DNA of 64,000 nt. Source: Bugula neritina. Taxonomy: Eukaryota > Animalia > Bryozoa. Location: positions 1 through 64,000 of the forward strand of contig CAXIUT010000078.1 in the NCBI GenBank assembly GCA_964035545.1, given 5' to 3'. Below are positions 1 to 64,000 of this stretch, piece after piece. Made by a program: the position numbers and the translations under genes. Position 1 is the first letter of the stretch. Every line of letters begins with the position of its first letter. The notes below the pieces were generated by a model. That model saw only the letters and a list, made by a program, of their open reading frames with translations. It was not told where the DNA came from and searched no databases.

Positions 1-111
1 CCCAACCCCAACCCCAAACCCCAACCCCAACCCCAACCCAACCCCAACCCCAACCCCAACCCCAACCCCAACCCCAACCCCAACCCCAACCCCAACCCCA
101 ACCCCAACCCC
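1..111 (+). repeat. Left telomere (CCCCAA)n
   Basis: About 18 copies of CCCCAA at the window start; C4A2 is the Tetrahymena-type ciliate telomere repeat. Confidence 0.97.
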
Positions 112-334
112 ATATCTTTTAATTATAAATATGCAATGATTAAAGAAGTAATATTGATCTAAAAGATCAGGTTGATAATCAGGTTAAATGTTTATTTAGC
201 AAGCTATTTGCGAAAATATTAGAATTAAGTTCGAGTTTAATTGTGCTACCTGAAAGCTGTTTATAATTCTGGTAATAATGAGATATTAATAGCATTGTTG
301 AGATTAAATTTTAATTCAATCAATAAATATATCT

Positions 335-2281
<1,947 letters not shown>

Positions 2282-2355
2282 TTTGCTAATGTTTATTTAA
2301 TCTAATAGTATTAATCAAATATTTTAATAATCTTAGAATTAAATAATAAAAAATA

Positions 2356-3779
2356 TTCAAACTTTAAATTGGTTTTTATATTGATATTTAAGATTTTGTA
2401 GGTTTTAATGTTTTATTTTTGTAGGAGAATTAGGTTGACCTAAATATTATCTTCTAGACTAAGATAGAAAAGAACTTGACAAGAAAGGAACTTATTTATA
2501 TGCTTCAACTTATTTTATTTTTCTTTTATTGATAAAACTTTGATTCTTTGTCTCTGATTTATTATTTAATTATCTTTTTCCAAAAGAAATTGATATGTTT
2601 CTAACTAAAATTAAAAATACCTAATTTTATTTCTACAAGCATTTAACTCTTTTGGATTGATAGTGATACCTTTTTTATTGTTAAAATTCATAAAATCTTT
2701 TTGATAAGAGGAAGAAAGAACTTTTTTTGAATTAGAACTTGTCATTATATGAGAATCTTTTGGTTTTTAAGCTGGTAAATAAGCATAACCTCCTTTGAGA
2801 TTTAAAAACTCACGATTATATGAAGATCTTGGCAATGGTTGAAGATGTTTACCTGTTGAGAAATAAGATGGTTCATGATTAAAACTTTTATAGGCAGTTT
2901 ATTCAGGCTTTTTAAACTATTATCTGTTTACTGAATTGTTTATTATAGGTGATTTTTTATGGAAAGGTCGATCAAAGGTTTTATTCATTATTTCTATGCT
3001 TTAATTAGCAATTGTTTTTCCTTTTCTATATTTGGGTTTTGATACTTTTGAAAAAAAATACTTCTTTAAGATCTAAATATTTATATAAATACCTCAGATT
3101 CAACAGAGTTTTATGCTATAAGTTTTTCTATCAGATTTATTTTTTTCGATGAAGGACCTACATTATGAGATTCAGGATTATTTTTTATCTTTAAAGATCT
3201 AACTGCTTTGATCAACTCGTTAATGCTAGGTTATGACCTCCAGTCACTTCTTTAGTTATAATTCATGCAAGTTTTAAGTCTTTTTTCAAGAGAATGATCA
3301 ATATTTTATTCAATATTTTAAAAGGATTATGTTAAGTTCTTTTCTTTATGTCTGATAGGGGTAGCAGGAAGTGATTTATTATGATTTAATTCTTCAGTGA
3401 CTTTGTTTTAATCAATACTATTGTTATTATTGGTCTATAAGAGTTAATTTTTAGGCGTGGAAGGTAAATCAAATTGAGAATATGTTCGATTTTTATTGTA
3501 AAATTTTGTTTAGGATAATTTTTCATCTCTAAAATTGTCTCTATATTATGTTTTTAGTCTACTCCGAACATAACTCTTAACTTTTGAGAGTTATTAATCA
3601 TCAGAATAAAGAGGAGTTAACCTTGAAGAACTAAGGGATTATTTATTTAGTTTGGAGATAGTCTATTTTTGAACCTTTTCTTTATAATTATTTCTATTTT
3701 TATAGATTACTCTAAGTGCTTCTGGTTTTTTTGTAGATTTCCGAAAAGGAGAAAAACTTTTTTTATTTATTTTATTCAT
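2356..3779 (-). CDS. Hypothetical Lys/Ser-rich protein (3' end approximate)
   Basis: Long TGA-poor frame from ATG 3779; candidate 20-nt introns at 3073-3092 and 2601-2620. Confidence 0.5.
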
Positions 3780-4041
3780 TATTAATCAATTAATTCTGAC
3801 TGATCCAAACCATTGAAATCAGCTTTAATATTCAAAGAAGAAATAATATAAAGTATAAATATAATTATTAATCTCTGAAAATATTCTAATAGTTTTATTA
3901 ATAAAATGTTATAATTGGATAATTAATATTATAAATAGTTGGTTTTCAAGACAGTATTTAGAATAATTAAAAGCAGCAAAATAATAATCCAAAATGTCTA
4001 ATAAGAAGATTGACTTGCATAAGATAAAAATATCATTAGAC

Positions 4042-4691
4042 TCACATACAATACTTCTTCATATATTAATAACTTGTTCTATATTCCTGTATTTAAAGAT
4101 AAAGTACCTCTAGAAAGTTAGGAGGAAGATTGATATTCATTTTGGGAGCATCTTCTCCTCGTTATTCTGCTTCTAAGAGAATTCTCTAAATAAATAAACA
4201 AATACAGCATATGCTTAACGTTATTTTTTTGTTCCTCCATTATGTTTCATTTTGATGTGTAGATTCATAGAGACAGGAGAACTATAAGCTTTATGACAAT
4301 TTTCATATGTACACTAATAAGTTAATCCACTTAATTTTGTTTAAGACTAGCCTGATGTTTGTTTTTTAATTTTGCTTTAAGCTTTTTTTTATAACTTAAG
4401 CGTTATTTATTTATTTTAAGGTCGAAAAGATTCTTCATCAGAAAGATGTTCTTTTTATTGATTTTAAAACTTTTGAATTTCTTTCTTTTGCTTTAAGTGT
4501 TAATTCTATAAAGTTAAATTTTCTATTTTAAATTTAAGAGAATCCCGGAGTTATTTAGCTTTACTTGAGTCAGAAGCTAGCTGTTAGTACTTTTGACTTA
4601 ATTCTTGGAATGCAAGTTGCCAGTTTATTGGATATTCCAAACTATTGTAAATGTAGATCATTCTTTATTATTATAAATGCAACGAACTCAT
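4042..4691 (-). CDS. C2H2 zinc-finger protein
   Basis: YECTYENCHKAYSSPVSMNLHIKMKHNGGTKKERE; introns 4186-4205 (20 nt) and 4087-4107 (21 nt); one apparent indel near 4500. Confidence 0.75.
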
Positions 4692-5053
4692 TAAAGCTCT
4701 TAATTTAATAGTTAAATCAATACAAATTCACTGATAACACTTGGATAAGAACTTTCAAGGAAGATAAGGTACAAATCAGTCAAAAATAAACACTTTACTC
4801 TCATTTTAACCTTAAACAGCAATTTCAATCGTTATTTATAAAATGTACTCATCTTGAAAGCTAGCAAGTAGTACTCTAGCTAAGTGTGTTTTCTTTTGAA
4901 AGTCTTGTTTTATTTTTATACTATTTCTGAAAAAAAATAATGATAACAATAATTATAGAATTGGAAATAAAATATAGAAAAGAAGTCAAACGAAATTAAT
5001 AACATACAATACTGATTGAATCAAATCAAATGTCCTTGATGATATAATCTTAA

Positions 5054-5764
5054 ATGAAAAAGTAATTGTCGAGTAAAGGAGTTGTAGATCCATCTTTGAA
5101 TAAGAAATATCCTCAGTGTGTAAATAAGAAGTAGGCAAGAATGGTTTGTCTTAATGAAGGCTGTCCTGATTATGCTTTCTTCTGTTTGCAGTGTGATGAT
5201 GAGTCTTGTTAACGTATCCATCGTCATGAAAATAAAGCTGACAAACTTGTTACTATGAGTTTTAAAGAATTCATTCGAAGAGTGCTTAGACCAAAAAAGC
5301 CCATTGAATAATTGTAAAATTCTGTAAATACTTATCGATAAACTCTTCAAAAGCTGCAATCAGATATTAACGAGTTTGTATAAAAATAATTGAAAAGTCT
5401 TGATGATATTGTTAAAAAAACTACTGAATACCCCTAAGATGTAGCTCCAACTATCAAAAAACTTAAATAAGACCAGTATTTAGGGTTATCTGGACAATAA
5501 ATGGACTATCTATGGAAAAACTGTGGAGAGACTAATAATAGTATTCAAATGCAACAAGAAACTGCTGAGTTTGTTCGTATCAAAGAAGAATAGTTAAAGG
5601 CTATCAGTGAACATTTTGAGAGTCTAAATAAAATGTAGATAGATAAAATAGAAGAAAATATTCAAAGTAATTCATTGAAAAATCCAGGATAGAGAAGTAT
5701 AGGTAACAAAGTGCCTTCAAGGACAAGTAATTCATCGGTTATTAGTGGTGGTAAGAAGATTTGA
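5054..5764 (+). CDS. Hypothetical protein with N-terminal Cys/His (B-box-like) cluster and coiled coil
   Basis: 237-codon frame; C-x8-C-x4-C-x5-C-x2-C-x4-C-x3-H-x-H near the N terminus. Confidence 0.65.
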
Positions 5765-5922
5765 TGATTATTTATCCCAAAATAATCTATAATAAGAGTA
5801 AATTATTGATAAATAAAAGTGAATTAGGATGTGAAATTAATAGTTTGGAATGAATATACGTGTTGATTAATATTAAATTGTCCTATTTAATTAGTTTAGA
5901 TTATTAAATCGCATCAATTGAG

Positions 5923-6544
5923 ATGGACGACTTCTTTACTTAAGGATAAAATATGGCTTAACCTGTTGTTGTTGAACCTCTACCACATAATTAAATGCCT
6001 GCGCAAGAAGAAGTTCTTGATTTTCAAGGATCATCCAATATCAACTCAAGTAAATCGATTTTGAAGCAGGTACCAACTAAATATCAGCTCTTGGATCAGC
6101 TAGCTTTAATTATGAACCTCAACCAAACCTTCAATATAACAATAACGATAATGAAAATGACTTTGATGATTTTGAAGAAGACTAAGTTACCAGAAAGATT
6201 CGAGAGGAAGAAGCTAAGGTTCAAAACGAACTACGATAAAAAAGTGTAAGTATATATTAATATAGTAAAAAGAATGGGATGAAAAGAAGAAAAAGAGAGA
6301 AGAAGGCAGTAAACAACTAGAGGAATTTAGAAATCGGAAAGAAGAGGAGAAAAAAGAAAGAGTTGAAGATAATCTAAAAAAAGAAGTAGAAATTAGGAAA
6401 TAACAGAGTAAAGGAAGCTAGCTAGAAGGATGGAAGAAGGTGGTGAGTAATATAAACGTGAAACAAGGAGAAAGAAAAGGAACTAAGGACATTAATCGTA
6501 TGAGATAAGCTATGCTTCATAAAAGATAAGATGATCTAAACTGA
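5923..6544 (+). CDS. CLC: Clathrin light chain
   Basis: Acidic N terminus MDDFF, charged helix, C-terminal WKKVVSNI...KDINRMREAM matching the CLC signature; 20-nt intron 6246-6265; small indel errors. Confidence 0.75.
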
Positions 6545-6783
6545 GCATTCATTCTATTTACTATCATTTAAATAAATCTTTTCACAATAAGACTCAACTA
6601 TTTGAGATAAATTATTTCTAATTGATTCAAGATCTTATTTTGAATTTTAAAAGTCTATTTTCAAAGAATATTTTATGCCCATTGTAACGATTGTTTAAGA
6701 TATGGAAATATAAGACAACTTTCTGTATGATTTTTATTGATTGAGATATTAAATAAATTGGTTGTAGTCACCATTTGATAAAT

Positions 6784-7854
6784 ATGAATATCGCCAGGAA
6801 ACTCGTCTTATCAACCTTTGCAGTTGGTGTGGCTTACGGACAGGCTGAAAACCAAGAACAGTGTTTCATCTACAGAGATGACATTGGAGCCCATTGGGGT
6901 ATCAAAGGTTATGAAGAACAAGTCACATAAGTTGGAACTCATCATGGACATCTCTCATGGCCTCAATTCAGAGCCTGGGGCACATTCGATTCAGGAAGCG
7001 TTCGAAGAGGTAATAATCTTTTCTTTTTCCCAAAGGAAAATTCTATTTTTTTGTTTAACATATTGTAGGTTTCCAAGTCTTTTCGAAAAATTGTGCTAAC
7101 TGTCACGGTATTATGGGAAAGAAGTATGATTTGTTGTTGGATAAAGTATACGAACAAATTGAGTTATCTACTTGGGTTGCTGAACATTTTACTATCCATC
7201 CAGCACATCATCACTACAAACAATTTTACTATCAAGAATGGGATGAAAGAGATAGGTATCATATCAATAAAGTAGATATATTCACGACCACATCTATGCG
7301 CCATATTTTTCACAGGATCAAGGAAAAAATGCCAACGGAGGAGTCTGGCCTGTTGACTTCACCAAGATTAGAATGAGACCTGGAGGAATCAATTATATCT
7401 ACAATATTCAAACTGGCTATCACTTCAAACCTCCATTTGGTTTAGAAGTACCCAGAGGAAAACACTACAACCCGTACTTGTTTTTGAATTTAGTTACTTT
7501 GATCATATGATTATTGGTATGCCTAGGCAACTAGTTGATGGACTCATTGACTATGAAGATGGAACTCCCGCATCTACTCCTCAGATGTCTAATGATGTTG
7601 CAAATTTCATCTTCTTTTTGCAGAGAAGATCTGGATGGAGAAGAAACGATAAAAAGGTTAGACAAACTATGGTTTTCTTTGGACTATTGATGCTTCTTCC
7701 AATTAGTTACTTGAAGACCTACGCATACTATAGAAGTCTGCTCTGTACCAGAACCGAAACCTATGCAGTTAGAGATGGACTTGGATATAAACATTGGAAA
7801 ACAGGAATGAGATCGATTAAGGCTCCCCATTATAGAGGAGCTTATTGGAATTGA
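6784..7854 (+). CDS. CYC1: Cytochrome c1 (complex III)
   Basis: SVRRGFQVF, heme motif CANCH, NPYF..IGMP, DYEDGTPASTPQM, C-terminal TM helix; introns 7010-7068, 7256-7275, 7474-7493. Confidence 0.93.
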
Positions 7855-8106
7855 TTGTTCATTAATCACCTACCAATATCATCAATACTACTCTGACAAG
7901 ACGTCAGCAATTATCATTTATCAACAAAAAAAATAAACTTATTATTAAAAAGTCACTACATCCCTATGAAATCGTAGTAACTGTTCGATTTGAAGTTTGG
8001 AAGGTAGTTTAGAAGTGAAAAACTTGTGAGAATATAACTTTTGAATTCTGGAGGTTAATGATATATTTATTTGAGCATTTCGGTGTTATTTATAGAGCAT
8101 CAACTA

Positions 8107-8779
8107 ATGGAGGTACATTAATTAAATGTAGCCAGCCAAAGCAGTTGCTGAGTTCAAGGTAGTCTTGATCGGAGATGGAGGAGTCGGCAAGACAACCTTC
8201 GTCAAGAGACATATCACCGGAGAGTTTGAAAAGAAGTATATCGCCACCCAAGGAGTTGAAGTGAGCTCCATTACCTTTTACACCAACCATGGTCCAATCA
8301 AACTGGCCCTCTGGGATACTGCCGGACAGGAAAAACTCGGAGGTTTGCGTGAAGGATACTATATTGGAGCTCATGCATCCATCATTATGTTCGATGTTAC
8401 CACCAGAATCACCTATAAAAACGTACCTAAGTGGTATAAGGACCTAACCAGAATCTGTGACAACATTCCCATTGTGTTAGTGGGTAACAAGGTCGACCAA
8501 AAAGACAGAAAAGTCAAGGCCCGCCAAATCACTTTCCATCGTAAGCGCAATTTGCAATACTTCGACATCTCTGCTAAGTCCAACTACCAGTATGAAAAGC
8601 CTTTCCTTTGGATTCTAAGAACCCTCACTGGTGATCCTAACCTCTACTTGGTTGAAGCTCTTGCTCTTAAACCTCAAGACATTCAAATGGAACAATATCA
8701 AATTGAAGAACTGGCTAAAGAGTGGGTTGCAGCTGAACAAGCTCCTCTTCCTGATGAAGAAGATGAGGACTTCAAATGA
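8107..8779 (+). CDS. RAN: Ran GTPase
   Basis: [19 protein letters not shown], acidic tail DEEDEDF; 19-nt intron 8113-8131 after codon 2. Confidence 0.97.
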
Positions 8780-8843
8780 TCGATGCCTTCAACATATTCT
8801 TATTCTTCAATATTATCATCCTAGATCATAATTAATACAATAA

Positions 8844-9983
8844 TCATTTTGCATATCGCTCTCTATATCTAAAGTTACTTTGCAATTTGACTTATTTGAG
8901 AGTCTAAAGGATTAGTTAATGCTTCCTCTTATCTTTTTTTGCTTAATAAGATTTCTACATAACTTTATCTCCTTCTTGCATTGAAAGTTCATGGAAAAAC
9001 GCTTTTCTAGATAATTTTTATTCAAGCTGCCTTGAATAAATCTATGAGAAGGAGTTTTTGTTTTGTATAGTTTTCTTTTTTTGATCTAGTATTTAACTTT
9101 TATTAGTAAATTTATCATTAACAGAAAATTGCCTTCTTTTTTCCTAGATTTTCTTTTTATTTTTTGCCATTTATTATTGATTTTTTTTAACATTCTTTAA
9201 CATTTTTTCTTATCGAATATGCTAAATAACAATGAATTTACTCTTTTGGAATCAATAATATTAAGTCTTTGTACATATTAATTCAAATTTTTAACATCTT
9301 TTTTCGTTTAAATCAAACTCTTTTTCTTTTGTTTTGCCCTTATTTCATCATTACTCACTTTAAAAACGTGTGGATTACTCTTTTTACGTGTTTAAATTAA
9401 ATTAAAAGTCTCTGCCTGTGTACTTTGATTCATTGGATATCGACTTTTTGTTACAAATTTTGAATATGATGTTGTTTTGGAAGATGGACGTCGTTATTAT
9501 TTATTGATTAGGTACTTCTCAGACTCTTTACAATATTTTTGAGACTGTCTAAAAGCATCTTCAATAAGACTTTTTTCCATTGATTTTATTCTAGATAAAG
9601 TTGTTTATCTGAATTTTTATCTGCTTTGAGATCTACTCTGTTTAAGATCTTTTATTTGCATTATTTTTTTTTGAGAAAGTCTTTGTTTTTATTAGATTTT
9701 AGATCTGAGTTCATCTCTTTGACTTTACTCTTAGTTTTAAATAGTGATCAATTTTTATTTCGCTCTAAACATCTTTAAATTTTTTACTCTTAGATTTCTT
9801 TTTACAGCTAAATTAGAGGTCAATTACCTTGAACTTATTTTTCTATTTTGGATGTCAACTCGTTCATTTAATCAAGTAGAAGGGTCTAAGAAACTTGCTA
9901 GCTTTATATATACAAGATTCAGTGTTTAAACGCTTTGCGTAGAAGCGTTGATGCTTTGGAGCTGTTTTTGGTGATCTTAACAT
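8844..9983 (-). CDS. Hypothetical Lys-rich protein (3' end approximate)
   Basis: ATG at 9983, long coding-like frame, candidate 20-nt intron 9808-9827. Confidence 0.5.
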
Positions 9984-10050
9984 TTATTAGTCCCTTATTA
10001 AAATATATATCATAAATTACTATCAATTTTTATTTATATCATAAAGAAAC

Positions 10051-10200
10051 GGGGGGTTGGGGTTGGGGTTGGGGGTTGGGGTTGGGGTTGGGGTTGGGGT
10101 TGGGCGTTGGGGTTGGGGTTGGGGGTTGGGGTTTGGGGGGGTTGGGGTTGGGGTTGGGGTTGGGGTTGGGGTTGGGGTTGGGGTTGGGGTTGGGGTTGGG
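10051..10200 (+). repeat. Internal (GGGGTT)n telomeric tract 1
   Basis: 150 nt of G4T2 with a few variant units, between divergent genes. Confidence 0.97.
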
Positions 10201-10259
10201 CTTTAGATGTAATTTTCAAATATAATTTAGTTTATTTTAATGAATTTAATAATAAAAAA

Positions 10260-10908
10260 ATGAGATCAAATGAAGGAAGTATAAAAAAGTTGATAAGAGT
10301 TCATTTAAATATAATAAAAAAAGATAGTTAGCCTATTAAAAAGATCGAAAAAAGTGTTAAAAAATACATTTAGATAAGGATGCAAAAGGAAAGTAACTTT
10401 TAAATCACCTTAATTCATGATAAGAGGCAATCTTAAAGAAAACAAATAAAATGGTAGACCCAATTCAATAGAAGATAGTCTTTATCGTAAAAAATCAAAA
10501 ATAAATAATAATGAACTCACCCAATGCATATCTCAAAAGAATCTTATGGAAACATTGCCTATACCTCTAACTTTAAAATAAATAAAAAACGTTGAAAATA
10601 CAAAATAGATGGAGAGTAAATTAAAGAGGATTAAAAGTGAACAATCAATAGTTCTTAACAGTAATTATTAATCTTTGAAAAAGAAGAATAATCGACATAA
10701 AATTATGGTTAAAAATCCATTTTTCTATGAAAGTAAATAAAAAAAACAAAAAAGAAGATTTATTGGAATCATCTCAAATCCTAAAAAATTAGAGTAAAAT
10801 CAGTATAAGTGATAAACAGGATTTGATAAATCTTCTTTCTCAAATGTGATTTTCATCCCTTAGAGTTCTTATTATTTTGTAGAGTTAAAAATATAATTTT
10901 CAGATTGA
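10260..10908 (+). CDS. Hypothetical protein
   Basis: ATG 59 nt after the tract; coding-like frame under UAR=Glu; no recognisable domain. Confidence 0.4.
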
Positions 10909-11011
10909 TATTAGCTATAAGTCACTAAAAAGAATAATACTTCTTTTTTTATATTTATTTCAGGTATTAATGATTATAATTTTTGATTATTTAAACTTAG
11001 ATATATTTTTC

Positions 11012-11449
11012 ATGAGTAATTAAGAACATCAAGAGAATATCGAGGCAGAAACATCATATCCTCAAGTTAATATTCTATAACCAAAAGATAAAATGAAAGC
11101 TATTTACAGTAACGCATTAAAAAATGAGCCTGTATCCAGATATCTTTATCTTGAAGATAGATAGGTCCAAAACGACAATTCAAAAAAAGTGAATCCTCGA
11201 AGGAAATCTTTTTGTTTTGGATAGAATAAAGATAAAAATACAGATAAAAAGGAAGAATAAGGGGATAATCCATTTATTCGAGCTAGAAAAAGTTTAATGG
11301 AAAAGTAAAAATTAAAATAAGCTTACAAAGAATCTGAATAACCAGGCAAAAGATAAGAAAAATATTATTAGGAATAAGAAGTGACTTTTAAAGCTGTTAG
11401 GTAAGGACGAAGTTCAAAAAAAATAGAGGAAAGTAAACTAGATAAATGA
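11012..11449 (+). CDS. Hypothetical protein
   Basis: ATG...TGA frame of about 146 codons, charged composition. Confidence 0.5.
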
Positions 11450-11559
11450 TCTAACTAAACTATTCGTCTATCTTTATTTTCATCAAACAAAATGTAAAAT
11501 GAATAAAGAATTATAATTACTTTATTTGAGTTTCATAAAGATCACAAAGTATTCAACTA

Positions 11560-12530
11560 ATAATTTTATCAGATGTTGAAACTATATTTAGGTACTATCT
11601 AACGCTTGTTTTAGTTTTGATAGAGGTTTAGTTATTTCTTTCACTTGTTTTGAATCTTGGTTAAGTTGAATCAAAAAATTGATATTTAGTTTTTTTTCTT
11701 ATTTTTTTAAGATTATGTCATTTTTGAAACTAAAGGTAGTTTTTTGATGGTTTAATTTGTTGGATAGAAATTATAAAGATGATGAACTTTAGGTTTTTTA
11801 TAATTTTTAGATAATAATGATTGAATATTTCGTTTAGATTAATTTTATTTAAAATGTTTTTTTGCATTTAAATTTAATTTTGATAAGGAAATTGAGTGTT
11901 TTTTGTTTTAGTTTTATGATTTAGAATAACTTTGATTTTAGGTAAGAAGTTATCTGTAGTTATTCATTAGTTTTTTTTATTTTGTGAGTTGATTTAATGA
12001 TTTTTATAGAAAGACAGGTTTTTATTCTTGAAAGTCTATTCCAAATTTATTTCTTTTGTCAGGAATTGAAGGTAGTGTACTCTTATTGATATTTATTATA
12101 TTTTAATTATGGTTTATTATCTTAGAGGGGCTGATATTTTTTTATATTTTTGATTTTTGTGTGAGTTAATAATCTCCTGGTGATGGTGTTTTTATTCCTG
12201 AACAGCTTAAAAACGACTGCGATTACTTTTAAAAATATAGCTTTGATTCTTAGTTTGATACTAGCTAGTTTGATCTAAAGTCCTTTCTTGATTTTTATCT
12301 TTATTTTCTATCAATTATTATTTTTCCTATATTGGAAGACGATGATTAATTTCCAACATTTGGTTTATTTGGAAATCTTGGGCATTTGCTTATGAAGGGG
12401 GACATAGTTTTGTTTGATTGTACTATCTTAGAAAACCTTACTTTTATCATTTACATTCTGAAATATTTGACTTGTTTCCATCAGAAGAATCTAATTAATA
12501 TTCTTCTATCAATATTATCAATCTAGTCAT
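11560..12530 (-). CDS. Hypothetical low-complexity protein (SHIPPO/ODF3-like PSPGDY motif); ends uncertain
   Basis: Minus-strand peptides SPFISKCPRF and KTPSPGDY. Confidence 0.35.
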
Positions 12531-13189
12531 AGAAATTTTAATAGTAATAGTTATTAAAATAAATCACTAAATAAAAAACATCTCTTCAAGTTTTTAAAGA
12601 AAATAACGAAGCTTTTAAAGAGTTTATTTAGATGTTATTAAACTTGTTTTCAGTTTTATATAATATTTAAAATAATTCTATAAATGGATGTGCACCAACC
12701 AACAGAAAAAGAACAATAAGACCATATGGTAGAGATGAAAAAGATAAGGGATAGCCTGAAGTTGAAGAAGAATCAAAAGTAAAAAATCTTCATAAGTTAT
12801 CAATAAAACTGTCTCCTTTAATAACATTACTTCTCTTGAAAAAATGACTAACAATCAAGATACTAAATAGAATAAAAAGATAGCAACATCAACAAAAATA
12901 GTTAAAGGGAATCGAAGAGACAGCTCTAATCCCTTTCAAGATATTGTAGTTAAATAAGAGAGACATAAATTTAATATTTAAGTTATGGACTATGTTAAAA
13001 AAGAACATTTTGAACCCATCTGATTCTGTATTCTAACTATGATAAAATATAAATGACTTTATCGAAAAATATTAAATGATAAATCATGTTTAAAACAAAT
13101 AATTTGCAATTTAATTCTTTTCAAGTTTAGTATCACTGTATAATATTAAATTTGATGTGAAATTTCAATTATTTTGAATGAATAGTAGA

Positions 13190-13621
13190 ATAAAAAATTA
13201 AGAAATATCAAACAAATCAATAATCAATACTTTTTCAACTGTTCCATCTCTGTCCTTCAAGCAGTCTAAACATTTTAGAAGGAAAATAACCTACTTTTTA
13301 TGAAAATTTTACTTAGACAAATTATCCAATAGCTGTCCTTACTCCCACTAATTGTCCCTTTTTAAGATAAAAATAGTCTCCCTTAATAGCAAATACATCA
13401 TCTAACACTTCAGCCTGCTCCTGGACAACAGTTTAGTTACTATAAAAGTCAACTCCATTGATATAAAATGTCTTTTTCTTTGCTTAAGTTGAAGTCTTCT
13501 CTTTTTTATTGATGGAATCATCAATTGACTACCAAACCAAACGATCAGAGGTTCGAGAGCGAACATTGAAGTTGTCAAGAGGTGATTGTTGCTACCTTGT
13601 ACTTGACTTACGTAAACTCAT
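13190..13621 (-). CDS. Small SH3-like domain protein (3' end approximate)
   Basis: AEVLDDVFAIKGDYFYLKKGQLVGV...KVGYFPSKCL resembles an SH3 fold; needs indel correction. Confidence 0.45.
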
Positions 13622-13658
13622 TTATTTAATATATAAATAATGAAGATATTTGTCACTA

Positions 13659-14843
13659 TCATTATGAAGTCAGGTATTTACTCCATCCTTTTCTACCATT
13701 GCAACCAATATTATTAGGCCAAGATACTTCATCAATAAAAGCTTTTTATTTTCCATTTATAAAGCTTTTTAAAGCTTGATTGATTTATGTTCCACTGGTG
13801 CAAGGAATTTTATAATTTTAGCTAGCAACATAGTCATTATTTTGTAGAAAATCCATGCTGAACACATGAAACTGACCAAGCCCCGATGTTATCAACTGAT
13901 GTCAAGTTTTTGATTGCTTCATTTATTTGAGATCGATATTTTTCTATATATGCTATTTCAGTATCATTGCAGTTGTCCAAGAAGCTGGTACTGCTCTACC
14001 CATACATTTGAATTGTAATATATCTTTTAAGCCCCATTAATCGTATTGAGATTGAAGTACAAAGGTTTTAGGCTTTATAAATTAATATAGATTTCCTGAC
14101 TGGAACATTGCTTCTGCTAAGGATACTTTTAGACACATTATTTCAGAGGCATTGGTGTTTCAGCATTAGATATCGAAAAGGCAGCAATTGTGTAATCTTA
14201 CATGGTTTTATTGTTGTACATATTAGGAAAATCTGTAATAAAAGTGCCACTATCAGAATAATAAGTACTCCTTCTGGATGAGTTGAGTGGTCATAGACAT
14301 AGTTAGACCAGATAAAAGATGCAACTCCTCCTGCTGAAGTACCTGTGATAACTATTTTTGTTGACTGGAATAGATTATAGTTCTTATCAAGATATTAAAA
14401 GTGTTTTAAAGTATTGTTTGCTCCTCGGAAATAGAGATCTTTTTATTTGTAGTTTATTGGCTATAGTTTTGATCCTTGATGAAGACTTCCGTCACAGTAT
14501 GGAACAAAAACTCTATTCCAATTGAAAAATGGATTGTTTCTTGGTTGGAAGATAAATAGCTCAGGAAGTCAAAAGACATTGTATCTGGATAGTCTTGCTG
14601 CTTCCAAGTTTTTCCTAGAGATCTTTTATAGCAGTCCTAAATAGTTTATGCCAGGCCGTCTCCTTTACAAAGTCCTCCTCCTTCAAAGTAGATGACAAAT
14701 TTATCTGTTTCTGAACCTGAGAGGAAATATAGACCTGCTGGAGAGCCATCAATGCACTTAGCTTCATCTCCTGGGTGCTTATAAAGAACGAATTATTCTG
14801 AAATAGTAAGTATTAGAAGAGAAACAAAGATGAGAAGCTTCAT
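13659..14843 (-). CDS. Secreted pectinacetylesterase/Notum-family hydrolase
   Basis: Signal peptide, KCIDGSPAG, FEGGGLC, NWNRVFVPYCDG, YFRG, nucleophile motif GTSAGG, terminal WPNNIGC; a few indels. Confidence 0.88.
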
Positions 14844-15350
14844 GGTATATGTAGATTAATTATTCAATAATGTTTTAATCAATTCTTATTTGTAAAATTT
14901 AAAACGATTGAATTTGATATTTTTTGTGGTTTAGAAATAAAGTTAGTGTTCTTTTTTACTTCTCTAATTGTTGTAAAAGATAAGTATTTTTTCAGGTTCC
15001 TATTTTATTGAAATCACACAAGTGGTTTGATTTTTTCAAAAGTTGATTTTTATTATTGTTAATCTAAGAAATACACAGGTGAATTTATCATTTAATTAGT
15101 TATCATGGAAAACATAAAGAAGTTTTATTCGATAAGAAGATTTTTTAAATCTCGAAAACAAGGATTTTTAATATAAAAATTTAAGCTTAAAAGCATATTT
15201 AATCAAAGAATGGATATTTTGCAATATTTTAATCCATTTTCTTGGGGGAAAGAACCCAGATTCTGTCAGAATTTAATTTATTTGAGTATAAAATGAAACT
15301 GTTTTAAGATATTATAATTAATTAGGTCTTTAAACACTATTAAAGTTTAA

Positions 15351-18283
15351 ATGGGTTGTTGTGCAAATTCAAATTAAAACGTAGCTAGTGCTCCTCAGAC
15401 TACCTTTAGTCCTACTGATAGCTCAAAGCCGTTCCTATAAGTAAGTGAACTCTCATAAGCCAATCAAAAATTTAAATAGGAACGTTATGAACAGGCAATT
15501 GGTCCTTACAAACACTATATTGAGAGGAATGTTGGGGACAAAAATCAACAAGATTGATGGAGTGGGCCAGACAGAATAGAGTTTGGGATACTATGAATGG
15601 TATGTATCTAAGTGGTACATTGAACAGATCAAAAACGGATAGTTTGTAGGGACAGTCTATGATGCTCTTTCTCTTTGTTTCAAGGTCTGAAAAGTGACTA
15701 AGTGATAATAGCTAATGGAATTGAATGGTATCGGAAGATGACTGATGAATATCCCTAAAATGTTGGCATATTGATGGGTTACGCAAACATTCTTAATAAC
15801 AAAGGTGACTTTGAAGAAGCTATTAACTACTATGAAAGAGTTGCTGAACTGAATCCTAATGGGTTGGACCTCTCTAAACTTTAGCTTTAATATATGAGTA
15901 CAAAAGGATTTCTAAAAAGAATCAATTGAGATGAGCAATAAGATTCTATAATTAGAGCCTAATAATAGAATAGCTTTGTTTGTATTATCTAGAAATGAAA
16001 AAACTCCTGAGGAAAAGATTTAAAAATTGAAAGTAGTAATGAAGCATCATCCAAAATATGCCAGAGCAGTCAATGAAATCGGTATTATAACTGGAGGAAC
16101 TTTAAAAGATTATAGAGAAGCTATTGGGTGGTATAAAAAAGCAATTGAGATAACTCCTGAATATGCTTCTTGCTACAACAATGTAGGAGTCAATCATGAA
16201 CTCTTGAGATAATAATAGTAAGCTATGGTATGGTATTTTCGAGGAATAGAGAGGAATAAATAATACAAAGCTCCTCATGCTAATCTGATTGATGTTTTCA
16301 AAAACTTTAAAATATGATGATCATCAGATAAAGAAAGAAATGGATAAGTATAATATCAAGATTGATTGGTTTTATTACTATATGGGTCTATCTCACTACA
16401 GTGCTAAAAACTACAGTGAATCAATCAGATATTATAACAAAGCATACGATTGTGCACAGGATATTAGATCAGAAATATATAAAATTCACAACTCAGTTGG
16501 AATTTCTTATGATGATATGATGTAAAATTAAAAAGCTCTTGAATACTATAGAAAAGCAATTGAAAGCAACCCTAAAATATCATAGTTCATATTATAACTC
16601 TGCTATTGTTTACAAAAGGCTTCAAAATATTGAAAAAGCAATTTAGTTGTATAAAAAAGCCATTGAAGTCAATCCAAAGTACAGTTATGCTTACAATAAT
16701 CTTGGTAATATTTATAAAACTGATTATAAATATGATGAAGCTATTAAATGTTATAAATAAGCTGTAAGACATTTAAGCACTTATACTTTAGCTTATGCTA
16801 ACTTAGGAATTTTGCTATCTTAAAGTACAAAATTATCGTGAAGCTTTTAATGCTATGGAAATGGCTAAATAGTGTCTTCCAACTGATAACAATAATCTAA
16901 GTGCAGTAATAAATCGTTTTTAAAACAAAACCTCAGTGAGTTTGAACAGTATGGAGAAACATGGAGGCAATATGGATCTATTCAAAGGATCAAAGATAAA
17001 AATTGAAAAACCTTATAAAAATATTTTAATCTAATTTCAGTAAAGTCTTACAGTTCTTAAGGAAAAGAGCCTGTTAATATCGATAAAGTGATGAAAAAAT
17101 AAATTCTATAAATAATTAAACTGGTTAAAGAAGATCAATTCTCACTTAAAAATATAGATAGTATTTTTTATTTAATAAAATACATTTTCTTTGATAATTA
17201 AGAATATTTTCATATCATTCCTCAACTTTTCGCTCAATATTTCATTCAAAATGTGTTTTAAAAGAAAAGACCAGTTCTAGATATTGAGAAATAACTTTTT
17301 TCGATATGTAAATAGTTATCAGCAAAAGCAGTTAAGACAATCAAAGTTAACCCCAGATGCAAATAATAGAAGTAGAAAGATAGTCTTTTCCATGAAATAC
17401 TTTGACCCTCCAACAAATAATAAAGTTGATTTATTCAAATAAACAAAAATACTTTGAAGATTATGCATAAATCTATAGTTAGATTATAAGAGTGAATTAA
17501 AAGGTTAAGGAGACTTATAAAGAGTATAAAGATTTAGTTTAATATGTAAAAAAAAGCATCATTTGGAACTTTGTTTGGAATAGGCACTAAAATTCCAGCA
17601 GATGAAATGCAGTAGTTCAAAGTTATTTTACGTATTTTTGAAAAGATGTTCAAGAGATAATTGGATGAAGAAAAAGTTAATTAAATCATTAAAAAATCGA
17701 TGCAACTCTTCATAAAAAGAGTGGATCTAAAAATGTTAGCACAAGTGAAGTTGTTCACGATATCATGGAAACTTGGACAGAATAAATTACACAAATAGTT
17801 AAAGCAAGGAAAGTAGATAAAATATAGACTAAGTGTGAAGTTAGTGATCTGCTAGAAGCAAAAATTATGTTTAATTCAGTTGATTGTTTGAAAAGAGCAG
17901 TCGATGCAGTAGATTAAATGTGTCATAGGAAAAAGTACAACATAATTTAGATGGATAATCGTCTGGCGAAGCAACAAACTCAAGATGTTGTGTTAAAAAT
18001 TCAGATCAAATAAACTGTTTGTGAGTTACAGCTTAGCGATGAAGCAGGATTAGACCCAATATCACTTTACTCACAGTATTTATGAAATAGAAAGATCTCC
18101 TTTAGGCTGCATTTTTGAAGCTACATCTTCCTGTCAAAGGGATTCAATTATCCTTTCTTCGAGAACTGCAAAGATATAGTTGAACATCTCAAAAAATAAG
18201 ATTCAAATTAAAATGAAGAGATTTTAAAGGCAGCAGAGTATATTGTAGAAACTTTAAAAGATGCTTAAGTATAGAATGATTGA
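15351..18283 (+). CDS. TPR-repeat protein with N-terminal MGCC acylation motif and C-terminal RelA/SpoT-like nucleotidyltransferase domain
   Basis: Multiple TPRs (e.g. AIGWYKKAIEITPEYASCYNNVG; KKAIEVNPKYSYAYNNLG); C-terminal K..R..EK, D-L-L-x-A-K-I-M-F, DNRL, ELQL, HSIYEIER; continuous coding composition with several homopolymer indels. Confidence 0.75.
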
Positions 18284-18360
18284 TTCTCTGATTACGATTT
18301 TAAGTATTCTTTATCAAAGAGGTTTATAATATATGATTATCATTAGATGGTATATTAGGA

Positions 18361-19114
18361 TCATGAAGGCTCTTAGTTTTTATTTTCTTAAATCTTGCCT
18401 TATTTTGTTTAAATTTCTTACTATTTAAAATTTTAACTTGATTAATGCATAATTTAATTTTATTTACAGTGATTTTTTAAATCTTCAGAAGTTTTCTTCT
18501 TTAATTTATTCTTTATTAGCAGTTTTTTATTGAACTCTCCTTTGAAATCTCTTCTTGTTCAACTATCTTAATGCTATTTTCAATATTTATTCCTTATTAT
18601 ACCATCAATTATTCTTCTTTTATATTTTCTCCTTCTCTTTCAACTTTTAATTAACTCTAATTATCTTTTTTATGAGGTTATTTCTTTTAAAATTTTGATT
18701 ATTTATCTTTCTGATTGATATTTTTAAATTTTTATACTTTTTCTACTCATATTGTTAGCCCATTCTTGGTTTAGTTTATCAATAGATTTGAGTTATTTTA
18801 TTGTTTTTTACATTTGTTAGATTATTATCTAATTTTTGTTTGTTTTTCTTTAACTTTATTTCAATGCTTTTGCCTTCTTCATCGCACAACTTTTATTGTG
18901 CAACTGTGAAAAATATAATCCAGTTGATGCTTCGTTAGCTATCATAATATTCCACTCAAGATAGTTTGTTTTGATTTATTGAATATAAGATAGCATTTTT
19001 TCTTTTGAATATGGTTCTCCTTAAAAAGCTGTAACTATATTTTTGGATCTAATTTTTGTTTTATTATTTAGCCTATGTTAGCTTATCTCTAAAAAACCCA
19101 AATAATTTCTTCAT
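18361..19114 (-). CDS. Hypothetical coiled-coil protein
   Basis: ATG 19114, K/E-rich frame ending in TGA at 18361-18363. Confidence 0.55.
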
Positions 19115-19197
19115 TTTTTACTATTTAATTAATTTAATTCATTTCTCATTGATATATTTAGAAAATTAAATCCATTTGATATTATTGTTTTATTTCA

Positions 19198-20169
19198 ATG
19201 AAGGATATATCAAAGGAAAGTATCATTCAAGCTCATGAAAGAATCAAACCATACATCCATAGAACCCCAATTTTATATTCAAAGACAATTACTTAGAAGG
19301 CAGGATGCTTAAGTTTTTGCTTAAAATGTTAAAAACTTTCAAAAGGTAGGAGCCTTCAAACCAAGAGGAGCCTTTAATAAAGTACTACAATTACCTAAAT
19401 AAACATCTTCAGTTTGTACTCATTCTAGTGGAAATCATGCTCAGGCTTTATCATTCGCTGCTTTGAATCTAAAAATTCCAGCATATATAGTTATGCCCCA
19501 AAATTCTCCTTTAGTAAAAAAGAAAGCAGTGAAGGGATATGGTGCAACTGTCATTGAATCAGGCAATACTCTTAAAGAAAGATAATAAACAGCACAAAAG
19601 TAATAAGATAGTACAAATCAACATTTATTCACCCATACAATGATATTTAAATCATTACTGGTCAAGCTACTGTGGCAAAAGAAGTATTTGAAGATATAAA
19701 AAGATTTAGATTATTTAGTATTTCCAATTGGAGGGAGGAGGATTAAGTAGTGGAAGCGTTCTTTCAACTAAATACTTTGGAGGGAAGTGTAGACCTATAG
19801 GAGTAGAACCATATCTTGCTAGAGATGCAAAATAATCTTTATAAAAGGGAAGTATTCAACCTCAGATGCCACCTATATCAATAGGCGATGGATTAAGAAC
19901 CAGTCTAGGTTCACTGACTTTCCCTATTTTAAAACAATTTTTAACCCCATAAGATGTGATATTAGTATCTGAATAGGAAATAATTGAGGGCAACTCAGTT
20001 GGTATTATAAAGAATGAAGATAGTAATATAGCCATCGTCAGCTACAGTTGTGGCTGCAGTGATAAAAGATAATCGATTTCGAGGTAAAAAAGTATGTTGT
20101 ATAATAAGTGGAGGTAATTTCGATATGTCCAACCAATTTGATCGACTTAAAAGTTTAGCTAAATTGTGA
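19198..20169 (+). CDS. Serine racemase / threonine dehydratase family PLP enzyme
   Basis: IHRTP, KCENFQKVGAFKPRGA, HSSGNHAQA, GQATVAKE, PIGGGGL, GDGL, IEPSSA, ISGGN; ends AKL; four homopolymer indels. Confidence 0.9.
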
Positions 20170-20212
20170 TCTGAATAAAGTTATTAAAAATAAAATATAA
20201 ATAAATTTAAGA

Positions 20213-21510
20213 ATGGATCCTTCTGTTTCCATATAAAGAGAAAAAATAACTTTGGAGCTGAAAATATTTGCTTTCTCTTCAAGATATAGCAACAACAGAA
20301 CAGACTCTTTAAGTTTTAAACAAATTATATCCATTTAGTTAGAGTCCTCTCAAGAAATTACCTCCTCTTTAATTACAAGAATTCTAGCCTATGCAAATAA
20401 TTGCACCTTGTCTTAAAACAATTCTTTAATCTTATGTATTAATAGTCTTATTAGGAAAAGTTAGGGCTCAAAAAAACAATTATTGTGTCGATGAGCAACG
20501 ATTGGTTGATGATTAAATAAAATAAAAATTAGTCTATAATTTTGATGAAGGATAAACTTAAATAATAGCTCTTTAGTCTCCAGTTACTTTACTCAAAGTA
20601 CATAAAGTTTGGGTTAGAATCGCTCAACAATAAAAATATAAACCAATAAAAAAGATTACGTTAGAAGAAAACTATCTCAAATACCTTTTTTTCAAAATCT
20701 TCCTTTTTAATAATTCAATAAAGTACTAAAGGTAGCCCCAATTAAATTCAATTGGACCAGGATAAACTCTGATTGAAGAATGTACGACTCCTTATAATAT
20801 GTATGTTGTGACAGAAGGAGAATTAGTTCTTCATAAAAGGTCAAATTTCCTCAAGAAGGAGGAAATCTGGAAATAACTACAACTTAGTCTTCAAAAAAAA
20901 GATTAATTTTCTTAAGAACTTTTTGAGTATATGGTAAGATAGCCTTCTTCTAAAACAAAAACTTTCTAAGTTACTTTTTAGATAGGAATATTAGGCTAGG
21001 GAGCTAAATTCTGTGGGAACATAAACTCTTAATTAATTACCTCTAGGCTATTCAATTATTTCATCTTTAAAGACTAAATATGTCACAATTAAGTATCCAG
21101 ACCTCTATGTTTTGGAACAAGAACAGTTAAGTGAAATTAGAAGCTGGCCTACCCGTGAAATAGACAAAAAACAGTTGAGAAGACAGTATTATTATTAAAA
21201 AAATTGGGAAGAATATAAACAGTATCTTGTTCAAGATCAATAATTAAGCGAACTTGAAGCCAAAAAACATTTGATGATGTCTTAAGAAAAGAAGTAGGAT
21301 TGTCCAATGAAAAAGTATTCATATGCTTCGGGAAAAGTAGGATAAGGGTTTATTGTAGATTCTCCTGCAGGAAAAATGAATAGAGTCAAATAGATGACCT
21401 TTAAAAAAATGATATCTTCAGTGATTTTTCAAAATAATTTCTTTTAGTTTTTTCATTTTAAGAATCTATTTATGTTAGTTCAAATATTTTATATAAACAG
21501 TTTAAGCTGA
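20213..21510 (+). CDS. Cyclic-nucleotide-binding (cNMP) domain protein (3' end approximate)
   Basis: PGETLIEECTTPYNMYVVTEGEL and GILGEGAKFCG fit the CNBD beta-roll pattern. Confidence 0.6.
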
Positions 21511-21535
21511 AATAAAGTTATTATTTTTTATTATT

Positions 21536-22949
21536 ATGGAGAAAGATCCTGAACCCTCTAAAGAACCAACTAGCAATTAAACTTAAAAATCGAAACCATC
21601 TCAATAAGAGAAGGAATCAAGAGCAGCTCAGAAAAAAGCTCTACTTGGAAAGTTACTCAGAGGTAGAAGAGAAAAAGAAGCTGATGATTTATTGGAATAA
21701 CTTATAGCAGATTAAGAAGAAACAATCAATGGATTTAAACTTTGTAAATTCGGTGCTTTCTGTCTGCAAGCTTCAGACCTTGAAAGGGCTTAAAAACTTC
21801 TCTTAAAAGGCCAAGAGATCATTGAAAAAAGATTCGGAATTTACACCAATGGCTATATGAATCTAGGGAATCTCTGGGCACAAAGAAAAAATTATCAGAA
21901 AGCAATTGATCATATTAAAAAGTACTAGCTCTTTCCCCTCATAGAGATCCAAAAGAATGCGGAGATAAAGATCAAGTACTCTTTTCAAAACAGCTTAATT
22001 CCTTCAATGCTCTTGTTGATGCTCATACAAACCTGGCTGTAATGTATGTACAGTTAGATTAATTCGAAAAAGGCTTCGGTTTTTGTAAAAAGTCTTTATA
22101 ACTAAAACCTGAAGATTCTGAATCTCAAATTAACTTTACTGATATTTTAAGGCAACTTGGTAAGAAAGAATAAGCAATTGCTCATTCATGGAAGCAAATA
22201 TAAGATTATAGTCACAAAAATGGTCTTCCTGATTATAAAGCTCCAGCAAAAATTCAGATAAACTCTTGGAAAGCCAGCTGAAAATCATGAGATACCAAAA
22301 TAGTAACAAAAGATATCTATTTTAACTGTAAAATGGGGGACAAGATACAATGCAGACTATGTTAATAAGCTATATATGGGTATTCTTAGAAACACTACAT
22401 GGAAAATGACATTCTATTGTTTTACTGATGATGGAAATGGACTACACCCCTGATATTAAAGTATAAAAGCTCTAAGAGGGTTGGAAGAGATGGTGGGGGA
22501 AGGTTACTCTCTTCAATGTGTCTATTCCTGGGAGGAAGTTTTATATAGATTTAGATATGATTATTACAGGAAGTCTTGATAAAATGTTTGCTTACGACGG
22601 TTAGTTTACCATCTTGAGGACAGGAGATCTAGCTTGTTAGAAGAATCACAAAGATGGATATAATAGTTCTGTCATGATTTGGAGTGGAGACCATTGAAAT
22701 CGGTTTATGAGCATTTGAAACAAAATTTTGATGTGATAACTAAATTTATTGTTCGTTTCGATTTCTGGTTAGAAATGACGATTGCTAATGCTGATTTCGT
22801 CCAGGAAGTATACCCTAGGGCTGTAATTGACTTCCTTGCAGATGCAAAGGAAAACTTTACCTAAGGAAAGTTCTGTTGTCTGTTTTGCTCGTAAACCTAA
22901 ACCTGAAGATTATCCAGCTTAGTGGATCAAAGAGTACTGGGTACTGTGA
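21536..22949 (+). CDS. TPR repeats fused to a GT-A (DxD) glycosyltransferase
   Basis: TPRs (NGYMNLGNL, DAHTNLAVMY), then VKWGTRYNADYVNKLY, FYCFTDD, WWGKVTLF, YIDLD, YNSSVM, CFARKPKP. Confidence 0.8.
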
Positions 22950-23191
22950 TTACATAGAACATAAAAAAATATATTTTTTCGTCAATATTATAGGCGTTGT
23001 GAATTAACTACGCCTAAATAAATTATAAATTAATATTTATAATATGCTAAGAGTTATTTTCATGAAGATTCTTTTGATTTTGTACCCAAGAATATCAAGA
23101 GAATAAAATAGAAAAATATCATCATAAATTAAAAAACAAATTTTTATTTTAAAGATGTGAATTTAAAAGAAGGTAAAAGAATATAAATTGA

Positions 23192-24491
23192 TCATTATTC
23201 TTCAATGAGGCTTTAGCCTTCCTTAACTTTAGGGGCAAGATCAGATAAATTTATCGATACTCTACTGATAAATACTTGAACTGCTACGATAATAGTAAGA
23301 AAAACCCAAGGAGGTAGGTCTTCTAATACTATGTTCAAAAATATGGTTGTCATTATTCCCACACAAAAACAAATTCGATATAAACTATATGATTCTACTC
23401 GACCGGGATAAATTTTACCCATTATTGCTTCTGTATTGATCTGAAAGAAAGTATCAGCTCCTCCCCATAAAGCTGATACCGCAAAACACATCCCATAACT
23501 TTTCAAAAAGTAACAGATAATTGACAAAAATGCTGCTACTTATATTATCAATGTTCCAGTTACTGCTAATTTAAACTTGCAGTATTACTCAGCAAATCGA
23601 TTCATGATGAAGCCTGTAAAGACTTGTGTACAACCTAGAGCAAGAAAAACTAATCCTGAGTGAAAGTTTATTCTCTGGCTATAGTCATCATGAGACTAAT
23701 ATGTTTATTGGGGGAGAGAGAAGCCAACCAACTTGGATACAAAGGACACATAGAATCCTACAGTTAGACCTGGAAGAAAGATATAAGCGACTAAACTTAA
23801 ATTTTTTGGATCTTTTATCATATTTAGACATTTGTTGATTTCATTTTTGATAATAATTTCTTCTTTTTTTTCTTATTTTTAAAGTTCAGGCAAAAATAAT
23901 AGCAAGCAAGAAGAAATAACTTAATATTTTAAAAATACATCCTAAAATGGTCAATACTGTAAAATAAGCAAACATTTCCAATAATTCCTAGAACAAAGGT
24001 GGTTAAAAGGGCAGCTGTTATTTGAGATGACATTGATATGCTCCAAAAAAGACCAAATAGTTATGTTTTTCGACTAGATCCTGCAACCTAGCTGACATAA
24101 TAGCCTTGTGCAACCCAAAGCATGGCTGCAAACATACCGCAAATGGCAGCTCCTAGAATTACAAGAATCCATCCTAAGATAATCGGCAATATCTATCCAA
24201 AGGGCTAAAGTGAGTCCTGCAATTTAGTAGATAACATAACCTAAGGAGCTAAAGAACATAGTTTTTTTAAAACCATACTTATTGATAATGTAAGACGTGA
24301 AAAAAGTGGTCAAAGCGTAGAATAAAAAGAGGACAATAATTGATATTTTATCCCAGATTATTATAGCCATAGTCTTTGTAGAGTTTTGAAACTATATTTT
24401 TGAGAGAGTTGAATGCAGTAAACATCAGCTGGAATACTACTGACAAAAAGACTACTCTGAGGGTTTGCTGCCTATGTGTTAGCTATATCAT
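23192..24491 (-). CDS. UNC-93-like MFS membrane protein
   Basis: MFTAFNS.KN, AAICGMFAAMLWVAQG.Y, GLFWSI; multiple TM helices. Confidence 0.8.
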
Positions 24492-24551
24492 TATGATCGA
24501 TTTATCTTTAATAAATTTAAAAATGAAAATATTCAAAAATTAACATTTAAT

Positions 24552-25391
24552 TCACTTTGTTTCCAAATATTCACTCTATGTGTGTTACCGCCAAAGGCTG
24601 CAAGTGGTTGTCTCTCTACTTTTATGAATTTTATCTATCACATGTCCTATCCTTGATTCAGCTAAGGAAGATTTCTGTAATCTTATAACTTAATTCTTTC
24701 CTAAATAGTTATTCACCTTTTATCGATATCTCTAGGTTTTTTACCATTCATTCATAAGAGTTTTTTGTTTTTATTACACTTTTTAACGAAGACTTTTAGT
24801 TGTCCTTCTTGATTTGATTGTTGTTTTTAAACTTCTATTAGGAAATACTACACTCTAAGCCATAGCTTAGTTCGGTAAAAACATTGATCCCTATGGATGA
24901 ATTGTTAATTTGGTTAACTGTAGTTCTAATCATAGTTGATTTAAGGTCATTTTGATCTTTTATTTTAGACTGAGTAGCATTTGCTAGTCTACTTTGGGCT
25001 ACCTTACTTTAAGCTTTCGATCTGAAACCAAACAAACTGGTTGTGCTCGATGTTAGGGCTGAGTTCCTGTACTCTTTTCCACTTTTGGTTGAAATGTACG
25101 ACTCAGTTTACATTTATTTTCTTTGTTTTTTTCATTTTTAGGTAGTTAACAGTTCAGTAACAAGTCCTGATACTTAGGTTGGGTAAGAGCTTTGAGTCTA
25201 AATGACTGAGAGGTTCTGTTTTGATCGGAATGTTTTGCCATTCTGATTTATAATTTGCTTTATGTAGAGTTAAATTGTTTAACCTGGTCTTCTAACTTGT
25301 CGATGTGAGTATTGAACTTGGCAACTAACTCTTTAGGAGGTTGAATTCTTTTGGCATAAGACTTTACTAGAGACTGGTTGGAATTTTGCAT
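24552..25391 (-). CDS. Hypothetical protein (paralog of 58317-58891)
   Basis: ATG 25391; comparison with the second copy shows mostly synonymous differences; 1-nt deletion near 25097. Confidence 0.6.
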
Positions 25392-25543
25392 TGCTAGTAT
25401 CAAATAAATATATTGCTTAAAATTAATTCTATGTTAAGAAGTAAGTTTTACTTTCATTTAGTATTTTTATCAAGAATAAGAAATATTTCCATTGATTAAA
25501 TTTGGATAAAATTGATTGTTTTGATTTATAAAACTTATTGATA

Positions 25544-26398
25544 TGACTACAGCCAATTTTAGAGTGAAGTTTGGAAATCCAAACTCCAATAGTGAGCCTT
25601 CATTCTTTTCAATAAGTGCTGAGGTTCAAGAAGAAAAGGTAAATTTGTTTCTAGCTAGATAGCAGCTCATTACTAAAGATACTCAAAGACTCTAAAAAAG
25701 TATCGATTACCTTTGGTAGTGATGGAATTGCCAAGTTAATTTGAGAAACTTGAATACACTATACTAGATACTGTTCTTGATGGTAAAGTAATTACTTAAA
25801 AATTGGTTAAAGAAGAAAAAGTTTTTAATATGTATGAAAGTAAACCTCCAGATCAAATAATGATGTTGAAAAAGATGGAAAAGCTTTTTGAAAAATTAAC
25901 AACACTCAACAACTCTCTCAACATCAATTTTACTATCTTCGATATAACACAAAAGCAATAAATACTAAAAATAAATAATTCTTAGTTTTGTGCTTTGATA
26001 CTATAAAACCTACTAATCTAGGCTACTCTTGATCTTGATCATAACTTCGTAAAAATGGCTGGATAGCTAGTGGCAAAAATATCTCCAGGTTTTGATCAAT
26101 CTCCTATTATTGGTTTTCTTTAACTTTTCCAAGAAGCTGACCTCAACCTTTAGTAATTTAAAATTTACATAGATTTTAGGCTCCTTCCATTTTGAAACAT
26201 TAAACTCGCTAAAAAGTATTGTCAGAACTTATTGAATACGAAGAACCTGCTGAGTTGGGAAATGATCAATAAAAATTAATAAATAAGATGATGGAGTGCT
26301 AAGAAAAGGTGACTCTATATGTTCATTTTGGAAAACTTGGATATATTGAAATGACTGGAGAAGCTAGAATCTGGGCATTCCTCCTTTGCATTGCATGA
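25544..26398 (+). CDS. Hypothetical protein
   Basis: ATG, 20-nt intron 25639-25658, coding-like to TGA 26396-26398; indels present. Confidence 0.55.
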
Positions 26399-26498
26399 TT
26401 TGTACCTTTATAGAGCTACTTATGATAAACAATAAATTATACTTAAGAAACTATTTTGTTCTTTTATCTAAGACAGTGAATACATATGATGATAGATA

Positions 26499-27478
26499 TC
26501 ATAAATCTTGAAGGCTGACAATGATGTTATAATTCCATGGATGTTCTTTGATGGAGATAGACTAATCAAATATTTTGCCATTGTTAGTGTTATTGTTTTG
26601 AATTACTATTTATCCATCTTCTAGACGAACTCCAATTGTTTATCCTTCTTCTATTGTGAGGGAACTGGTCATAGATCGATTGAATTGGCACACTTTTCTT
26701 GGATTTATAATCTCTAATTGATCTTGACTCAATGTTAAAGATTATTTTTATTTTGATGGAATAAAATCAACTCCTATGATAACTTTTTCACATCTTAGCT
26801 GATTGATTTTAATGGCAAGAGTTCTACCTTGTAGATCTTATAGTTTTACTGGAAAAGTTTAAAAGGGTTTATCATGATTGAGGGTATACTATACTTATGA
26901 TCTACATTAATCTATTAATACTATTGATTTTCAAGAGTGAAAACTAGCTAATTGGTATATTTTCCTGTAACCCTTTTTTATGTTTTATTCTGAGGTCTTC
27001 TTGAATTTTATCTGGTTTATTTGTTTTATTTGAAATAAGATTTGACATGTTTTTATATTTTATTGATGAATTTAGTTTTAAAGGTGTTGTAAGATTATAT
27101 TTTATGGTTAACATATTCAAGGTCTTTTTAATTGATGACTTTTACTTTATAGACAGGAATTTGTTCTTCATCAATGCATCCATTTTAGTTGATGATAATA
27201 AAATTAACTGTCTATCCATTGAATTTCACTGTTTCTTCTGAATTGTTCTAAACATCTTTCTTTTTTATAATGCTTTTGAAGAATTGTCCTAAACTATCAA
27301 AATGTGCAAAACAGTAATTATCATCTAGATCTATTTCGAAGGAGGCAGTTTGAAGTCCCTTTGGGGTAAGTTAAATATGCAAAGAAGATGAAGTGTAGCG
27401 TTACCTTTTATTCACCACTTGCCTGAAGTCTACAGACACCTAGTAGTTGTTGCAGTTGAAGTGCGCTCTTTTATTCAT
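26499..27478 (-). CDS. Hypothetical protein (3' end approximate)
   Basis: Long frame MNKRAHFNCNNYEVSVDFRQ... Confidence 0.5.
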
Positions 27479-27537
27479 GGATAATTTATTTATAATTTAA
27501 ATTGGCTCATTGAAATAAATATATTCTAATCTACATA

Positions 27538-27613
27538 GGGGTTGGGGTTGGGGTTGGGGTTGGGGTTGGGGTTGGGGTTGGGGTTGGGGTTGGGGTTGGG
27601 GTTGGGGTTGGGG
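27538..27613 (+). repeat. Internal (GGGGTT)n telomeric tract 2
   Basis: Perfect 76-nt G4(T2G4)12. Confidence 0.97.
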
Positions 27614-28434
27614 AATAATTCTAAAACTAAGCTTCGCATCTTCTAGTAATCAGGACATTATTAAAATCCTAATTACCTGATCATTTTGCCTATCTATACT
27701 AAGGGTTTTGCAAAATTCTTAAATAATACTTCGCTTCTAAGTTCTACTTTTCTACTAAGGATGCGATCAATTTCTTTTTCATCTTCCCAAGGTAACTTTC
27801 CATAAAGCATTTTTGCCCAACAATATATCATGCTCTCAAGATCGTCTCTTCTAGAAGGCTATATACCAAGGTGATTGTTAATGGATGCATACAATAGTTC
27901 ATTTAGGATAGGTTTTTATTATGAGTATTATACATGTTTATTATTTTTTAAAAAGTGTTTATTTCTGCCAAATCCAACCAAATATATTTTTTTGTTATTG
28001 ACTCCTGTCCCTACAAGCCACTTTTTCAATCCAACTGTGCGATGAAGATAACCTTTTCTATGTATAAGTTATAACCTTTTTATCATTTGATCTGCTACCA
28101 TCAAAAATGTAGGCATTCGAAAAACTCCGTTGCATTTTTTAAGAATACTATCGAGATCATTTCCCAATAGAGTTTCCACTAAAATATTGCTATTTTAAGT
28201 TGTTTCAACTTTATAGCATACTGGAAGACCATAATCGACCATCACTTGATAATCTTTTTGTATTTCTTTTAGCATTGTTGCTTCTCTGAGCAAAGAGGAT
28301 GCAGATCGATCTTGTAGTTTCAATGCAAACTATTTACCTGTTTTAATACTAATGCAGTGATATATTTAGGAATGGTTTCCTTGGACCATAAGAGTTATTA
28401 ACTTATACTCTCCACCGAACACAACCTATTACAT
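27614..28434 (-). CDS. Casein kinase 1-like pseudokinase; 3' end runs into the telomeric tract
   Basis: LLG.DL, YASINNHLGIEPSRRDDLES, LPW, PDY; HRD changed to HRT and DFG to GFG; no stop before the tract. Confidence 0.85.
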
Positions 28435-28503
28435 AATTCTTTATTTTAAGTGATCTTATTTTATTTAACTTAAATTTTACTTATTTAATCAAACTAAATC
28501 TGA

Positions 28504-29712
28504 TCAAAGTGAACTTTCCTTTTTCTTGTTACTTTTGGTTGTTTCAAACAGACCATTGTGACGAGCAGTCTGTTTAAAAGGAGGAGTTTGTAGTAGTTCA
28601 GAGGCTGATGGACGATCTTACCAATTAGCAGCTCCCATCTTTTCAACAATCCGAAGTAATCTTTCAGAATAGCTAGTCAGATCCATCCTGTTTTCTACCT
28701 AGATTCCTCTATCACGCATTTTTAGCCACTGTTGACCATTGTTAGGTAATTGTTCAAGAGTAAGCATTTAATAGGCAGTCATTCCTAAACTGAAAATATC
28801 AGCTTTAGTGAGATCAGTTCCTGTTGAAAGGTTCAATACTTCTTTTGCTAAATATCTTGAATCTCCTTCTTCAATTTAACGGGTTCTAAGTTTTGCAGCT
28901 CTACTTAATCCAAAATCAGCTATTTTAAGAGTTTTTTCTTTGAATAAGATATTTTATGGTTTCATATCAAGGTGTAGAATTCCGTGTTTGTGAATAGATG
29001 CCAGACCAAGAAGGGCAGCTCTTAGATAGTTAATAATTGTTTTTTAGGGTATAGCTTTTGATAAATTTCTATGTTAGGAGATAACTTTCTGGAGACTATT
29101 TTAACAATACTCCATCGCTAAATAGAGTTATCCCTATTCGATCCAAGAGTGATAGTATCTGATTATATTAGGACATTGCCCAGAAAGTACCCATAGTGAT
29201 CCCAAAGCTTGTACCTCATTGACTGACATACGATTAGCTCTGGCTGTCTTGATGGCAAAGTATTATTGAGTTAGCCTTGAGCGGTAGAGACCAACATTTG
29301 AAAAATGACCTTTTCCGAGATTCTGGATCAGTTCATAATCTTGTTCAAGTCTAGAAATGTAAAAAGGACTAACTTCAATATCTTCATGAGGATAAATTTT
29401 ATGTGAAGATTAGTTATTTAAAGCTGAGTTTTTATTTTTTTTTGACTAAGGATTTTCTTTAGGTTTTACCTAACTGTTCATTTTAGATTAATCATCTTAT
29501 TTAATAGTATTTTTCTTTGGAGTTTCAAAGGTTTCTTGTTTTCTAGGGGTTTAAAACATTATTTTCTTAGGAGGTGTTTCAACTATCATGATTTTTTTGG
29601 GAGGAGTTTCAAAAGAATGAGAATAATTATGATGGTCGATTTAGTTCGAATGGGGAGGTGTGACATATTGATTCTTATGTTTTTCGGGAGTCATTTCAAT
29701 TTAAATATCCAT
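28504..29712 (-). CDS. WEE1: Wee1-family kinase
   Basis: HLDMKPEN, KIADFG, EEGDSRYLAKE, DLTKADIFSLG, LPNNGQQW; intact 403-codon frame. Confidence 0.88.
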
Positions 29713-29843
29713 TTGACAGTTAAATTTAATTAATAAACTAAATAACTTTTAAGTAAATTTTGTATGATAAGCATTAAATCTATTTTAATATAAAAATTTG
29801 AATATGATTATTTAGATTTGAAAGATATAATAATCTAATTAGA

Positions 29844-32717
29844 TCAAAGCAATTCAAGATTTCTACTCATTTCAAACTGATGGATAGCTTTCTGTTTGGC
29901 ATTTTTTCGTGCTTCTTTTCGATGCATCCCTGAAAAAGTTGATAAAACATCTTTCAAAGTTATCACATCAGATGAACCTTGTAGCTATGTCTTGCCATAT
30001 TCAACAGTTTTCACTGATGATAGTTTAGCAATAAAATCTAAAATACGCTTTATGGACTGAGAAGCTTGATTTCTGTTCGAGTATACAGATAGCAATCCTA
30101 GAAGACCTGATGCCAGTTGATCAAGCAGTAACACACAAATGCCTTGTCGATTAGCAATATCAAAGTTGAACTATTCCATTCTTGCCTGTCTGAAAAATTA
30201 TTTGACCTTCACTTTTGATAAATTTTGATGATGTAAATGAGGTATAAAAATATACTATCTAGGAGCTAGTCTTGATTATGGATCATTTTCATAGCTATTA
30301 TCTGATTGATGATCTACAAGGTAGATATTTTTTTATGGAAAATAGGAGCCATCCATTAGCATATCGAAAAGATGGAATGAGGTTGCATAATCATTCAAGA
30401 AAGGATCAATTCCAAGCACCCAATATTTACTTGTTGATTTCTAGACTAAGAAATCAACTGTAAAGACTCCAAACATCTTACGTAATTTGAAAGAATCACA
30501 GAGTTGTCGTATAGCACTGGCAGCTGTAGCAGGTTCCATTATTTGCTGGGGAAAATGGCAAGCTAAAGATCGAAATGGTTGTCCATTAATTTTTAAAAAC
30601 TACTCAGAATGCGATGCTCTCCTTCTGGTCCTAGTTAGAAACAAACTGAAGCTGTTGCTAACTGTTCTCGCACACAAAGAGGGTGAGCTTCTATAATTCC
30701 TCCTTTTTTGATAAATCGACCAACAAAATCAGTAAATCCTCGATAAACTGTAGGAGCTGCGACTTGCAACCTTTAATACAAATGTTATCTTAAATAATCT
30801 CTCACTCTGATCGTGGCTTATTGTTGTTGGGGATCTGAAGCTATTTATGTTGCAAAAGTCTATGGATCTCTTGCTTCAAGCTGTTTCAATATAGATCGAA
30901 GATATTTAGAAGTTGTAAAGTCTACAAAAGCAATTCCTCTTCCATTGATTTAATCATCTATTTTTAATACCCATGAAGTAAAGGTGGGATTCTTGACTAT
31001 AAGTACTGAAAAAGTATTTAAAAATTATCCATAATCGTACATCTCCATGGCAGCTGGTAGAGTTTCAATACAGAGGTTTCTTAGTAATCTTTTAGTTTGA
31101 GACTTTGTGGTGAAAGCCTTCATTCTCTGAGGTTCACCTGAAAAAAGGTAACAATGAAGATGATCACATATTTTGAGGAGTTAATTGCAAGGTTGGCCAG
31201 GATAGAGAATCGTTGGCAGATCAGCAGTTATTACTTTAAGTTGATTTAGAGTACTAGCACTATAATATAGCATTTTAGCTGTTGATAAGTGAGCAGGTAG
31301 CCGACTAGCAAGTTCAGGAGTCATGAAAACTAATCTTTATCGATGATTGTCTAAACCAGCTAGTTCCATCATACGATAGTAATAGGCTAGAAGTTCTGGA
31401 GATAATTCTGTGGGACTGATAAAGATCAAAATTAAGTTAGGATCTCTTAGTCTAAATATTCTAGCTAGTTGGGCATTTTGTCTTTAAGGAAGATAATTCA
31501 TACTTAATCTTTTTTCTTCATCAACTTCAATAGAAGCCAAATGTATTTATATTCTTTTTCCTTCTTTAAGAGTTTTATATTCTTTAGCGAAACGGTTCTG
31601 TTTAGCTTCAAATCCATCTAAAATACGTTTGTTTCTTGCTTCTACTCCCTTTTAAAACTTAAGACGGTCAAGTTTCTTCCTGAAGAATCTTTGAATAACA
31701 ACTGTACTCTTTCTAAGAGTGGCAAACTTATCCCTGATACTTCTCATTCTCCAATAAGAAGCGATTAATGTCACAGCTTTTATTTTTCCTTCTTTACCTG
31801 CAAACTGAGAATCAACTTTGTGGGGAACTTTTTATTGCAAAGGAACTCCTTTTAAACAACTTAAAAGTTAATTTTGATTTATTTTGTCTTTTAGACAAAG
31901 ATAAGCCAGTTTCTTTCCATCTAAGACTGCATATTCTATCATTTATTTTTGAAGAAAGTTAAGTAATCGACTTATTTAATCTTGGATTCTTGAAAAAATG
32001 CTTTAATAAACCCTTTGATAAGAAGAAAAATCTGTATTATCAGAGTTTAATTCCCCCATTATTATTTAAAATTCATACAAGATAGGTTTTTTTGGAGTTT
32101 GCTTTATATAACTACGTTTGAGTCCTCCCCTTGTTGGATTGAATTCGACTTGCCTGATTGGTCTTTTTTGTTAAAAATTTCTGGAACGATAGTGAGCTGA
32201 TCCTGGTAAACTTTTTTTGATATCTTCTTCTGAGGGAAGCATAGATTAAAAATTTTTCTATAAATGAATGCGATCAACAGTATAGTCAGCTGCTTTAAGG
32301 ATTTTTTAATGATGACTATGCATTTTAAGAGGTCTATTTTCGATTGCAAAAGAAAAGCTGTCTTAAATTTTGGTTGACTATTATTTTTGTTTGATGCTTG
32401 AATGTATTTTAGGCCTGTGTTTTCTTAAGGCAGTCACTATAGGAGGATCATCTTTTCTTAGGGAAATATTGGGGAGTCTATCTTTCTGAATATTTTTTTT
32501 AATACTTGTTATTTATGTTTTTTATCGATTTGTTGTTAATTTTTGTTGAGAGTGTAGATAACTTCATTCATGTATTAATTCATATTAGATCCGAGGGCTA
32601 GCTATTGAAATAAATACCATCTTGAGGAGTATTTTCCAATTATTGAGCTTCTTTTTTAAGTCTGAAAATGTGTTCACGGGCTTATTGAATATTTGTAAAG
32701 AGGTCTTTTCCTTTCAT
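29844..32717 (-). CDS. IQCH: IQ motif-containing protein H-like
   Basis: RIEIHLAS...RQNAQLARIFRLRDPN...YYYRMMELAG...TPE...LYYS, preceded by IQ-like motifs; 20-nt intron 32598-32617. Confidence 0.7.
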
Positions 32718-32853
32718 ACTAACGAAATGCTATGCAAAGTTATATTAATCAACCTCGAAAATAACAGGTAATACAATAAAATTAAATTAAAATATCAATC
32801 ATAATATCCAATATTTTATCTTTAACATTTTATTTTATGAGATCATAATTAAT

Positions 32854-33682
32854 ATGAAATTTTTTTAGTTTTTGACTCTAACTCTCATAGTTGTTTCTGT
32901 ATCTGCACAAAGTATTTACTTTTCTATCTAGCTTTTAAAGCAGTTTTTGCTCTTAGTTGGCTCTCAGGATTTTGCTAGAATTAAAGAAAAAATCATCGAT
33001 AGGAATGCGAACCATCTTTAGTATCTCTTTGGGACAAGTATATATCAATCAATAAAGTCAAAGCTTTACCATTCATGGATTATGGCCAGATAGAAACTCT
33101 TCTGCCACTTATGGAAACTTCAATGTTCAAATATTTGAAAAGCATCTTGAACTTTGGGATGATATGTACAATTATTATCCAGCTAAAATAAAAAATTCTA
33201 CTTCATTAACCTTTCTTTGGCAGCATTAATGGGAAAAACATGGCAAGGATTATGCAGATATTATTTATAAATTGAGACCAAGTGATTTTCCAGGGACAGA
33301 TGATTAGAGAAATGATGCCCTTCAATTGGCTTATTTTACTGATATAATAAATCTATACAAAAGTTTAAAGGTAGAAAAAATACCTCAAGAAAGTATGAGT
33401 AGTAGTTAGTTTAGTTCTCTTCTAGGTATTACATAAAAACAAATGTATTCTGACTGCTTTCAAGGAAGCTAAATCAGATAGATTAAAATTTGTCTTGAAA
33501 TAAAGAAAACAGGACTGAATATAATTGAATGTTCTCGATCTTCTTCGACTTGTTCGAAAGGCGCAGCTATAATGAATTTCTTTTCATGGCATCCCAAAGG
33601 ACAAAGAAGAGTATTTGACTATGAAAAAAGATCCTAAGTTGCTATAAACTAAAATAATCTTCAAAATGAACAAACTATGTGA
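32854..33682 (+). CDS. Secreted ribonuclease T2
   Basis: Signal peptide; CAS I FTIHGLWP; CAS II LWQHEWEKHG (catalytic Glu encoded by TAA); 20-nt introns 32912-32931 and 33038-33057. Confidence 0.9.
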
Positions 33683-33771
33683 TTGATAATCATTGAATTA
33701 ATAGTATTTATCAATTTGAATTAATTTATTTATTAAGTTTATTTAGTAAATTAATATTAAAGATAATACTA

Positions 33772-35163
33772 TCATCTTTACATTGATTTAAGTTCTTCTT
33801 AGGCAAATGCTTATGGCTCTTCATTATCTAGGTTTTGTTTCATAGTTTCTTGTAAAACTTTCCAGGCAACCAAGCTGGCGATTAAAGAAATAATAGCGAA
33901 TAGAACGTAAACAGAAACTTGTTTCCAAGAATCTAGAGGTATTAAAATATATGGCATTAAAATAGCTGCAAGTCTACTGGTTCCTAAACAGAATCCATAG
34001 CCTTTAGTTCTTATTTTAGTTTAAAAGGATTCAGTTGTTATTGGCTCTAAGACTTGATTTACGCAAGCAGTGAAGAATCTAGCGAATGATTCCATTAAGA
34101 TAAAAGAAGTAGCTATAAAAACTAGATTGGAAAAAGCTAATCCTAAAAATAGGATCATTAATGAAAATTTTCTACCTATATTAGGATGATCTATAAGTAA
34201 AAGAGAAAGGAATATAGTTGGCAGTTCAGCTATTTGGATCTAGATGTAAGAAGATAGACTGAAAGCTTTATTAGTTGTGGCTGGAATATGTAGCCCTTGT
34301 ACTGTAAGTTGTCCATAGTTACATATATTGAAAATAGCCCAACAAGTACAAAGCCCAAGAATAATTTTAGTCTATCCATAGCGAAATAGATCTAAATAGC
34401 TAGTTTTGAGATTTCCTTCACTCTTTTGAAATTACTATTGAATTTATTACTTTTCAGCTTCGTCTAATTGATGCTCTTATCCATGATTAACTTTAATAAT
34501 CCGATCAAGAACTGCAAAAGCTTCATTGTATCTTTTATGAGTGATTAAGTAACGAGGAGATTCTTCAATAACAAAAAAAGAAAGTATGAAAGCTAATAAA
34601 CTGGGAAGACCTGCAGTAAAAACCATGAGTTTCCAATTCGTATCTACGATAACTTCTTTGAGAAAGATATATCCAAGGACTAGCCCTAAAACTTTTCCGA
34701 TTGTCATGTAGTAGTTTATGATTAGCATACCTTTACCTCGATATTGTATAGGACTGATTTAAGCAAAGGCACTTGTTAGTGAAGCTGTTACATATCCATA
34801 GCTGAAGCCATAGGTAAATCTAAAGACAAAGAAGAGAACTTAAGAATTGGCCAGGAAGAAGAGTGAAGATGCTATGACTTGTATCAAGGATCCAGTAATA
34901 ATGATAATTTTTCTTCCATATTTATCTGAAAGGAGCCCACTGATAAGAAATCCTACGAGTACACCTGCAAAATAGAGGCTGGCAAAGAGTGAGAGAAGAT
35001 TTTCTGATAAATCAGGATACAACGACTTGATGATGGGATTAAGAAAACAGCCCATAGTTATTTATAATCCATTGGTGGTGTGTATGAAGAAGATAACTAA
35101 CATGGTCCATCCTTGGAAGCAACCTAATCCCAGCTTATTATTGATAACGTTGTCCAAGCCCAT
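33772..35163 (-). CDS. MFS transporter (SV2/organic cation type)
   Basis: LSDKYGRK, EESPRYL, ESFETKIRTKGYG; intact 464-codon frame. Confidence 0.88.
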
Positions 35164-35363
35164 CTTTTTGTTTTTGTATTTAAATAATCTAAATATTGAC
35201 AACTATTGTATTTGAACAAAAATAGTTGAAATATTTATGTTTAAGAATCGTTTTTTATATTTTTTGAAGTGATAATCAATTGAAATATTTTATTTAAGAT
35301 TTGAAATGTTTTTGGATTATTAAGTGGCAGTTACTTTGATCGGATTTCTATTCAATTATTCGA

Positions 35364-36611
35364 ATGCAACAGCAAACTCAAAAATAACTTAGACAACAAA
35401 GGTTTGCCTCCATCAGAAAAAGCCTTGCTACTAACACAGCCATTTTAGCCACTACACAGCGTCTTGAATAAAAAATTTAACGTAGACAAGAAAGAAGTAG
35501 CCTTCCTATTGATGAAAATTAACTTTGTTCTTCTTAAATGTGGGAATAAACTCTTTCTGATGACGGTCTTAATGGCTCTCTTTTTAATGATTGGTATGAA
35601 GTGCGAGAGAAAGCTGGTGAGGGAGCTCATGGTGTTGTAAAAAAATGTGTCAATAAGCGAACAGGAGAAATTTGCGCAGTTAAAACTATAAAATTGGACA
35701 GATAGTATATTTTGCATTTGAAAGAAAACTTCATGGAGATAAAATCTTTAAAACACCCTCATATTCTTGGTTATAAAGCTCTTTTCTTTGAACCTAGACA
35801 TTCCAGATGTTACTTAGTGATGGAATATATTCCTTTTCCTGACCTAAGCCAAGTTCAGTTATAATCAGAAGAGGAACTAAGAGAAGTTGTCTTCCAGTTA
35901 CTCAGAACTATCAAGTATATTCATCAGCATAAAATATGCCATAGAGACATTAAACCTGAAAATATTCTTTATGATCAGGATAAAAGAAAAATAAAACTTA
36001 TTGACTTTGGGATCAGCAAAAAAGTTGAAGAAAGAGGACGAAAAAGAGATATGCTCACTATGACTGGCACTCCTTATTTCAGGGCTCCTGAAATGTTCGA
36101 AGGAGGAGGTTATAATGAGATGGTTGATCTTTGGGCACTAGGAGTAACTGTTTTTAAACTAATGACCGGAAAAACTCCCTTTGAGTCAGACTATCACATA
36201 GACACTATAAGTAATATCATCAAATCTTAAGTGACATTCCCATCAAAACTCAGATTTGAATGTAGTCAGACATCCAAAAATTTAGTACGAAGATTGCTGA
36301 AGAAATCAAACAAAGAAAGACTTACTTCTAAGGATGCTTTAAAGGATATTTGGTTTATCAATATGAAAGAGAATAATATGAAAGGAGATTAAGAAGAAAA
36401 TGAAGATGAATTTAGTCGATCTATGAGTTTGGGAAAGTGTTGGGTTGATGAAGAACAAAACTAAGTAAAGTTTAATTTATCTCATAGTCCTGCTACTAAG
36501 TTTGATAAGAAGGTGAGTGTCATTTAATGCACTCGTTCATTCAAGGAAATATTTGAGCCAGAAGATAGTATTTTTGGAATTGAATAATCTAATGCAAAAT
36601 AGTTTCAGTGA
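35364..36611 (+). CDS. Ser/Thr protein kinase (CAMK group)
   Basis: GEGAHG, FAVK, HRDIKPEN, DFG, GTPYFRAPE, DLWALG. Confidence 0.88.
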
Positions 36612-36773
36612 GGATGAAATATTTGATCCTGAGTAATTTGCTTATTAATTAATACTAATTATCATAAATTAACTTATTTAAAATTGAAAATATGATTGAA
36701 CAAGCTTTTTTCTTCATGATAGTTTTATTTATAAAAGAAAATAATCAACATTATTATTTTTTAATCCCAACTA

Positions 36774-38137
<1,364 letters not shown>

Positions 38138-38234
38138 TTATATTAAAGTCATTTTCAAATATAAACTATTATTATGATTGAAAATAATTGAACGATATAA
38201 CTAAATAAGAATGAAATTTTAGATAATTAGAGGA

Positions 38235-40176
38235 TCAGTTTGTTTGTATGATTTTTCCTTTTTAATTTTTTTAGAACTTTTATTATCCATTTTTCGAGGT
38301 TCTGGCTAATTTATTTCCTTTTCTAACTTAATGAATTTATTCACGATATTTATTTTTGAATTTCATTTCTACTTGTCCCTACTTATGGAAGTGATAGATA
38401 GTTTTTGATGTATTAATTATAAATTCAGTCATTTAATTTCGATCATGATAGTATACTTGAAAACCATTCGAGTAAATTAGTTTAATATCTCCATTCACAT
38501 GATTAACTACTGTAAATTTAAAAGGACTAGGAAAAACCTCTTTCAATACCTTACTAATATACTATATTTCTTCTTTGCCATTTTTGTAAAGTCGTGTTAT
38601 CTATATATATTAATATAATTACTTTTCCATTACTTTCCTCTTCTTTTTCTAGTTATACAACCTCATTTTTTTTACTTAGATAATATTGGTAGTGTTCCAG
38701 GCTTTATATATTGAAAAATTGAAGATCAAAATCAAGTAAGTTGAATTTGTCATCAGCAAAAGAGAAGAGGTATGAGTTAGTTGGAGCTCCTTCCCAATAG
38801 TTTATATGTTTGATTGATTAAACTTTCTTTTAAATTTGTTTTGCTTTATTTTTTATTTATATTTTTTACACTTCAATAAATTTGATTTCCTCTTTGAGAC
38901 TTTAGTTTTCCTTTATTAATTCATCTACTTTTTTCTGTAGTCTATCATTATGTCTTTGTAGTTAATTTTTAATTTTTTTCTTATCATTTTATGCTGTTTC
39001 AAGTTTATTTTTAAGTTACTAAAGTTAAATTTTTAATTTCCAGTCTGGTTTTCCTGATGTTTGTTGATCTTTCATGTACCTTTTCTCGATATTAAGTTTT
39101 TTGGTTTAGTTTTTTATTTTTTATTATTGTTATTTAACTTTTTCTTCTCTTTATTTCTAAAATAATTCTCTTTATTTAAGTAAGCGCTTATTTTCTTATT
39201 CATACTTTTATTTTTCTTTAAGAGATTTTTGCTTTTATTTTTGGAGATCATCAATTTTCTTTTCAATCTAACTTTTTTTGTCTATCAAGTATTCATTGAT
39301 AATTTGTTCTTTTACCTTCATTGGTACATCTTTGCATTATATTTTACCGACTTTACCTATCTAAGTAGGTTCCTTATCTTTTTTGGTTTCTATTTTGTAG
39401 TATTTTTGTAATAACTTTGAAGGACCTTCTTCTTGTTTTTCTTATTTATCTTAATCCCAGTCATTATATTGATTCCTTTGAGGTTGAGTCTTTTCTGGTT
39501 TAAATTTTGTTTATTTTAAAGGTTTCTTAGGATATTTGTAATCTTCATCACTGTCAGAATTAAAACAGATATTCTCTTCTTGTAAAGTTTAGTTATTTTG
39601 ACTCGGGGCTTTAGGAATAGAAGATTGTTTAAAATTATTTTGATGTTGAACTTGTTATAAAGGCTTTTTAGAAGTTTGATGAAACTTTACATCCTCATCC
39701 TGTTCTTCATCACTATCTATTTCTTCTTGTTTATTTAAGAAAGCAGCCATTGTAGTAATTGCAGTATTCTTATGACTATTATTTTTTTCTTTACTAAAAC
39801 TATTTTTCTGTTATTTTTTATTGATATTTGAGGTGCCTAAATAGTCTTCTAGTAAAGCTGGTTTTTTTTTGTTGGAGTTACTTAAACTTTTCTCTTCTTT
39901 ATTCCAAGGTTTATTTTCTTTAGGTTTTTCTTTATTCACTGCAATATGAACTTCAGGTTATTTGACTGGTTGTTTTTTTATTGATATTTTGATATCTTCT
40001 TACTTTTGTCTTCCAAAAGTAACGGACCCTATTTTTGTTTATGCTAGGTCTGAATCCTTTTAGGAATAATCGACTATTTTTGATTTTTGGTTGAGAGAAC
40101 GAGGGCCTCCTGCATTGGATAGAAACTCTCTGGCTCCTTTTTTAAGAAAGGGTTTCTTTTATTTCTTGTTAGACAT
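38235..40176 (-). CDS. CENPJ: SAS-4/CENP-J-like centriole protein
   Basis: N-terminal KPFLKKG, central coiled coil, C-terminal Tcp10-type beta repeats (LYKNGKEE, NGDIKL, YSNG); intron 38601-38622. Confidence 0.7.
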
Positions 40177-40326
40177 TTGAATTATTAACTATAAACATAA
40201 AATATTACTTTATGTTCTATTTACAAAATATAGTGATAACTAAATTAAGCTTTTACTGATGCTATATTGTTGAAAATAGATAAAAAATATTTTGTATCAA
40301 TTAATATATTTTTTGAATAAGATAAA

Positions 40327-40797
40327 ATGAATAAGTTTAACTAGTCAACAAAATAGATGGAGAATAACTTCCAAGAAGAACAATATTCTGGTCCTCCTCC
40401 TGAATCACCACAATAATTAAACGATCTCATCTAGCTACCTCATCAACTCTAAAGTAAATATTACTTTGATCCCATGAAACCTCCTTCATATTCCATTCTT
40501 TCAAAAAAAAGAGATCAACTTGTTTAAGAACACTAGAATAACAAAGCTCAGAATAATACAGATAAATAAAATAGTAATAGCAACATATTAGCGTCTTTCG
40601 CAGTAAAAATAACTTAAAATACAGTTTGTAATATAGATAGTCCCTGGGAAAAGGAAGATTTCAATAATCATTAACCTTTAACTTTTCCTCTAGATCTTTC
40701 TAAAAATGAACTTTTTCTTGGTTTGTATTTATCCTAAAAACAAGGATAATTAAAAAGTTAAACTTGTTGTTGTTCTGAAGCCAATCACGCTAAATGA
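40327..40797 (+). CDS. Hypothetical protein
   Basis: 157-codon frame ending CCCSEANHAK-TGA. Confidence 0.5.
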
Positions 40798-40872
40798 TTA
40801 AATTTAAAATATTGGTTTTGTCTTGATTAAATAGAATCATTATTCATATATAATTTATTTGTTTATTCTTGA

Positions 40873-41124
40873 ATGGATAGCGATAAGATGGAGATCTTTT
40901 AAGTAAAAAGTTTTGAGAACGCATGCGAATACCAGAAGGTGCTAGCTAACTATTAATTTAAAAAAGGAAAGAAGCTGACTTTACAAAGTAGTGCTGCCCT
41001 TGCTAAGCATGCAATAGTTCTTAGCGAGTCAATCATTATGCGGGATAGACACATGACATATAGTTTGGTTGATTATTAGGGTTAAAAAGATCTATTCAAA
41101 ATAGAACTCAGGTTCAAAAAATGA
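40873..41124 (+). CDS. Small protein, possibly Alba-like fold
   Basis: 83 aa; KLTLQSSAALAKHAIVLSESII loosely resembles the Alba/Rpp20 core. Confidence 0.4.
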
Positions 41125-41223
41125 TATCTATATCTTTTTTGGAATTGAAATGTTTATTTGATAACTCTTTCTTTTCTTTTTTAATAAATAAAGTTAATTA
41201 AATAAGATATGATTTGTATGTGA

Positions 41224-43859
41224 TCATTCAATAGTGTCAACTATTAGCTATCCAGTATTCGTATTGTGGCAAACTTCTTCCATGTTGCATTTGTTAATCC
41301 AGAGTTTCATCTTTTTAATTAGTTGAGTTTTTTAATCTGCTTTTAGATTAAGGTAATTTCCAAAGTTGTTGAAACTCATGCGAATTTGTTTTTATTCCAA
41401 CTAAGGATGGTTAATATCAATTTTATCCTGTTATATCTGAATTACCTTATCTAGATCAAGTTTGTAAAGAGATATTGGCTAGAGAAACTCCACAGAACCA
41501 TATTTATTACTAACTTTTACTCCTTGAACTTTCTTTAGTTGAGAAATTGTCATGTTTTTAAGTCTATCAATTGAAGGAGAAATATCAAAACTACCTCTGT
41601 CAGGAAGTTCTTCAATAGTAGGCGTATAAATTTTTTTACTTTGTTCCTGAGAGGCTTTGTAGGCTTTGCTAATATTTTTGTAATGAACTTCTCCTAAAGG
41701 ATCTGCTTTTTTGGAAGGACTATAGGTACGTCTCAGTTTGAAGCTATCTTCATTCATATTTCCTGGTAAATGTGATCTTTCAGCATAGCTACGAGTATCA
41801 AGACTTTGAAAATCTCTGAGTTCTGCTTCTGAAAAGAGGGATTCTTTTTGAAGAGGTTTACTGGTCCATTTATTTTCACTTTCTTCTTTTAGGAAGTTAT
41901 CAAAAGGAGAAGAGCCTAGCATATCAGCTGCAGTATTGCTAGTATCATTATTTCCTTTATTAGCATTGTTATTGATAAGAATTTTACTAAGAGCTTAAAG
42001 GATTGGATTCGAATTTGAAGCAGGATTAGCTCCTTGATTCTGTGCTCCCAAAGTAGAATTTAAAAATAGCTGAGGTAGTAATAGCTGCATAGTTGGGTCC
42101 ATTTGTTGTTGAGGTTGTTGATATAATGGAGATATCATTTGAGAAAAAGTATTCAAGTTGAAAGGATTTGGAGTCATAGCTCCTTGAGTTCCAGGATTGG
42201 TTTGTTGTTGAAAATTTTGAGGGAATTGTGAGGGTGCTCCAGGAGTAGCTGGAGTATTGAAAAGAGATGGAGGAGCTTGTAAAGGAGCTTGCAAAGGAGC
42301 TGAAGTTCCAAAAAGAGATGGAGCTGCTGTTGGAGCCTGTCCACCTAAAGGAGATGCCTGAGTAGTGCCACCAAAAAGAGATGGAGCTTGTTGCTGTTGT
42401 TGTGGCTGTTGAGTTCCAAATAAGGAACTTTGTGGTTGTTGCTGTTGTCCATAGGGTGAAGCTGGTTGCGATGATCCTCCTCCAAAAAGTGAGTTTGGTT
42501 GATTGCTAACTTGACCAAAAAGATTTCCAGCTTGTTGTTGCTGAGGTTGAGTTGCTCCTCCTCCTAAAAGCGAAGCAGTTGGGTTGGTTTGACCGAAAAG
42601 AGAATTCTGAGTTGTGGGATTAGAACCTCCAAAAGAGAATTGCTCTGAGCTGGAGGTGTAGTATTGGATTTTAATCCTGTAAATAATCCAGCTCCTTGAG
42701 TACTAGTAGAAGGCTGAGTTCCTGCAAAGAGAGTGCTACCACTAGTAGTATTGGAAGTTGTTCCGAAAGAGGGGATAGAATTGAGAGGATTATTATTTGG
42801 CTTTTGGAAGTTTAATCCCTGTTGTTGTTGATTCATGCCTGGTTGAGTGACTCCTTGCTGATTGATAGCTGGTTGTTGACCTCCATTCTGAAGGAAAAGA
42901 ATTCTTAGTTCTTCTTTATTTGAACCTTGAAATTGTTCCAGAGCAGAAATACATTTTATAAGATGTTTTTGGTCAAGTTTAGAATTTTTACTACGAACTG
43001 GTTGGAATGTTTGCCCTGTAGTTGGTTGAGTTGTATTTGTTGGTATCCCCCAGCTAGTTCCTCCAAGCTTGTTATTATTCTGGGGATTAGTAGTTGCTTG
43101 GTTTCCAAAAAGAGGTGAGTTATTTTGTGGAGTACTAGAAGCAAAACTAGAGAATAGTCCTCCACTGCTTTGTGGATTTCCTGATGTTCCTTGAGCTTGA
43201 TAAGAATTAGTTGTTTTATTTCCGAAAATGCCAGCTCCTTGTTGCTGTTGTGGCTGTTGTTGACCTGTACTGAAAGGACTATTGCCTTGATTTTGTCCTC
43301 CCATAAAGCTTTGATTATTGGGAGTTGAAGTATTTCCTCCAAATATTCCTCCTGAGTTGTTTGGTTGAGTATTTGCTTGTTGTCCAAAGATTCCTGTACC
43401 TTGATTTTGTTGTCCGAATATATTGGATCCCTGAGGATTTTGTTGTTGATTGGTCACACCTGTAAAGGCATTTTGTGTTGGTTGAGAGCCTGAGAAGAGT
43501 CCACCTGTAGTGGAGTTATTCTGAGATCCTCCAAAAATTCCTCCTTGACTAGGCTGTGTGGGCGCGTTTCCGAGGACTATGCTTGTCTGAAGTAGATTAT
43601 TTTGAGGATTCCCTGTAAAAGCCTGGTTGTTAGAAGTTGCAGCTGTTCCAAATGGGCTGTTATTAGGTTGTTGTTGATTAGATTGCCCAAAAATTCCTCC
43701 TTGGTTGTTTTGAGTTTGAGTTTGATTTTGTCCAAATAGTCCAGAGCTAGCTTGACTGGTTGAAGTGAAAGCACTTTGTCCTCCATAGCCTTTGTTTTGC
43801 CCTTGAGAAAAGAGTCCTGCACCTTGGCTTGATCCGTAAGAACTTGAGCTGCTAAACAT
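41224..43859 (-). CDS. NUP98: Nup98-family FG nucleoporin
   Basis: GIFG/GLF/SLFG repeats in a Q/N-rich spacer, GLEBS motif CISALEQFQGSNKEELR, C-terminal Nucleoporin2 domain (VSNKYGSVEFLEPI); one homopolymer indel near 42630. Confidence 0.88.
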
Positions 43860-43969
43860 TATTTAATATTCAATATCACCCTGCCTTTTTAAATAAAAGG
43901 TATAATTCTCAAACAAACTGTCTAATTTTATCAAATTCAATATAAATAAATAGAGCTTAGTATTGAGAG

Positions 43970-44495
43970 ATGGGATGTAAACCGCCATCTCCAAGAAAAA
44001 GGATATTGATACCAAAAGGCAGGGATCTCAAAGATGAGGAATCTTAACACAAAAACTTCAAAGATAAAATGCATTCTGAAAAGATAAAATAAAATGTTTT
44101 ATCTAAAACATAGACTTCTATGGAAAAAACTGTCAATAAAAAATCAAACAAAGAGAGTAAAAAAGTTGTTCCATCTAAAGCTATTTTGTTTAACTCTGGA
44201 GTTTAAATAGAATAATTTTAGGATATTTAGATTAAGGAAGAAAGACGTAAATTTACAATGGAAGTCATGGACTACTGTCAAAAGTAACATTTTTAATCTA
44301 AATGATAGTTTATTTTCATCTATATCCAATATTTTATGCTTTAACATAAATTTTGAAGATAAAAAATCTATAAAAAATAATTTGATATTAAATATTGAAA
44401 GGATTATCAATAGTTATCTTCCTCTGAAAGAACAATTATTTATCCAGAACTGCTTACTAAAAAGAATTTATTCTCATAAAACTTTAATTCTTTGA
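43970..44495 (+). CDS. Hypothetical protein
   Basis: ATG 43970 with a coding-like frame; structure and end uncertain. Confidence 0.35.
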
Positions 44496-47400
44496 TCCTT
44501 TATGAGGCAGCTATAAATCTCTAACTTACTTTAAGAAAGGCAATTCCAATATCTTCAAACGATTTTATTAAGCAAGACCAAGGAAATCTATGAAGTTATG
44601 AGTGAATTTGACAGGAGGACAAAAAAATTTGGTCTACCTAGAAGCTAATAACTGCCCATTACCACTATATACCAAGATTTATAAAGCAGTGCTGATTACT
44701 AAACTGAAAAGTGGGTCAGTAGTTATGAGACAGTGTAAAGCTTTTCCTGATAATTCTATTGATCGAATCATCTTGACTCCTCTCATCTTGAACTTGTCAT
44801 AGATATAGTTAAGAGATCTATTGGCCCTAATGAGTGTCACTAAGCACCCACTAAGGATACAAAAGAATCCTCCTCCCTCAGTGATGGAAGTGATAGGTGC
44901 CATGTAATATTCAGATGCTATTTTTATAAGAGAAACATTTTATTTCTATCCATAAACTATCTAATAGACCTAAAGAAGGCCGTTAGAGCAACCTACAAGA
45001 AGAAGATTTTCTTGATCATTGACAAGTAAACATAGTTTGGAAGGTCCTTTTTTTTATTATATTTTTTTTGCTTAAGGGAGTGCAAAGATAAGTATATCTC
45101 CGTTTATATAAGAGGCTACAGCTAGATACTTATTTTATCCAAAAATAACAACTCTGTTAAGGAACTAGCCATCTTACAGGAAGTAAAATATTTTATTTGC
45201 TGTTGTTTCTCAGCACTCGAATCTCCTTCTATCCGGTTTATGATCCATCATACTTGTAGTGTAGTAGATTATAGTTGTAGAAGAGAGTGATTTTTTACTA
45301 ATAAACATTGAGAATTGTGATTATTGTATCAGTTTTAATAGAAAATACTTGGTTAACAATCTTAAAGTCTAGAGTATTTTTTTTGTTTTTAGATCTGTTT
45401 CCATGAGGTTTAGTCCAGAGCTGAGATGGAGTTTGTCCGAAATGCATTATTTGGGCTTCTTTGCTAATTCGAGTTTGTTCATCTGTTATATCTTTGAGCT
45501 AAATAGCATCTTAGTAAGTAAGATAGAAGAAAGAATTTAGATTTTCCTATGCAAGTTATCCTCTTTGTTTATATCCAAAAATAAGATCTATCCATTATCC
45601 TAAGTATTCATTGGCATAATCAGACTCAAGTTCTTTTCTCTGTTTGACAATAAACTAGTATGCATTAGAAGCCCAAGGAGGAAGTTGAACATTATGAATC
45701 CTTTGTTTTTTTTGTGTTAATCCAAAGTCATTTTGGTAATATTTAGTAAGAACTCAGGCAAATAATAGAACTATGGAGTTAGTTATCGAACGTCTGATAC
45801 TTCACTCGTAATACTTTTCCAACAAAGTTAAAGGGAAGAAAATAGTCGATCTGGAAGATCAAACTTACCTCCTTGAAGGGTTCTGCTGGCTTAGGTGTAA
45901 GGTTTTAATCTTAACATGAAGTTAAAAACTACTCCTGGTGAACTATAGTGAGTACCATACTGATAGGGAGGGACTGGATCGAAGGGATCACAATTGAGCA
46001 TCTTTGACCTGAAAAATTCGACTCTTTCAGCATTACCCTAAATAAAAAAAAGCATACTAATGCTCCTACAGTTTTAGAGAGGTCTCTATATTGGTATTGA
46101 GAAGAATTATAGCAATTAATCAGCCAGGGAAAGACTGGGAAGTTGGCTGGATCAAGATAAGATCTACCAGCTTCTTTATTAACAATCATAAGATACTGAA
46201 AATTGCTGATAGAATGATTACGCCATAGAGCAGTTGCTTCTTCAAGTTTAGCTTGAGAATTGAGAATGATTTTTTTGCTATAAAAATAAATTTGGTTTAA
46301 TTTTGCAATATTTCCTTTTTCTGGTTTGTACTGTTTGGTTTAAAGTAGTTCTAGGAACTATTATTTATCTTAATTAGGAAACTGGAAAACTAGACTAGTT
46401 CCATCTTCAAATTAAATCAGAAGACATTCCCTTTTGGCGAGATATCTTCTTTCCATGATATTAGATATTTCTACTAAAGGCCAGTATTTTCACTGGTTTA
46501 TATTCTGCCAGAATGAATGAAGTGAAATCTAAGTGAGAATCTTTCTGGAAAGTTGAAATATATTTAAATCTATAAAAATAAATATTTACTTTAGCTTTTA
46601 ATTTTCAATAAAGAGGTGTCCTCTCCTTTTAGAATTGTGCTTGATCCAGGTGACATAGAAGGCTCTTCCTTGATCTTGAGTGTTGATCAATTTTTACAAG
46701 AAAGATTTTTATTTCTTTTTCAGTTAAGTTTATTCGTGCATGTGGTAGAGATATTTGGAGTTGCGATATTAGAATTATTTTTCCATGAGAACCTTTTTAA
46801 CATGCCAGGGTTCAATATGTTATACTTCGAGAACTGGTCTGACCTGATTTTTATCCATAAACTTACTGAATTTATGTCTGTAAGGGAGAGATGATTTTTT
46901 TTAGAAAGGAAGTTACATAGTTTATCTCTGGTTCATGGATACTGACCAAAAGTAGTGATAAAGTCTTAATCTTTTCCATATCTTGATCCAAATTCTTTGA
47001 GTTTTTCTGTAATTGATATTGTTTGTCCTTAAATGTTCTGAAATAAATATTTTTTTAAATTAATGACTATTGAAGAAACAAGACTCACTTATTTTACTTG
47101 ATTTTAATTTTTTTGATTTTTCAAAGAGTTACTCAACTTAGTTAGTGACTATTTGTTGATTAGATTGATGATTTTTGATTGTCTGTGATATTTTTGTTTC
47201 AAGAGAAAAAATTAAATTATTCTTAAAGTAACCAGTTATTCTAGGATGTTTTAGAACTTATGCCACCTTCTATTTTGAATTCTCAGGCAGGTTTAGTAAG
47301 TCTTCAAGAGTAAATACTTCTTTGAGAACTTAGAAAATAAAGAAATTATATTATTAGACGTTCTTGAAAGCAGCTGCTTTTTGGATACTTTTTTCAAAAC

Positions 47401-50400
47401 TTAAGGTCGACCAAGCTTATCACAAAGAGAGTGAACTAATAGTCCAATAAAAACAAAAATCTGACTCAAGGTTTTTTCAATTAAATATGAAAACTATGGC
47501 TAACTGGTTTGGAGCATGTTATAGAGAAAATGCAGAAGGTTTCTAGTGATGCTGATGGGAAGAGCCTGTTTACGTTAGTTGTGATTTTCCTGTTTTAAGC
47601 CATCTCGGCTACTAAGTAGAAGAAACCATAAAAAAAAGTTTAAAAGGATTTGTAGGGTTTACTCAAGAAGGATTTTATTATTGCTTAGGATGCAAGATTA
47701 GATGACCAGAGAAAGGAGGATGGTGATAATTTATCCTGTGAAAGTTTTTCTTTATTTTTTTATATTTAGAAGAGATTGAACTATATTTCAATGAGAAATA
47801 GAAGTCTGTTTTTATAGAGTTCTGAGTTAGACTTTGTATATTCAAGATCAAAATAGGCATTAATGATTTTAATTGTCTGGGCATGAGATTTAAGCAAATC
47901 AAGGTCTGATACTTTGAAGCAATTTACTGCTTATAGGATTAGTTTAGCATCTGAAAATACTTTATTGCTTTTATTTTTGTTTTTGATGTTAGCAATTGGA
48001 TCTAGTAAATTGCTCATAGACTATGAAGAGATGTATTATCCAATTGAGAGATATTTTTGTAGTGAATTGAAATACTGGAAGAATGGATATTGTTCTGGAA
48101 GTTGATTGTTGAAGACTGTTAGATTAACTAAGAAGATAAGGTTTGATATATTAAACATGTTTTTTTCAGTTAGTTTAAGAACCCTAAGGATGAATTTATG
48201 ATCTACTGCTTTGACGGCTTGGTTAATGTGAGTAGAAGAGTGTTGAGAGGTTAAAAGAGGATCTTTTTGGTTTTGTTGCATAATGCTGCTGAGTCTCAGT
48301 AGATAGCTGTACAAATGGGTCCAATTTTAGCGCATATTGATAATTGTATAATCAACAATGAAGATAATGTTTATTATAATGTCGTTATTTCCATCTAGAG
48401 AAACTTCTTCTCTGGACTTTAGAGGGTACTTCACCTTATCTTCATATTTTTATTTTTAACTATCAGATTCAATAATTGATAGTTATTTGAGGATGAATTC
48501 AGTTAGTAACAGTTTATAAAGTTTATCGAAATGATTTGGGTAATGAGGTCCTAATTATTTTCTATGGAAAGCAAAGACTACTGTGTTACGAATCATACTG
48601 ACAATATTTTTCTAAATTCAGAGCAACATTGTCTGAAGTAAGGTTCCAAGATCAAGCAATAGTCATCATGTCTCAACAACCATTCTTGATCCTTCTGATC
48701 GAAATCAAAACATAAACGAGTTATCACTTAATAGAGTTATTTATTAGAGGAAAGAGGAAAATTTCTTTTTTATTTTGATTAGTATTTATTTATTTTGAAG
48801 GAATTAATCAGTTTAAATTTATCTATAGGCATTTTAGATTTTGAATTTTTTGGTGATAAACTTCTACCTATTTTGGTTTTTTTTTATTGTTTTTTGTTCA
48901 TAGTATTCTTTTGATCGAGTAAGTAGGTTCTTTAAAAGGTTTATGCTATTTTATGGATGTTATTTTGTTCTAGTTCGATTGATTACTTGTCAAACTACTG
49001 GCAGGACATCAAAATTTCTATTAAATGTACTAATTATTCAGGAAGAAAAGTTCCTTATAGATATAGATAAATGTAAGGAAGGAAATTTAGTTGGTTTAGA
49101 TAGTAATGACAGTTTACTTTTATACCTTTACTTAAACTTTAAAGTAGAAATAATTTTAAACAACAAGAGTAATTGCTCAATAATAAGTCCATAACTTTCG
49201 TATTTAAGGAGCGAAAACAGGGGTATTTGGGTAATTGTTAAAAGACTAGTTTTAATATACTTTTTATATGAATTTCTTGATGAAGATAATTATTGTTTAT
49301 TTTGGATTTACTATTTTATTAAATTTTACTATTGTACTTTTTTAGATTGTCTTAATTATCACTAGATCTGTTGATATTATTTTAGGAATTAAAGTGATGA
49401 TGACAACATAACTCTGAGTATTATGGTTCGAAATTATCAATAAAGTAGTGAAAGAGATCATCAAGAGTAATAAGATTGTAAGACCATTAAAAATTTATTT
49501 TAAAATATTATTCAATTATTTAAAGGATACCTTTTACTGCTGTTTGATCTTTTATTTTACCAGTATTAATTTTAAGAATAAAATTTACTAAAATTATCTT
49601 TTAAGTATTCTGTTGCTTATTATAAGATGGATTTCTCTAATTATTTATACTACTTCTTGGTTGATATAGGCTGGATTGATTTCATTGATAAGTTGACTAG
49701 CTATGCTAAAAAATTGACAGTTGATAGCTTAAACTTCAACATTTCCAAACCCTTATTTAAAAAATATGAGATATAGTTTAAAGATATCGATGAGAGCTGA
49801 AGGATATTGTTCATAATTATAGAATTTGAGGAGATGAATAAAGGGAAGATAAGTGTATAATCCTCCATAATAGTTGATATCTACTTCTTGAAAGGGGTTT
49901 GAATAAATACCTATGTTATCCAACATTTAAGCATGATTTTGGCTTGAAATATCATAGATCATATCTTTGTTATTTCTTTTGGTTTTTAAAATTGGACTGT
50001 ATAGGACAAAGAGATCTCTGATATTTTTCTTGTTGATGATAAGAAATGATTCGATGTGACTCCATTTATTCATCACCATCTTATTGCTATATCAAGGAAA
50101 AAGTACAACAAGAATATTTCACTACGACTCAGCACAAAACAATGAAGTCGACCATAGAAGTAGTTGGCTATAGTCAGCTATGCCAACTCGTCTGTCATGC
50201 TGATTGAAGGCAAAGGCAGATCTTTGAATTTATATTATATTCCATTAATAGTACAAGTAAGTTAATAGTGATTTCTTAGGAGTTTTTGTATTTGAATATA
50301 GCTAAGAGAAAAAGTGATCCACTTTTTACAGGGAAGTTTGCAGATGGTTAAGAGATCAGGACTGGAGTAGACTTTGATTTTTAGTTCTGCTTAGGAAGTA

Positions 50401-51121
50401 ATTAGAAGTAAAAAATCATCTTTCTGGGTGGAAAGAGTGAATAAATTCATTTATTCTTGAAGAAATTGTTCGATATATAGTTTGAAATTGAGGTGAAATC
50501 CTTTCATGAAGGGCCATTTCATTCTTTTTGTTTTCATTCTGAGTCCTCCTTCTTCTCCATAAGTTATAAAATAGTGATGAGGTTCATTTTATCGACATTT
50601 TTGATGACTAAACAATACTCTAAGCAATCCAAGTGACATCATAAGGCTTCTTTCGATTATTTTTTAATGATAGAATTATTTTATGAGATTGGAAAGAATC
50701 TTTTTAATAATTGTACAGTTGATAGGATAGAGTAAGATGAAGGGGACTAATAATTAGCATATTGAGTTTACTTCATTTGTTTAAATTTTAAGAGCGAGAA
50801 GAAATTCAATTAAACTATCGAGGATGCATTGATTATATTCGATTATTTATTGATCTCTTTTGGCTAAAATCAAGGAATTAAATTCATTGCTTTTAAAAAG
50901 GTTACTGATGGTTGTATAAGCTGTTATCTAAATTAATTTTCAAGTACTTTGAGTTTAATAGGTTATTTTTCAATAGTTTTCAACAGTATTTTTATTATTT
51001 CTGGGTTGACAAGGAGGTTAAGAGAGTGATTAAGATCTGAGTCTTTAGTATCTGCGAACGTATAAAGTTTCTAAATGATTTTAAGATAGTCAAAGGGCAG
51101 TCTTTAACTCTATTATTCCAT
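44474..51121 (-). CDS. BEACH-domain protein (PH-BEACH-WD40, neurobeachin/LRBA-like)
   Basis: ISNFQYLM..N..AGRSY.D...FPVFPW, YRDLSK, YGTHYSSPG, GGKFDLPDRLF, DVRELTPEFY, LPPWA, WIDLIFGYKQRG; 20-nt intron 46038-46057; N-terminal extent less certain. Confidence 0.85.
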
Positions 51122-51281
51122 TTCAATTATAATAAATATCCCTTTCAAATTAAGATATAAAATATTTAAATATCTAAAAAAGATTTAACTACTTAGTCAA
51201 TTCAATTTTTTAAAAATTATGAAATATAAGAATATAGATTAATATCTATTAAAATTATTTATAAAACTATTGAAAAGAATC

Positions 51282-53681
51282 TCATTAAAAATCATTTTAA
51301 AATTATAGAGTAAATACACGATCAAATATCGAAATATTATTATTTTGCTTTTTAGAGCATCTTTTTGTTCTTCTTTAAATCTATATTGATAATCTTTTTC
51401 TCAGCTTAATACTTCTTCAAAAAAAGATCCTTCCCTTTTTTAACTTATTATTTCCCTATCTTCGGTAAGTTCATTTGCGATATCTTCTCTAAATAAATAG
51501 AATGGCGTCTGTCAGTTACTTTTGTGTACTCTACAAATAACTCATAGCTTTTAAAAGATAATTCACTCTTTACTGTATCTATTTTAATTTTTTTGAGTAA
51601 CTCTTCTGGTTTTTCTTTGGTAAAAGTAAAAGATTTGCAGTTTGTAACATGTTCTTTCTCAACTCTCAAAAAGTTCCAAATGCATCTTCTCAGTATTTAG
51701 AGTAATCCAGTTACAAAAGGTAAGAATGTAGACTTAGGAATAAGTTCTATTACTGAGGGACTAATGGTTAGAGTCCATGAACATCTTAAGATTAAGTTGA
51801 CAACCATTACTGCATAGTATATTAGAGGGCTTTTATAACAGAGAGTATTTCTGAGGAAAGGATACTTGGAATTTTTCTCAAGTAAACCCCAATCATTTTT
51901 CTAAGTTAACAAAAAATTACTAAGTCCCAATAGTAGGAATAAAAAGTACTTATAACACTGCTTAAAATAAAAGGTATGAATAGATATTTATGCAAAGAAT
52001 CAAATGAACTCATAAAACTGAGAGAAGAAGTTACCACTGAAGAAAAGTACTTGAAAAAGTTCCACATCTGAAGATGACCTATAAACTTTCCTGTTTCTGA
52101 CTGTCTAGCCTGAGTAAAGCATTGCACCATTCGTAGCAAAAGAGGAATAATTGCTGCCACATAGCCAATGATAATACCATCAATTGAACCAGCTTTTAGA
52201 CAATTTTAAGCATCTTCAACTGTGAAATCTGAAGTATAAAAACAAACAGTATAAGCGAAATCTTTGATTGGAGTGACAAAAGAGACAGCTTGATCAGTGG
52301 CAAAGCTGAGGACAAAGCTCATTTTGACACAGCAACTGAGGAATATCATCCTTAGCATATCATAGAAGTATTATCTACCCTTTGAATTAAAAAATTATCT
52401 ACTAGGGAAAAAGATATAGCTAAAATAAATACTCCAAACTACTAAAGGAGTATATTAAATAGGTAGAGATAGCTATTGGTCTTGATTGACATCGAGACCA
52501 ATCAGATAAATGAAAAGCATGAGACAAAAGAAGAGAGAAAAGAAGGAAGCTCTTTTCATGATCTGGAAAGGAGTAGAGTAGTGAGACCCATAGTCAAGGA
52601 TGGTTCTGAAGTTAATTTTGAATTTAAGAAAGCCATAAGTGTTCCAAGCCATTCCCCACATGTAAAGAATGAAAAGCCCTATTCCTCTGAACATTGGGAA
52701 AATATATATCATTGAGTCAATATGAGATTCATCTTCTTTGTCAAAGTTCATTATATTCAGAAAAAGTATCAACAACAGAGTTCCCAGTACGATGACTCCC
52801 AGACCAACGTAGAGTCCCAACAAAAAGAAGTTTTTATTAGAGACTTTTTTTTCTTCTGATGATCTGACAAACTTATTCAAGTTTGAGTGCGAATGTTCAT
52901 TGCAATATATTGGAGAGTAGAATAATTTTTAAGATTCTTCTTTAATTGTTTTCAGATAGTGCATTAGTTCATCAAGATTTTATTCACTTGCTTGATCAAA
53001 TATTTCAGACTGAGTGAGATTGGCTAGTAGAAGGTTTTATTATTCTTCAATTTTAATTATACTCTATTTAAGGATATTTTGATTTTATTTAATTATGTCT
53101 TGACTCTTTTTATTGACTGGTTATTTATTTTATGTTTTCTTTAAAAGAGGAATTGCGTATTTATTTTAAACTTATTGGAAAGTTTTTTTGAGTCTGAGAT
53201 TTAAAAGGATGAATTTCTCTAGACAAATCGTGTTGGCATATACCATTTTTATTAAAGTTTTAGTTTAATGTTTTTTCTGATAATTTTAATGTTGCAAGTC
53301 TTCCTCCATTTCATGTTAGATTGTTAGATTAACAATTTATCTCCAGATGTAAATGATTTCATTGACTTTCCAAATCAAAAATAAGTTTATTTTTTATGAT
53401 CCTTCTTGATTAATATCTTTCAGGTAATCTAGATTAGTTTGTATTTGTTGTTAGAGTTAAGGTTGAATATCTTTAACTTAGATGATGATTTGTTAATTTT
53501 TAAAGTACTAATAGTGACTATAGTCATATACTTTTTTGAGGAAGTAAAGAGTATATTAGACATCTTCATAATCAATATATGCTCCTCGCCATTCCGATAT
53601 TATTTCTCTTTAATAAGTTTACTTAATTTATTTGAGTTTGGTTTTCTATTTATCCAGATCAAGTTTACTTTGTTTATTCAT
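51282..53681 (-). CDS. SPX-EXS phosphate exporter family protein (XPR1/PHO1/SYG1-like)
   Basis: SPX EWRGAYIDY; EXS motifs DQAVS, R.VQC, N..KY, YSYYWDL.NDWGL, RRCIWNFLRVEKEH; 20-nt intron 51901-51920. Confidence 0.9.
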
Positions 53682-53883
53682 AATTAATTGAAATAAAATA
53701 GTGAAAAAATCAAAAAATAGGTTATTTAAGGAAGAATTGATCTTGATAAAAGAAACAATTAAAGATATTTATTCTTTAAGATCAATATTTTATATTTTAT
53801 ATTTAAGGTAATATTTTATTAGATAGTAATTATGATCTAGTTGAAATTTAGGTATAAGTCTAGCTTTACTATAATTTAGATAG

Positions 53884-55709
53884 ATGAAGAAAAGTACACC
53901 AGTGGGATCTATTTTCCTGGAAAAGTATATTAACAAAAGGAAGCTAGGAAAGGGAGCCTTTGGAGATGTCTTTCTTGTGGAGAATCCTGAAAAATAGCTC
54001 ATGGCTCTCAAAATGATTGACAAACAAAAAATGTCAGGATAAAACTAAGATATGATGGAGTATCTCAAAGGTTAAGTCAAGTGTATGAAAGATATGAATC
54101 ACAAACATCTTGTCAAACTCTTCAATATGGAATAAGATGAAAATTATTACTACATGTTTCTGGAATATTGCGAAGGAGGAGATCTGGTAAATCTTCAAGC
54201 TACTTGTCCTAACAAGGTCTTTCAAATTGAAACAGCAACTAAATTATTGAGTCAAGTCATACTTGGACTTGAGGTTCTACACAAGTAAGGCTATCTCCAT
54301 AGAGACATTAAAAGTCAAAATATTTTGATAACTACCTAAAATGGAGAAAAGGTATTTTTTTATTGAAGTAGATATGCAAAGTAGCAGACTTTGGTTTTGC
54401 CAAGAGAGCTACTAATCTGACTGGAACTGTTCTCGGTACTTAAAACTATATGAGTCCCTAAATTTATAAATGTGGTCTTGAAGGCACAGAAGAAGAAGAT
54501 GGCATATATGGGTATTAAGCAGATATGTGGTCTTTTGGAGTACTATTCTTTTACATGCTCAACATGAGTTTCCCTTTCTGTAATTAGAAATTAATTTTAG
54601 AGTTAAATCCTTTTTGGTCTCTTGAAGAAAAATATAAGGAACTTTATAAACAAGCTGAAAACTTTAGTTACAGAAAAACAATTATGAAGACTCGTAAAAA
54701 AATAGAAGAAAACTGTACTGATTAAATCGAAGATTTATTCAAGAAAATGTTTAATGTCAAGGCAGAAAAGAGAATTAATTTTTCAGAGATTAGACAACAT
54801 CCTGTATTTTAAAAATATTTCCCTAAAGCAAGTGAAGTATCTAGGATCCTGTACCAAACAAAATTTAAGAGCAGTCGTTTTAAAAAAGTTTAAAATAAAT
54901 TGAAAGAAAAGCTTAGTAAATTTCAAAAAAAAGATAGTTTGGGTATGTCATATATCAGTGCTATTGATGAAGAGGTAGATTTTATCAAGGAAAAAGAAAT
55001 AGTGAGGTCTGAGTATGAAGAAATTCGCTTTCTATGGTATATGGTGGAAGATATCAGTCTTTATTAAAAAAGGATTGGATCGACCAAAAGCATTATGTTT
55101 GCTTTTAGTTTGATTCAATACTACATTTATCTGTTGAAAAAATGGATTTCCTAATTAGGACCTATTTCATATTGTAAAAAACATAAATATATATAAGATC
55201 TTTCATGGAAAAGCTATTTTAATAGTCCTGATTTTAAGATGTAAGAAAAAAGATATGCTAATGAATTAATTATATCGCAAATGAAACTGGAAGGCATAAG
55301 AAAAAAATGTGGATATAAACTTAAATAAATTGCTAAAATCAACAAATAATTTGAAGATTCCTTTTAATAAACTAAGTAAACTGATGAACTCAGTTAGAAA
55401 TTTTTCATTTCATATCGAAAATCAACCAATATTCTTTATTCTACTCTGAGAGAGGAGTATAAAGTAGAGAAAACGAAGGAATTTTACTATTACTTATGTG
55501 CTATATGCATTTGTCATGTTTTTGATGAGTTTTATGAAAACCAGAAGCTGAAAGGAAAAATTTTTAAGGAGTATATTATTGAACAAGAAAAGGAAGTAAT
55601 ATATGGTACATTTTCGTATGAAAAGTTTGTTTATTACTTGAAGAATAGTGAGAAGACCGTCTTGGTTAAGCAGGCCAACGAAATAATTCAAAAAGTTATG
55701 ACATAGTGA
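53884..55709 (+). CDS. Ser/Thr kinase, tandem paralog A
   Basis: GKGAFG, HRDIKSQN, DFG, DMWSFG; introns 54352-54371 and 54580-54600. Confidence 0.9.
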
Positions 55710-55797
55710 TACATTCGTTATTGAAATAAAATAAATATCATTATATTTATTCATATAATATAGAATAATTTACGTTTAAGTTAATTTTGATTCTTAT

Positions 55798-55879
55798 GGG
55801 GTTGGGGTTGGGGTTGGGGTTGGGGTTGGGGTTGGGGTTGGGGTTGGGGGTTGGGGTTGGGGTTGGGGTTGGGGTTGGG
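55798..55879 (+). repeat. Internal (GGGGTT)n telomeric tract 3
   Basis: 82 nt of G4T2 between two paralogous kinase genes. Confidence 0.97.
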
Positions 55880-56009
55880 AATGATATTTAGAGATAGTGT
55901 CTAAGATGATCAAAAATTCAAAAAATTATTAAATATTGAGTTTAAAATAATAAGTTTAGCTAAGCTTAATATTCGCTAAACTATGATTATAATTATATCT
56001 TACATCAAC

Positions 56010-57774
56010 ATGTTTCTGGAGAAGTACAAAAACAAACGCAGGCTTGGTAAAGGTGCTTATGGAGATGTTTACCTCGTGGAAGATGAGAAAGGTGCTCAGT
56101 ACGCTCTAAAGCTCATTTCAGTCAAAATGATAGAAGCTGAGCCTCATCTTAGAGAGTATCTTTAAGGCTAAATTGATTGCATGAAAAGCATGGATTCACC
56201 CTATATCATCAAACTTTATGATGATATTGAAGACTAAACATACATCCACCTTGTCTTGGAGTACTGTGATGGAGGAGATTTAGTAAACTACCAGGCTAAG
56301 TTGAAAGATAAAGTTTTCACTCTTGATAGAGCCACAGAAGTTCTTGCTGAAGTGATCAAAGGATTAGAAACTCTTCACTAGAAAGGCTATCTTCATAGAG
56401 ATATTAAATCTCAGAATGTTCTCATTAAGAATTAAGGAGGAAAAGAGGTATTTATGTTGTTATTCAGGTTTATAAATTAGCAGATTTTGGATTTAGCAAA
56501 AAGAAAACTGACATCGGAGGGACAGTCCTTGGAACTGAACAATTCATGTCTCCAGAGATTTTTTCAGGTAATGAAACCACCTTTTATGGCTTTTAGGTTG
56601 ATATGTGGGCTTTCGGAGTTCTCTTCTATTTCATGCTAAACATGGAATTTCCCTTTAGTATTTATCTTTTAATGAAGAAATGAACCCACATTGGCCTCCA
56701 GAAAGAAAAGAAGTCTAACTTAAAAAGTTAGCTACTAAATTTAGTTATAAAGGAGCTGCCAAAGGAACAAAAAAGCAAAAATTGGAGAATTGTACAAACT
56801 AAATTGAAGATTTGTTTCAGAAAATGTTTGAATTAGATCCAGATGAAAGAATTACCTTTTCTGACATTAGAAAACATCCAGTCTTTTCAAAGCATTTCCC
56901 TATAGTACAAGAAGCTTCAAAAATTCTTTACAGCAAGAAATTTCAACCTAGTAAAATTGTAAAGAAGACTGATAAGAAACCATAAAAGAAAGCAATGGAG
57001 TAGGAAGACAATATTAGACAAACAATGAGCATTATCCGCAAGAAAGATAAAAGTTTTCCAGCTGAAAAATAAATTCTTTAACGAAAAAAAGACGAAATTG
57101 ATTTCCTTAGAGATAATTCTGAGTTCTTCATTGATTGTGGAGATATTCTTAAAACACCTGAAAAACTTATGATATCATACAATACTTTGAAATACTACAT
57201 TGTTCTCCTCAGGAAGTTTAAAGTTGAGCTTAATCCAGAAATTTTAGGAAAACTATATCCTAATCACAAGTGGCTTGAGTATTCAAAGACTAGATAATTC
57301 AAGGATTTGATGGCAGAAGTAGTTAACGATCTAAGTCAAAACTAATTGAAATTTTCTAACATCTATGATCAATGTTAAGGTTATCTTAATGAAATAGCCG
57401 AAATAAACTCTAAGTTTAAAGCAGCTTTTAATCATGATATCGAAGAAAAATAATTTGAACACGAATTCAAGGATAGCTATCGTAAGTCAACTATCTATAT
57501 ATTTGGAGTTCTAAGAGAAACTCTCAAAAGTAAAAATAAGAAAGGAAACAAGCTCAATTATATTCTATCACTAGTTGTGATATCTCATGCATTCAATAAC
57601 ATTTTCTCAGATCTAGAGAGTCTTAGTGTGATTTTCCAGGACTACTTAGGAGAGCGAAAGCAAAATGTTGAAAAAATTGATTACACTGACCTACGAAACT
57701 GGATGTCTAAAAGCAATGAAAAGGTTCTCAACAACATTGCCAAGTCAATCATCAAAATATACTTTGCAGCATGA
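56010..57774 (+). CDS. Ser/Thr kinase, tandem paralog B
   Basis: GKGAYG, HRDIKSQN, DFG, DMWAFG; 20-nt introns 56448-56467 and 56658-56677 at the same positions as in paralog A; shared C-terminal SYRKST. Confidence 0.9.
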
Positions 57775-57901
57775 TACATCATCAAATCATTGATTAACCT
57801 TCTATAAATATTTATCTGATATGAAATTAAAGATAGAACAAGTTCATCCTATTAATGAATAAAATAATAAAAGAAGATATTCAGAATATTAATCATTATA
57901 G

Positions 57902-58147
57902 TCAGCTTCTTAATTTTAAATAGGGTTAGACTATCTAATGACTTCTAGTTGAACTACCAGAATCTTTATTTATCACAAAGAACCAAAGTATGATAAAGAT
58001 AACTCCTAGAAGAATGATGACCAAAGTAGTGATAAGAAAGACTGCTAAAGTACTATTTCTTTAACAAGTCAAGCAGCATCTCTTGTAGCAAGAAATTTAT
58101 TCTTCTTAGATCGGCGGACCAGCCACATATTCTTATTCAAAACACAT
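57902..58147 (-). CDS. Small Cys-rich single-pass membrane protein
   Basis: CYKRCCLTC followed by hydrophobic SLLITTLVIILLGVIFIILWFFVI; needs one indel. Confidence 0.5.
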
Positions 58148-58223
58148 AATTATATTAATTAGTCCAATATCTTTTATTCTCTATTACAATTATTTAAATA
58201 TTTGATTCTAATTAAAGTTATAA

Positions 58224-58316
58224 GGGGTTGGGGTTGGGGTTGGGGTTGGGGTTGGGGTTGGGGTTGGGGTTGGGGTTGGGGTTGGGGTTGGGGTTGGGGT
58301 TGGGGTTGGGGTTGGG
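58224..58316 (+). repeat. Internal (GGGGTT)n telomeric tract 4
   Basis: Perfect 93-nt G4T2. Confidence 0.97.
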
Positions 58317-58891
58317 ACTTTATCAAACGAACTTAACCTCCTAGAGAGTTAGTTGCCAAGTTCAATACTCACATCGACAAGTTAGAAGACCAGGTTAAAC
58401 AATTTAACTCTACATAAAGCAAATTACAAATCAGAATGGCAAAACATTCCGATCAAAACAGAACCTCTCAGTCATTTAGACTCAAAGCTCTTACTCAACC
58501 TAAGTATCAGGACTTATTACTGAACTGTTAACTGCCTAAAAATGAAAAAAACAAAGAAAATAAATGCAAACTGAATCGCAACATTTCAACCAAAAGTGGA
58601 AAAGAGTACAGGAACTCAGCCCTAACATCGAGCACAACCAGTTTGTTTGGTTTCAGATCGAAAGCTTAAAGTAAGGTAGCCCAAAGTAGACTAGCAAATG
58701 CTACTCAGTCTAAAATAAAAGATCAAAATGACCTCAAATCAACAATGATTCGAACCACAGTTAACCAAATTAACAACTCATCCATAGTGATCAATGTTTT
58801 ACCTAACTAAGCTATGGTTTAAAGTGTAGTATTTCCTAATAGAAGTTTAACATAAAAGTTAATTTAAATTAATTTTTAAAATGTAAAATGA
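58317..58891 (+). pseudogene. 5'-truncated inverted duplicate of the 24552-25391 gene
   Basis: 58335-58850 is a near-identical reverse complement of about 24827-25342; the ATG region is missing where the tract sits. Confidence 0.7.
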
Positions 58892-58926
58892 TAGTTGATG
58901 ATTATTTAATTAAAAAGAATGAAACA

Positions 58927-59584
58927 TCAGCAGCATTTATTTTATTTGTTTTTTTCCGGTTTATCTTTGTTTCCAAGTTTTTTAGGTTCTTGATGTTCAG
59001 CAGGTGTCTGCATTTGATTTGTTTATTTTTTAGATCTTTCTCTTAAGACTTTGCTTACTATGGTTTCAAATACCAATTGAATATTGGCAGAGTTGAAAGC
59101 TGAACATTCTATATAATCTAGCTTATTCTTTTTAGCAAAATTAAAGGCTTCATCTTCTGATACTTTTCTCTACTTAACCTTGTCATTTTTATTTCCTATC
59201 AAAATGACTGATGATTGTAAGTTGCCATGTCTTTCAAGTTCTTATAGCCAAAAGGAAACATTTTAGAGAGACTCTTTATTGGTAAGATCAAATACGACAA
59301 GAATTCCATGAGCTCCTCTACTTAAATTAATAAATACTTGTAGTAATTGGCGGTAATAGTGCGAAAGCGTTCTTGTCCAGCTGTATCCCAGATTTGAAGT
59401 TTACATTTATTACCTTCAACGAATATAGTTTTAGTTTTCTATGTCAAGAATATTGTACGAAGTCGACTCCAATGGTATTGTAGAAGGCTTCTGTAAATTT
59501 ATTTTAACAGAAACGAGATAAGATACAGGATTTACCTACCCCTGAGTCTCCTATTATGAGTAATTTCAAAAATTCATCTGACAT
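58927..59584 (-). CDS. Rab GTPase (Rab1/Rab8-like)
   Basis: [33 protein letters not shown]-terminal CC; 20-nt introns 59439-59458 and 59318-59337. Confidence 0.93.
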
Positions 59585-59728
59585 TTTAATCTATCAGTCA
59601 AAAAAAATTATTATTTATCAACTTTACGATTATCAAATTGAATATAAAAAATAAACTTTTGATTAAATAATTTATCAATCTAAGAATTATTGATTATCCT
59701 AAAGATATAATTGTTCTATAAATTAGCA

Positions 59729-60378
59729 ATGACTTCTACCTTTCTTGAAAAATTTCAAGGAAAAATGAATGTAGTTTCTAGACAAGGTTTTTAAAGTCTT
59801 CTCAAAGAATCTCAGAGTTGTCAAATTCAACCTCATACAAAGTACTTTGATAAAACAAAACGAATCATACACTTTGATGGAAGACTATCAAAACAAAAAA
59901 TAGCAAGAGATACTTCATCATCTATTTCTGAGGAAACATTCCAGCTTCCTTCTTTAGGAGATCGTTATCTTTCATCTGAAAAGAAAAACTAAGCTCATAA
60001 ACATAAGAAGGTATCTGAATATATTGATAAGGAGACAAAATGGAGAATAGAAAAACCTTATAAAGAATCAGAATCCATGTTATCAGAGATTAAACAGTAA
60101 GTTAGAGAATAACAAGAATCTGAAAAAGAGAACAAAAGAACTATTTTTAAAGAAGAAGTTAAAAGCTTCAAGAAATAACCTTCTTTTTTTAAATCAACTA
60201 AATTAGGAGGTTTAGGAGCAAATATAGGAGGTTAAGAGTGGATCATTAAACGGAATAAACAAGAAAAAGCCAAGGTATTTTTTTTATTATGTAGAACTAC
60301 TCCAAAAAATTAAGAAAAAATCATTTAGAAAAAATGAGGGAGTAGAAAGTATTCGATTAAACAAACATAAACTATTGA
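59729..60378 (+). CDS. Hypothetical protein with Jhy-like LGGLG motif
   Basis: KLGGLGANIGGEEW..KRNKQEKAKNYS; 20-nt intron 60275-60294. Confidence 0.55.
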
Positions 60379-60428
60379 AAACAGATAGAAATTTCAATGA
60401 TTGAGTTATCATAATTTTTAATATTAAA

Positions 60429-60902
60429 ATGGCTCTTGAAAGACTGATCCTCTCCATGAAAAGGGATCATATTGATAAGAAATGTTTTGATCATTTCGAC
60501 TACATTGAAACTTTGGAACAACTATCAGAATTATAATTACTAAATCATCCTCGCAAGCGAAAAGTTGTTCAGGAATTTGTATCGAAATGTTTGATTAAGC
60601 TTGAGTAGGAAGAGAAAAAAAATGAAAAGAAAGAGAAAGTCTTGAATTTTTTGGAAAGAGTTAAGATTTACGAATAAAGAAAAGAAGAAAAGCTTTAAGC
60701 TCTAAGATTTTTGGAATAGAAGTATGATAGCAAGTGTGGACAGCTCAAATTTTATCCGAAAATATAGAAGCAAAAAGCTACCCAAGTCAATCGCTTTTGG
60801 AAAGATATAGATGGTTATTAAAATGTTCCCGCAGAATAATCTATCCAAGCTCCCAACGAATCATTTTTGGAAGATCATTCTAACTATCCTTCTTTACATT
60901 GA
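60429..60902 (+). CDS. Hypothetical protein
   Basis: Intact 158-codon frame. Confidence 0.55.
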
Positions 60903-61049
60903 TTATTGATTCCTTATTGTTCCTATATATTTTTTTAACAAATAGATTTGTTTATTTATTAAAAATGATTAACAATAGTCAAAGATGAATCTAAAAAAAT
61001 GACTGAAAATTGGTTAGTTTAAAATCATTGAATACTATAGATTTGAGAT

Positions 61050-61122
61050 GTTCAATTGGTGTAGTGGTTATCACGTCTGCCTAACACGCAGACGGTCCCA
61101 GGTTCGATCCCTGGATTGAACA
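61050..61122 (+). tRNA. trnV: tRNA-Val(AAC)
   Basis: Full cloverleaf: GTTCAAT/ATTGAAC acceptor stem, TCTGC-CTAACAC-GCAGA anticodon arm, CCAGG-TTCGATC-CCTGG T arm, followed by T6. Confidence 0.96.
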
Positions 61123-61270
61123 TTTTTTAACAATAATTCTTTTAAGAAATATATTTTTTCTACATTCCTTGTTAATGAAGAAATTTTTATGTATTATCAT
61201 TTATAGCAAGCTCCTACTTTTCTAATATGGCTATTATTGATAAAATGATTAAAGATATCGATTATAAAAA

Positions 61271-62626
<1,356 letters not shown>

Positions 62627-62642
62627 TTAATTGTCAACTTTA

Positions 62643-62695
62643 AAGGATTGTATTTCCTTGGAAAGGAGGTTCGATTCCTTCTTCTTCCCTTTTTT
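62643..62695 (+). other. tRNA-like 3' fragment (GTA anticodon arm, T arm, 3' acceptor strand, T6)
   Basis: AAGGA-TTGTATT-TCCTT, GGAAA, GGAGG-TTCGATT-CCTTC, TTCTTCC-C, TTTTTT at canonical spacing; no 5' acceptor strand or D arm. Confidence 0.6.
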
Positions 62696-63281
62696 ATAAA
62701 AATGAAAGAATATATAATATTTTTGAATCTTTTCTTAAAGAATGCAATCAATAACAAATCAATAATTATCTTTAAAATAGATAACTATCTTCCATAAAAA
62801 TAGACCATTCATTAGAACCTTCTTTGACGATCTTTCTGGAAAGAGAAACTTCTTTTTAGATCGTTTTAATGTCTCAATAATTGATTCAAAATAACTTGAT
62901 AATAAATATTCACATAATAATAATCACGAAAAAAATGATTAAGAAGAAACAATTGAAGGGAAACTGGCAAGTATTTTCAATTGATATTTTTTTATTATTA
63001 AAGAATATTATCTAATAAAATATATTATAATCGAACTAAACTATTTTTTAATAATAGTAGAATATAAGTATTTAAAGAAATAATTTGTAAAATGAATTAA
63101 AATATTGATAAATTAGAGTCTAAAAATGATTTTTTTATAAAATTTTAACTTAAAAAATTTTTCTTGAAAAATAGATTCTTTGAGTAAATAACAATCTTAA
63201 TGCTTTTAAAATAAAGTGTTTTGAAATAAATTATAATCTAAACATTGATTTTTTATTTTAATAAAAAATAAAATTAGCAAT

Positions 63282-64000
63282 ATGTTATCTAAAACACATA
63301 AGCATACAAAATCAACCAGTTGCAATTCAATCAAAAAATAAATAACTGAATCTCAAAGACTGTAGATGATCAAAAATCCATCAGATAGTTCTTTTATTCC
63401 ATTTTGTTCAGAAAGGAGATTGGGAAAGTTAATATCTGATCGACCTATCCCTAAGCCTTCAAAAGAATTAAATAATGAACAGCTTATTGAGAAAATTAAT
63501 TTTAGAAATTTTAGTAAGGTATATCAAGTTATCATGAATGTTTAAAAAAAAAGATACTCCTAACTTACAAGAGGTAAATCTAGAATTAGATAGTTTCTGG
63601 ACAAAAAGATCTTATCAATAATTAATGGAAAATTAAATCTATTTCGCTTCCCAAACCTAAACAACCTCAATTAGCAACCATGAAATCAGCATAATTATCT
63701 TTTGAATGCTTATAAAAGAAGAATAATCGATTCGATAAGATGAATACAGAATTATTTAAAAAGATTAACTCAGTATAATAGCCAAAAAATAACCCTTAGT
63801 TTCAAGAAATGTATCAGAACTTTGTTAAAGTTAGCTCACTAAATGAAAATATAAAGAGAGTATAAATGACAACTAAATCTAAATTCATACGTCCCTGAAT
63901 ATTCACTTGATGATTTTATATTGTCCGTTACTTTATTTTCTTCATTTAAAATAAAATGTTTTTAGAAAATTAAGAAGAAATATTAAAAATAATCACAAGG
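63282..64000 (+). CDS. Hypothetical protein, probably continuing past the window end
   Basis: ATG after about 590 nt of AT-rich spacer, coding-like frame. Confidence 0.45.

What the first reader, a model, noticed from the sequence alone, without database searches (positions are those of the whole stretch)
15351..18283. Lipid-anchored TPR protein fused to a RelA/SpoT-like nucleotidyltransferase: candidate alarmone or second-messenger system in a ciliate
Seen, after correcting homopolymer indels: N-terminal MGCC, a long TPR array, then motifs in RelA/SpoT synthetase order. These are FKVILRIFEK (17616), SDLLEAKIMF (D at 17846), IEMDNRL..QDVVLKI, CELQL (E at 18023) and HSIYEIER (18072). Established: RSH synthetase domains (Pfam RelA_SpoT, CDD NT_Rel-Spo_like) carry K/R-x-K, the metal-binding D, ExQ and a distal H..Y; they make (p)ppGpp or (p)ppApp, or pyrophosphorylate tRNA. 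Characterised eukaryotic RSH synthetases are mainly plastid-associated. MGCC is a myristoylation/palmitoylation signal. Inference: a membrane-tethered TPR sensor coupled to a nucleotide-synthesising effector in a plastid-less bacterivore, resembling bacterial sensor-effector defence or stress modules. Caveats: as assembled the Arg of DxxxR reads Glu (CTAGAAGCA, possibly an indel artefact), the GY motif is absent, and the fusion depends on frame correction.
Basis: partly seen in the sequence, partly recalled or inferred. Interest (0 to 1): 0.85.

Follow-up and report, generated by a model that had tools for sequence, protein, structure and literature searches.

The report
Lipid-anchored TPR protein with degenerate RelA/SpoT-like domain
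A ciliate gene that looks broken only because of assembly errors encodes a conserved, probably membrane-anchored TPR protein whose C-terminal domain is a very divergent, previously unannotated relative of bacterial and phage RelA/SpoT alarmone synthetases that has lost the loop which normally binds the guanine-nucleotide acceptor.

Summary
The many frame breaks between 15351 and 18283 are single-base, homopolymer-type assembly errors. Contigs from four public runs (three studies) correct them, giving one ORF of about 977 codons. They also turn the odd Glu into Arg (SDLLRAKIMF).

In-frame TAA/TAG encode Glu here, not Gln, which indicates the peritrich code.

Full-length orthologues on metagenome contigs share the architecture: MGC(C) start, TPR array, helical linker, C-terminal module. 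The module core is the best-conserved part (71-82 % identity).

Pfam does not recognise the module. Several lines still tie it to RSH synthetases:
- A language-model search finds RelA_SpoT as the main named Pfam family among neighbouring clusters.
- The family profile matches Sinorhizobium phage phiN3 'RelA/SpoT family protein' (hhalign 95 %, E 4e-8), which itself matches RelA_SpoT.

The catalytic Asp and the ExQ Glu are conserved. The GY acceptor loop is deleted, and no RSH hydrolase was found in the genome.

Verdict: a new, G-loop-less eukaryotic variant of the RSH synthetase fold. Its product is unknown, and a canonical (p)ppGpp synthetase is unlikely. The scan had noted only this same stretch before.

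The parts
15351..18283 (+). Whole gene: one ORF of about 977 codons once the roughly 17 single-base assembly indels are corrected. TGA stop at 18281-18283. No intron is needed.
   Evidence: Frame hops. Indels against independent contigs. Corrected single frame over 16287-18283. Collinear tblastn of the 977-aa orthologue over 15351-18256.
15351..15362 (+). N-terminal Met-Gly-Cys-Cys, a candidate N-myristoylation (Gly2) and S-palmitoylation (Cys3/Cys4) signal.
   Evidence: Read directly. Orthologues start MGCC (L008), MGC (L011) and MGCC (L013), with unrelated sequence upstream. Acylation itself is an inference.
15470..16872 (+). TPR array (classical 34-residue repeats), interrupted in the window by assembly indels.
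   Evidence: Pfam over cut-off on stop-free pieces: TPR_1/TPR_8/TPR_2 at 15759-15881, TPR_11 at 16024-16209, TPR_17/TPR_11/TPR_1 at 16647-16757. Weaker match at 16289-16522. Boundaries are approximate.
16873..17615 (+). Conserved, mainly helical linker between the TPRs and the module (starts at CLPTDNNN).
   Evidence: Landmark coordinates and 43-59 % identity to orthologues. No Pfam family found.
17616..18280 (+). C-terminal module of about 220 aa: three long helices, a strand-helix-strand-strand-strand core, then four helices.
   Evidence: 57 and then 168 relatives, none with a Pfam domain. AlphaFold model of the orthologous module P0048, pLDDT 80.8.
17828..18116 (+). Module core (TKCEVSDLL to SPLGCIF), the RSH-synthetase-like catalytic core and the most conserved part of the protein.
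17846..17863 (+). Asp-Leu-Leu-Arg-Ala-Lys: the putative Mg-binding Asp (17846-17848), Arg (17855-17857, mis-assembled as GAA; the reads give AGA) and Lys (17861-17863).
   Evidence: The family shows Asp 100 %, Arg 98 %, Lys 100 %. 17855 G>A and 17856 A>G in all four runs. The Asp aligns with the Asp of gp279 ITDLVRG and of RSH LDLLAIR.
17984..17998 (+). Asp-Val-Val-Leu-Lys strand. Between Val (17990-17992) and Leu (17993-17995) the family lacks 8 residues that form the GY..H 'G-loop' in the phage RSH-like protein and in RSH enzymes.
   Evidence: The hhalign alignment shows an 8-column gap opposite VYGYYGTYH of gp279. gp279 GYYGTYH aligns with GYqTiH of long RSHs.
18020..18031 (+). Cys-Glu-Leu-Gln: the ExQ motif, with the putative catalytic Glu at 18023-18025.
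   Evidence: The family shows Cys 100 %, Glu 95 % (Gln 5 %), Gln 97 %. It aligns with CEIQ of gp279 and EvQ of long RSHs.
18072..18095 (+). His-Ser-Ile-Tyr-Glu-Ile-Glu-Arg helix after the last core strand.
   Evidence: His 96 %, Tyr 97 %, Glu 99 %, Arg 97 % in the family. It aligns with HKVYTATR of gp279. In frame only after the deletion at 18033.

Best explanation
This is an intact, conserved ciliate gene (probably from a peritrich) that the assembly mis-renders with about 17 single-base indels.

It encodes a protein of about 977 aa with four parts:
- An N-terminal Met-Gly-Cys-Cys that most likely becomes myristoylated and palmitoylated, tethering the protein to the cytosolic face of a membrane (inferred).
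- A TPR array of about 450 residues, which most likely binds a protein or peptide partner (inferred from what TPRs do).
- A conserved helical linker.
- A C-terminal domain of about 220 residues that is a highly divergent member of the RelA/SpoT-homologue synthetase (nucleotidyltransferase-fold) superfamily (shown by remote homology).

The domain keeps the metal-binding Asp followed by conserved Arg and Lys, and the Glu-x-Gln of the last core strand. Both are near-invariant in about 60-90 relatives. It has lost the 8-residue GY..H loop that positions the guanine-nucleotide acceptor in (p)ppGpp synthetases.

The most likely mechanism is a Mg-dependent transfer from ATP, either of pyrophosphate as in RSH enzymes or of a nucleotidyl group, onto an acceptor other than GDP/GTP bound in the canonical way. 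The reaction would take place at a membrane and be gated by whatever the TPRs bind. The chemistry and the acceptor are inferred, not shown.
For: Gene intact:
- Independent contigs from 3 studies correct every frame break. All listed indels are homopolymer-length changes.
- The orthologue is collinear from 15351 to 18256.
- Other genes in the window keep frames of 600-800 codons.

Architecture conserved:
- L008, L011 and L013 each carry a single ORF of 972-979 aa with the same order of parts, despite GC of 46-58 % against 30 % here.
- All start with MGC(C).
- TPRs pass Pfam thresholds.
- The module core is the most conserved region, at 71-82 % identity.

RSH relationship:
- (b) Language-model neighbours: 66 of 100 named clusters carry PF04607, score 0.95.
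- (c) Sequence: phrog_37685 hits 4 of 7 members. tblastn of P0118 hits phiN3 'RelA/SpoT family protein' at E 2e-4. hhalign of profile A2 against that protein gives 95 %, E 3.6e-8, with a reversed control at 0.2 %. That protein matches Pfam RelA_SpoT at E 1e-4 over 3-106 of 113 positions, and matches 31 genuine RSH synthetase domains at E 8e-4, with a reversed control at 0.5.
- The Asp and the ExQ Glu align through this whole chain. Family conservation is Asp 100 %, Lys 100 %, Arg 98 %, Glu 95 %, Gln 97 %.
Against: - Pfam RelA_SpoT does not detect the module. There was no hit on the genome scan at E<=10, none on the corrected sequence, only 1 of 23 members at E 0.07, and none on the paralogue.
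- Direct hhalign of the family against long-RSH domains is not significant (0.4 %), so the sequence link is only transitive. Its second leg is sub-threshold (23 bits against a 27-bit cut-off).
- The model has 4 core strands and no strand or confident motif for the RxKxxxSxxxK ATP-binding element.
- The Glu is Gln in about 5 % of members.
- The G-loop is deleted and no RSH hydrolase domain was found in the genome. Both count against classical alarmone metabolism.
- No RNA run holds the locus, so expression is untested.
- Acylation, the TPR ligand and catalysis are all untested.
Confidence: 0.7

Rival explanations
1. The module is a catalytically inert RSH-like pseudoenzyme. It would be a nucleotide-binding or purely structural domain serving as a regulated scaffold at the membrane.
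For: The acceptor G-loop is deleted. No recognisable RxK..S..K ATP-binding element is present. Glu is replaced by Gln in about 5 % of members. No hydrolase partner was found in the genome. RsfS/iojap-type inactive nucleotidyltransferase folds are among the structural matches.
Against: The polar residues expected at an active site (Asp 100 %, Lys 100 %, Arg 98 %, Glu 95 %, Gln 97 %, plus Asn-Arg, Lys, Thr and Asp on the neighbouring strands) are the most conserved positions, and they sit in the most conserved part of the protein. That pattern is typical of an enzyme.
Confidence: 0.17
2. It is a working small alarmone synthetase in the classical sense, making (p)ppGpp or (p)ppApp.
For: The closest structures and the phage relative belong to the (p)ppGpp/(p)ppApp/tRNA-pyrophosphokinase superfamily. 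The catalytic Asp and ExQ are kept.
Against: The GY..H loop that stacks on the acceptor base is missing in the whole family. Pfam's model fails. No HD_4 hydrolase domain was found in the 216-Mb genome. The RSH census reports no ciliate RSH (PMC3153485), and no paper in the library links ppGpp with ciliates.
Confidence: 0.08
3. The module is not related to RSH enzymes at all. The resemblance would be a common beta-alpha-beta-beta-beta arrangement (glyoxalase/VOC-like, LuxS-like or other) plus chance motifs.
Against: Three independent kinds of evidence point to the same superfamily: two structural aligners over four libraries, language-model features, and the profile-sequence alignment to a phage RelA/SpoT-like protein at 95 % with a clean reversed control. 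The catalytic residues line up in each. LuxS never appears in any fold search.
Confidence: 0.04
4. The frame breaks are real, and in the assembled strain this locus is a decaying pseudogene.
For: There are about 17 frame-breaking indels in 2.9 kb, while several neighbouring genes keep long frames.
Against: All 12 listed indels are homopolymer-length changes. The indel-to-substitution ratio is about 1:1 against the closest contig. Four runs from three studies agree with each other and give an open frame. That is the signature of long-read consensus error, not of decay. The contig also has other assembly oddities, namely internal telomere tracts.
Confidence: 0.01

Closest known systems
Small alarmone synthetases and toxSAS of the RSH superfamily (RelQ/SAS1, RelP/SAS2, CapRel, Tas1; Pfam PF04607)
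   Same: Single-domain synthetase-type core with the order strand(Asp)-helix-strand-strand-strand(Glu-x-Gln)-helix. The best structural matches have rmsd 1.6-2.2 A over about 67 residues. The Asp and ExQ are conserved and aligned.
   Different: Not detected by the Pfam model. The G-loop (GY..H) is deleted. No clear RxKxxxSxxxK element. Only four predicted core strands. Extra N- and C-terminal helices. Eukaryotic and fused to a TPR array with a lipidation signal. No antitoxin or immunity partner applies, and the product is unknown.
Sinorhizobium phage phiN3/phiM7/phiM12/phiM19 'RelA/SpoT family protein' (phiN3 gp279; phrog_37685)
   Same: The closest sequence relative found: hhalign 95 %, E 3.6e-8, 29 % identity over 89 columns. 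Shared motifs are ITDLVRG, CEIQ and H..Y...RS. It is also top-ranked by Foldseek in the viral library.
   Different: The phage protein is a stand-alone 250-aa protein that keeps the GYYGTYH loop and a KPLKSLLDK motif. It has no TPRs and no lipidation signal. Its own function is unknown, and it sits just below Pfam's threshold.
Eukaryotic RSH proteins already described (plant and algal plastid RSH1-4, metazoan Mesh1 hydrolase, 'divRel' SAS of Dictyostelium, ascomycetes and diatoms)
   Same: A eukaryotic nuclear gene carrying an RSH-type synthetase-like domain.
   Different: Those proteins are recognised by RSH HMMs and keep the canonical motifs (PMC3153485). None is reported from ciliates, none is TPR-fused or N-acylated, and this one lacks the G-loop and any HD, TGS or ACT domain.
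TPR-effector fusion proteins (TPR array plus enzymatic domain), including the TPR-glycosyltransferase noted 4 kb downstream and the C66 paralogue
   Same: The general logic of a repeat 'sensor/adaptor' joined to an enzyme-like domain. The C66 paralogue carries the same module next to TPR_12-type repeats.
   Different: Here the fusion is a conserved orthologue with a fixed architecture across distant ciliates, not a variable family. The domain order is the opposite of the paralogue's.

Membership tests
RSH synthetase domain (Pfam PF04607 RelA_SpoT) | Scores at or above the Pfam gathering threshold (27 bits) | tested here: not met
   The genome scan at E<=10 hit only a bacterial contig, not this locus. 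The corrected module gave no hit. Among 23 family members, 1 scored E 0.07. The paralogue gave no hit.
RSH synthetase domain (Pfam PF04607 RelA_SpoT) | Detectable sequence homology to recognised RSH proteins | tested here: inconclusive
   The direct profile-profile test against 31 long-RSH domains is negative (0.4 %). The transitive route is positive: family to phiN3 gp279 at 95 %, E 3.6e-8; gp279 to PF04607 at E 1e-4 and 23 bits; gp279 to long-RSH domains at E 8e-4 against a control of 0.5.
RSH synthetase domain (Pfam PF04607 RelA_SpoT) | Alpha/beta nucleotidyltransferase-type core superposable on solved RSH synthetases | tested here: inconclusive
RSH synthetase domain (Pfam PF04607 RelA_SpoT) | Metal-binding Asp on a core strand followed by a basic residue (DxxxxR/K) | tested here: met
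   SDLLRGK has Asp 100 %, Arg(+3) 98 % and Lys(+5) 100 %. The Asp aligns with the Asp of gp279 ITDLVRG and of RSH LDLLAIR. The VIA ranges are consistent with this.
RSH synthetase domain (Pfam PF04607 RelA_SpoT) | Catalytic Glu in the ExQ motif of the last core strand | tested here: met
   CE(L/F)QL has Glu 95 % and Gln 97 %. It aligns with CEIQ of gp279 and EvQ of long RSHs. The Glu is Gln in about 5 % of members.
RSH synthetase domain (Pfam PF04607 RelA_SpoT) | G-loop (GY..H) that positions the acceptor nucleotide | tested here: not met
   There is an 8-residue gap opposite VYGYYGTYH of gp279. The family has K-x-Q-T-x-D-V-V-L-K with no Gly-Tyr.
RSH synthetase domain (Pfam PF04607 RelA_SpoT) | N-terminal RxKxxxSxxxK element binding the ATP phosphates | tested here: inconclusive
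It is present in gp279 (KPLKSLLDK aligns with RvKhyYSIYlK). In the ciliate family only a low-confidence alignment to W-T-K-E-I-T exists, and that Lys is only 53 % conserved.
RSH synthetase domain (Pfam PF04607 RelA_SpoT) | Pyrophosphate transfer from ATP to a nucleotide or tRNA 3' hydroxyl | not testable with these tools
   Needs biochemistry.
Long RSH (Rel/RelA/SpoT) | HD hydrolase, TGS and ACT/RIS domains flanking the synthetase | tested here: not met
   None appears in the ORF. HD_4 was not found anywhere in the genome.
Tetratricopeptide repeat proteins | Repeats scoring above the Pfam TPR thresholds | tested here: met
   TPR_1 31.8 bits, TPR_8 31.0, TPR_11 32.0 and 36.2, TPR_17 38.9 on stop-free pieces. 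The orthologue's 551-aa piece carries many TPR families.
Dually acylated (N-myristoyl, S-palmitoyl) membrane-anchored proteins | Met-Gly start with a small residue at position 6 and Cys at positions 3-4 | tested here: met
   The starts are MGCCANS here, MGCCAIA (L008), MGC.NSQ (L011) and MGCC.TR (L013), with unrelated sequence upstream. The fit to the N-myristoylation pattern rests on established knowledge. The modification itself cannot be tested here.
Toxin-antitoxin / anti-phage toxSAS modules | Adjacent neutralising partner gene, patchy and variable distribution | tested here: not met
   This is a eukaryotic single ORF that is conserved and collinear in distant ciliates. PADLOC models gave no consistent hit.
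LuxS (PF02664) | Pfam threshold and LuxS fold | tested here: not met
   Only sub-threshold hits, best E 0.01 and 16 bits against a 27-bit cut-off. LuxS is absent from all fold-search lists.

The most novel reading that the evidence does not exclude
Ciliates carry an active, membrane-tethered, TPR-gated enzyme of the RelA/SpoT fold. Having lost the guanine-binding G-loop, it would pyrophosphorylate or nucleotidylate a new acceptor (another small molecule, an RNA end or a protein). That would be a previously unknown eukaryotic second-messenger or modification pathway, derived from a phage or bacterial RSH-like gene.
Probability: 0.3. Interest if true: 0.85.

Novelty: new variant of a known kind. 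Interest (0 to 1): 0.62.

Why it matters
RSH enzymes are central to bacterial and plastid stress signalling. Recent work showed that the same fold can make (p)ppApp or pyrophosphorylate tRNA.

Outside plastids, eukaryotic synthetase-type RSH proteins are known only as a few sporadic cases, and none from ciliates. Here there is a whole family of more than 150 fragments in public data, none of them annotated. It is strongly conserved, wired to a TPR array and a lipid anchor, and keeps the metal-site residues but lacks the acceptor loop.

If it is active, it defines a new reaction or substrate for this fold and a new signalling module in heterotrophic protists. If it is inactive, it is an example of a eukaryotic RSH pseudoenzyme.

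On the practical side, the case shows that this assembly carries dense homopolymer indels and uses the TAA/TAG=Glu code. Both affect every other gene call made on this genome.

Tried and rejected
- **Pseudogene reading:** I favoured this at first because neighbouring genes keep long frames. I rejected it after laying independent contigs on the locus.
- **Tiny introns or programmed frameshifting:** not needed, since single-base corrections restore one frame.
- **Close paralogues by DNA or short peptides:** only the locus itself was found. The family profile later found one divergent paralogue.
- **Exhaustive protein search with the 78-aa TPR piece:** the long hits share no C-terminal module. 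The short orthologous fragments lie on contigs too short to reach the module.
- **Pfam on short stop-free module pieces, on the corrected module, on 23 family members and on the paralogue:** no usable RelA_SpoT signal.
- **PDB sequence searches with the single sequence and with the profile:** nothing.
- **First AlphaFold model from 23 sequences:** too poor, pLDDT 54. It was replaced by a 102-sequence model.
- **Direct hhalign of the family against 31 long-RSH synthetase domains and against the SAS-like bacterial proteins:** not significant.
- **PADLOC and NCBIfam:** only scattered weak hits. PRK09169 recurs weakly and was not followed up.
- **Search for annotated near-full-length relatives with the 551-aa TPR piece:** only generic TPR proteins. 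Proteins longer than 964 aa could not be candidates, so annotated orthologues of about 975 aa may have been missed.
- **Literature:** no report of RSH or ppGpp in ciliates. The peritrich genomics paper says nothing on code or telomeres.
- **LuxS-like reading:** rejected.
- **5' third of the gene:** its exact corrections (5 indels not printed) were not reconstructed.
Full report
**1. What is in the sequence**

The window is AT-rich (about 30 % GC) with in-frame TAA/TAG, so it comes from a ciliate. From the ATG at 15351 (Met-Gly-Cys-Cys) to the TGA at 18281-18283, the coding signal hops between the three forward frames more than ten times. Stop-free pieces given by reference score above Pfam thresholds for TPR_1, TPR_2, TPR_8, TPR_11 and TPR_17.

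**2. Are the frame breaks real?**

Other genes in the window keep TGA-free frames of 600-800 codons, so I first leaned towards a pseudogene. The reads settled the question.

- Seven public runs from three studies hold the stretch.
- I laid contigs of four of them on 15200-18400. They differ from the window by single-base indels exactly at the frame breaks. Twelve are listed and five were not printed. One contig spans the whole stretch with 16 gaps.
- All twelve listed indels lengthen or shorten a run of the same base.
- Applying the 12 indels and 11 substitutions of one contig turns 16287-18283 into one open frame.
- All four runs read AG instead of GA at 17855-17856.
- A 977-aa orthologue aligns collinearly from 15351 to 18256.

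The gene is intact and the window carries long-read-type consensus errors. The contig also has internal G4T2 telomere tracts at 10.05-10.2, 27.5, 55.8 and 58.2 kb, and a C4A2 tract at its start. It therefore looks like several small somatic chromosomes strung together.

**3. Genetic code**

The 32 in-frame TAA/TAG codons of the corrected part align with Glu in the orthologues. For TAA the counts are E 30, A 7, D 6, Q 6. For TAG they are E 16, Q 3. That is the same profile as the gene's true GAA/GAG codons and unlike its CAA/CAG codons. I know this assignment as the peritrich nuclear code (NCBI table 30).

**4. The family**

The corrected module finds 57 relatives (E down to 2e-57), and a profile of them finds 168. 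All are unnamed or mis-named fragments from metagenome and run assemblies, and none has a Pfam domain. JGI named some of them LuxS, YgiN and similar.

Three metagenome contigs carry full-length orthologues when translated with a ciliate code. They are 972-979 aa, have 7-28 in-frame TAA/TAG and 46-58 % GC, and all begin MGC(C). All have the same order of parts: TPR array, helical linker, module.

Identity to the window protein by region:

| Region | Identity to L008 / L011 / L013 (%) |
|---|---|
| TPRs | 62 / 53 / 55 |
| Linker | 59 / 43 / 45 |
| Module core (17828-18116) | 82 / 71 / 71 |
| Tail | 53 / 40 / 38 |

The core is thus the most constrained part.

In this genome the profile finds the locus itself and one divergent paralogue on contig C66. 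The paralogue has the same motifs and is followed by TPR_12-type repeats.

**5. Is the module RelA/SpoT-like?**

Negative results:
- Pfam PF04607 does not see it on the genome, on the corrected sequence, on 23 members (one at E 0.07) or on the paralogue.
- PDB sequence searches are empty.
- A direct profile-profile comparison with 31 genuine RSH synthetase domains, which I collected from bacterial genomes, is not significant.

Positive results:
- **(a) Fold.** A 102-sequence AlphaFold model (pLDDT 80.8, core above 90) has the element order strand(SDLxRGK)-helix-strand-strand-strand(CExQL)-helix(H..YE..R).
  - Foldseek against PDB ranks RelQ, RelP, an exported SAS, Rel, SpoT and CapRel first, at E of only about 1e-2 (the same held with the poorer first model).
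  - In the second look the seven best chains are all RSH enzymes.
  - The viral library's best named hits are phage RelA/SpoT proteins. The Atlas list includes a PF04607 cluster, with all TM scores at or below 0.41.
  - Generic beta-alpha-beta-beta-beta folds are only about one Z unit behind, so the fold evidence alone is suggestive, not decisive.
- **(b) Language-model features.** 66 of the 100 nearest named Atlas clusters carry RelA_SpoT at score 0.95. Apart from one lower-scoring DUF7211 cluster, no other Pfam family appears.
- **(c) Sequence, by a transitive route.**
  - PHROG family 37685 matches the core in 4 of 7 diverse members.
  - tblastn of two members hits Sinorhizobium phage phiN3, phiM7, phiM12 and phiM19 proteins annotated 'RelA/SpoT family protein', with best E 2e-4. 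Foldseek had ranked the same phage proteins first and fifth.
  - hhalign of the family profile against phiN3 gp279 gives 95 % probability and E 3.6e-8 over 89 columns. The reversed-sequence control gives 0.2 %.
  - gp279's best Pfam hit is RelA_SpoT at E 1e-4, covering 3-106 of 113 positions, at 23 bits against a cut-off of 27.
  - gp279 aligns collinearly with the genuine RSH domains at E 8e-4, with a control at 0.5. In that alignment KPLKSLLDK lines up with RvKhyYSIYlK, ITDLVRG with VLDLLAiR, GYYGTYH with GYqTiH, and CEIQVAT with EvQIRT.

Through this chain, the family's invariant Asp and its Glu-x-Gln align with the RSH metal-site Asp and ExQ Glu. The identity of those residues as catalytic rests on established knowledge of RelSeq, RelQ and RelP. 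The VIA residue ranges agree with this placement (for example model 82-152 against Rel 260-331).

**6. What differs from RSH enzymes**

- The alignment to gp279 shows an 8-residue deletion exactly where the phage protein and RSH enzymes have the GY..H G-loop. In (p)ppGpp synthetases and tRNA pyrophosphokinases this loop positions the acceptor (established knowledge).
- The ATP-phosphate-binding RxKxxxSxxxK element has no confident counterpart.
- The model has four core strands rather than five.
- The Glu is Gln in about 5 % of members.
- No HD_4 hydrolase domain was found in the 216-Mb genome (subject to the assembly's indels).
- The genome's only Pfam-level RelA_SpoT gene lies on a bacterial-looking contig next to a nucleoid-associated-protein gene. 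Its closest relative is in a Sulfurovum MAG.

**7. Interpretation**

- **Shown:** an intact, conserved gene with the fixed architecture MGC(C), TPR array, linker, module. The module is a remote relative of the RSH synthetase fold. It has conserved metal-site residues and a deleted G-loop.
- **Inferred:** dual acylation and membrane anchoring, partner binding by the TPRs, and Mg-dependent transfer from ATP to a non-canonical acceptor.
- **Unlikely:** a classical (p)ppGpp or (p)ppApp synthetase.
- **Live alternative:** an inactive pseudoenzyme.
- **Poor fit:** the defence-module analogy, because this is a conserved orthologue and not a variable family.

**8. Novelty**

- The RSH census (PMC3153485) lists eukaryotic synthetase-only proteins only in Dictyostelium, some ascomycetes and diatoms, and does not mention ciliates.
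- No paper in the library links ppGpp or RSH enzymes with ciliates.
- No database entry for the family carries a domain or a correct name.

I class it as a new variant of a known kind: a G-loop-less, TPR-fused, lipid-anchored eukaryotic branch of the RSH synthetase superfamily, whose nearest relatives are in phages.

**9. Limits**

- Expression is untested, since no RNA run holds the locus.
- The five indels in 15211-16317 were not printed, so the 5' third was checked only through collinearity with the orthologue.
- Annotated orthologues longer than 964 aa could not be searched for.
- The taxonomic range beyond the metagenome fragments is unknown.
- The second leg of the sequence chain is below Pfam's threshold.

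Noticed in passing
window 1-112, 10053-10200, 27538-27613, 55797-55879, 58224-58316: The contig carries a C4A2 tract at its start and four internal G4T2 telomere tracts, all in the same orientation. It looks like several small telomere-capped somatic chromosomes (or parts of them) joined in one contig. The gene studied lies in the 10.2-27.6 kb segment.
   Followed up: partly
window 16287-18283 (and probably genome-wide): In-frame TAA and TAG both align with Glu in the orthologues (TAA: E 30 against Q 6; TAG: E 16 against Q 3). This is the peritrich-type code, not the common ciliate Gln code. Translations of this genome made with code 6 will carry Q where E is meant.
   Followed up: yes
window 15200-18400: There are about 17 single-base homopolymer indels and a GA/AG swap (17855-17856) in 3.2 kb relative to independent contigs from three studies. 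The assembly is locally, and perhaps generally, unpolished, so apparent frameshifts and pseudogenes elsewhere in this genome should be distrusted.
   Followed up: partly
G000:C311:16844-20227 (L001): The genome's only Pfam-level RelA_SpoT gene (327 aa, 48 bits) sits on a contig with overlapping standard-code ORFs at 36-45 % GC, next to a 37-kDa nucleoid-associated-protein gene. Its nearest relative is in a Sulfurovum MAG. This is probably bacterial contamination, prey or a symbiont, not a ciliate gene.
   Followed up: partly
G000:C66:75540-78806 (L049), match at 77040-77306: A divergent paralogue of the module (60.8 bits to the family profile) with the same Asp, CELQL and H..YE..R motifs and a more RSH-like SRVKEKMFKK stretch. 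It is followed downstream, in another frame (possibly another assembly indel), by TPR_12-type repeats, which is the opposite domain order.
   Followed up: partly
I did not examine it.
   Followed up: no
proteins P0077, P0106, P0118, P0120, P0137 (relatives of the module): Fragments of this ciliate family in JGI metagenomes carry unrelated automatic names (LuxS, quinol monooxygenase YgiN, threonine dehydrogenase-like, transcriptional regulator). The LuxS name traces to a recurrent sub-threshold Pfam match.
   Followed up: partly
proteins P0046, P0048: A weak recurring match (E 2e-4 and 2e-3) to the C-terminal end (positions 2127-2262 of 2319) of NCBIfam PRK09169, a very large bacterial hypothetical protein. 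It could mark another distant home of this module.
   Followed up: no
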